Shown here in pieces: positions 1-40,375 of a DNA stretch of 40,375 bases (positions are counted from its first letter, which is position 1; every line of letters begins with the position of its first letter). This DNA comes from a virus (taxonomy: Duplodnaviria; Caudoviricetes), in the IMG/VR virus record IMGVR_UViG_3300015050_000784, positions 1-40,375 of that record. One strand, 5' to 3'. The translations under genes and the position numbers were made by a program. The notes under the pieces were generated by a model. That model was given only the letters and a program-made list of their open reading frames with translations, was not told the DNA's origin and made no database searches.

Positions 1-22
1 AACGGAAACGGATCGAAACCTG

Positions 23-466
23 TTGGGATGGCTGAAATCGTCGCTAGGCGTCGAAGCGAATCCGGTCTCCCGGATGATGTTCCCGCCAGATGGGAAGCCT
101 TACCGGGCGATCAGCCATTTTGAGTTTGGCGGAAAGCTGACGATGCCCGTTGCGGAGGCCCGAGAAAGGGCAAGGAGGGCCGTTCAGGCGGCAATGACGC
201 CACCGACCATGCAGGACACGGAAGCGTGGATTGCGGCGCTCTACGCGGCCACGGCGAGGCGAACGGAAGGCGAGACGAGCCTTGAACTGATCCTGAACCT
301 CTACGCCGGAACCTTGACCCGCTATCCGGCTGACGTGGCGAAACAGATTTGCATGGATTTTGCACTGCGCCGCGAAAAGCCGAATTGGTTCCCGACGCTG
401 AGCGAGATAGACGAGGCCTGCGAGAAGGCGACCAACCAACGCAAGCAGCTTTTGGAGAGCTTGTGA
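23..466 (+). CDS. Putative replication protein (helicase loader/inhibitor-like); start uncertain, may extend beyond the window edge
   Basis: C-terminal pattern LY...L..YP.D......FALRREKPNWFPTLSEI...C resembles phage loader-type proteins that follow replication initiators; the initiator-like ORF lies at the other end of the window. Confidence 0.5.
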   Translation: MGWLKSSLGVEANPVSRMMFPPDGKPYRAISHFEFGGKLTMPVAEARERARRAVQAAMTPPTMQDTEAWIAALYAATARRTEGETSLELILNLYAGTLTRYPADVAKQICMDFALRREKPNWFPTLSEIDEACEKATNQRKQLLESL

Positions 467-882
467 TGAAGGTTCTTGTTTGTGGGGGTCGTCACTACAG
501 CGACCGCGCCAAGGTGTTTGAGGTTCTCGATTACCTCCACCTGAACAGAAAGCCGATAACGCTTCTGATCCACGGGGCGGCGACCGGCGCTGACAGGCTT
601 GGCGAGGAATGGGCGAATGATCGAGGCGTTGAGCCGGATGCCTACCCGGCTGCATGGGGCGACCTGACCGCAAAGGGCGCAGTCATCAAGCGTCGTAAGG
701 ACGGGAGTTCCTACAACGCCAATGCCGGGCCAACGCGGAACTCTAAAATGCTGGCGCTCGGAAAGCCCGACTGCGTCGTGGCGTTTCCAGGCGGTGACGG
801 AACGGACAACATGATTTCTCAAGCAAGAATGGCGGGTGTCCGAGTTTTTGAGATTGCGGACCCAAGGGAGCAAGCGGCATGA
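466..882 (+). CDS. SLOG-family (DUF2493/YspA-like) protein
   Basis: MKVLVCGGRHY, LIHGAATGADRLG and AGPTRNSKML...VVAFPGGDGT motifs; ATG 466 overlaps the upstream TGA. Confidence 0.85.
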   Translation: MKVLVCGGRHYSDRAKVFEVLDYLHLNRKPITLLIHGAATGADRLGEEWANDRGVEPDAYPAAWGDLTAKGAVIKRRKDGSSYNANAGPTRNSKMLALGKPDCVVAFPGGDGTDNMISQARMAGVRVFEIADPREQAA

Positions 883-1043
883 AGCGAGACGAGTTTGATG
901 CGGTGATGAAGGATTTTCACGCCCGCATGAAGGAAATGCAGCCCGCCCCGAAAGCCACTAGCGCAGTCAAATACGGGCCGCCTGATTGCCGGATCGTCAC
1001 CCCCGAAGGTCGCGCGCTGATCGAGCGAATGCGCCAACCCTAA
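879..1043 (+). CDS. Hypothetical protein, 54 aa (not in ORF track)
   Basis: ATGA overlap with the upstream gene; MKRDEFDAVMKDF...MRQP read manually. Confidence 0.55.
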   Translation: MKRDEFDAVMKDFHARMKEMQPAPKATSAVKYGPPDCRIVTPEGRALIERMRQP

Positions 1044-1069
1044 CCCAACCAAACCCGTAACAGGAGAAG

Positions 1070-1234
1070 ATGATGATCTGCCGAACATGCCAAGGAACAA
1101 GCAGCATCATGTCGCGTGGTCTGCCACTTGAGTGGTTCGATTGCCCTAGCTGTTCAGGACACGGCGCGCGCGTTCAGTTCGGGCCGTCGGAAACACGAAT
1201 TCACGCGCTTAAGATAAAGAAACCAAAGCGTTAG
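1070..1234 (+). CDS. Small zinc-finger protein with CxxCxG repeats, 54 aa (not in ORF track)
   Basis: RBS AGGAG; MMICRTCQG...DCPSCSGHG. Confidence 0.65.
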   Translation: MMICRTCQGTSSIMSRGLPLEWFDCPSCSGHGARVQFGPSETRIHALKIKKPKR

Positions 1235-1284
1235 CCAAACCCAACCAACATAGAATGAGAGCCAGAAACTATTTCTCTCAGGGT

Positions 1285-1320
1285 GGTTGACCGTGGGTGT
1301 GATTGGTGTAGGTTGACCGT
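1285..1320 (+). promoter_or_regulatory. Sigma70-like promoter for a leaderless methylase mRNA, with two GGTTGACCGT boxes
   Basis: TTGACC(1287)-16 nt-TAGGTT(1309)-6 nt-ATG(1321); no Shine-Dalgarno sequence. Confidence 0.55.
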
Positions 1321-2064
1321 ATGAAGGTTCTCGATCTTTTCAGCGGTATTGGTGGGTTCGGTTTGGGCCTGGAAGCGGCCGGAATGGCCACCGAAGCCTT
1401 GTGCGAGATTGAGCCGTATCCAAGGAAGGTTCTTGCCCTCCGCTGGCCTCAGACAAGGTGCTATGACGATGTACGAACCCTCACGGCAGATAGACTTGTT
1501 CGAGACGGGATTGCCTTGCCAGACATCATCTGTGGCGGATTTCCATGCCAAGACCTCAGCGCGTCAGGAGACCAGAAGGGCATTGGCGAGGAAACTCGCA
1601 GTGGCCTTTTCCGCCATATCATCCGGCTTGCTGTTGAAGTTGGCTCCGTGGGCCAAAAACCATATCTCCTCTTTGAGAACGTCACACGGCTTCTCAGCGG
1701 CCCAGCGGAAAATCCTGGAGAATGGTTCGGCGAGTTTCTCAACGCGCTGGCCGAGATCGGGTACGATGCAGAGTGGTTTTGTCTATCCGCTGCCTCCATT
1801 GGAGCGCCGCACGAGCGGGACAGAATCTGGGTTGTTGCCTACCCCCACGAAACACAACTCGAAAGAGGGGGCATATCCCGCCGAGTATACGAGAAACACG
1901 CCGACTTTGGCGACTCATGCTGGGGGCAAGATAAACCCGGAGTGGTCCGAACACTTGATGGGGTTCCCTCACAAATGGACCGCGTTGGATGCCTCGGAAA
2001 CGCCATTGTCCCTCGAATAGCCCAGATCATTGGGGAAGCAATTATGGAGACCGTAAATGCCTAA
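1321..2064 (+). CDS. DNA (cytosine-5) methyltransferase, large (alpha) subunit
   Basis: Motif I DLFSGIGG, IV GGFPCQD, VI FENV, VIII HERDRIW, X LGNAIVP; too short to contain a TRD and motif IX. Confidence 0.92.
   Translation: MKVLDLFSGIGGFGLGLEAAGMATEALCEIEPYPRKVLALRWPQTRCYDDVRTLTADRLVRDGIALPDIICGGFPCQDLSASGDQKGIGEETRSGLFRHIIRLAVEVGSVGQKPYLLFENVTRLLSGPAENPGEWFGEFLNALAEIGYDAEWFCLSAASIGAPHERDRIWVVAYPHETQLERGGISRRVYEKHADFGDSCWGQDKPGVVRTLDGVPSQMDRVGCLGNAIVPRIAQIIGEAIMETVNA
1463..2020 (+). CDS. Overlapping alternative-frame ORF, probable methyltransferase small (beta) subunit carrying the TRD and motif IX
   Basis: Frame open 1349-2020 entirely within the MTase gene; LLPTP and INPEWSEHLMGFPHKWT (motif IX-like); ATG 1463 preceded by AAGGTG. 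Confidence 0.75.
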   Translation: MTMYEPSRQIDLFETGLPCQTSSVADFHAKTSARQETRRALARKLAVAFSAISSGLLLKLAPWAKNHISSLRTSHGFSAAQRKILENGSASFSTRWPRSGTMQSGFVYPLPPLERRTSGTESGLLPTPTKHNSKEGAYPAEYTRNTPTLATHAGGKINPEWSEHLMGFPHKWTALDASETPLSLE

Positions 2065-2323
2065 TCTGACGAGACCCAGCGCAAAAACAACGCAAGTGAT
2101 GTGCAGCGCCTTTCACCATGTCGCCAGGCTAGGCGGCGATCACCATGACGGAATGGCTGCTGCTTTCATTGCGGCCAGAACCTTTCGTGAAAACGTGGAA
2201 ACTTACGGCACGGCTGCCTACGAAGCAGCATCCGCTGTGATGCGAAAAAAGAACTGTGCTTTAGTGAAAGCAAGTTCGGATGGGGTTGACCCCAAGGTTG
2301 ACCCGTGTATGGTGCCCTTATGA
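2057..2323 (+). CDS. Hypothetical protein
   Basis: ORF overlapping the MTase stop; GGAG upstream. Confidence 0.45.
   Translation: MPNLTRPSAKTTQVMCSAFHHVARLGGDHHDGMAAAFIAARTFRENVETYGTAAYEAASAVMRKKNCALVKASSDGVDPKVDPCMVPL
2284..2319 (+). promoter_or_regulatory. Sigma70-like promoter for a leaderless mRNA, with two GGTTGACC boxes
   Basis: TTGACC(2286)-16 nt-TATGGT(2308)-6 nt-ATG(2320); same architecture as 1285-1320. Confidence 0.55.
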
Positions 2324-2469
2324 ACAAGCGACCAAACGTAATCAGTGTCCGCCCCCGAAAGGGATCAGAGTTGGAAGCTGTCTGGCTTGAATGCCAGCGA
2401 GACATCGCCGTCATGCGCGAAAAGATTCATGCGTGGGCCAATGATGCCCGCAAGGAGAAGCAGCAATGA
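2320..2469 (+). CDS. Small protein, 49 aa, possible ribbon-helix-helix-like regulator (not in ORF track)
   Basis: MNKRPNVISVRPRKGSELEAVW...; its stop overlaps the next ATG; the fold is a guess. Confidence 0.5.
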   Translation: MNKRPNVISVRPRKGSELEAVWLECQRDIAVMREKIHAWANDARKEKQQ

Positions 2470-2672
2470 TCGACCATCACACCGAATACACCCACGGCCT
2501 CGCCTCTGACATGCGCCGTCGTCATCTCCCGCCTTCGTCAAGCTCTGCGGGTTGGGACTTCTCCACCGACTGCCCTACCACTACCGGCTATCTCCGTAAC
2601 ATCCTTCCTGTTCTGGCCTTTGCCGTTGCAGTGATTGGATTGATCGCCATTGGATCGAGGATCGGGCTGTGA
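2466..2672 (+). CDS. Hypothetical membrane protein
   Basis: RBS AAGGAG; C-terminal hydrophobic segment. Confidence 0.6.
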   Translation: MIDHHTEYTHGLASDMRRRHLPPSSSSAGWDFSTDCPTTTGYLRNILPVLAFAVAVIGLIAIGSRIGL

Positions 2673-3094
2673 CTGATTCCCCCAACTTCCACGAACGTCT
2701 TGAGGGGCTGGCTCGGGCTGCGACGCCGGGGCCTTGGTATCTCCGCACGAACCGACATCCGGCGACGAATGGAAACGATTGGGGATGGCTTGACGCCTAC
2801 CCGCCCGGTGGCCGCCAGTCAGCGCCAGAAGGCGTCGCGGTAACATGGGAAGCGGGCCGCCAGTCCCGGCACAACGCCGCCTACATCGCCGCCGTCCACC
2901 CCCAAGCCATCCTCGCTCTGATCGCTGAGAACCGGGCGTATCGGGAGGCGCTGGAGGCGCACGATCGGTACATGATCGATGCCGGTTACGAGGGGCCTGA
3001 CAGCTCGTCCTTGCACCCCAAGGCCGCCGAGAACTGGCGTCGTGTCCGCGCCGTCCTCACCCCCATCCAACAAGGAGGCCAGAGCCATGAATAG
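2669..3094 (+). CDS. Ead/Ea22-like protein
   Basis: LARAATPGPW and NAAYIAAVHPQAILALIAE motifs. Confidence 0.75.
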   Translation: MTDSPNFHERLEGLARAATPGPWYLRTNRHPATNGNDWGWLDAYPPGGRQSAPEGVAVTWEAGRQSRHNAAYIAAVHPQAILALIAENRAYREALEAHDRYMIDAGYEGPDSSSLHPKAAENWRRVRAVLTPIQQGGQSHE

Positions 3095-3245
3095 CTATGT
3101 GGTTGCGGGTTTGTTGCTGATCGTCATCGGGCCGCTTCTGGTGGACGGCAGCCCGTCTCGGCTCGACCGGGCGGTCGCCTGTGGATTTCGCCTTTCAGTC
3201 AACCTCGCCGCTGCGGGGCTGATGGCATGGGGTCTTATCAAATGA
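3087..3245 (+). CDS. Small membrane protein
   Basis: MNSYVVAGLLLIVIG...; two hydrophobic segments; AGGAGG upstream. Confidence 0.55.
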   Translation: MNSYVVAGLLLIVIGPLLVDGSPSRLDRAVACGFRLSVNLAAAGLMAWGLIK

Positions 3246-3898
3246 CCTCCCAACCAACCCCAGGCGAAGTCCTGAACGGTGAGAGCGTCCGGCTTCTGCC
3301 ATGCCCGTTCTGTGCCGGAGCGGCATCTCACCACGTCAACCGCGACCGTCATCGTAATGATGGCGAACATGACATCGAATGCGACAGGTGCGGCGCGGCT
3401 ATTAGGAAGGAGCTGACCAAGGCTGACGCCATCGCCGCATGGAACACGCGCCAACAACCCTCTGGTGGTCAGGACGGGGGCGGGGAGCTTGAGCGGCTGA
3501 AGGAAACCCTTCTCGAAGAGGTCGCCGTTGCCGCCGAGCAATCTGATGCAACGCCCATGGAGCGGTTTGTCGCCGAGGCGCTGTGTTCCGACGACGCAAA
3601 GGCGAAGGGCCTCGTTGATCGGGTGTGGGTTGTCAGCCTGCCCGACGCCCGCAAGGCCATCGCGGCGGTCGAGGCCTTCGCCCTCGCTTCCCCCGCTAAA
3701 GCAACTGGCTGGCCGTCGAGGGCGGATGCCGAAAAGCTGCCGGTCGTCGGGACCGCGCGACGCCGCCCTCATTGGGATTTCTGGTCGGTCCACTACGGGC
3801 CGCCCGTGGATATGGATGGCTATGAGACTGACGGGCTGGTTCGCCTGTCGGACGTACTCGCCCTGTTCACCCGCCCTGAAGATGAAGGGGCGGCGTGA
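3242..3898 (+). CDS. Lar-family (restriction alleviation) zinc-finger domain protein
   Basis: LLPCPFCAG...IECDRCGA...AIAAWNTR signature. Confidence 0.75.
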   Translation: MTSQPTPGEVLNGESVRLLPCPFCAGAASHHVNRDRHRNDGEHDIECDRCGAAIRKELTKADAIAAWNTRQQPSGGQDGGGELERLKETLLEEVAVAAEQSDATPMERFVAEALCSDDAKAKGLVDRVWVVSLPDARKAIAAVEAFALASPAKATGWPSRADAEKLPVVGTARRRPHWDFWSVHYGPPVDMDGYETDGLVRLSDVLALFTRPEDEGAA

Positions 3899-4284
3899 TG
3901 ACTTTTACAACCGAACGGGTCATCGCGAAGGTTCGGAAGGAGCGCAAGTGCGAGGCCTGCCGCCAAGCCATCGAGGTCGGCTCGCCCGCTATCGACTGGT
4001 CCGGCACGACAGACGGCGACTTCAGCCATGTATCCTTCCACCCCGAATGCCGGGCCGCTGAGATCGCCCTGAACAAGGCCGCTGGAACCGATTGGGATGA
4101 GTGGTTCGGCCTGTCGGAAATGGAGTGGGAGGACTGGCAGTTCATCCTCGATGACCACCCCGTCGTGGCCGCTCGCGTCGGCATAACGCAGGCCAAAATC
4201 GATGAGGTCGAGGCCGACCAAGCCGCCTGCCGCGCCGCGCGGCTCGCGGCCTCCACCACCCCCCATCAAGGCAGAAACCCATGA
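3895..4284 (+). CDS. Hypothetical Cys-rich phage protein
   Basis: RKERKCEAC...HPEC; translationally coupled to its neighbours. Confidence 0.65.
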   Translation: MMTFTTERVIAKVRKERKCEACRQAIEVGSPAIDWSGTTDGDFSHVSFHPECRAAEIALNKAAGTDWDEWFGLSEMEWEDWQFILDDHPVVAARVGITQAKIDEVEADQAACRAARLAASTTPHQGRNP

Positions 4285-4835
4285 ATGAGAAGAACGACGA
4301 GGGGCGGTATGACCGCGACCTGATCGACCGACTTTCGGCTCAAGACTGGCGCGGCGTTCAATCCACGCTGTTCCGCCTCACAAAGAGCCAAGCCGAACGT
4401 CTGCAAGCCGCCCTCTCCCCCAGCGAGCAGCCGGAGCCTGTGGCTTTGCCGGAGACGCTGGACTGGCTCAAGGTAGACGGCGGCGCGCTCTTCCACGAAC
4501 GCGCATCGTTCGGCGACTACGTCCTAGACGTCACGCTGGGTCACGATCAAATCTGGGCCTACCGCGTGAACAATACCGGCCGCTTGCATTTTGATGGCGA
4601 AGCGAGCGCCAAGGCCGCCGCGATGGAAGACCTCAGGGGCCGTCTTTCGATCCGATGGGCCGCCGCGCAGAAGACCCTGTTGCTCTACGCCCAACCCAGC
4701 AAGCAGACCGGCGGGGGTGGGGTGGTGATCCCTCGCGATCTCGCTGAGGCCGCAGTTGACGCGTTCAGGAATGATTGTCGGGACGCCCGCGCCGATGAAA
4801 TGGAAAGCTGCCTCTCTACGAATGAGGTGGGGTGA
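4281..4835 (+). CDS. Hypothetical protein
   Basis: Coupled ORF (ATGA overlap). Confidence 0.6.
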   Translation: MNEKNDEGRYDRDLIDRLSAQDWRGVQSTLFRLTKSQAERLQAALSPSEQPEPVALPETLDWLKVDGGALFHERASFGDYVLDVTLGHDQIWAYRVNNTGRLHFDGEASAKAAAMEDLRGRLSIRWAAAQKTLLLYAQPSKQTGGGGVVIPRDLAEAAVDAFRNDCRDARADEMESCLSTNEVG

Positions 4836-5056
4836 TGGCCGACAGCATCGGCCCAGGAAAAACACGGTTCATCCCGAATGACGACGGCTCTCTTTCGCTG
4901 AGGCGATGGAACGACCCCGCATGGCAGACGCGCTTTGCTGACGCCCATGAGCTGACCGGTCATCGGGCCGGGGAAAACATCACCCGTCTGCTCGCCAAGG
5001 CCTACACCATGGGCATGGAAGACAAGGCGACAATCATCAAGGACGCCCTGTCATGA
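4832..5056 (+). CDS. Hypothetical protein
   Basis: Coupled ORF; GAGG upstream. Confidence 0.55.
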   Translation: MMADSIGPGKTRFIPNDDGSLSLRRWNDPAWQTRFADAHELTGHRAGENITRLLAKAYTMGMEDKATIIKDALS

Positions 5057-5538
5057 CCCTCCCCACACCTACAGGGTCGGCTCCCGATGATGGTTCATCC
5101 GCTGCGCGGATACCCACCGAACAGACGGTGAAGCCCGCCGGTCTCATCGAACGGCTGGAAGCGGCTGAGGTCGGGTCGCGGGAACTGGACATGGCAGTTG
5201 CCGTGTCGCTTGGTCAGCCCTTTAAGCCTGAACGATTTCTGCCCACAGGCCGCTATCGTGAGAACCTGCGCATTGCAGCCGAAGCAGACCCCTACACCAC
5301 CTCCCTAGACGCAGCCCTGTCTTTGGCAGAGCGGGTGGGGCTTTCTTGCGGTGACCTTCTTCACGCGGCATGGCGGCGAGTGTCGCTTCGCTATCGGCTG
5401 CACGCTGAGTTCTGGAAGCCCGAACACGGATCGTACCCAGCCGCTGTAGCCCTCGCCCTCTGCGCGGCAATATTGAAGGCTGTTGACGACGAAGCGGCCG
5501 CCCGCATATCCGCTAGACAAGAAGGGGGTGAGGGATGA
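5053..5538 (+). CDS. Hypothetical phage protein
   Basis: LIERLEAAEVGSRELD...YTTSLDAALSL...ALALCAAIL pattern typical of alphaproteobacterial phage accessory proteins. Confidence 0.65.
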   Translation: MTLPTPTGSAPDDGSSAARIPTEQTVKPAGLIERLEAAEVGSRELDMAVAVSLGQPFKPERFLPTGRYRENLRIAAEADPYTTSLDAALSLAERVGLSCGDLLHAAWRRVSLRYRLHAEFWKPEHGSYPAAVALALCAAILKAVDDEAAARISARQEGGEG

Positions 5539-5564
5539 GAGACCAAAGAAACTGAAAATACCTG

Positions 5565-5592
5565 TTGCGTCGATCTGACGTTGGTGTATGGT
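5565..5592 (+). promoter_or_regulatory. Promoter/operator repeat, copy 1
   Basis: TTGCGT-16 nt-TATGGT with an internal CGTC-N5-GACG inverted repeat; 25/26 nt identical to 6118-6143. Confidence 0.65.
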
Positions 5593-5641
5593 CTCAATAC
5601 CGGCGCAGGGCATGAAGCACTAGCCGGAAGGAAACAGACAG

Positions 5642-5926
5642 ATGATCCTCCGAACCAAAGCACAAGTTTTGGCGTGGGCTGAATCAAACGGCGTCGAGAT
5701 TAGCTATGAGCGCCCTAGCTTCATGTCCCCAATCCATCACGTTCACGCAGACATTATGGCGGACGATACCATTTTTCGCGCCCATGCTCTGCACAACCTT
5801 AGCCTTTGGGATGACGAGAAAGCCCCCGATTGGGCTGCGGTTGGAAAAGAGCTGATCGAGGCTGATCTTGGTCAATGCCACATTGACGGATGTGAATATT
5901 GCAATCCTGAATGGGAAGATGAATGA
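5642..5926 (+). CDS. Hypothetical protein
   Basis: AAGGA RBS; C-terminal CxxxxCxxC. Confidence 0.65.
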   Translation: MILRTKAQVLAWAESNGVEISYERPSFMSPIHHVHADIMADDTIFRAHALHNLSLWDDEKAPDWAAVGKELIEADLGQCHIDGCEYCNPEWEDE

Positions 5927-6108
5927 CCACCGACCGCATGACTAGCGATCAATACCGCCAAGCCCTATCCACCCTCAACCTAACCCAAGGACAAGCCGCT
6001 AAATGGCTAGGCGTAAGCCTCAAGACATCGCACCTGTATGCCAGGAACGGGCCAAGCGGTCCTGCGGCCAAAGCGATCAGCCTCGCCATAAAATATGGGC
6101 TGGAGTGA
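5923..6108 (+). CDS. Small XRE/Cro-like helix-turn-helix regulator
   Basis: YRQALSTLNLTQGQAAKWLGVSLKT HTH pattern. Confidence 0.8.
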   Translation: MTTDRMTSDQYRQALSTLNLTQGQAAKWLGVSLKTSHLYARNGPSGPAAKAISLAIKYGLE

Positions 6109-6117
6109 AATAAACGC

Positions 6118-6145
6118 TTGCGTCGTTCTGACGTTGGTGTATGTT
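6118..6145 (+). promoter_or_regulatory. Promoter/operator repeat, copy 2
   Basis: TTGCGT-16 nt-TATGTT; near-identical to 5565-5590. Confidence 0.65.
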
Positions 6146-6168
6146 GGTTTCAACAAGGAGAGACAGAC

Positions 6169-6375
6169 ATGGCCAGCCAAGAATACGAAATACAGGTTGA
6201 AGAGTACGGTCCGAACGGCGACGAAGAAGATTGCCTGTGGGGCGTTCAACAAAAAGGCAAAACAGTTTTTGTCACCGACGTTTATGAGGAAGCTGAAAGC
6301 TGGATCGCAACCCAGCACGATTCCGCTACCTCAACCGTCGAAGGCCCTCTGGTTGGTCCGGTGGCTTGGCGCTGA
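6169..6375 (+). CDS. Acidic hypothetical protein
   Basis: Strong RBS AAGGAG before ATG 6169 (MASQEYEIQVEEY). Confidence 0.65.
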   Translation: MASQEYEIQVEEYGPNGDEEDCLWGVQQKGKTVFVTDVYEEAESWIATQHDSATSTVEGPLVGPVAWR

Positions 6376-6857
6376 TGGGCTGGCAAGTAAAAGATTTCGC
6401 GGACGGCTGGATTGATGTCGCTGATGAAGTAGAGGCCTGCAAGCTTTCTGCGGAGCATTCCGGAGCCGCGATCCGGCTTAAACCGCTCACACATGACCGT
6501 GTCATCGGAGACCGCGAATTCGTCGGCCGCATCAAGCGCATCACTTGGACCGACCTCAACCCCTTCACGCAAGGCTATGTCGAGGCGCTGCTTAGTAGCG
6601 TCGATCTTGTAGGCGAGCGGCTGGATAATGTTGACCCATATCGAGCGCCCGCCTTTTCCGACCTCGCCCCGGAAACCCTCGCTCGGATCATCGCGGACTG
6701 TGAGTTGTCGCATTCGCATTGGTGCCTGCCGCATCGCGCCTCGGACGGTCGCCGATTCTGGGACATGCGCCAGAACCCCGGAAACTGGAACAACTCGGGC
6801 GTCTTTCCGGTCATGACCATCCTGCTAGGCGACGATGGCAAGGTGAGGTTCGCATGA
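6375..6857 (+). CDS. Hypothetical protein
   Basis: TGATG coupling; FTQGYVEALL...GRRFW. Confidence 0.65.
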   Translation: MGWQVKDFADGWIDVADEVEACKLSAEHSGAAIRLKPLTHDRVIGDREFVGRIKRITWTDLNPFTQGYVEALLSSVDLVGERLDNVDPYRAPAFSDLAPETLARIIADCELSHSHWCLPHRASDGRRFWDMRQNPGNWNNSGVFPVMTILLGDDGKVRFA

Positions 6858-6938
6858 TCCCCGCCGCAAGCGCCAACCCCTAGACACCACCCATTCCAAC
6901 TGACGGGAACACAAACCCAAGCGTGACGTTAAGAGCGC

Positions 6939-7109
6939 ATGCCCCTGCTCATCTTCGCAATCATCGTGCTCCTCGTTCTCGCCCTGATTATTTTGGCTAT
7001 CGACATGCTTCCTGTCGGTGATGGTCGAGTGCGAAACCTGATCAAGGTTGTGGCAATCGTAATCGCCGCGCTGATCATTCTCCAAAGATCGGGTGTTGCA
7101 GGAATCTAA
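6939..7109 (+). CDS. Small two-TM membrane protein (Thivi_2564-like), 56 aa (not in ORF track)
   Basis: MPLLIFAIIVLLVLALIILAIDMLP...RNLIKVVAIVIAALIIL. Confidence 0.7.
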   Translation: MPLLIFAIIVLLVLALIILAIDMLPVGDGRVRNLIKVVAIVIAALIILQRSGVAGI

Positions 7110-7152
7110 GGGGCGTGTAATCTGTTCCGGCTTTCCCCAAAAAAGCCAACTG

Positions 7153-7187
7153 GCCCTGCTGACTTTGGTTGGCGGGGCTTTTCTTTT
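7153..7187 (+). terminator. Rho-independent terminator
   Basis: GCCCTGCTGAC-TTTG-GTTGGCGGGGC followed by TTTTCTTTT. Confidence 0.8.
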
Positions 7188-7238
7188 GTGTCATTCTCTA
7201 CTCACGTCCTGAATCCGGGACGGTTAGGAGAAGACACC

Positions 7239-7532
7239 ATGCCTATGATCTTGAAGACCGTCGAAAACGAATGGTCGCCTATTGCTTCCGACAATCCGCA
7301 CCATGTCACGTCAGACGTGGTCTCTTGCTCTTTCTCCCGCTATCCTGACGGTAGCGGCGCTAACGCTCTGATCTATGTCAGAGACAATGCGAAGAGCGCA
7401 CTGGTTCCCGGCTTTGTCGAACACGAAAAGCATGTCTCATTTACAGGAACGGCCTATCTCATGAACGAGAACGGAAAAACTATCTCTTCATTTACCGCCC
7501 GCACGAGTGGCGATGGCGGCACTGGCTGCTAG
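7239..7532 (+). CDS. Hypothetical protein in a terminator-bounded cassette
   Basis: RBS AGGAG; ends AYLMNENGKTISSF. Confidence 0.7.
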   Translation: MPMILKTVENEWSPIASDNPHHVTSDVVSCSFSRYPDGSGANALIYVRDNAKSALVPGFVEHEKHVSFTGTAYLMNENGKTISSFTARTSGDGGTGC

Positions 7533-7558
7533 GGCTCAGCTTTTGATTCTATCGTTAG

Positions 7559-7590
7559 GCCCCTGCTGGGAAACTGGCGGGGGCTTTTCT
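7559..7590 (+). terminator. Rho-independent terminator
   Basis: GCCCCTGCTGG-GAAA-CTGGCGGGGGC followed by TTTTCT. Confidence 0.8.
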
Positions 7591-7598
7591 CTGCGGCC

Positions 7599-7627
7599 TT
7601 GATATTCGCAACAAATATAGGCACAAT
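7599..7627 (+). promoter_or_regulatory. Candidate promoter at the start of the late region
   Basis: TTGATA-17 nt-CACAAT in an AT-rich gap after a terminator. Confidence 0.4.
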
Positions 7628-7661
7628 CCAGCACCTATCTAATGCCGTCTGGAGTTCGGCC

Positions 7662-7781
7662 ATGATGTATAAGACCTCTAAGCCGCTGGACCCAAAGCTT
7701 GTCCCGCAGCATAAGCGCGTCGCCATGAACCCGAACACGAAGGTTGGCGGTCCCAAAGGTAAGCCTAAGGGCATGGCCTAA
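7662..7781 (+). CDS. Small basic (Lys/Pro-rich) protein, 39 aa
   Basis: GGAG RBS; MMYKTSKPLDPKLVPQHKRVAM... Confidence 0.6.
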   Translation: MMYKTSKPLDPKLVPQHKRVAMNPNTKVGGPKGKPKGMA

Positions 7782-7783
7782 CC

Positions 7784-7801
7784 GCCCTTCGGGGCTTTTT
7801 C
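7784..7801 (+). terminator. Short terminator-like hairpin
   Basis: GCCC-TTCG-GGGC followed by TTTTT. Confidence 0.55.
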
Positions 7802-7817
7802 TATATCTGGAGACGAC

Positions 7818-8276
7818 ATGACCGACTTTCGTAATGACCAAGGTACCGGCGTTGTAACTGCCGATGGTTTCGTTGGCCCGCTGACCGGCGCAGCTACCCT
7901 TTCGCAATCCTCGACTATCGGCGGCAACCCGTTCTCGGGTGTGAAAGCCGTTCCGATCACCATTGTTGACGGTTCTGCTGCTGGTACGTTCACCATGCCC
8001 ACGAACGCCGTTGTCGAGCACTACTACATCGACAATCCGACCACGATTCCCGGCACTCCGACGAACACCAACCTGCGTCTTGGCTCGGCTGCAAACGGCC
8101 AGCAATACGTCGCTGACGTGGACGTGAAGACCCAAGGCTGGATCAACGCCACGGTCGTCTATGCGGGTCGTAAGCCTGCCACCACGGTTCACTATACGGT
8201 TGCCTCTTCGGGCGGCACTGCCGGATCGCAAGACGGCACGGTGAACCTTTACATCGCATACTTCGTTACCGTCTGA
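7818..8276 (+). CDS. Putative virion structural (decoration-like) protein
   Basis: Thr/Gly/Ala-rich beta-type composition, GGAG RBS, aromatic C-terminal strand (VNLYIAYF). Confidence 0.55.
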   Translation: MTDFRNDQGTGVVTADGFVGPLTGAATLSQSSTIGGNPFSGVKAVPITIVDGSAAGTFTMPTNAVVEHYYIDNPTTIPGTPTNTNLRLGSAANGQQYVADVDVKTQGWINATVVYAGRKPATTVHYTVASSGGTAGSQDGTVNLYIAYFVTV

Positions 8277-8464
8277 TGGACGCTGTAGCGAAACGAATGG
8301 CGGATGCGGCTCATCAAATGGTGGGCCGCTTCACCGACACCCCGTACCCTGATTGGGATGGCTCTACGGAGTCCCTGAAGGAGTTCTGGCGTGAACTGGC
8401 CCGCGTGACCCAAGACGCCGACCACGCCAAGCCCAAGGCGGAACCCAAGCGGAAGAAGAAGTGA
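8276..8464 (+). CDS. Hypothetical protein
   Basis: TGATG coupling; basic C-terminus. Confidence 0.55.
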   Translation: MDAVAKRMADAAHQMVGRFTDTPYPDWDGSTESLKEFWRELARVTQDADHAKPKAEPKRKKK

Positions 8465-8543
8465 CCAACGTCTTTCTCGCCCTGATCCTTATTTCGATCC
8501 TCTGCATCGGCGGTATCTGGATCGCTTCGCATTGGGATTGACC

Positions 8544-8678
8544 ATGCGTAGCCAGAAGACAGACGAAGAGCTTCGCCGGATGATCCAAGCCCGGCAAGGC
8601 ATGTCTGGATACAAGCAAGCTGTAGAAGCCATCCGCGAAGAGCTAAGGCTGAGGGAGCAAGAGCGTGCGAGCAACTGA
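8544..8678 (+). CDS. Hypothetical protein, 44 aa (not in ORF track)
   Basis: MRSQKTDEELRRMIQARQGMSGYKQAVEAIREEL... Confidence 0.45.
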   Translation: MRSQKTDEELRRMIQARQGMSGYKQAVEAIREELRLREQERASN

Positions 8679-8735
8679 AACGATTGTCGAAGGCTGGGGC
8701 GGTTTGGGAGTGTGTGAAGGGTTTGGCGGCCTCCG

Positions 8736-9017
8736 ATGACCGCTGAAGTCATTGAGGTTACCGGCATCTCCAAGCTGGACCTTCCGCCAGAACGTATCTT
8801 GGCCCGCGCCGCAGAGGCTGGCCTGACAGAGGTGGTTATCATCGGATTTACAGAGGATGGAGGCGAATGGTTTGCTTCGTCATTGGCGTCAGGCCCCGAA
8901 GTTCTTTGGCATCTTGAGCGCGCCAAGTTCCGCCTTCTGCAAACCGTCGATGAGCAAGCCGACCGACTTGTCTTCCCGCCAAGCCTAGTCTATCTTCAAT
9001 CATCCTTTCGCGTGTAG
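8736..9017 (+). CDS. Hypothetical phage protein
   Basis: LDLPPERIL..A...L.EVVIIG...GEWFASS....EVLWHLERAK pattern typical of small proteins near terminases. Confidence 0.7.
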   Translation: MTAEVIEVTGISKLDLPPERILARAAEAGLTEVVIIGFTEDGGEWFASSLASGPEVLWHLERAKFRLLQTVDEQADRLVFPPSLVYLQSSFRV

Positions 9018-9057
9018 CACCTTAACGGTAAGCCGGAACTGGATAGAGGAAGACCCG

Positions 9058-9402
9058 ATGGCCGAAGCCGCCAAGACTACGGAAGCAGTGACCGCGCTTG
9101 AAAGAGCGACAAAGGCCGCCAAAGCCGAGATCAACAGGCTGCAACGCAACCGATACACCGATCCCAATACGGGATATTCGTGCGAAGGTTTGGGCTGGAA
9201 GAACCTTGAAGCGGTATCGAGCGCCGCTGTTCTCGCCGTGTTGATGGCAATTCGTGATCCTGGGATGGATGTGGGTCTGATTGGCGCTGAACAGGTCAAT
9301 ATCCAAATGCGCGGACCAATCAAGGCAGACTATTTCGCTGCTCAAGATTCCTTCGCCGCCATGATCGATGCCATCCTTGCCGAAGAGCGGGAGGCTGCCT
9401 GA
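9058..9402 (+). CDS. Hypothetical protein
   Basis: GAGGA RBS; ends AMIDAILAEE. Confidence 0.65.
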   Translation: MAEAAKTTEAVTALERATKAAKAEINRLQRNRYTDPNTGYSCEGLGWKNLEAVSSAAVLAVLMAIRDPGMDVGLIGAEQVNIQMRGPIKADYFAAQDSFAAMIDAILAEEREAA

Positions 9403-9569
9403 TGGCCGACACCAAGACTACTGAAGCGCTGCTTGCTGAAGGCAGCGAAGCCTTCCAGTCCATTTACGACCGCATGGCCCCGCATATCGAACAGATGGCC
9501 CGACAAAGGCGTGAGGCTGACCTTTCAGTCTTTGGTCGCCTTCCTGACGCGCCAGAGGTCAAAGCCTGA
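9402..9569 (+). CDS. Hypothetical protein, 55 aa (not in ORF track)
   Basis: TGATG coupling at both ends; MADTKTTEALL... Confidence 0.55.
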   Translation: MADTKTTEALLAEGSEAFQSIYDRMAPHIEQMARQRREADLSVFGRLPDAPEVKA

Positions 9570-10003
9570 TGCCCGGCGGTCGCCCCTCAATCTTCACACA
9601 AGAGCTTGCAGACGAGATTTGCACCCGCCTCGCTAACGGCGAAAGCCTGCGTGCAATCTGTAACAGCGAGCGTGACGATTTCATCCCGTCTATCGGCACT
9701 GTGCTGCGTTGGGTAACCGAACAGCCTCAGTTTCGGGAACAATACGTGAAGGCCAGAGAGATTCAGGCCGAGACGCACGCGGACGACATCGTGTCTATTG
9801 CTGATGGATCGGGGGCCGATGACAGCATCAAGACCGCCCGCGACAGGCTTCGGGTCGATGCACGCAAGTGGGTGGCGTCCAAGCTCCTGTCCAAGAAGTA
9901 CGGGGATAAGGTCGAGGTCGAACACAGCGGTTCTGTCCAGACCGCAACGGACGACCAGCTAGAGGCTCGGCTCAAGGCTCTGATGGAAAAGGTAGCGCCA
10001 TGA
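9569..10003 (+). CDS. terS: Terminase small subunit (Sf6 gp1-like)
   Basis: GRPSIFTQELADEIC.RLANGESLRAIC...RLRVDARKWVASKL..KKYGDK; upstream of TerL. Confidence 0.9.
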   Translation: MPGGRPSIFTQELADEICTRLANGESLRAICNSERDDFIPSIGTVLRWVTEQPQFREQYVKAREIQAETHADDIVSIADGSGADDSIKTARDRLRVDARKWVASKLLSKKYGDKVEVEHSGSVQTATDDQLEARLKALMEKVAP

Positions 10004-10191
10004 GCGCCGGTCTAGAGTTGGTGACGGCAATGCTGGGTCGCGCCAAACGCCAACGGGTCATCCGAAACGACTTTCAAGAAGGCGTCATGGCGGCGCTGCT
10101 GATGCTGGCTCCAGATATCACGCGCGAGCAGTTTGACGAACTAATGATCGACAAGGCCAATGCTTACGCGGATCAGCGAGAGCCTGAGTGA
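10000..10191 (+). CDS. Hypothetical protein between terS and terL
   Basis: Coupled to both neighbours by 4-nt overlaps. Confidence 0.55.
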   Translation: MSAGLELVTAMLGRAKRQRVIRNDFQEGVMAALLMLAPDITREQFDELMIDKANAYADQREPE

Positions 10192-11606
10192 GCCTCTCAG
10201 TCTTTGAGAAGCGTGAGCTTGTCGAACTTCTGGAAGAGAAGGACCGTCGCCAGCGTCGGCGCAAGCTGTGGGCCTACTATCCCGACGAAGGCCCGCTGAG
10301 GCGTGAGCTATATCCGAAGCATCTGGAGTTCTTTGCTGCGGGTGCGAAATACCGTGAGCGAGCCGCGATGGCCGCTAACCGGGTTGGCAAGACTGAAGGC
10401 ATCGGGGCTTATGAGGTCGCTCTACACCTGACGGGCTTGTATCCCGATTGGTGGACGGGCCGCCGTTTTGCTGATCCGGTCAACGTGCTGTGTGGTGGTG
10501 ATACCGGAACCACGACTCGCGACATTATCGTCGCCAAGCTGCTAGGCCCCGCGAATGATCGGGGAACCGGCATGGTTCCGGGCGACTGCATCACGAAGGT
10601 TCGTCCAAGCGCGGGCATTCCTGACGGCGTGGACTTTGCCCAGGTGCGCCACGTCACAGGCAAGGAGAGCATCGTCCAGTTCCGGTCCTATGACCAAGGC
10701 CGCGAGGCATGGCAGGGAACAGAGCGTGACGTGGTTTGGTTCGATGAAGAACCTTCGCAGTCCGTCTACACCGAAGGCCTTCTCCGTACAGCGACGACCA
10801 AAGGCCTTGTGTTGGCGACCTTCACCCCGTTGCGCGGCCTGACGGACGTAGCATTGGGCTTCCTGCCGGATCATGGCGGCAAGTTCTGTGTGCAGATTGA
10901 TTGGGATGAGGTCCCCCACTTGTCGGATGAAGACAAGCGCGACCTGATGGAGTCGATCCCGCCCTATCAACGCGAGGCGCGAACCAAGGGTATCCCGGCG
11001 CTTGGGTCTGGCGTCATCTATCCGGTTGCGGAGAGCGCATACCTGATCGAGCCTTTCGAGATTCCCCGCCACTGGCCCCGCGCCTACGCGCTGGACGTGG
11101 GCTGGAACCGCACGGCGGCGCTATGGGGTGCATGGGATCGCGAGACGGATACGGTCTATCTCTACAGCGAGCATTATCTAGGCGAGAGCCCGCCGCAGGT
11201 TCACGCCGATGCGATCAAGTCGCGGGGGTATTGGATACCGGGTGTTATTGATCCTGCAAGTTCTGGGTCCAATCAAAAGGACGGAACAGCGCTGAAGGAT
11301 GAATACATGGCGCTAGGTCTGGACCTTCAACCGGCGGACAATACGGTTGAGGCTGGCATCCATGCCGTGTATCGCAGGCTCGCATCTGGACGGCTCAAGG
11401 TGGTGAAGACCCTCACTAACTTCATGGGCGAGATCAGGCTGTATCGTCGTGACGAGAAGGGTAAGATTGTAAAGGAACGCGATCACCTTATGGATTGCGC
11501 CCGTTATCTGATAATGTCCGGTCTTGGACGCGGCGCGACTGAGCCGAAAGAACACTTTGACGACATTCGCCCCGTCTATGGGCGTGACAGCATTACGGGG
11601 TACTGA
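10188..11606 (+). CDS. terL: Terminase large subunit (P22 gp2-like)
   Basis: Walker A AANRVGKT, Walker B VVWFDEEP, TFTPL coupling motif, nuclease ALDVGW and DHLMDCARY. Confidence 0.95.
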   Translation: MSLSVFEKRELVELLEEKDRRQRRRKLWAYYPDEGPLRRELYPKHLEFFAAGAKYRERAAMAANRVGKTEGIGAYEVALHLTGLYPDWWTGRRFADPVNVLCGGDTGTTTRDIIVAKLLGPANDRGTGMVPGDCITKVRPSAGIPDGVDFAQVRHVTGKESIVQFRSYDQGREAWQGTERDVVWFDEEPSQSVYTEGLLRTATTKGLVLATFTPLRGLTDVALGFLPDHGGKFCVQIDWDEVPHLSDEDKRDLMESIPPYQREARTKGIPALGSGVIYPVAESAYLIEPFEIPRHWPRAYALDVGWNRTAALWGAWDRETDTVYLYSEHYLGESPPQVHADAIKSRGYWIPGVIDPASSGSNQKDGTALKDEYMALGLDLQPADNTVEAGIHAVYRRLASGRLKVVKTLTNFMGEIRLYRRDEKGKIVKERDHLMDCARYLIMSGLGRGATEPKEHFDDIRPVYGRDSITGY

Positions 11607-11608
11607 TC

Positions 11609-13597
11609 GTGTCGATGATTGAGCCTGACGAGCCTAACGAAGCCTTCATGGACAACAGCGTTGAGCCTGATGCGCTTGGCGTTGCTCTTGATGGTGTGGA
11701 GGACGAATACGAAGAGGTTCCTCTGATCCTGTCGCTGGCTCAGGCTGATGGCGACATCACCGACCTGATCCCGGAGGATAAGCTCTCTGAGCTGGGCCGT
11801 GAATGCGTCGAAGGCTATACCGACGACGACAACGCGCGTGCTGACTGGAAGCAGGGGACGGAGAAGGCTCTGGCCTCCGCTGCACAGGACTCGCCCGCTG
11901 CGAAGTCTTATCCGTTCGATGGGGCGGCTAACGTCCAGTATCCCACGATCACCGTAGCCGCACAGCAGTTTGCAGCCCGTGCCTATCCTGCCCTTGTGAA
12001 GCCGGGTCAGGTGGTAGACGTGGCCGTGATCGGCGTGGATCGTCAGGGCCTGAAGGCTGCTCGGGCAGAGCGGGTCAAGACCTTCCTCAACTACCAGATT
12101 TTCTACCGGATCAAGGATTGGGAAGGCGACACGGATGTTCTGCTGAACCAACTCCCGATCACGGGCTGTGGATTCCGCAAGGTGTTCTTCGACTACCAGA
12201 CGCGCCGCCCGTGCGTGGAGTTTGTCAACGCGCTCAACCTGATCGTTCCGCAGGATGCGAAGAGCCTGGATGACTCGCCCCGCATCACTCAGGTGTTTGA
12301 ACTGTTCCCTTGGCAGATCAAGGAGAAGATCAGGCTCGGCATCTACCGTGAAGCAAACTTCATGGCGACGGCTGAAGGTGAACAGCGCCAAGGCGGGGAA
12401 TACGAAGAGCAGACCGCCCGCAAGGTGATCGAGCAGCACCGCCTGCACGACATGGACGATGACGGGATTGAAGAGCCCTACATCATCACCGTGGACGTGG
12501 ACTCTCAGGAGGTCCTTCGCGTTGAGGCGGCATACTCGGAAGTGGACCTGAAGAACGGCCCTGACGGCAATCTGGCCTCTGTCGAGCGTTGGTGCCCGTT
12601 CGTGAAGTACAGCTTCCTTCCCGATCCCAAGGGCCGTTTCTATGACATCGGCTTTGGTCACCTGCTGGCCCCGATCAATGCGGTGATCAACACGATCATC
12701 AACCAACTTCTCGACGCCGGTAATGCTCAAGTGGCGGGCGGCGGTTTCCTTGCGCAAGGCCTTCGCCTTCAGGGGTCGGGCCAGACCAACACGCTGCGCT
12801 GGCGACCGGGCGAATACAAGGTGGTCAACGCGCCGGGCGGGAACATCGCGCAGAGCATTTACGAGCGCACCGTACCGCAACCGTCGCCGGTACTGTTTGA
12901 GATGCTTGGCATGTTGATGGACGCGGCGAAGGACATTTCGTCGGTCAAGGACGTGCTGACGGGCGAGGCTGGCAAGAACCAAACGGCGACGGCTACGCTG
13001 GCCCTGATCGAACAAGGCCTCCAGACCTTTACCGCGATCTACAAGCGCATCTATCGGTCGGCGAAGCGTGAGTATGAGCTGCTGTATGAATGCGTGGCGC
13101 GGTACGGCGATCCGATGGAGTATCAGCGGGTGCTGGACGATCCGAACGCTATTCTTCAGCAGGACTTCAACGAAGAAGACCTTGACATCCAGCCGGTGAG
13201 TGATCCTCAGACGATCACGAACATGCAGAAGATGGCTAAGGCTCAGTTCATGATGCAGTTTCTTGGCAAGGGGCTGGTTGATGAGGAAATCCTGAAGGAC
13301 ATTTGGGAGGCAGCGGGGATCAAGGAGACGGATCGGTTCATCCCGAAACCACCGCCGGGACCGCCCCCGCCTCCTCCCCCGCCAGACCCCAAGACCCAGA
13401 GCGAGATTGATAAGAATGTTGCCCAGGCTGGCAACTACGAAGCGCAGACCGCCAAGAACAGGGCGGATGCGATGAGGACTTTGGCCGAAACAGCAGAGAA
13501 GGTAGTCTATGGACAAGGACAGTTGGGACCAGTGGAGGGAGAACCCGGTTACGCGCTGGGTTATGGAGGCGCTGGAGATCAGGGCCAACCAATGTGA
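11609..13597 (+). CDS. Portal protein
   Basis: 662 aa directly after TerL; helical, podovirus-portal size; FYDIGFGHLL. Confidence 0.85.
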   Translation: MSMIEPDEPNEAFMDNSVEPDALGVALDGVEDEYEEVPLILSLAQADGDITDLIPEDKLSELGRECVEGYTDDDNARADWKQGTEKALASAAQDSPAAKSYPFDGAANVQYPTITVAAQQFAARAYPALVKPGQVVDVAVIGVDRQGLKAARAERVKTFLNYQIFYRIKDWEGDTDVLLNQLPITGCGFRKVFFDYQTRRPCVEFVNALNLIVPQDAKSLDDSPRITQVFELFPWQIKEKIRLGIYREANFMATAEGEQRQGGEYEEQTARKVIEQHRLHDMDDDGIEEPYIITVDVDSQEVLRVEAAYSEVDLKNGPDGNLASVERWCPFVKYSFLPDPKGRFYDIGFGHLLAPINAVINTIINQLLDAGNAQVAGGGFLAQGLRLQGSGQTNTLRWRPGEYKVVNAPGGNIAQSIYERTVPQPSPVLFEMLGMLMDAAKDISSVKDVLTGEAGKNQTATATLALIEQGLQTFTAIYKRIYRSAKREYELLYECVARYGDPMEYQRVLDDPNAILQQDFNEEDLDIQPVSDPQTITNMQKMAKAQFMMQFLGKGLVDEEILKDIWEAAGIKETDRFIPKPPPGPPPPPPPPDPKTQSEIDKNVAQAGNYEAQTAKNRADAMRTLAETAEKVVYGQGQLGPVEGEPGYALGYGGAGDQGQPM

Positions 13598-13745
13598 GGA
13601 GATTTGGAAGGGCGTCAGTTGGGAAGGCGGGAATTGTGATCCGCTGCGACTGATGGAGTTGAGGACGACGGCACTAGCCTACCGCGTTATTGCGGATGCA
13701 GAATTTGAGGGTATCGAGGAAATCCATGACCATTCAGCCAATTGA
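13509..13745 (+). CDS. Conserved-type small head-module protein
   Basis: WDQWRENPVTRWV motif; overlaps the portal 3' end by 89 nt. Confidence 0.6.
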   Translation: MDKDSWDQWRENPVTRWVMEALEIRANQCEEIWKGVSWEGGNCDPLRLMELRTTALAYRVIADAEFEGIEEIHDHSAN

Positions 13746-14031
13746 GTTCAACGTCTTGGTTAAACCCCAAGAGATCGAGCAGAAGACCAAGGGAGGAATT
13801 ATTCTAGTTGACCAGACTGTTGAAGCCGACAAGTACGCACAACAACGCGGCGAGATCATCGCTGTATCCCCGCTGGCCTTTAGCTATGCGGACTGGCCCG
13901 AAGGAACGCGGTTGCCCAAGCCGGGAGATATTGTATTCTTCGGCAAGTACTCTGGGACTCTGGTCAAGGACGATGACGGCACTGAATACCGTCTCGTGAA
14001 GGACAAAGAGATTGCGGCGGTGATCCAGTGA
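13726..14031 (+). CDS. groES: GroES-like co-chaperonin
   Basis: IQP....VLVK.......TKGGIIL...GEIIAV...PGDIVFFGKYSGT.....EYRLVKDKEIAAV; GAGGA RBS. Confidence 0.92.
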   Translation: MTIQPIEFNVLVKPQEIEQKTKGGIILVDQTVEADKYAQQRGEIIAVSPLAFSYADWPEGTRLPKPGDIVFFGKYSGTLVKDDDGTEYRLVKDKEIAAVIQ

Positions 14032-14225
14032 CCGGCTGGGAAATTGAACGCATGATGATGCAACAGGCGGCCATCCTGACCCATGCGGCAGGCGGGCAGA
14101 TCATCGTGACTGCTGAGACTATGGAGCAGGCCAACAACTTGGCGCTGTTCAAGGAGCTAGACCCGTCAACGGGTAACATGGTGTTCCGAGTGGAGAGCAC
14201 CACACAGAAGGAGACCGAGCAATGA
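14028..14225 (+). CDS. Hypothetical protein
   Basis: Coupled ORF. Confidence 0.5.
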   Translation: MTGWEIERMMMQQAAILTHAAGGQIIVTAETMEQANNLALFKELDPSTGNMVFRVESTTQKETEQ

Positions 14226-15043
14226 GTGACGTTCAAGTAGGCGGTGGGGGCGGCATGACCCCTGACGCAGGCGGGATTGCCGTAATCGTTGGCGACGGTG
14301 GCGCTGGTAGCGCGCCGACTCCCGACGCTCCCGCACCATCCGAATCGCAACCGGAACCGGCACCGTCTCAGTTTGACCCCGAGTCTCTTGCGCGGGACAT
14401 GGGCTGGTCTCCGAAGGAAGAATATCGGGGCCAGGAAGATACATGGATTCCCGCCGACGAGTTCATCAAGCGCACCGCCAAGATCAACAAGGCTCAGCGT
14501 GAAAAGCTGGACCGGATGGAGCAGTCCATCGAGAAGATCGCGGCGACTTCCGAGCGCGTGATGAAGGACCGGCTTGCCGAGCAAAAGCTTGAGCTTGAGC
14601 GCCAGTTTGAAGCGGCGGTTGAAGTGGGCGATGTCCGCCTTGCCAAGCAGACGCAGCAACAACTCACCGGGCTGGAGCGTCAGGCTGACAGCGGCCCGTC
14701 GCATGTGGATCGCTTCAAGGCCGAAAACACGTGGTTCCAATCGAACGATGAGGCCACGGCCTATGCCGTCACGATTGCGGGCATGGAGGCGCAGAAAGGG
14801 GCCAGCCCCGACAAGCAGCTTCAGGCGGCCCGTGATGCCGTGCAGAAGCGGTTCCCCGAACTGTTCCCGTCGATGTCCCCAGCCCGCACGCCTCCTGTCC
14901 TGCAAGGGGCCAACCGCACCGCACCGCCCGCCAAGAAGCAGTATGCGCCAGAAGTGAAGCGCGCCGCCGCCGACATGGTTCGTCGTGGCATGGTCTCCAG
15001 CGAGGCCGAATACTTCAAGGCGTTTGACGCGGAGAACTCGTGA
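14222..15043 (+). CDS. Putative scaffolding protein
   Basis: ARDMGWSPKEEY.G...W.PADEF motif, coiled-coil, upstream of the capsid gene. Confidence 0.7.
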   Translation: MSDVQVGGGGGMTPDAGGIAVIVGDGGAGSAPTPDAPAPSESQPEPAPSQFDPESLARDMGWSPKEEYRGQEDTWIPADEFIKRTAKINKAQREKLDRMEQSIEKIAATSERVMKDRLAEQKLELERQFEAAVEVGDVRLAKQTQQQLTGLERQADSGPSHVDRFKAENTWFQSNDEATAYAVTIAGMEAQKGASPDKQLQAARDAVQKRFPELFPSMSPARTPPVLQGANRTAPPAKKQYAPEVKRAAADMVRRGMVSSEAEYFKAFDAENS

Positions 15044-15603
15044 TGCCGCGCGGCCAATATGATCGTTCACGTTTCAAGAAAGACAGCCCCATGACCGAAC
15101 AAGCCACGACCCTTCAGGCATCTACACAAGAAGCCGCCGCTCCCGCCTTTGTCCGAGAGGACAGGGTCGCCGAAGTAAAGCAGACGCGTCGTCGCCGTAG
15201 TGATGGTGACCTTGATGCTGGTCTTGTCCTTCGTCTTGGCCTGCCGCCGGGCATTCAGGAGAAATACCCAACCGATGAGTTCCGGTGGGTTAACGACGAG
15301 GGTAATCGCGTCCACTTCTTGACGACGCGCGACGATTACGACATTGTACCAGAAGTAGAGGGACGCCCGGTCGGTACGACCATGGACGGAAAGCCTATCA
15401 ACGCAGTTCTCCTTCGGAAACCCAAGGAGTTTGCTGAGGCGGATCGACGCGAAAAGCTTGATCGCACCAACCGGCAAGAAAAAGCCGTGTTGGCTTCGGC
15501 CGATCCTGAAAGCGCATGGGTCAACCCAGACGCAGCAATCTCACGGGCTGGAAATCTCCACGCCCTTCCCGAAAACCAAATCAAGGGCGGTTACGCACCT
15601 TGA
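15040..15603 (+). CDS. Head-module hypothetical protein
   Basis: EFRWVNDEGNR...VLLRKPKE; position between scaffold and capsid. Confidence 0.7.
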   Translation: MMPRGQYDRSRFKKDSPMTEQATTLQASTQEAAAPAFVREDRVAEVKQTRRRRSDGDLDAGLVLRLGLPPGIQEKYPTDEFRWVNDEGNRVHFLTTRDDYDIVPEVEGRPVGTTMDGKPINAVLLRKPKEFAEADRREKLDRTNRQEKAVLASADPESAWVNPDAAISRAGNLHALPENQIKGGYAP

Positions 15604-15615
15604 TGGAGACGCAAA

Positions 15616-16209
15616 ATGGCTAACGTCAATGCGCCGTTTGGGCTTACCCCCTGGAACGAGCGTACCAACGCGCCGTACAGCGGCGGCGGCAATACTTATT
15701 TCGTGCCAGACACGGATAATACCGCCCTGTTCATCGGTGACCCCGTAATTCTCGCTGGCTCTTCGGGCAATGCCCAAGCCGGTGTTGAATCCTACTCCAC
15801 CGTCACGCGGGCCACGGCCGGCGCGACCAACCGCATTACCGGCGTCGTGGTTGGCTTCCAGCCCTCCCCGGCGTTCACCCCGTATGGCTATCGTCCCGCA
15901 AGCGTGGCGATGAACGTCATTGTCGCTGACGATCCCAACCTGATGTTTGCCATTCAGGCAGATGCGGACGGCATCGCTGCTACCAATGTCGGCCAGAACG
16001 CTAACCTGACTGCGGGTTCGGGTTCCACGGCTACGAAGAAGTCTGGCTTCATTCTGGACGGCACTACGCCCGACCCGGATGCAACCTATCAGCTTCGTAT
16101 TCTGGGCCTCGCGCCGCAGATCAACAACGAGTTTGGCGCTTACGCTCAAGTCCTCGTTCGTATCAACCTGCCGACCGAAGCTGGTATTGCCAGCGGTCTC
16201 GGCGTTTAA
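15616..16209 (+). CDS. Capsid decoration/cement protein (putative)
   Basis: MANVNAPFGL.P...LFIGDPV...V.DDP.L.F.IQ; directly before the MCP. Confidence 0.7.
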   Translation: MANVNAPFGLTPWNERTNAPYSGGGNTYFVPDTDNTALFIGDPVILAGSSGNAQAGVESYSTVTRATAGATNRITGVVVGFQPSPAFTPYGYRPASVAMNVIVADDPNLMFAIQADADGIAATNVGQNANLTAGSGSTATKKSGFILDGTTPDPDATYQLRILGLAPQINNEFGAYAQVLVRINLPTEAGIASGLGV

Positions 16210-16224
16210 GGGAGGGCTTAAGTT

Positions 16225-17136
16225 ATGGGCGTTATTACTCGTTCCAACCATCCCGACGCTCTTTGGCCCGGCGTAAAGGTCTGGTTCGGCAAGGAATACG
16301 GACAGTTCCCGCGCATCTGGTCGGAGTTCTTCAACAAGAAGCAGTCCGACAAGGCCTGGGAATACCTGATTGAGGCTACCGGATTCGGGCTGGCCCCGGT
16401 CAAGGCTGAAGGCGCGTCGATCGCTTACGACTCGGATCAACAGGGCTACAAGAACACCCTGTACCACGTCGTCTACGGTCTGGGTTACATCGTGACCCGC
16501 GAAGAGCTGGAGGATGATCTCTACACTGAGGTCAGCCAAACCCGCGCTTCGTCGCTGGCCTTCTCCATGCGTACCACTGCCGAAATCGTTCACGCCAACA
16601 TTCTGAACCGTGGCTTTACCGGCGGTTCGTATGCGGGCGGCGATGGCGTCGCGCTCTTCTCGACGGCTCACCCGACCCTCAGCGGCAACCAAGCGAACAC
16701 GCTTGCTGCGGCTGCGGACTTCTCGGAGGCCTCCCTTGAAGATGCGATCAAGGTGCTGATGCAGATGAAGAACAGCCGGGGCCTCAACATCCCGGTTACG
16801 GCCACGAAGCTGATGGTCCACCCGACCGAAGCTTTCAACGCCGAGCGTGTTCTGAAGTCGAACCTGCGCCCCGGCACTGCGAACAACGACATCAACGCCA
16901 TCCGCAGCATGAATATCCTGCAAGACGGCTTTGTCGTTAACCCGTATCTGTCGGACCTTGACTCGTGGTTCCTCAAGACGGACGTGCCTAACGGCTTCGT
17001 CTCGATGTGGCGTCGTGAAGTCGAGCTTGAGCGTGACAACGACTTCGATACCGAGAACGCCAAGGCCAAATCCACCATGCGTTTCGTCCCTGGCTGGGGC
17101 GACTGGCGGGGTGGCTTCGGCGTCGCCGGGGCTTGA
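16225..17136 (+). CDS. Major capsid protein (HK97 fold, Mu gpT-like family)
   Basis: GFGLAPVKAEG, ITREELEDDLY, GGDGVALFSTAHP, DFDTENAK...RF..GWGDWRG; strong RBS; followed by a hairpin. Confidence 0.9.
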   Translation: MGVITRSNHPDALWPGVKVWFGKEYGQFPRIWSEFFNKKQSDKAWEYLIEATGFGLAPVKAEGASIAYDSDQQGYKNTLYHVVYGLGYIVTREELEDDLYTEVSQTRASSLAFSMRTTAEIVHANILNRGFTGGSYAGGDGVALFSTAHPTLSGNQANTLAAAADFSEASLEDAIKVLMQMKNSRGLNIPVTATKLMVHPTEAFNAERVLKSNLRPGTANNDINAIRSMNILQDGFVVNPYLSDLDSWFLKTDVPNGFVSMWRREVELERDNDFDTENAKAKSTMRFVPGWGDWRGGFGVAGA

Positions 17137-17149
17137 TAAGTGCTTGATT

Positions 17150-17181
17150 TCCCTGCGGTTTTAATCGGCCGCAGGGATTTC
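17150..17181 (+). terminator. Hairpin after the MCP (partial terminator or RNA stabiliser)
   Basis: TCCCTGCGGTT-TTAATC-GGCCGCAGGGA followed only by TTTC. Confidence 0.55.
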
Positions 17182-17195
17182 ATCAAGGGATAGCA

Positions 17196-17471
17196 ATGGG
17201 CATTCAACCTGACAGCCAAGGCGCTCCCTGTTATCAGCCGGGCGGGACATGGAGCCAGTGCGACCGTTGCTCCAAGAAGCGCCGTCGTGCTGATGTAGCC
17301 CGCGAGTGGACGAACCTTATCGTCTGCAAGGATACCTGCTGGGACCCAAGGCCTCCGCAACTGGACGCTCCGAATGTCTGGCCTGAAGGCATTCCCCTTC
17401 CTGACATCCGCCCGCGTCCTAACAACCTATTCATCGACGTTTACGAACCAATCAACCCGGACGATCTCTGA
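17196..17471 (+). CDS. Small Cys-rich protein of the head-tail module
   Basis: CDRC...EWTNLIVCKDTCWDPRPPQ. Confidence 0.75.
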   Translation: MGIQPDSQGAPCYQPGGTWSQCDRCSKKRRRADVAREWTNLIVCKDTCWDPRPPQLDAPNVWPEGIPLPDIRPRPNNLFIDVYEPINPDDL

Positions 17472-18184
17472 TGGCCACCTCTGGCGCGATTAACGAGACG
17501 TTCACGGCGCGAACCTGTATCTATCAGGCGCTCCAGATCATCACCGTGTACGGCGGCAATCAGACCCCTACGGATGACGACGCGAACACCGGCCTGTTTC
17601 ATCTGCAATGGATGCTGAAGGATTGGCAGGCCGACGGCTGCAACCTCTGGCGGACAGCAGAGGAGACGTTCACCTATGTTGCCGACCAACGGACGATCAT
17701 CATGGACCCGCGCGTTATGGACGTGCAGGAGCTTCGTGTCCTGATCCCGCAGAATGTCGCCCCGCCGAATCAACAGACCTACTTCCGGCCGCTGGCTCGT
17801 TGGGAGCTTGGCGAATACAAAAGCCTGCCGAACCCGTTCGTTTCCGGTAGCCCGACGATCTTCTATTTCGACCGCAAGCGCGACACGACCGAGCTTACCA
17901 TCTGGCCGATCCCGAACATTGAGACGACGCTTTACGGCACTGTTGCTCGCGTGATCGAGGATGTAACGGACCTCAACCAAAACATCGACGTTCCGCAAGA
18001 GTGGTGTTCCACGATCACCTATAACCTTGCGTCGCGCCTGCTTGATCCGTTCGGCATCAGCGATACACGTCCGATGCTGGCGCAAAGTGTTCAGGCCCGC
18101 GCAGCTATGCTATACGAGAAGCTGAGCAACTTCGACAGGCCATCGGCTGTCTTCTTCAAACCCCAATATGTAGGGAAATACTGA
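17471..18184 (+). CDS. Head-tail adaptor / tail tubular protein (putative)
   Basis: MATSG...L..MLKDWQADG.NLW...G.PT.FY...IWP.P...D.PQEW...I.YNLA; position. Confidence 0.7.
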   Translation: MATSGAINETFTARTCIYQALQIITVYGGNQTPTDDDANTGLFHLQWMLKDWQADGCNLWRTAEETFTYVADQRTIIMDPRVMDVQELRVLIPQNVAPPNQQTYFRPLARWELGEYKSLPNPFVSGSPTIFYFDRKRDTTELTIWPIPNIETTLYGTVARVIEDVTDLNQNIDVPQEWCSTITYNLASRLLDPFGISDTRPMLAQSVQARAAMLYEKLSNFDRPSAVFFKPQYVGKY

Positions 18185-18678
18185 TGTCTGGCGCTCTGGT
18201 CTTCATTGAAAACGACACAACCAAAAAAGCCCTTTGGGTCTCGGCAGACAATCCGCTTCCGACTACGGGCGGCGGGGCTACCGGCCCCGGTACGGCTGCG
18301 GCTGCAACGCGCGTTACCTTCGCCTCGGATGCCCCTACGCTTGCCGTCGCTGATGCTGGCCTGCTTACGGTCCTGCCGGATGCTTACGAGACTGTAGCCG
18401 CCTCCCAGACGGCGCAAACCCTTGGCGCAACGGGGGCCGTGGGTGATTTTCTCGCTGGCATCCTGATTGTTCCGGCCACGACCTCGCCCGGCGCGGTTTC
18501 GATCATCGACGGAAACGGATCGAATATCACCATCTTTGCGGGCGGCGCATCGTCGGTTTCCAATCTCGTGCCGTTCTTCGTTCCCATTCAGGCCAAGTGC
18601 GTTAACGCGACTACGCCGGGCTGGAAGGTGACCACGGGAACCAACGTTAGCGCGGTTGGAACCGGGAACTTCACCTAA
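18184..18678 (+). CDS. Putative virion protein
   Basis: Ala/Thr/Gly-rich beta composition; coupled ORF. Confidence 0.6.
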   Translation: MSGALVFIENDTTKKALWVSADNPLPTTGGGATGPGTAAAATRVTFASDAPTLAVADAGLLTVLPDAYETVAASQTAQTLGATGAVGDFLAGILIVPATTSPGAVSIIDGNGSNITIFAGGASSVSNLVPFFVPIQAKCVNATTPGWKVTTGTNVSAVGTGNFT

Positions 18679-19163
18679 TGCTTGGCGCGTATGTCTTCGG
18701 CAATTCGGCGGCTATGGCGAGCGGTGCAAAAACCTACGCGCAATTTCAAGCGCAGATCGATACGCTGGCTACGAACGGTTCAGTAGGCTTCAACAGCGGC
18801 ATTGTTGCGGGCAAATTCCGAACGACGGCAATAGCCGTTAGCGGAACCATGCAAGGATCGTCTTGGGTTCCTCCTATCCGGGCGTCTGTTAGTGCCGTGA
18901 GCCGAGCTATCCAACACGGTATGCCATCTCAGGCGGCCTTTGATGCGGTGGTAGCCGCCGGTTACGAAAGCTATTTCGAGACGTTTGATGATGGTTCTAG
19001 CGGACCTGATTTCTTCTCGGAAAATCGCAACGGTTATACATCGATTGGCACGACCGCTACGGCCACATCCCTCCGCATGTCCGATTTGATCTATTGGGAC
19101 GGCACGCAAGCCCAACGCATGAACCCCAACGCCAATACTGGCCCGACGCCGTACACTTGGTAG
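18678..19163 (+). CDS. Hypothetical protein
   Basis: TAATG coupling. Confidence 0.55.
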   Translation: MLGAYVFGNSAAMASGAKTYAQFQAQIDTLATNGSVGFNSGIVAGKFRTTAIAVSGTMQGSSWVPPIRASVSAVSRAIQHGMPSQAAFDAVVAAGYESYFETFDDGSSGPDFFSENRNGYTSIGTTATATSLRMSDLIYWDGTQAQRMNPNANTGPTPYTW

Positions 19164-19170
19164 CCGTCTA

Positions 19171-20565
19171 ATGCCCCCCGCCATCCTCGGCACGACCTAT
19201 GACAAGCGCGTCACCGGAAAGCTTCCTGCTATCCGGCTAATCAACCGCTATGTAGAGCAAGCGCAGGTCAATCAGCTTTCTGGCGTGGCGATCCTTCCGC
19301 GTCCCGGCCTTGAGTTTTTCGATGATCTCGGAACCGACGTTCGGACACGGGGCGTATTCCGCTGTCCCGGCCTGTTCAATGATGACCTGTTTGCAGTGTC
19401 GGGAACGGAGTTATTCCGTGAAGGCGTACCGGTAGGATTTGCCGCGCCCCTTACAGAAATTCCGGGCGACGACCTGATCCGCTGGGCGGCTACCGATCTT
19501 GTCGATGGCATCTGGTTTGTGGCTGGCGGCGGTCTGTTCCTTTACGACGGAACCGATGTTGCTCAAGTCGAAACGCCGGATGATGTCGAGGCGACCGACG
19601 TAACCGAAATCAACGGCTATATCATCGTGCAGGCCGCTGGATCGGGCAGGCGCTATTTCATCCGCCCCGGCCTGATCGTCATTGACCCGCTGGACTTCTT
19701 CACGGCGGAAAGCAGCCCTGACGCTGGCGTAGCGACCGTGGCGACGGCTCAAGAGCTTTGGCTCTTCGACGGCATCAGCGCTGAGGTCTGGTTGCCTACG
19801 GGGGCGTCAGACGCTCCGTTCCAACGATACCAGGGCCGCATCTTCTCGCGTGGCGCAACCTCGCGCGACTGTGTGATCCAGTTCGACAATACCGTATTCT
19901 TCGTAGGCGAGGACAGCGAACAGGGCCGTATCTGCTACCGTGCCGGTGACGTTCCCCAACGCGTCAGCACCAACTCGATTGAAGAGCGGTTCAGGCTTTC
20001 GGATGCCGACTTCTCGGCTGTTGCCTTCATCCTCGACGGACACGCGCTGTATCTGGTCTCGTGCTCGCAAGGCACCTTTGCCTATGACGTAAGCACGGGC
20101 TCTTGGTGCGAGTGGGAGTCCTATGGGCTTGAGCGGTTCAGGGGCCATGTCTGCGCCACGGGTGCCGGGCAGAAGATCATCCTTGGCGACAGTCAGACAA
20201 GTCTTCTTTACACGCTGAACCCTGCACGGGGGAACGATAACGGCGATCCGATTGAAAGGGTTGTCGGCGGGGGCGTGCCTATGATCGGGCGTCGCTCAAT
20301 CGACCTGCTTTGGCTCATGTGCAACACGGGGGCCTCCCTTGACCCGGAGGCGTTGCCGGTCATCAGCGCCAAGTTCTCGCGTGACGGCGGCTTTACCTAC
20401 GGCGATCCGATTCAGGCGTCTACGGGATTCATGGGCCAATACAATCTCCGTGTCATGTGGACGCGTTGTGGCCAGTACGCACAGCCCGGCTTCCTGTTTG
20501 AGATTGTCGATAGCGACGACGTGCAGATCACGCTACAGTACGCAACCGTCAACGAGGCGTTCTGA
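19171..20565 (+). CDS. Tail hub / packaged DNA stabilization protein (P22 gp10-like)
   Basis: 464 aa beta-propeller-like; DPLDFFTAESSPD, RVSTNSIE, YDVSTGSW, SRDGGFTYG. Confidence 0.85.
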   Translation: MPPAILGTTYDKRVTGKLPAIRLINRYVEQAQVNQLSGVAILPRPGLEFFDDLGTDVRTRGVFRCPGLFNDDLFAVSGTELFREGVPVGFAAPLTEIPGDDLIRWAATDLVDGIWFVAGGGLFLYDGTDVAQVETPDDVEATDVTEINGYIIVQAAGSGRRYFIRPGLIVIDPLDFFTAESSPDAGVATVATAQELWLFDGISAEVWLPTGASDAPFQRYQGRIFSRGATSRDCVIQFDNTVFFVGEDSEQGRICYRAGDVPQRVSTNSIEERFRLSDADFSAVAFILDGHALYLVSCSQGTFAYDVSTGSWCEWESYGLERFRGHVCATGAGQKIILGDSQTSLLYTLNPARGNDNGDPIERVVGGGVPMIGRRSIDLLWLMCNTGASLDPEALPVISAKFSRDGGFTYGDPIQASTGFMGQYNLRVMWTRCGQYAQPGFLFEIVDSDDVQITLQYATVNEAF

Positions 20566-21662
20566 TGGTTGTCCGTCCTGTAGAAGTAAGCCCTGTCCAG
20601 AACGTCTTCCCGATTGTCGATCCCCAGACGGGTCGGGCGACGGAGACGTTTCAATACTTCCTCCTGAAAATGTGGGAACGTACCGGCGGCTTCACGGATG
20701 ATTTCTTTAGCCTGCTGGAAGTCTCCAATCTTGGCCAAATCCAAGGTCTGATTGCTGGCGCTCAACTTGAGGCGCTAGAGCGTAAGCTGGGTGACGCTGC
20801 GGCTTTGGGTCGCTTGTCTTCATTCGACCGCGTGTCCGCCGAGATCGAGACTATCGACCGCAGGCTAAACCTGTTTCAAGCCTTGGTCGCCTCTCAACGT
20901 CAGCCCACGCAAAGCAGCGGGCTTGTCGTCATTGATGCGCCGTTTGACTATGTGGTCAATCGCGACTCCCCGACAATCACAGTCTATGCCTTCGGGGGTG
21001 CTGGTGGTGGTGGGGCTGGCAGCGCGACGCAGGGCGGCGGTGGTGGAGGCGGGGCAGGCTTCAGCGTCCAGACCTTCCAGACTGCCGCGCTTGATGATGT
21101 GATCTCTGTCGGCGTCGGGCTTGGTGGCGTGGGCGGTACATCCATTAGCCCTGATGGTGGTGACGGCGCAGAGACGACCTTTGGTGACCTTCTGGTAGCC
21201 AAGGGCGGGAACGGGGGCCTAGGTGGATCGACAGGCGGCCCTGTCACGGATGCATACGGAAACCTCTATCAGGGCGGGCCGGGCGCGGACGGGGCGACGG
21301 TTACGCCTAATAGCGCCGTGAACACCTATCCGGGCGGCCCCGGTGGCGGTGGAGGTGGCGGCCCTGCTGATGGCGTCGGAGGCGATGGAGCGGCCGGAAA
21401 CTGGCGTTCACTGCTTGCTGACGGCGGCGGTGGCGCTGGCGGTCTTGCTGGCCTTCCGGGCACAAGCCCTGACCGTTCAGACCAATTCCTTGCTCCCGGC
21501 CTTGGCGCTGGTGGTGGTGGTGGGTCTACTGCTGGTTCTGGTGGCAATGGCGGGACCGGCGGCCTTGGTGCGGGGGGTGGTGGAGGCGGGGCTTCCGTGA
21601 CCGATCCCGGCGATGGCGGCAACGGAGGCAATGGCCTTATGTTTATCGTGGAGAATCTCTAA
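20565..21662 (+). CDS. Glycine-rich tail protein (in the tail needle/fibre position)
   Basis: N-terminal helical region then GGAGGGG repeats; follows the gp10-like gene. Confidence 0.7.
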   Translation: MVVRPVEVSPVQNVFPIVDPQTGRATETFQYFLLKMWERTGGFTDDFFSLLEVSNLGQIQGLIAGAQLEALERKLGDAAALGRLSSFDRVSAEIETIDRRLNLFQALVASQRQPTQSSGLVVIDAPFDYVVNRDSPTITVYAFGGAGGGGAGSATQGGGGGGGAGFSVQTFQTAALDDVISVGVGLGGVGGTSISPDGGDGAETTFGDLLVAKGGNGGLGGSTGGPVTDAYGNLYQGGPGADGATVTPNSAVNTYPGGPGGGGGGGPADGVGGDGAAGNWRSLLADGGGGAGGLAGLPGTSPDRSDQFLAPGLGAGGGGGSTAGSGGNGGTGGLGAGGGGGGASVTDPGDGGNGGNGLMFIVENL

Positions 21663-22000
21663 TGGCGACCAATGCAACCGGCTTTGTAAGCGCGTCAGTT
21701 CCAACCTCTGCAACAGTGATGGTTGCGGCCGGGGCGAATGAACAGGTTCTGTTCACAACAGTGATCGCCTACAACTCGGACTCTACCTCTCGGCTTTTGA
21801 CCCTCTATCAGGTCCCAAGCGGCGGCACTCCGAGTGCATCAAACCTGTTCCTCAAGCAAACGATCTACCGCACTCAGTCGGTTACGATCCCGATTGGTGC
21901 ATTGATCGTGGCCAACGGAGCAAGTCTGTATGCCCAATGCGATGCGGGGTCGGTGGTTAATCTGTCGATCAACTTCTATCGCTCGGATCAAGTGGCGTGA
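21662..22000 (+). CDS. Putative virion protein
   Basis: Beta-sandwich-like composition; coupled ORF. Confidence 0.6.
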   Translation: MATNATGFVSASVPTSATVMVAAGANEQVLFTTVIAYNSDSTSRLLTLYQVPSGGTPSASNLFLKQTIYRTQSVTIPIGALIVANGASLYAQCDAGSVVNLSINFYRSDQVA

Positions 22001-22431
22001 GGCAGGCAACAGAGGCGGATATTCCAAGGCTTATCGACCTCGGAAGACTGTTTCATGCTCGCTCACCTTATCGGGACAAGTTCTATAATCCCGAAAGGGT
22101 GGCACAAACGCTGAAATCTGTTATTGAAACGGGTACTGTGTTCGTTTCGGGTGATCCGATACACAGTATGGGGGCGGCGATCAAAGGGCCGATGTGGTTC
22201 TCCGAAGGTGAAGCAGCGCAAGAGTTGTTTCTTTGGGGCCAAGATGGCAAGATGATACGCGAAGCTCTGGAAGAGTGGGCTACAGGTCAGGGGTGCGAAA
22301 GCTTCTCCATGGTCTGCCTTGAGGACGGCAAAGCGGCGCAAATGACGCGGCTTTACAGGATGGCCGGGTATCAACCGGCTGAACGTCATTTCCTCAAGGC
22401 TCTTGAATGGCAGCACTCACCTCAGCACTGA
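21997..22431 (+). CDS. GNAT-fold protein (P22 gp14 position)
   Basis: MRQATEADIPRL...LEEWA...G...RLYRMAGY; precedes the ejection genes. Confidence 0.75.
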   Translation: MRQATEADIPRLIDLGRLFHARSPYRDKFYNPERVAQTLKSVIETGTVFVSGDPIHSMGAAIKGPMWFSEGEAAQELFLWGQDGKMIREALEEWATGQGCESFSMVCLEDGKAAQMTRLYRMAGYQPAERHFLKALEWQHSPQH

Positions 22432-23324
22432 TCGCGGGAGCCGCGACCCTTGGCGGGGCCGCGCTTGCGTCGAACAGCCAGCGCCGCGCCACGAATGCCG
22501 TTACGTCTGCTGCGAATGACAGCAATGCGCTTCAGGCTGCAATCTTCCAGCAACAACGCGATGACCTCGCGCCTTGGCGCGCGTCGGGCGCATCTGCGCT
22601 AACCGAAATCAATCGTCGCCTTGGCCTTGGCCAGCCCCAAAACCAGACCGTTCAAGGGCAGGGCGTCGCGCCGGTCCTAAACAACCCGTCAATCCCGATG
22701 CAGGGAACGGGCAGCGAGATTTACGACGGCCGGGTCATGCCGACGAATATGGTTCAGGCTGGCGGCGATAGCATCACTCAATCGATGGCGGCTCCGTCTC
22801 AGCCCTACGACAAGCCCCAGATCAACTACGGCGAACAACCGGGACAACCGACGCAGCCCGTCCAGAACCCCGGCCCCGCTGGTAGCTCTTCCGACCCCCA
22901 GAACCGTTACGGCGGCTTCTATGCCTCGCCCGGCTATCAGTTCCGCATGGACGAAGGAAACCGGGCCATCACGGGCAATCGTGCGGCGAGCGGGATGCTC
23001 CAATCTGGCGACACGCTGCGGGCTTTGAATCGTTACGGGCAAGACTACGCATCGAACGAATACAACACCCAGCTTAACCAACTGTTCAATGTCGCAGGGC
23101 TTGGCCAAACGGCGACGGGGCAACAGAATGCTTTGTCGTCCAACTATGCAAACAACGTCACGGCCAACAACCAGAACTCCGCGAATGCCCTTTCTTCGTC
23201 CTACGCGAACCAAGGCAACATTTGGGGTAACGCGCTTGGCAACATCGGTGGATATGCGGCCTATAGCCTAGGCAATCGCAATAACAATTCTACCGTTCCT
23301 AACGATCTTACGGGGCTTTATTGA
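22407..23324 (+). CDS. DNA ejection/pilot protein (P22 gp7-like)
   Basis: Hydrophobic Ala/Gly N-terminus, DLAPWR, SPGYQFR..EG...AASG.LQSG.TL.AL..YGQ. Confidence 0.8.
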   Translation: MAALTSALIAGAATLGGAALASNSQRRATNAVTSAANDSNALQAAIFQQQRDDLAPWRASGASALTEINRRLGLGQPQNQTVQGQGVAPVLNNPSIPMQGTGSEIYDGRVMPTNMVQAGGDSITQSMAAPSQPYDKPQINYGEQPGQPTQPVQNPGPAGSSSDPQNRYGGFYASPGYQFRMDEGNRAITGNRAASGMLQSGDTLRALNRYGQDYASNEYNTQLNQLFNVAGLGQTATGQQNALSSNYANNVTANNQNSANALSSSYANQGNIWGNALGNIGGYAAYSLGNRNNNSTVPNDLTGLY

Positions 23325-24052
23325 TGGTTGGGCTTGTTGACCCGCAAGGCACGACGAACGCCTTGGCGACGGGCTTTAACTTCATGCAAGGCATTGCTCA
23401 GGATCGTGCACGGCGCGAGGCCGGTAACGCTCTGGCATCTGGCAACGTGAACTCTGCGATCAACGCCCTTGGTGGAGCGGGCGACCTTCAATCTGTGCGC
23501 GCGCTTCAAGCAGATGAGCGCACGCAATCTGAGGCGCAGCGAGAGCGAGAACAGGAAGAGCGCACGCAGAAGCTGACCTTCATTGGTCGTGCTGCCGAGT
23601 CTATGCGCCGGGTTCCCGCCGATCAACGCGATCAAGCATGGCAACAGCTTCGTCCTGTCTTTGCAGACATGGGCTATCCGCCTGAACTTCTGGCGCAAAT
23701 GGACTCGACACCAAAGACGGACGAGAACCTGAATTCTGTGATTGTTGCCGCTGGACGCGAGGTTGAAAGCCCCGCCTACCAAAATGCGGGCAACGGCTAT
23801 TTCATGCGCTCCGATCCTTACGGAGGCGGTCAGCCAGAGTTTATTCGCGCGCCGGTCGATCCGATGCAGCAGCGTCTTCTTGAGGCACAAATTGCCGCTC
23901 AAGAGGCGCTTGCCGGTCAACGTGGGGCGTCTGCCAATGCGTCGAATGCCCGCGCCGGTCGCGCTGGTGGCGGCGGTGGCGGTGGCGGTTCTCGCTCAAG
24001 CGGGGCGGCTCCCGCCTCTAGCGGTCCTCGTCGTCCGTGGGAGCGCTACTAA
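23321..24052 (+). CDS. Putative ejection protein (gp20 position)
   Basis: Gln/Ala-rich; gene order. Confidence 0.6.
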   Translation: MMVGLVDPQGTTNALATGFNFMQGIAQDRARREAGNALASGNVNSAINALGGAGDLQSVRALQADERTQSEAQREREQEERTQKLTFIGRAAESMRRVPADQRDQAWQQLRPVFADMGYPPELLAQMDSTPKTDENLNSVIVAAGREVESPAYQNAGNGYFMRSDPYGGGQPEFIRAPVDPMQQRLLEAQIAAQEALAGQRGASANASNARAGRAGGGGGGGGSRSSGAAPASSGPRRPWERY

Positions 24053-26886
24053 TGGTGCAGCAAAGCGGTCCTGCTGTCGGAGAAGTCCAAGACGGCTACA
24101 GGTTCAAGGGCGGCAACCCGTCCAACCCTGATTCGTGGGAACAGGTCGGAGAGATTGATGTCTCTGCGGAATACGGGGCGGGTGCGCGTCAAACGCCGTC
24201 TGGCCGCGTGTATCGCGTTGGCCCTCGTGGGGGGCAATACGAACTTGGCCATGTCAATGAAGATGGCGATACCGCTCCGAAGCTAACTGAGGGGCAAGGT
24301 AAGTCTGTTCTCTACGGCGGCATGATGGCTGGCGCTGAGCGCGACTATCAGGCTGCGCGTGAAGCCGGTTACGATCCCGCCAGCATCCGCAATCAGCTCG
24401 CCCGAGGAGCCGGGGTCATTCCGTTTGACGGAGACTTCTTTGGTCGCCTGATCCGTGATGATGTTTCCGACCGTGGCAACCAAGCCGAACTCCGCTGGGC
24501 AGAGGGGAACCTTCGCCAACTGACCGGCGCGGCGGCAACCAATCCCGAGATTGCTCGCGTTGCTGCGATCAACTTTGACCGTGGCAATGATGAGCTTGCG
24601 GATCAACGCTACCGCACGCGTGCCGAAACGTATCAGGGAACGCGATACGCGGCAGGCCCCGGCTCTGCGGCTCTCCCTGCCTATCCTGGCGCACCGGGCG
24701 GCATTGATGCTGGCCCTGTCGATCCGGCCACCGGCCTGCCGACTTATCCCGGCCTAACGCGCACGAACGCGGCGGATGCTCCTTTGCCTCCCGGCGGCCT
24801 TGGGGGCGGACCGAGCGGTCCCGGCTCTGCACCTGACACGGCCATTGATGTCACCAACCGTGAAGCCCTGCTTTCGGCTGGACCGGGTGCGTATGTCCGT
24901 TTTCCTGATGGATCGGTTGAGCGTCTGTCGAGCGCTCCGATTGTCGGTGAAGCGACAGGGCAAGAAGTCTCGCCCGGTGTGTTCGCTCAAGCGGTCACTC
25001 CCGCACAAGCTGTTGCTGCTCGCCGTGAAGATGAGGGCATTGGTCGCCGTGTAGATACGGCGGTTCGCGGCGCTGCGGACGCCCTTACCTTTGGCTTGTC
25101 GGATGAAATCACCGCTGGTCTAAACACGGTTGCTCCGCTTGATCGTGGAACGCGCGGCGGCTGGAATGGTGATTGGGAAGGCGCTTATCGCCAGAACCTA
25201 GACCTGATGCGGTCGATTGACGAACTCGACGCGGAACAGATGCCGCTTACCCGTGGCGCTGGTCAGGTTGCCGGTGCGCTTGCTGGAGGTATTGGCGCGG
25301 CTCGTGCGGCCCCCGCGATCCTCCGCAATGCCCCTCGTGTAGCAGGAGCTACGGGACGTCAGGTCGCAGGACGAATTGCAGGGAACACTGCGCGTCAGGC
25401 GGCTATAGGCGCGGCTGGTGCTGGCGCTTACGGCCTTGGCTCTGCTGAGGGCAATGTCCTTGAGCGCTTGCCGGAAGCGGGTCAATCGGCCGTTCTGGGC
25501 GGTGTTCTTGGCCCCGTCGTGTCCAAGGTTGGCGAAAGCGTTCTGTCTCCTGCTGCTGGCGCTATCGGTCGGGCCGTGGGTTTGGCTCCTCGCCGTAGCG
25601 CGCTTGAAGGCGCGGTTAGCCGGTTTGGGTCTCGCTACAACCCGAACCCCAATGTCCTCTCGCAACAAGTCGATGATCTGGAAGCCTTGGGCATTCAACC
25701 CGCGTTTGTCGATGTGATGGACCGGGGGCAGCGCGGCCTTGGCAGGGCCTTGGCAATGCGCCAGACGCCCGCGCGTGAGGCCGTGTCCGAGTTTGCAGAG
25801 AACCGCGCCGAAAGCCTCCCCGACCGTCTCTCGCGCCAAGCCCGTCGCACGATCAGCAATGATCCGCGTTCTCCGATGGAGATTCGCGAGGCCGTTGGAC
25901 AAGAAGGCCGCCGTCAAGCCGCTCCGCTGTATGAGCAAGCCTACGCACAGCCCGTCGAGGTTACGCCGGTCATCCAAGACCTTCTGCGCCGTCCCGCTGG
26001 GCAGGCCGCACTGCAACGCGCTCAACGCATTGCCGCGAACGAAGGCCAAAGCATAGACATGCAAAACCCGTCGATGCAGACGCTGGACTATGTGAAACGC
26101 GGTCTTGACGACGTTCTGGAAGGCTACCGCGACCGCACGACGGGCCGCATGGTTCTGGACACCGAAGGGCGGGCAATCGAAGGCGTGCGCCGTGACTTCC
26201 TTGGCGAGCTGGACAACATCAATCCGGCTTATCGTCAGGCCCGCCAGTCCTACGCGGATATGTCCCGCCTTCAGGAAGCGACCGATCTTGGCGAGGGCTT
26301 CCTGACCACGGAGGCCGATGAGTTTGCGGCTCGCGCTGGTCGTCTGACACCGGAGCAACGCCCGCTTGCCCAAGCCGCCGCACGTCGCGCGGTTGAGCGT
26401 GGAGCATCGACCCAAGGCAACGCACCGGGCATCGCTCAGCGCCTGTCGTCTGGTCGTGAGCAAGGGATGCGTAATCAGGCCCTGTTGGGTGAGGGCGCTA
26501 TCCCGATGCAGAACGCCATGGGTGCTGAACGCCGCATGGTCATGAACGCTCGCGACATCAATCCGGGCGCTGGGTCTCCTACGGCTCAAAACCAAATGGA
26601 CCTGATGGAGACCGGCGGAAACATCCTCAGTGCCGGGGCCAGCGCTCTGACGGGGAATGTTCGCGGAACCGTGGGGAGCTTGGCTCGCCTAGCCCGTCTT
26701 GGTTACTCCGACCGTGAGGCCGAAGCGATCATGACCGCCGCGATTGACCCGACTCAAACCCGCTCGCTGATCAACATGTTTGCCGAGCGCGGACTGTCCA
26801 AAGAGAAGGCCCGCAACCTCACGCGAGCACTTCGTTTCTACGCCAGCCAAAGAAGCGGTGATATGGCCGCTGGAGACGCACAATAA
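24052..26886 (+). CDS. Large DNA transfer/ejection protein (gp16 position)
   Basis: ~945 aa Ala/Gly/Arg-rich; RGAADALTFGLSDEI; APLYEQAY; TLDYVKRGLDD. Confidence 0.7.
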   Translation: MVQQSGPAVGEVQDGYRFKGGNPSNPDSWEQVGEIDVSAEYGAGARQTPSGRVYRVGPRGGQYELGHVNEDGDTAPKLTEGQGKSVLYGGMMAGAERDYQAAREAGYDPASIRNQLARGAGVIPFDGDFFGRLIRDDVSDRGNQAELRWAEGNLRQLTGAAATNPEIARVAAINFDRGNDELADQRYRTRAETYQGTRYAAGPGSAALPAYPGAPGGIDAGPVDPATGLPTYPGLTRTNAADAPLPPGGLGGGPSGPGSAPDTAIDVTNREALLSAGPGAYVRFPDGSVERLSSAPIVGEATGQEVSPGVFAQAVTPAQAVAARREDEGIGRRVDTAVRGAADALTFGLSDEITAGLNTVAPLDRGTRGGWNGDWEGAYRQNLDLMRSIDELDAEQMPLTRGAGQVAGALAGGIGAARAAPAILRNAPRVAGATGRQVAGRIAGNTARQAAIGAAGAGAYGLGSAEGNVLERLPEAGQSAVLGGVLGPVVSKVGESVLSPAAGAIGRAVGLAPRRSALEGAVSRFGSRYNPNPNVLSQQVDDLEALGIQPAFVDVMDRGQRGLGRALAMRQTPAREAVSEFAENRAESLPDRLSRQARRTISNDPRSPMEIREAVGQEGRRQAAPLYEQAYAQPVEVTPVIQDLLRRPAGQAALQRAQRIAANEGQSIDMQNPSMQTLDYVKRGLDDVLEGYRDRTTGRMVLDTEGRAIEGVRRDFLGELDNINPAYRQARQSYADMSRLQEATDLGEGFLTTEADEFAARAGRLTPEQRPLAQAAARRAVERGASTQGNAPGIAQRLSSGREQGMRNQALLGEGAIPMQNAMGAERRMVMNARDINPGAGSPTAQNQMDLMETGGNILSAGASALTGNVRGTVGSLARLARLGYSDREAEAIMTAAIDPTQTRSLINMFAERGLSKEKARNLTRALRFYASQRSGDMAAGDAQ

Positions 26887-29423
26887 TGGCCGCCGGTCGC
26901 TTCGTTGTCCCTCCCTATTTCCCTGCCCGCAACCGTCAGAATCAGCTTCTGGGCGGCGCGCTGCTCTACGTCTATGTGAACAACACGACGCAAAAGGCAG
27001 CGATCTACACGAATGAGGGCCTTTCGGTTCCTTCGTCCAACCCCGTTGTTGCAAATGCTTCGGGGCAGTTCCCGTCCGTGTTTGCAGAGGCTGGGACGGA
27101 AGCAGACCCGGTTCTCTACAGCGTCAGCGTCACGACGGCCACGGGCGCTTCGCCGGGCAATCCGTTCAACTTCAATAACTATCGACCCGCTGTCGATTAT
27201 GAAACAGCAGCAGTTGCGCTTGCTGAATCTGCGGCTGACTCGGCGTTGAACAGTGCGGCAGATGCTGCGGTCTCGGCAGGTGAGGCAGAGGCAGCGCTCC
27301 TTGAAATCGAGGACATTGTTGCGAACTCGCCGGATGCCCCTTCGGTCGTAAACAAGCTGAACCGTGACGGGGACAACTCTCAGCCGAGCTTCCTGACCAA
27401 TGTCGGCGCTCTCTCTCGAGAGGGCAACAACACTGATCTCGACTTCTTCGATAACCTCTCCATCGCCATGAACCCGGAGACGGACGCCCCGACCTTCAGG
27501 ACGGCGCTAGGTATTGCTCTGGTCTCTCCTCGCGATTACGGCGCGGTCGGGAACGGCACGACAGATGATCGCCAAGCCCTGTTCGATGCGGACGCGGCAG
27601 GACCCACCACCCTGACGGCTAACTATCGTGTCGCCTCCAACCTGACTTTTACCAAGCCGGTGACCTTCACGGGCGTAGGCAGGCTGACGATTGACAACGG
27701 CGTGGTCGTTACCTTCACGAGTCAGGTTCAGGCTCCAGACCGACAAATCTTCTATGGCGACGGGGGCGGCGCTGGCCTTCCTGTCAGCCGCGCAATGTGG
27801 TGGGCCGGAGACTCTTTGAACGATGTCGCCGTTAACGCCCGCGTGCGTCTTCAGAAGGCGCATGGCTGCGTTGTCAACGGCGGTACGGTCGCCTATCCCA
27901 CGGGGCGGTTTTATATCGACGGCGGGACGGCGATCACGAACAATCGCGGCCAGCAAATCGTCGGTACTGGCGCTTCAGAAATCTGCTTCACGACCCGTGC
28001 AAGCAATGTCTTCACGTTCGGCACGCTGTCTGGCGCGTCGATTTCTGGAATGACGATCCTCAATAATCAGAGCTATTGGCCCACTTCTGGCACGGCGATT
28101 ATTGTCAATGCTTCCGGGTTCTTCTCGTTTGACAATCTTAACATCCGCCAAGCCTTCAACGGAATGTATTGCCTGAACAGTCCTGTTATTCGCGGGTCCA
28201 ACTTCAACTTTGGTGAGTGCCTTAATACGGCGTTCTTTGCTCAGACTTGCACCGACGTTTTCCTTGGAGACTACATTATCGCCGCTCCGGTGGACTGGTG
28301 GGAAGTCGAGGACATCGTTGGGACGTATATTCCCGGCGAGATTGTAGAGGCATCCGGCTCTGGGGCTCAGGGCGATTACGTCGGCGTTCCTGCGGTCAAT
28401 ACGCTGCTTCGTGTCACGACGCGGAACATCAACCCCGTGCCGGGCGAAACGATCACGGGCCTTACCTCTGGTGCAACATCGACGCTTGTCCAGCAGGTTG
28501 TCCCGTTTGAGTTCGGAGCGATCCGACTGCTCAACGGCGTTGAAGGCTTCGTGTCCTCGGCTGGCGACATCATCGGCGGCAAGTTCTCCATGACCACGGA
28601 TGGCGTCTACGTCCCCGGTCAGCGCCCGGCTTACTGCAAGTTCATCAACACCCTGTTTGACTCCTCCGACGAGGGGGTGAACCTGAACAACTGCGTTGAG
28701 ATGGAGTTCGTAAACGCGTGGTTCTCCAATCGCCCCGGTAAAGGCCTCACCGTCCTGCAATCGGACGGCGTCAAACTGATTGGCGGTAAGGCGATTAACT
28801 GCTGGCAGGAGGGCGTTGACGTCTACGCCACGGCCAAGAATTTCACCGCTCTGGGCTTCTCGGCGCGATCCAACTCCACGGCATCGGCAGGTATGTTCGC
28901 GGGCATTCAGGTCCGCGCAACGACCAACCTGTTTGATATTTCGCACTGCATCTTTGACGAGGGCGATATTGGTTTTGGGACGCAAAAGACCGGCTGTGAA
29001 GTCGTAACCGGAACCGCATCGAACTATGTCCTGCGGGATAACCTTGGCCCGGTGATCGACAACGGCAACCCGGAAACCACCACCTCGCCCGCTGTTACGG
29101 CGTCGTCGGGGACGTTCACGACCGCCCCGGTTTCCACCCTTCGCTCGCAACTCTCGAATGACTTCCTTGAGTTCACGCTGGATATTGCGCCGCCTGCGTC
29201 TGTCGGGACGGCATCGGGAACCATGCTTCTGACGATGCCGTATGCCGCGAAATGGCCGGTGACGTTCCTTGGCACGGACCTGAACCCGCTGTCTGGCGAG
29301 GTTGTTCAGGCAACTATGGGCGTCGGGTCGAACGTGCTAAATATCAAGTTCGCATCGGGCGGCTCTGCCATTGACGCGGCGACCAACATCAGCGGCATTA
29401 CCGGAAGCTACAGGATTTCGTAA
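26886..29423 (+). CDS. Tailspike / receptor-binding protein with a pectate-lyase-like beta-helix
   Basis: N-terminal virion-binding-type domain (LYVY.NNT...IY...NPVVANASG), PRDYGAVGNGTTDDR motif, beta-helix repeats. Confidence 0.85.
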   Translation: MAAGRFVVPPYFPARNRQNQLLGGALLYVYVNNTTQKAAIYTNEGLSVPSSNPVVANASGQFPSVFAEAGTEADPVLYSVSVTTATGASPGNPFNFNNYRPAVDYETAAVALAESAADSALNSAADAAVSAGEAEAALLEIEDIVANSPDAPSVVNKLNRDGDNSQPSFLTNVGALSREGNNTDLDFFDNLSIAMNPETDAPTFRTALGIALVSPRDYGAVGNGTTDDRQALFDADAAGPTTLTANYRVASNLTFTKPVTFTGVGRLTIDNGVVVTFTSQVQAPDRQIFYGDGGGAGLPVSRAMWWAGDSLNDVAVNARVRLQKAHGCVVNGGTVAYPTGRFYIDGGTAITNNRGQQIVGTGASEICFTTRASNVFTFGTLSGASISGMTILNNQSYWPTSGTAIIVNASGFFSFDNLNIRQAFNGMYCLNSPVIRGSNFNFGECLNTAFFAQTCTDVFLGDYIIAAPVDWWEVEDIVGTYIPGEIVEASGSGAQGDYVGVPAVNTLLRVTTRNINPVPGETITGLTSGATSTLVQQVVPFEFGAIRLLNGVEGFVSSAGDIIGGKFSMTTDGVYVPGQRPAYCKFINTLFDSSDEGVNLNNCVEMEFVNAWFSNRPGKGLTVLQSDGVKLIGGKAINCWQEGVDVYATAKNFTALGFSARSNSTASAGMFAGIQVRATTNLFDISHCIFDEGDIGFGTQKTGCEVVTGTASNYVLRDNLGPVIDNGNPETTTSPAVTASSGTFTTAPVSTLRSQLSNDFLEFTLDIAPPASVGTASGTMLLTMPYAAKWPVTFLGTDLNPLSGEVVQATMGVGSNVLNIKFASGGSAIDAATNISGITGSYRIS

Positions 29424-29519
29424 ATGGCTAAAGCGCCCAAGTCTGGTAAAAAGGCGGGGCCGCGTGACGTGCGCGGTCCTATCCCCCGTCCTCCTTCCCC
29501 TCCCAAGCCGAAGAAGTAG
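29424..29519 (+). CDS. Basic proline-rich micro-protein, 31 aa
   Basis: ATG immediately after the tailspike TAA; MAKAPKSGKKAGPRDVRGPIPRPPSPPKPKK. Confidence 0.55.
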   Translation: MAKAPKSGKKAGPRDVRGPIPRPPSPPKPKK

Positions 29520-29523
29520 AACC

Positions 29524-29613
29524 ATGACCGATCCGATTGAACCGCCCGACGAAGGCGAAGGCCCGATTCCGATTCCGCCTCCCCCGCCGCCTCCTCCTCC
29601 CCCCGGAGGCTGA
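29524..29613 (+). CDS. Acidic polyproline micro-protein, 29 aa
   Basis: MTDPIEPPDEGEGPIPIPPPPPPPPPPGG; the Pro run uses mixed CCN codons, consistent with coding. Confidence 0.6.
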   Translation: MTDPIEPPDEGEGPIPIPPPPPPPPPPGG

Positions 29614-29615
29614 CG

Positions 29616-30095
29616 ATGTATGAGGCCGTACTGATTTTTCTGCTGTCTCTCGGGTGCCTGAACAAGGCATCTCGACCCTTCGCCGCCATCATGGTTGCGA
29701 ACATGGCGATCAACTATCTGATCGTCATTCAGTACGGTCTCTTCATCTGGGTTCCGGTTGTAGATGCTGCGGCCTTCATCAGCATGGCATGGTTCACGCT
29801 CAAACGTCCGTCTTGGTGGACGTTCCTTGTGTCTGAACTCGCATTTGCTGCGGTCATCTCCCACGTTGCCTATTGGACACTTGACGCGTTCGGGTTGTAT
29901 TTTGGCTCACAATATCAGATAGTTCTAGGTGGCGCTTTCATCCTGTCGGCGTTGATCCTTGTCCTCGGAGGATATGACGTTGGGAAGCTTGTCGGGACCG
30001 CTTGGCGTAGCCTTGCCAGCGCTTTTGATATGCGCCGTCGTCATGGCTATTCTGGTTCGTCGGCTATCCAAGATCATAGCGAGGATGCGCGGTGA
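29616..30095 (+). CDS. Multi-pass membrane protein (about 4-5 TM)
   Basis: Several hydrophobic segments; GGAGG RBS within the polyproline ORF. Confidence 0.75.
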   Translation: MYEAVLIFLLSLGCLNKASRPFAAIMVANMAINYLIVIQYGLFIWVPVVDAAAFISMAWFTLKRPSWWTFLVSELAFAAVISHVAYWTLDAFGLYFGSQYQIVLGGAFILSALILVLGGYDVGKLVGTAWRSLASAFDMRRRHGYSGSSAIQDHSEDAR

Positions 30096-30361
30096 GTCCT
30101 AACGTATGGATTGCGCTTACGGCTCTCGCGATGGCGTCTCTGGTTCATGTGATTGCGGTAGTCGTCTGGCTGACGCGTCTGGATATGCGCCTGAAGACGG
30201 CAGAGAACACGCTAGGCGACATGAAGGGCTCCGGTGAGCGCCTGATGAGAATGGAGACGGAGATGCATGGTCTTCGCGACGACGTGCGCGGGATTAGCGC
30301 CGGTCTCGACTGGCTGCGCACTGTCCCCGGATATGCCCCTCCCCATAAGGCAAGGCCATGA
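30092..30361 (+). CDS. Single-TM plus coiled-coil lysis-cassette protein (putative)
   Basis: N-terminal TM then heptad-rich RLMRMETEMHGLRDDV. Confidence 0.65.
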   Translation: MSPNVWIALTALAMASLVHVIAVVVWLTRLDMRLKTAENTLGDMKGSGERLMRMETEMHGLRDDVRGISAGLDWLRTVPGYAPPHKARP

Positions 30362-30573
30362 AAAGCATTCTTGCACACCTCCACATAGACGCTACGGCGA
30401 TGTCCGGGCTTCTGGCTCTAGGCGTCATCGGAACCGTGGCTATCATGCACGGAGACGGAGAGACCGTAGCAGCGGCGGCGGTCGGAGCTATTGGAGGGTG
30501 GATGGCCCGTGGTTCTGGCCGAACGACCACGCAAACCGAGGGCAATCCGCCCGTGACGACGACTACTGAATAG
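30358..30573 (+). CDS. Putative holin (2 TM)
   Basis: 71 aa, two hydrophobic segments, upstream of the endolysin region. Confidence 0.55.
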   Translation: MKSILAHLHIDATAMSGLLALGVIGTVAIMHGDGETVAAAAVGAIGGWMARGSGRTTTQTEGNPPVTTTTE

Positions 30574-31168
30574 CGCGCTCAACACTCCAGCCATCCCGTA
30601 TCCTTCGGGCCAGTTTTTGATATGGAAGGCCTAATTTCTGAGCGGCGTCAGTTACGGTCATCCGCTGGCCGTCAACCTCAATCCACACGTTAGACGTCCT
30701 GTTGCGCGACTGAACGTCAATGGTCACCCATCGACAATTACCGGCAGAATAATTCGCGTTTACATCGATTCTATCCAATGAGTGTTTCGGGCTAGGGCGA
30801 CGTCCCATGTCGGACAAAAACGCCATGTAGTTAGACCGCCACTCAGAACACATTCCAATTCCCCTGCCCCCATACCGGCTGTATCTGGTGGAAGTCGGGG
30901 AGTAGCACCTCGCTTTCGCGTTTAGCCAAGCCGCATATTCTGGCGTCTTGGTTTCTCCGTGCTTTGTTACCGCGCGCGTTGCGTTCTCTCGGCCCAAGCA
31001 CCCACAGCTCTTTGTGTTTCCCGAAACCAGAGAGCCGGAAGTCGGCCTAGTTTCTTTTCCGCAATCGCAGATACACAGCCACGCAGATAAACCATTTTTG
31101 CTTTCGGATGGGCTTACGGCGGTTAAGCGTCCAAAGCGCCTCCCGGATAAATCTGCTCGTGCTGTCAT
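30563..31168 (-). CDS. Free-standing HNH homing endonuclease
   Basis: DLSGRRFGRL, WLCICDCG, SCGC, YGGRGI..C.EW, SLDRIDVNANY...NCRW; GGAGG RBS. Confidence 0.88.
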   Translation of the reverse strand: MTARADLSGRRFGRLTAVSPSESKNGLSAWLCICDCGKETRPTSGSLVSGNTKSCGCLGRENATRAVTKHGETKTPEYAAWLNAKARCYSPTSTRYSRYGGRGIGMCSEWRSNYMAFLSDMGRRPSPKHSLDRIDVNANYSAGNCRWVTIDVQSRNRTSNVWIEVDGQRMTVTDAAQKLGLPYQKLARRIRDGWSVERAIQ

Positions 31169-31227
31169 AATTACCTCCCAATGTAACTAACGATAGCTCA
31201 TTGCGATACACGTTACAACCGGCCTAG

Positions 31228-31308
31228 TTTTCCGCCCGCGATAGCGTCCCGCCTGTCCGCGTTACCAACCCGGAAGACGATGCGGTGAAGATTGAGGAAG
31301 TGAAGTAG
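31228..31308 (+). pseudogene. Orphan C-terminal coding fragment, probably the displaced end of the holin-like gene
   Basis: Startless frame FSARDSVPPVRVTNPEDDAVKIEEVK*; ARDS/PPV resembles ARGS/PPV of 30358-30573. Confidence 0.4.
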
Positions 31309-31406
31309 GTGCGAGGCCGGGATTGATGCCGGCTACCTTGATCAGTGTGGATCGGTAATCAAGGCTTAGGATTGGCGTCCTGCGTGTCCATCCACGCCGC
31401 TCGCAC
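31309..31406 (-). ncRNA. tRNA-like cloverleaf RNA (non-canonical)
   Basis: 7-bp closing stem GTGCGAG/CTCGCAC plus four internal hairpins. Confidence 0.6.
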
Positions 31407-31414
31407 AAGAACCG

Positions 31415-31672
31415 CTAACTGTTGCGGTATACTTCAAATTGACCGGGGTGAAGTTGTGAGCGAGGGTCGCGAGCTTCATCGGTGACGCTCTCGCCCATCA
31501 CGTCGTGCTCTTCTTTTTCGGCAACCGTAAGAGCGGCTCGGACGCAATGAGCATTAAGCTCGTTATCGAACTCTCCGATAACCTCTGATTTTCCGGTTCG
31601 TCCAGCCTCTTCGTAGCGGGTCACAATCCACCGGGTAACGGGGCGCACACGATATTCAATAGTGGCAATCAT
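31415..31672 (-). CDS. Hypothetical protein, 85 aa
   Basis: AGGAG RBS before ATG 31672; IEYRVRPVTRWIVTRY. Confidence 0.7.
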   Translation of the reverse strand: MIATIEYRVRPVTRWIVTRYEEAGRTGKSEVIGEFDNELNAHCVRAALTVAEKEEHDVMGESVTDEARDPRSQLHPGQFEVYRNS

Positions 31673-31757
31673 TTTGATCTCCTGCCTCCGCAGAGGCGTA
31701 AGACGCTGTAAGATCACAGCCTATCCATAATGCACGTCTTTCGCTAAGGTGCAACCT

Positions 31758-32363
31758 ATGTCCAAAGCTCTTTTCGACGCCGTCCGCTCTATCAAGGGCA
31801 AGCCTCTTACCCAAGCCGACGTTGATCTGATCAACCGCGCTCTTGGTGTGTCTGTGGTTGAGGCTTCCAAGGTCGGCTTCCGAGCTAGTGCGCGGTGCAT
31901 CTCCCTGATCCACTCTTTCGAGTCCCTAAAGTTGGCGGCGTACAAGGACCCTGGCTCTGCAAACGGGCTACCGATCACTTGCGGTTGGGGTTCTACGCGG
32001 GACCTGGACGGAAAACCGATCAAGCTCGGCGCTATCTGGACGAAGGAATACGCCGACAAGGTGTTTGCCCGCGACCTGGCGGACTTTGAGCAAGGCGTAA
32101 ATCTGCTGATCGGAACAAGCCTGACAACGCAGAACCAGTTCGATGCGTTGGTTAGCTTCGCCTACAATGTCGGTCTCGACATTGACGAAGACACGAAGGC
32201 TGAAGGGCTGGGCGACTCTACGCTGCTTCGCAAGCACAAGGCGGGCGATTTCGTGGGTGCTGAGGCCGCGTTCATGGCTTGGGTCTATAACGACGGCAAG
32301 AAGACGAATGGCCTTGTGCGACGGCGTCAGGCCGAAGCGGACCTGTATGGGGCTTTGTCGTGA
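31758..32363 (+). CDS. Endolysin, GH24 phage lysozyme
   Basis: FESLKLAAYKD...TCGWG catalytic pattern, TQNQFDALVSFAYNVG, GLVRRRQAEADLY. Confidence 0.93.
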   Translation: MSKALFDAVRSIKGKPLTQADVDLINRALGVSVVEASKVGFRASARCISLIHSFESLKLAAYKDPGSANGLPITCGWGSTRDLDGKPIKLGAIWTKEYADKVFARDLADFEQGVNLLIGTSLTTQNQFDALVSFAYNVGLDIDEDTKAEGLGDSTLLRKHKAGDFVGAEAAFMAWVYNDGKKTNGLVRRRQAEADLYGALS

Positions 32364-32515
32364 CCCTAGAAGAAGAGAACATTCAACTCCGCGAACGGCT
32401 AGCAAGGCTTGAGACCGCCTTAGCTGACGCCGGTAAGTGCCCGCGCTGCGCTCTGACGCGTATGGAATGCGCTGACGTGATTGCGGAATTTGAGGTCGAG
32501 CGCCGGGCTAGGTGA
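32360..32515 (+). CDS. Small coiled-coil/CxxC protein, 51 aa (not in ORF track)
   Basis: GTGA overlap with the endolysin stop; MTLEEENIQLRERLARLE...KCPRC. Confidence 0.55.
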   Translation: MTLEEENIQLRERLARLETALADAGKCPRCALTRMECADVIAEFEVERRAR

Positions 32516-32811
32516 GCGAGCCTCGGGAGTCGCACCCGACATTCCTTACCGAAACAGCTACCCTAAGGCTCTGCGAGGGAATTGCACCCTCTACGGCACT
32601 GCTGCGGCTCGCGCATCTATAGTAGTACGCCCCGGCAGAACGAATCCACCGGGGCGCTCTCCCGACCCTCTCGGAGGCCAGCAGAAAGATACTAACTACT
32701 TCAACCAGTACGCTGTGTCGAACCAGCGACGAGCGGCAGGACTCTGATTTCCCTGCACGCGAAGCCCGAAGGCGACTACGGCCCAGAGGTTCACCGTGTT
32801 TCGCTCGCCCA
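32513..32811 (-). ncRNA. Large structured non-coding RNA candidate, family unknown
   Basis: 9-bp terminal stem, three T-loop-like hairpins, a C(UUCG)G tetraloop and pseudoknot pairings; no convincing ORF. Confidence 0.7.
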
Positions 32812-32824
32812 TCCAGAAACCACG

Positions 32825-33058
32825 CTAGGGCGTAGGCGTCAAGTCCTTGGGAGGCATCAGCCCCACATCACGCATCCGACCTATAAAACGATCCCACTCT
32901 TCTACGGCCAAAAACATTACCTCAAAGGGCGCACGGAATTGCAGAGGAATAACGTTCCAAAAGCCCACGGGAAGAGAGTCGCGCAACTGGCGCAGTTTGT
33001 TCGCGGCTTGAAGAAGGTCATCAAGTTTGCGGTCGATTTCGGCTAGGGGAGTGGTCAT
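32825..33058 (-). CDS. Hypothetical protein
   Basis: Last coupled ORF of the leftward operon. Confidence 0.6.
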   Translation of the reverse strand: MTTPLAEIDRKLDDLLQAANKLRQLRDSLPVGFWNVIPLQFRAPFEVMFLAVEEWDRFIGRMRDVGLMPPKDLTPTP

Positions 33059-33255
33059 TGTGTCTCACTTTGTTCCGCAGTCAGCTTCGCATAGTGGACC
33101 GCGAACTCCGGCGTCATGATGAAGTTGCGGAGAATGCGCTCTCGGCTGAGACCTTCGCTCAGCGTGTCCAGATGGAAGTCAAAGCCGTAGCGATCCGGCT
33201 CACGACCCAGCAAGGCAAAATACAGGTCGTTCAGATATTGCTTGTCGGTGGTCAT
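33055..33255 (-). CDS. Stand-alone DUF4214-like domain protein
   Basis: YLNDLYFALLGREPD..G..F....L..GLSR..IL..F..TPEF. Confidence 0.75.
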   Translation of the reverse strand: MTTDKQYLNDLYFALLGREPDRYGFDFHLDTLSEGLSRERILRNFIMTPEFAVHYAKLTAEQSETQ

Positions 33256-33380
33256 TTCTTTTCTCCGAAGGTTTCAAGGAAGGCACGTCCATTATTCCAG
33301 AATACGCGCCATTTTCCGGGGACAGCGTATCGTTGGAATTTCCCGGCTTTAAGGGCCGAAAGGGCTTGAGTGGGGGTCAT
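33252..33380 (-). CDS. Small hypothetical protein
   Basis: MTPTQALSALKAGKF...; ATGA overlaps at both ends; AAGGA upstream. Confidence 0.5.
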   Translation of the reverse strand: MTPTQALSALKAGKFQRYAVPGKWRVFWNNGRAFLETFGEKK

Positions 33381-33802
33381 TGGATGATCCTTTTGATTGG
33401 CGCATCGAACACAATTGCAGATTCTGCCGATGGCGCAGATGAAAGAACAAAAGTGCAGTCGGCCAAAGTGCTGTGAGTATTTGCACCAAAATACGTCAGC
33501 GGGCCTCCCTTGAATTCTGGACGAGCTACAATGCAGCACCGCATCATTCGCATATTGCGGGTGATTACTATTGTTTCAGAGATGGAAAGCTCTGTGTCGT
33601 AAAGCTCAAAAGCGCCGCCACGATATGCCATAACTCCATCTCTGATCCTCACGGCCTTACCTTCCAGCCAAGCCTTAAGCCCCGGAGAATCGTCGTGGAT
33701 GCCGTCAGCGTAGATCGTCGGCGTTGTCTCAAGCGCCGCGACTTGCGTAGCCCCGGCAAGCGCGATAGCCCCGCCAAGGAACAGCCTGCGTGAGAGGTTC
33801 AT
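33377..33802 (-). CDS. Twin-arginine (Tat) signal protein
   Basis: MNLSRRLFLGGAIALAG. Confidence 0.65.
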   Translation of the reverse strand: MNLSRRLFLGGAIALAGATQVAALETTPTIYADGIHDDSPGLKAWLEGKAVRIRDGVMAYRGGAFELYDTELSISETIVITRNMRMMRCCIVARPEFKGGPLTYFGANTHSTLADCTFVLSSAPSAESAIVFDAPIKRIIQ

Positions 33803-33983
33803 TGTCCATCACTTTGTGCTGAAGGATTGTAAATACGGGGAGGCTTAAGGGCCTGAACCTTGGCCAACAGCCTCAGTCGCCCTTCTCCGGTAAGGCCAGA
33901 GCCAAGAACGCGTGTGACGTTCTCATAGGGGCCTCCAAGAACTTTGTTCAGGTGTTCCCACTCGTCATTGTCGATTTCAAGGA

Positions 33984-34310
33984 TCATCGAATCCGCTCCG
34001 CTGCTCGTGCATTGGCATTCTGTGTGCGCCAAACTTCCATCTTCGCGTTAGCCGCTGCGTATCTCTGGCGTGACGTATAGTCGGCTTTCGCCTGTGCGCC
34101 GACCTTGGCTAGATGCTCCTTGAACCGGGGTTGAGCCCTAGCCCATTGCTCACGCTCCGTTGCGGACTTTGCGTCGCTCTCGCCCATTAGCTCGGCAAGA
34201 ACGGTCTTAGTCAAGGCGTCCAGATACTCGTGTGCGGCCCGGTGCGCCGCTCCTGACTCGTCGCCCAGAACTTCTAGGACGTGGTGCATGTCGTCGTCAG
34301 AAACTAGCAT
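33984..34310 (-). CDS. Hypothetical protein of the recombination module
   Basis: SATEREQWARA...MEVWRTQNANAR; adjacent to the exonuclease. Confidence 0.7.
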   Translation of the reverse strand: MLVSDDDMHHVLEVLGDESGAAHRAAHEYLDALTKTVLAELMGESDAKSATEREQWARAQPRFKEHLAKVGAQAKADYTSRQRYAAANAKMEVWRTQNANARAAERIR

Positions 34311-34918
34311 CGCAGAGCCCTCAAGCGCTCAACCTTTTCCGCCAGATCGGCAAGGAACTCAGACACCGCCTCCTCCATGTTGCTGATAGTGTCTTCGTCT
34401 CGATCATAGCGGGCGACGAACATTTGCAGTTCAGGCGGCATACGGGGATCGAATGAAACGAAGTCGCACCATTGACGGCCCGTGCAGGCCATCTGAAAGG
34501 CCATCTGGATTTGATACTTTCCCGGAATCTCGCCAGACAAAAGCGTCTCAATGTGAGTCGCCGTATTCGGACACTTGATCTCGATAAGCCCCTCAGTTCC
34601 GACAAGACCGTCGGGTGACGCGCCCGCCATTTCCAGGGTCGGGTGCAGAACGAAATCGACCTGCTCCACGGCCACGAACCTATCGGCCTCGTAAGCCTCT
34701 CTGGCGGCTGCTTCGTTATCTACGCCCCACTGCATCGCCGCGTTGGTGAAAGACGGCTCCACGGTCCCCGTAAGGCGTTCTGCGACCAACTGCGCCATGT
34801 AGTTAGCGCGGGAGGCCGACGGGCCGGTCTTGGTCTTGGCGAGGATGTCAGCGACACGAGAGGCCGTAACCTTCCCGCACCGCTTCGCAAACCACGCTGC
34901 TGAGCCCTGATCGCTCAT
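34304..34918 (-). CDS. YqaJ/lambda-type exonuclease
   Basis: QGS..W...R.GKVTAS, AMQWG...E, GASPDGLV, IEIKCP, WCDFVSFDPR. Confidence 0.93.
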   Translation of the reverse strand: MSDQGSAAWFAKRCGKVTASRVADILAKTKTGPSASRANYMAQLVAERLTGTVEPSFTNAAMQWGVDNEAAAREAYEADRFVAVEQVDFVLHPTLEMAGASPDGLVGTEGLIEIKCPNTATHIETLLSGEIPGKYQIQMAFQMACTGRQWCDFVSFDPRMPPELQMFVARYDRDEDTISNMEEAVSEFLADLAEKVERLRALRC

Positions 34919-35517
34919 GATCCCACTCGCAGTTCTGTATAGAGGTCTTCCAGCTTTTTGAAGCGTTCGGGGTCGTCGGTCTCAAGCAGGGCCATCAGCG
35001 ATGAGCCCAGAGCCCACGACTTATCCAGATCACCGGCCGGAGCCTCACGCAAAGCCTTCTCTAGTGCGTCCGCACGGGCAGACAGGGGCTTAGCTGGCGC
35101 TTGTGCCTTGGGGGCGGCCTGCGGCTGATTGCGCGACATGGCCGCTTCTCCATCGTCATCAACGGCGGCGATATTAAGCATCGCCATGAGGCTGTAGCGT
35201 CTAGCATAGCTAACCGCCGACCCCGCGCCCTGTGGATCAACCTTGCCCATCGGCAGGCTGAAATCTGTTTCAATCCACTCTCCGCTTTCGTGAAGCAGGC
35301 GAGTGGTCAAGGTGATAGCGTTTCCGTCCAACGGGCCGGGTCCTTGAAGGACAGTCAGGCCGTTTTCAGACAATGGCCCGTGCGAGGCCTCGATAACGCC
35401 CTCAAGCGTGGCGTGTTTGCCAAAGTTTCCCTTGGCGTCCTTTTTCACCCCGTCCATTGCGTTGATTGCCTTAACCAAAGCGGGGGCGATTTTGCTCAGC
35501 GTTTCTGACGTTCTCAT
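34915..35517 (-). CDS. erf: ERF-family single-strand annealing protein
   Basis: LTTRLLHESGEWI, DPQGAGSAVSYARRYSL...DDDG. Confidence 0.92.
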   Translation of the reverse strand: MRTSETLSKIAPALVKAINAMDGVKKDAKGNFGKHATLEGVIEASHGPLSENGLTVLQGPGPLDGNAITLTTRLLHESGEWIETDFSLPMGKVDPQGAGSAVSYARRYSLMAMLNIAAVDDDGEAAMSRNQPQAAPKAQAPAKPLSARADALEKALREAPAGDLDKSWALGSSLMALLETDDPERFKKLEDLYTELRVGS

Positions 35518-35978
35518 TTCCACGTTTCCTGGCGAGCGATCTTGCTAATCGTCGCTGTGGTTAGCCCATAGCGGGCGCTTAAATCTTTAAGGTAAACGCC
35601 CTCGGCTCTGAGCCTACGGATTTCCTCAACGTCGGGCCAAGTGATTTTGGCTTTATTGTTCCGTTCGCCGGTCGGTTGATTGCCTCGGCCTTTTGCCTCT
35701 TTATCCGCGTTATTGTCGGCGACCGTTCCAAGGAAAAGGTGGTCAGGGTTAATGCACTCGCGGATATCGCATCGATGCAAGACGCACAAACCAGACGGCA
35801 CAGGCCCCCTAAAGGCTAGCCACGATGCCCGATGAGCTCTTACGGTTCGCTTTCTGCCCACAACGGATAAGTGGCCGTATCCGGTTTTAAGGCTTCGGGT
35901 CCACAGCCAGCACCCGCCGTTCGTGTCAAACTCGACGGCTTCCAAAAGCCGATCTGACAATGGCCGCCCTTTAGGCAT
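35514..35978 (-). CDS. HNH endonuclease (homing type) with a C-terminal HTH
   Basis: GCWLW, RAHRASW, VLHRCD...CINPDHLFLGT..DN..D. Confidence 0.9.
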   Translation of the reverse strand: MPKGRPLSDRLLEAVEFDTNGGCWLWTRSLKTGYGHLSVVGRKRTVRAHRASWLAFRGPVPSGLCVLHRCDIRECINPDHLFLGTVADNNADKEAKGRGNQPTGERNNKAKITWPDVEEIRRLRAEGVYLKDLSARYGLTTATISKIARQETWK

Positions 35979-36195
35979 CTTCACTCCATTTCTGTTGAGC
36001 CTCTACAGCAGCCTTAAGGGATGCAAGAGCGGCTTGGTGGTCGGAGGAGTCGGAGTCTTCCAGAAACCGAATCCATGCCTGAGCCTCTTTAGGCTCGGCG
36101 GGAAAGTGGGGGCCGGTCCAGTACCTGAGGAACACTCGGCCGTCCTCATGAACCGCAAAGGGTGCTGAGGGAGGGAGGGGGAGGAATGCCCTCAC
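35971..36195 (-). CDS. Hypothetical protein
   Basis: Coupled ORF. Confidence 0.55.
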   Translation of the reverse strand: MRAFLPLPPSAPFAVHEDGRVFLRYWTGPHFPAEPKEAQAWIRFLEDSDSSDHQAALASLKAAVEAQQKWSEDA

Positions 36196-36455
36196 TTTGC
36201 CTCTCGCGTCTGGCGCATCAGGTCATGCAGCGAAACGGTCGTTGCCTCGGCCATCGCTTGCTCAAAGTCGTTGATGTATTTCCGCTTAAAACGCTTGGCG
36301 TGATAGCGGCGAAAAGCCTTTGCCATAGCCTTTGCTTGCTCACCGTATTCGTCGCCTTCATGGCAGGCTTCGTAAAAGCCCTCTCTATCTTGGATGGCGT
36401 AGATGAGGGCTTGCTCGATAAGCTCCTCAACGGTCCATTTCATTTGAGTGCTCAC
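36192..36455 (-). CDS. Hypothetical protein
   Basis: Coupled ORF. Confidence 0.6.
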   Translation of the reverse strand: MSTQMKWTVEELIEQALIYAIQDREGFYEACHEGDEYGEQAKAMAKAFRRYHAKRFKRKYINDFEQAMAEATTVSLHDLMRQTREAK

Positions 36456-36775
36456 GGCATCATCCCCAACCGCGTCAGAATATGCCCGCGCTCAGCCGTC
36501 AGCTTGACGAACTCCGGCTCATACTGAGACCAACGCTTCTTGTTCTTCTTCAGCCTGTCGATCTGCGTTTTCAGGAACTCACGACGGCGAGAGACGATCT
36601 CAAGCCTGCGTTCCAGATCAGCCGGAAGCTCAGGACCGGCCATACGAGCAAGACGGGCTAGGCGTTCAGTCTCTCCACGGGCTTGATCGAAGGCGGTGTT
36701 CTTGGGGGCTTCCGTGGGCTTTCCGAGAAGCCATTTGAAGTTCTGGAACGGCATCCATGTGGGCATGAACTTCAT
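36452..36775 (-). CDS. Hypothetical protein
   Basis: Likely start MKFMPTW at 36775 (ATGA overlap). Confidence 0.55.
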   Translation of the reverse strand: MKFMPTWMPFQNFKWLLGKPTEAPKNTAFDQARGETERLARLARMAGPELPADLERRLEIVSRRREFLKTQIDRLKKNKKRWSQYEPEFVKLTAERGHILTRLGMMP

Positions 36776-36948
36776 TGGTCGTTCCCCGTGACAATAGCCC
36801 CGGCCGCAATGGCGAGAACCAAGGGCCAAAGAGCCACCACAAGAAGGGCGGTGACGGGCTTTCCATAAAGGGTTTTGGCGCTGGCCCCCACGAGAAACCC
36901 GCCAACCAAAACGTAGGCAATGCAACCAACCCAAACAAACTCGTTCAT
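36772..36948 (-). CDS. Small two-TM membrane protein, 58 aa (not in ORF track)
   Basis: MNEFVWVGCIAYVLVGGFLVG...LLVVALWPLVLAIAAG; coupled on both sides. Confidence 0.6.
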   Translation of the reverse strand: MNEFVWVGCIAYVLVGGFLVGASAKTLYGKPVTALLVVALWPLVLAIAAGAIVTGNDQ

Positions 36949-37130
36949 CTTCCATTCTCCAACTTATTGATAGCGTCCGACAGAGCGTTAAGCAGGCTGT
37001 CAAGGCGTTTGATTTCTTCCGGTGTCGCGCTGGCAATGCGCTCAATGCTGCGGACTCCAAAGGCGAGGTCTGAAATTCCACGCTCGCAGGACTGTGCGAT
37101 AGGGATGTATGCGGTTTCTGTGTCGATCAT
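36945..37130 (-). CDS. Hypothetical protein
   Basis: Coupled ORF; GGAG RBS. Confidence 0.55.
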   Translation of the reverse strand: MIDTETAYIPIAQSCERGISDLAFGVRSIERIASATPEEIKRLDSLLNALSDAINKLENGR

Positions 37131-37390
37131 CCCGCCATCTCCTCTTCGATCAGCGCCAGAATCAGCGCGGCCTCTGCCTCATCATTCTTCCGCGTTCCGC
37201 TTGCCATCATTGCAATGTCAAACGGTTGGTCATCCGTCATGTTGAGAGACTTGCAGAAGGCTGCGGTTTTCTCCGCGATGGCTTCCAGTTCACGGACACG
37301 ATCCCAAGCCTCTTGCCGAGACGCGTCGTTAGCGCCGTGGCGGTCTTGATAATCCCGCATGAACTCATTTACGGCTCCGAAGACGGTCAT
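37127..37390 (-). CDS. Hypothetical protein
   Basis: MTVFGAVNEF...; ATGA overlap. Confidence 0.55.
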   Translation of the reverse strand: MTVFGAVNEFMRDYQDRHGANDASRQEAWDRVRELEAIAEKTAAFCKSLNMTDDQPFDIAMMASGTRKNDEAEAALILALIEEEMAG

Positions 37391-37563
37391 TGATCCCGCT
37401 CCTTCCATGCATCTTTTGCGCGGTCTGCCATGTCTGCGATGCGGTCTGTCATGGCGTCGTAGGCCTGTGCTTCTGCCTCGGCGCGAGCTTCGTCCTCGCT
37501 CATGCCTTGCTCTTCATAGAGTCCGGTCAAACGCTCCAACTCTTCAATGTAAATCTCTTTCAT
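37387..37563 (-). CDS. Acidic small protein, first gene of the leftward early operon, 58 aa (not in ORF track)
   Basis: Strong AAGGAG RBS; MKEIYIEELERLTGLYEEQGMSEDEARAEAE... Confidence 0.7.
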   Translation of the reverse strand: MKEIYIEELERLTGLYEEQGMSEDEARAEAEAQAYDAMTDRIADMADRAKDAWKERDQ

Positions 37564-37673
37564 CTGCTCTCTCCTTGTTGAAGCCAGAGAACCACGCCGC
37601 CGCGCTGGTGTCTAGAACTTTCTGCACAAAAATGCGGATTGCAAACGATCCGCCCCGCGTCTATGGTGTCGTC
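37564..37673. promoter_or_regulatory. Divergent early promoter region
   Basis: Rightward TTGCAA(37639)-17 nt-TATGGT(37662)-6 nt-ATG; leftward weak TAGACA-17 nt-TTCTCT. Confidence 0.55.
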
Positions 37674-37853
37674 ATGACTGACTGGAAATCACAACTCACC
37701 GAAGCCGAAGCAGAAAACCTCGCTCAATGGGAGGCGGATATGCAGGACTTCAAGGACAAGGCCGCTATCTATGTGGTCTGGAAACGCAGGCTTGCCGACA
37801 AGGTGCGAGCCAGGATCAGGAAGGCGGCGTTCCTCGCTAGGTCTGAGCCATGA
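37674..37853 (+). CDS. Small hypothetical protein, first gene of the rightward operon (probably leaderless)
   Basis: MTDWKSQLTEAE...; stop overlaps the next ATG. Confidence 0.6.
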   Translation: MTDWKSQLTEAEAENLAQWEADMQDFKDKAAIYVVWKRRLADKVRARIRKAAFLARSEP

Positions 37854-38167
37854 CCCTTCGCCCGCTCAAATATAAGAACATCCGCACTGCCCTTGACGGG
37901 ATCGTCTTCGACTCACAACGGGAAGCGAAACGATACGGCGAACTCAAGTTGCTGGAACGCGCTGGCGAGATCAGCGGCTTACAGCTTCAGCCTCGTTTTC
38001 CCATTGTCATAAACGGCGTGAAGGTCTGCACCTATGTCGCGGACTTCCAATACCGCACGCCATCAGGACCCGTTACAGAAGACGTCAAGGGGATGAAGAC
38101 GCCGATCTACAATCTGAAAAAGAAGCTCGTTAAAGCCGTTCACGGCATTGAGATTTTGGAGTCGTGA
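37850..38167 (+). CDS. DUF1064-family (PD-(D/E)xK-like nuclease) protein
   Basis: KY.N.....DGI.FDS..EA.RY..LKLL...GEI..L.LQP.F...YVADF.Y......EDVKG..T..Y.LKKKL. Confidence 0.88.
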   Translation: MTLRPLKYKNIRTALDGIVFDSQREAKRYGELKLLERAGEISGLQLQPRFPIVINGVKVCTYVADFQYRTPSGPVTEDVKGMKTPIYNLKKKLVKAVHGIEILES

Positions 38168-38835
38168 TGCGTGAAGAAATCATAGGCGACTGCCGTCTGA
38201 TCCTTGGCGACTGCCGCGACATACTGCCGACCCTTGGGCCGGTGGATGCGGTTGTGACTGATCCGCCGTATGGGATCGCTTCGACATGGAAGGGGGGTTT
38301 TAGCGGCAAGCACGGATGGGGCAAGGCTAAGGGGGAGGCCGATCTTCGTAACGAATGGGATGACGAAGCCCCCAGCGCGGACCTATTTGACGGTTTGCGC
38401 GCCATGAGCCGCGAACAGATAATTTGGGGCGGAAACTATTTCCCCCTGCCGCCTTCCCGTTGCTGGCTGGTCTGGAACAAACCAGAGCGCAATTTTACGC
38501 TGGCCGAAGCCGAATTAGCTTGGACAAACCGAGATAGCGTGGTCCGTGTGTTTGACAGTCCTCGCTCAGAGCCGGGACGTTTGCACCCGACGCAAAAGCC
38601 GGTGGCGGTCATGGCGTGGTCAGTCGAAAAGACCAAAGGAACCGTCCTTGACCCATTCATGGGTTCAGGCACGACCGGCGTTGCATGCGTCAATCTCGGC
38701 CGCTCTTTCATCGGCATTGAGCGCGAAGAGACCTACTTCGACATCGCGCTAAGGCGGATAGAGGAGGCTTACCGCCAACCCCGCCTATTCGCAGAGCCTA
38801 TCGCCAAGCCCATTCAAGAGGCGCTAGACTTGTGA
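38164..38835 (+). CDS. DNA N4-cytosine/N6-adenine methyltransferase (beta class)
   Basis: VTDPPYG ... HPTQKP ... VLDPFMGSGTTG. Confidence 0.92.
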   Translation: MMREEIIGDCRLILGDCRDILPTLGPVDAVVTDPPYGIASTWKGGFSGKHGWGKAKGEADLRNEWDDEAPSADLFDGLRAMSREQIIWGGNYFPLPPSRCWLVWNKPERNFTLAEAELAWTNRDSVVRVFDSPRSEPGRLHPTQKPVAVMAWSVEKTKGTVLDPFMGSGTTGVACVNLGRSFIGIEREETYFDIALRRIEEAYRQPRLFAEPIAKPIQEALDL

Positions 38836-39200
38836 ACCGCCAGCCCGTCGAACTTGATCCCCGCAAGGGAATGACCCCAGCGCGTCGCCGCCGCATCTTG
38901 GCTCACCACGGAGGAATGTGCGCCTATCCCGATTGCTTCGTCTGCACGGACCTTGAGATAGACCACGTTATCGCACTGGCCCTCGGCGGTAAGGATTCCG
39001 ACGAAAACTTGGAGCCTCTTTGCCGTCACCACCACGGCATGAAGACCCGACGAGACGTGAAGATGATTGCGAAGGCCAAGCGCCTGATCCGCAAGTCTTC
39101 AGCAGAGACACGCAAGCCATCGACCCTTCGCGGTCGCCCATTCCAAACCGGCATAAAGCAGAAGATCGCAAGCCGTCCATTTCAGAAGAGGAAGCCATGA
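38832..39200 (+). CDS. HNH endonuclease domain protein
   Basis: C...C....EIDHVIAL.LGG.D...NL..LC..HH..KT. Confidence 0.85.
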   Translation: MNRQPVELDPRKGMTPARRRRILAHHGGMCAYPDCFVCTDLEIDHVIALALGGKDSDENLEPLCRHHHGMKTRRDVKMIAKAKRLIRKSSAETRKPSTLRGRPFQTGIKQKIASRPFQKRKP

Positions 39201-39541
39201 GAAAATCGGCCAGAAGCGTTATCGAGGAGGTTGCCGCAAGGTACGGGCTGCAATTGAAAGACATGCAGAGCCCGGCCAGATACCGTCGCCTCGCATGGCC
39301 TAGGCAGGAGGCCTATTTTGAGGCCTATGTGCAATGTCCACACATTAGCCTTCCTGCGATTGGAAGAATTCTGGGCGGACGTGACCACACCACGATCAGA
39401 ACCGGCATAATTCATCACGCTCGACGGATTGGTCTGGACTATGAAGACATCAAGAGGTCTGGACCTGTCGCGCCTCGCTTCAGCCCCCGTTTAACGATCC
39501 CCGCATCTGCGGCTGATTATCGCGAAGCGGCCCGCCTGTGA
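39197..39541 (+). CDS. Stand-alone DnaA C-terminal (domain IV-like) HTH protein
   Basis: VIEEVA..YG.......R...AWPRQ.A......SLPAIGRILGGRDHTTI. Confidence 0.85.
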   Translation: MRKSARSVIEEVAARYGLQLKDMQSPARYRRLAWPRQEAYFEAYVQCPHISLPAIGRILGGRDHTTIRTGIIHHARRIGLDYEDIKRSGPVAPRFSPRLTIPASAADYREAARL

Positions 39542-39708
39542 GCCCGTATAACCCACTCGCCCGACGTGGCCGCAAGTCCATTGACGGCATTCCGACTCCT
39601 ACAGGCAAGGATGAGGAACTAGCCCGCCGAGCCCAAGACGATTCTTTCCGTCGCCATCTCGCACTCCACGCCCATCTCTTCCCAACACAAACCCCTAAGG
39701 AGAACTAA
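39538..39708 (+). CDS. Hypothetical protein, 56 aa (not in ORF track)
   Basis: GTGA overlap; fills the gap up to the next RBS. Confidence 0.4.
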   Translation: MSPYNPLARRGRKSIDGIPTPTGKDEELARRAQDDSFRRHLALHAHLFPTQTPKEN

Positions 39709-39711
39709 CCA

Positions 39712-40005
39712 ATGGCCTACGAGCAACGCCCCGGCGACATCGCCATCTTCAAAGAGACCGACAAAAAGAACGAGAAGGGTCCTGACTGGAAAGGAACCAT
39801 GATCGTCCCTGAAGCCGCCAAGCCCGGCGATAAGCTGGAAGTGGCTTTCTGGGCCAAGGGAGACCGTGGGACCATGCTGGCGGGTTCTGCCAAGCCGGGA
39901 CGCTCTAGGGATGACCGTGAGGCCGTCAAAAGCGATGGTCGCGGAGGTTCTGGCGATATGGCCGGGCGCGGTGGTTACGACCGTGACGACGGAATCCCGT
40001 TCTGA
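39712..40005 (+). CDS. Putative single-stranded DNA-binding protein
   Basis: AAGGAG RBS; KNEKGPDWKG; acidic tail DDGIPF. Confidence 0.7.
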   Translation: MAYEQRPGDIAIFKETDKKNEKGPDWKGTMIVPEAAKPGDKLEVAFWAKGDRGTMLAGSAKPGRSRDDREAVKSDGRGGSGDMAGRGGYDRDDGIPF

Positions 40006-40014
40006 ATAAAACTC

Positions 40015-40051
40015 AGCCCCCGGAGCGCGATTGCACCGGGGGCTTTGTTTT
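40015..40051 (+). terminator. Rho-independent terminator
   Basis: AGCCCCCGG...CCGGGGGCT followed by TTGTTTT. Confidence 0.75.
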
Positions 40052-40179
40052 GATACAACGGCTGCGTCAGGTTTCAGCCAAGTCACCCGACACCCAATCA
40101 CCGGCTATGTGGAGCCAGACGTGACCATGCGGATATACCGCGATAGAGATACGCTTTCAAGCCCGCGAGGTTCATCCGC

Positions 40180-40375
40180 GTGGCATTGAGCGCTTCCACA
40201 ATCGAGCTTTTTTTTTCCTTCGGCCTGTCTCCTCAACAGGTCGCAGAGGCGCTTGCGGCTATACAGCAAGACATGGGTCCGACCGCCAGACAGGCGCGCA
40301 ATCGGCGTTACTATGAGGCACACAAGGCGTCTGAAAAGCGTCTTAATCCGTCTGAATCAGTCGTTTCAGACGATC
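40180..40375 (+). CDS. Replication initiator, 5' part (truncated by the window end; not in ORF track)
   Basis: GAGG RBS, GTG start, open to the end: MALSASTIELFFSFGLSPQQVAEAL...ARQARNRRYYEAHK then iteron-like repeats. Confidence 0.6.
   Translation, partial: MALSASTIELFFSFGLSPQQVAEALAAIQQDMGPTARQARNRRYYEAHKASEKRLNPSESVVSDD
40328..40372. repeat. Iteron-like repeats (candidate replication origin)
   Basis: CGTCTGAA at 40328 and 40349, CGTCTTAA at 40339, inverted TTCAGACG at 40365. Confidence 0.6.

Follow-up and report, generated by a model that had tools for sequence, protein, structure and literature searches.

A conserved small-protein/membrane-protein module beside the tailspike gene of a P22-like podophage and in Caulobacterales chromosomes

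Genes between the tailspike and the endolysin

The window (the whole 40,375-base stretch of viral DNA analysed here) encodes terminase, portal, capsid, head closure, and ejection proteins as well as a tailspike and an endolysin, and it is from a P22-like podophage. A GroES-like co-chaperonin gene lies between the portal and capsid genes (13690-14031; PHROG 3188, E = 2e-17). The tailspike gene (26886..29423, plus strand) encodes 845 amino acids, matches the Pfam family Beta_helix (E = 2.5e-6), and has an N-terminus that resembles annotated tail spikes. Its stop codon abuts a first micro-ORF (29424-29519, plus strand), which begins one base past the stop, has AGGA 8 nt upstream, and encodes a basic peptide of 31 amino acids with a net charge of +9 and the core RGPIPRPP. 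A second micro-ORF (29524-29613, plus strand) encodes an acidic peptide of 29 amino acids (net charge −5), in which the core EGPIPIP is followed by 10 consecutive prolines with mixed CCG, CCT, and CCC codons. Next comes the gene for a 159-amino-acid membrane protein (29616-30095, plus strand), whose ribosome-binding site, GGAGG (29605-29609, plus strand), lies within the last two codons of the second micro-ORF and 6 nt before the ATG. Both the gene arrangement and the position of the GGAGG are as the first-pass annotation had described them. No gene for a membrane-anchored HTH regulator stands beside these genes in the window, on either side.

The membrane protein (hereafter, the TM protein) belongs to an unnamed family. 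An AlphaFold2 model (47 sequences, pLDDT 91) predicts five helices (residues 2-15, 20-40, 43-63, 67-91, and 97-117) plus a C-terminal helix. D50, W68, H83, Y100, and G118 are conserved in 79-96% of the 47 sequences. These include polar residues within the TM helices (D50 in 87%, H83 in 83%, and Y100 in 89%), which the positive-inside rule would place in the outer half. The protein has eight close relatives, counting itself, and 34 representatives at 50% clustering. It has no match in Pfam, PHROG, NCBIfam, or PADLOC, and neither it nor the micro-ORF peptides match any PHROG or Pfam family, known antiholins and holins included. With the structural model, Foldseek gave no match in the PDB at E ≤ 0.001, and the best VIA structure rows (Z = 10.7, rmsd 3.3, 106 aligned) were helical bundles of a generic kind. 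A search of the ESM Atlas gave unnamed clusters only. Among predicted viral structures, many unnamed phage proteins of 135-166 amino acids match the model (TM 0.5-0.65), including those of phages phiCbK and PEi21. The window's TM protein had no match by tblastn against GenBank phages or directly against viral contigs, and a metagenome scan with it returned only the window's own contig.

Two small genes follow the TM gene. The first (30092..30361, plus strand) encodes 89 amino acids with a single hydrophobic helix and a likely coiled coil, and its product is a candidate output partner or holin-associated protein; similar coiled-coil/TM genes come after the TM gene in relatives. The second (30358..30573, plus strand) encodes a hydrophobic protein of 71 amino acids. 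We call both genes holin-like because of their hydrophobicity and position only, and neither protein has a significant family match in Pfam or PHROG. Then a minus-strand HNH endonuclease gene (30563..31168; PHROG 374, E = 7e-68) and a 100-amino-acid ORF, likewise on the minus strand (together 30563-31717), separate the holin-like gene from the endolysin, a phage lysozyme (31749..32363, plus strand; PF00959, E = 4e-33). In four relatives (L008, L009, L010, and L014), the endolysin comes next on the same strand, without this insertion. The first-pass annotation had put the micro-ORFs at the head of the lysis cassette. This description is borne out only in part: the next two genes are holin-like, and the endolysin is split off. 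In the window phage, the tie to lysis is positional only.

The module in related phages

Each phage homologue of the TM gene that was examined has a short ORF upstream. It was present in all six loci found via TM subfamilies and, with the TM gene, in all seven phages selected by the tailspike N-terminus (two of these contigs are shared with the previous set, and one ends within the TM gene). Among 39 loci selected by head closure, 20 podophage loci extend far enough, and 15 of these have the module directly past the tail gene. (Six contigs in this set repeat earlier ones; where the module is missing, two contigs end within 450 bases and three are from distant phages.) The spacing is tight: in 21 of the 22 loci whose start is known, the TM gene begins −4 to +10 nt from the stop of the preceding ORF.

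The upstream partner takes three forms. First, the window, L014, L184, and L170 have two proline-rich micro-ORFs, with the order reversed in L170. Each window peptide has counterparts in the other three phages (the core of the basic peptide is RGPIDKPP in L014 and RGPVTRPP in L184). The net charges of the paired peptides are +9/−5 in the window, +9/−4 in L014, +8/−5 in L184, and +9/−4 in L170. The cores agree within each locus and vary between loci (GPIP/GPIP, GPID/GPID, GPVT/GPVT, and GPTN/GPIN, in the same order); gene conversion or repeated duplication could be an alternative source of the agreement. L014, L184, and L170 carry distant TM genes yet have the same basic and acidic pair. Both window peptides are hydrophilic throughout and have no signal sequence. 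At the Lys position of the family motif described below, the basic peptide retains a basic residue, and the acidic peptide does not have the Lys. L014 (10269-10382) and L170 (19217-19357), two of the four phages with this form, have a C-P-x-C motif past the proline run of the acidic peptide. Second, L001-L004 and L010 have a single ORF of 33-48 amino acids. Third, many loci encode a helical protein of 62-96 amino acids whose C-terminus is mostly SGG-x-x-K-P (phage loci L005, L006, L008, L009, L011, L152, L158, L167, L168, L172, and L181, and prophages L016, L017, and L019). The partner in L180 ends in SGGVGALCN, with no K and no P.

The model phage phiCbK has the same module: gp288 (86 amino acids, C-terminus TGGEDKPDAPEVPPGG) followed by gp289 (44.6 bits). 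Its neighbours are annotated only as hypothetical, with no annotated lysis gene nearby. In Edwardsiella phage PEi21, a 41-amino-acid ORF with three GGRGK repeats and no proline run lies upstream of a TM homologue (22.8 bits), on the strand opposite the endolysin. The PEi21 repeats are exact and in tandem (ORF49; L076 27644-27769), and the ORF looks like a multi-core peptide precursor. Two other features were seen near the module. Several phages have a conserved ORF of 36-42 amino acids (ILACY-x-SGQM) between the tailspike and the module (for example, L001 3790-3900, L168 15498-15608, and L184 9554-9682), and in L005 a tRNA-like sequence lies on the reverse strand directly past the holin-like gene (5200-5500).

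The forms of the partner interchange at one site. The closest kin of the window phage (L008, L009, L011, L152, and L158, with head-closure proteins that are 70-72% identical) encode a helical protein of 77-96 amino acids that ends in FSGG-x-x-KP, whereas the head-closure proteins of the two-peptide phages L014, L184, and L170 are only 36-37% identical to that of the window. The cassette is thus exchanged between kin. A tree of 44 TM proteins (21 from phages and every third of 68 chromosomal ones, each cut to 150 residues) places the window with L014 and L184 (97/84) and L170 elsewhere.

The first-pass annotation had asked if a proline-rich ORF always precedes the TM homologue. The short ORF does, so this check did not refute the annotation, but its proline runs vary: in the last upstream ORF of 23 phage loci, the run is at least 5 in eight, 2-3 in another eight, and at most 1 in seven. 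Where the run is at least 5, its end and the stop are 1 to 26 codons apart. Similarly, 53 of 68 chromosomal partners (see below) have no PP in the tail. What is conserved is thus a G[GP]xxK(P) motif and not polyproline. The doublet differs between forms: helical phage partners have SGG or a similar sequence, and GP occurs in the window peptides as well as in 35 of the 68 partners from chromosomes. Because the window cores (GPIPRP and GPIPIP) are degenerate versions of the motif, it is their position together with a short motif that suggests homology to the helical partners. At the DNA level, a GPIDKPP pattern gave 13 loci in the viral contigs, one of which is the module at a locus already in our set and 12 of which are unrelated.

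Conservation also argues that the micro-ORFs are real genes, because the basic and acidic pair is kept in L014, L184, and L170, because the micro-ORFs of L001-L004 differ by indels whose lengths are multiples of 3, and because the three listed differences (of seven) in the second micro-ORF of a related low-depth contig are all at synonymous third positions. Within the window, just two of 273 possible Met-start ORFs of 25-50 amino acids have GP[IVT] and at least 25% proline, and these are the two micro-ORFs, although the pattern was defined afterwards from the homologues. The mixed proline codons had been offered as a sign of selection on the peptide in their own right. We reject this, as other frames of the window contain runs of P7-P8 and the structural genes also mix their proline codons.

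A chromosomal form in Caulobacterales

A profile of the phage TM proteins matched 25 of 401 genomes from the order that contains a Terricaulis genome, which we take to be the Caulobacterales, and one of 401 genomes in a class-wide search. (Three of the 26 places, L027, L029, and L040, were discarded as likely false, with matches in membrane proteins of about 700 amino acids; L033 is a doubtful case.) A profile of the chromosomal proteins matched 61 of 301 Caulobacterales genomes, with 1-5 copies each; this count includes G044, which is flagged as unpublished, and cannot be read as a prevalence, since only a few candidates were scored per genome. The phage and chromosomal profiles align with an hhalign probability of 98% (E = 2e-13), and the phage profile scores at least 15 bits on 28 of 68 chromosomal TM proteins as compared to none of the 68 reversed sequences. 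These comparisons indicate that the phage and chromosomal TM proteins are homologous. As the phage members form their own clade, separate from the chromosomal ones, in the TM-protein tree (100/98), they do not appear to be recent captures. As homologues of the module occur in Caulobacterales prophages, the likely host of the window phage is a stalked alphaproteobacterium.

To describe the neighbourhood, we use 60 loci from the lower-scoring part of the chromosomal-profile list, which were chosen by TM match alone. A partner of about 115 amino acids lies upstream in 49 of these and is missing in 11, and a LuxR-type HTH gene lies upstream on the same strand in 36. In the loci that were read, the LuxR-type protein has a C-terminal hydrophobic helix. 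(An annotated example is EM6_RS16675-16690 on pASEM-1 of Asticcacaulis excentricus, with the order HTH, hypothetical, hypothetical, HTH.) The partner is predicted to be a helical hairpin with a disordered tail that carries G-P-x-D-K-P. Among 68 partners, the motif positions are kept in 62 (G), 35 (P), 25 (D), 62 (K), and 40 (P), counts that lean high because members were selected with a partner profile. GPIDKP itself occurs both in the first micro-ORF of phage L014 and in the chromosomal partners of L063 and L067, and the helical phage partners align with the chromosomal partners (hhalign 82%, E = 1e-5). Nine chromosomal loci have two partners in tandem, an arrangement like that of the paired micro-ORFs. 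A fold search with the partner model found generic hairpins only. The identities of partners and TM proteins correlate (0.81), which reflects co-inheritance only, and mutual-information covariation across 68 paired partner/TM rows (effective number 47) gave noise.

The chromosomal partner tails mostly end in L[RH]-x-V/A-A-like sequences (AA in 19, VA in 18, and AV in 9 of 68), which are absent from the phage peptides; these ends resemble ClpXP degradation tags. The LuxR-type HTH gene itself contains, in a different frame, a conserved ORF of 85-125 amino acids (LP-x-W/V-[TS]W-x-E-LE…REIL). This ORF has no match in NCBIfam and is likely a nested overlapping gene (L034 645-935, L022 627-884, and L041 504-863 on the plus strand; L020, L021, L025, and L028 on the minus strand; and 16 of the 60 loci L078-L137). 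In the partner-less loci L054, L059, and L131, a gene of about 185 amino acids lies just upstream of the LuxR-type gene; its product resembles a tail-collar-type protein.

ToxR/ToxS and CadC/LysP are pairs of membrane-anchored transcription regulators and accessory membrane proteins. The chromosomal form is similar, as judged by sequence, in that an HTH protein ending in a hydrophobic helix is encoded next to a membrane protein. It differs in that the HTH is LuxR-type, there is an added small helical partner, and the TM family is unrelated; also, the phage form lacks the regulator. The partners are also reminiscent of double-glycine leader peptides such as CdzC and CdzD of Caulobacter, which reportedly go with an immunity protein, CdzI: many phage partners have a helical N-terminal part, SGG, and a short tail, with a membrane protein adjacent. 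Unlike CdzC and CdzD, they have no glycine zipper, often have GP in place of GG, and are not accompanied by any transporter that we noticed in the loci read.

Possible roles of the module

We propose that, with the two micro-ORFs and the TM gene, the window phage has a pared-down version of a conserved small-protein/membrane-protein module and that the peptides likely bind the TM protein; we give this a probability of roughly 0.45. This fits the data in that the Gly/Lys motif, the tight spacing, and the polar TM residues are conserved and the proline runs are not. What we observe is the gene order, its conservation, the motif, the homology to the chromosomal module, and the close start/stop spacing; what we infer is that the peptides are translated, that they bind, and that binding has an output. 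Specifically, the G[GP]-x-x-K-(P) motif would bind the five-helix membrane protein and switch its activity, and in the window phage this would tune lysis via the downstream coiled-coil and holin-like proteins. The basic peptide would be the likely ligand, because K/R is kept at the motif position, and its acidic paralogue, which has the same GP-x-x core but no K/R, could compete with it or act as its partner of complementary charge. The proline runs may serve as a rigid, protease-resistant tail that replaces the helical carrier of the longer forms, and start/stop coupling would hold peptide and membrane protein in proportion. Several observations count against a peptide ligand. First, 11 of the 60 chromosomal loci have a TM gene but no partner, which means that the TM protein can also occur alone. 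Second, we found no export route for the peptides in the sequence. Third, the window cores are degenerate, and the L180 partner has neither the K nor the P of the motif.

A peptide and membrane partner that together tune lysis was one of two models in the first-pass annotation. The pairing fits the comparative data, and the link to lysis is one of position. The module's general output may be something other than lysis control, because the phiCbK module lies away from annotated lysis genes and the PEi21 module is on the strand opposite the endolysin. A broader scheme, which we consider speculative and on balance unlikely, is that G[GP]xxK(P) peptides are exported or released by lysis and are read by the five-helix receptor, which would control the LuxR-type regulator in stalked bacteria and kin-specific lysis timing in phages, with the basic peptide as activator and the acidic one as decoy.

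Another possibility, also unlikely, is that the TM protein acts as an effector that damages the membrane or helps the holin and that the co-translated peptides restrain it from the cytoplasm, in the manner of a toxin-antitoxin or antiholin pair, so that losing a short-lived peptide is the trigger. The −4 to +10 nt spacing in 21 of 22 loci, the peptides' lack of signal sequences, and the ClpXP-tag-like ends of most chromosomal partners (AA, VA, or AV) would all suit such a pair. However, the partner is absent from 11 of the 60 chromosomal loci, and the presence of 1-5 copies per genome and of a LuxR-type gene ahead of 36 of 60 loci suits signalling better than killing. The module may act like lysis inhibition in phage T4, where the antiholins RI (periplasmic) and RIII (cytoplasmic) act on the holin T, according to the accessible parts of PMC8385771 and PMC11413866. 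As in T4, these would be phage-encoded small proteins at the inner membrane that possibly set lysis timing. Unlike RI and RIII, our module has no PHROG match, combines proline-rich peptides of about 30 amino acids that lack signal peptides with a separate five-helix protein, and is also found in chromosomes.

The other model in the first-pass annotation was a translational brake that depends on EF-P or Pro-tRNA: slowing on the proline runs would open a hairpin at the GGAGG and set the level of the TM protein and of lysis, with the peptides themselves inert. Proline runs of 5-10 are retained in eight short-peptide loci, and CCUCC in the proline codons of the second micro-ORF is predicted to pair with the GGAGG of the TM gene. 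There is also a precedent in Salmonella mgtP and mgtL, since, in the accessible text of PMC3641672, proline-rich leaders control downstream genes (mgtP) and the short proline-rich ORF is immediately ahead of a membrane-protein gene. Unlike in that system as described there, we found no attenuator or terminator, the module is in a late operon, and it is a peptide motif that is conserved family-wide rather than proline runs. The folding of six segments was not above shuffles (z from 0.8 to −0.9), and the region before 29803 has no terminator-like site (and so none lies between the micro-ORFs and the TM start). A promoter scan gave 2 sites with 1.8 expected. A brake also sits poorly with a run-to-stop distance of anywhere from 1 to 26 codons, with the absence of PP from 7 of 23 phage loci and 53 of 68 chromosomal partners, and with the reversed ORF order in L170, and it leaves the conserved GP-x-x-K core and the charge pair unexplained. 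As an account of the family as a whole, this seems improbable. As proline runs are kept in the short-peptide subfamily, braking could be an added layer there. RAPP-like arrest peptides were compared as well: in the accessible parts of PMC12992588 and PMC10987492, they have a C-terminal RAPP/RGPP-like motif and lie upstream of protein-localization genes. None of the 13 short peptides that we compared has RAPP or RGPP (the cores are RGPI, RGPV, RGPG, or SGPT), and, unlike for the peptides described in those parts, the downstream gene belongs to an unnamed TM family.

We doubt still more that the module mimics or excludes, that is, that it jams or borrows a host system of LuxR-TM protein, partner, and TM protein, or blocks superinfecting kin, with its place in the late operon reflecting only timing. 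Such a role would make sense of the homologues that 61 of 301 Caulobacterales genomes carry in their chromosomes, of the exchange of the cassette between close kin, and of the distance of the phiCbK module from annotated lysis genes. But the separate phage clade (100/98) argues against recent capture from a host, and 15 of the 20 loci from related podophages have the module directly past the tail gene. Of the four readings so far (peptide ligand, antidote, brake in cis, and mimicry or exclusion), three require that the peptides act on a protein. Finally, it is very improbable that the micro-ORFs are frames that arose by chance or filler that is not translated: long proline runs do arise by chance in off-frames, but the pair, the charges, and the cores are conserved in four phages, with in-frame indels and synonymous changes.

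If the peptide is a ligand, then the TM protein would represent a new receptor class, and phage peptide communication or lysis inhibition may have a Gram-negative counterpart here. Arbitrium, as presented in the accessible parts of PMC11323111, likewise has a short phage peptide (AimP) next to its cognate partner (AimR), with cores that vary between phages. Unlike that system, ours is likely in a Gram-negative host, has no Sec signal, and has a predicted five-helix membrane partner rather than a cytoplasmic DNA-binding TPR receptor. The accessible parts of PMC10688885 and PMC11323111 do not mention the module, and our search of mainly open-access literature found no paper on it; supplementary tables from Caulobacter and phiCbK screens could bear on it.

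The comparisons indicate that this small-protein/TM module is real, conserved, and undescribed, and its mechanism is as yet our proposal. It occurs in podophages and prophages, in phiCbK, a model phage (gp288/gp289), and in many Caulobacterales chromosomes (1-5 copies), and for none of its membrane or peptide parts is there a match among curated families or a specific match among solved folds. It also suggests that ORFs of 30 codons, which annotation usually skips, can stand in for a protein of 115 amino acids. As phiCbK has a laboratory host, the module is testable at once.
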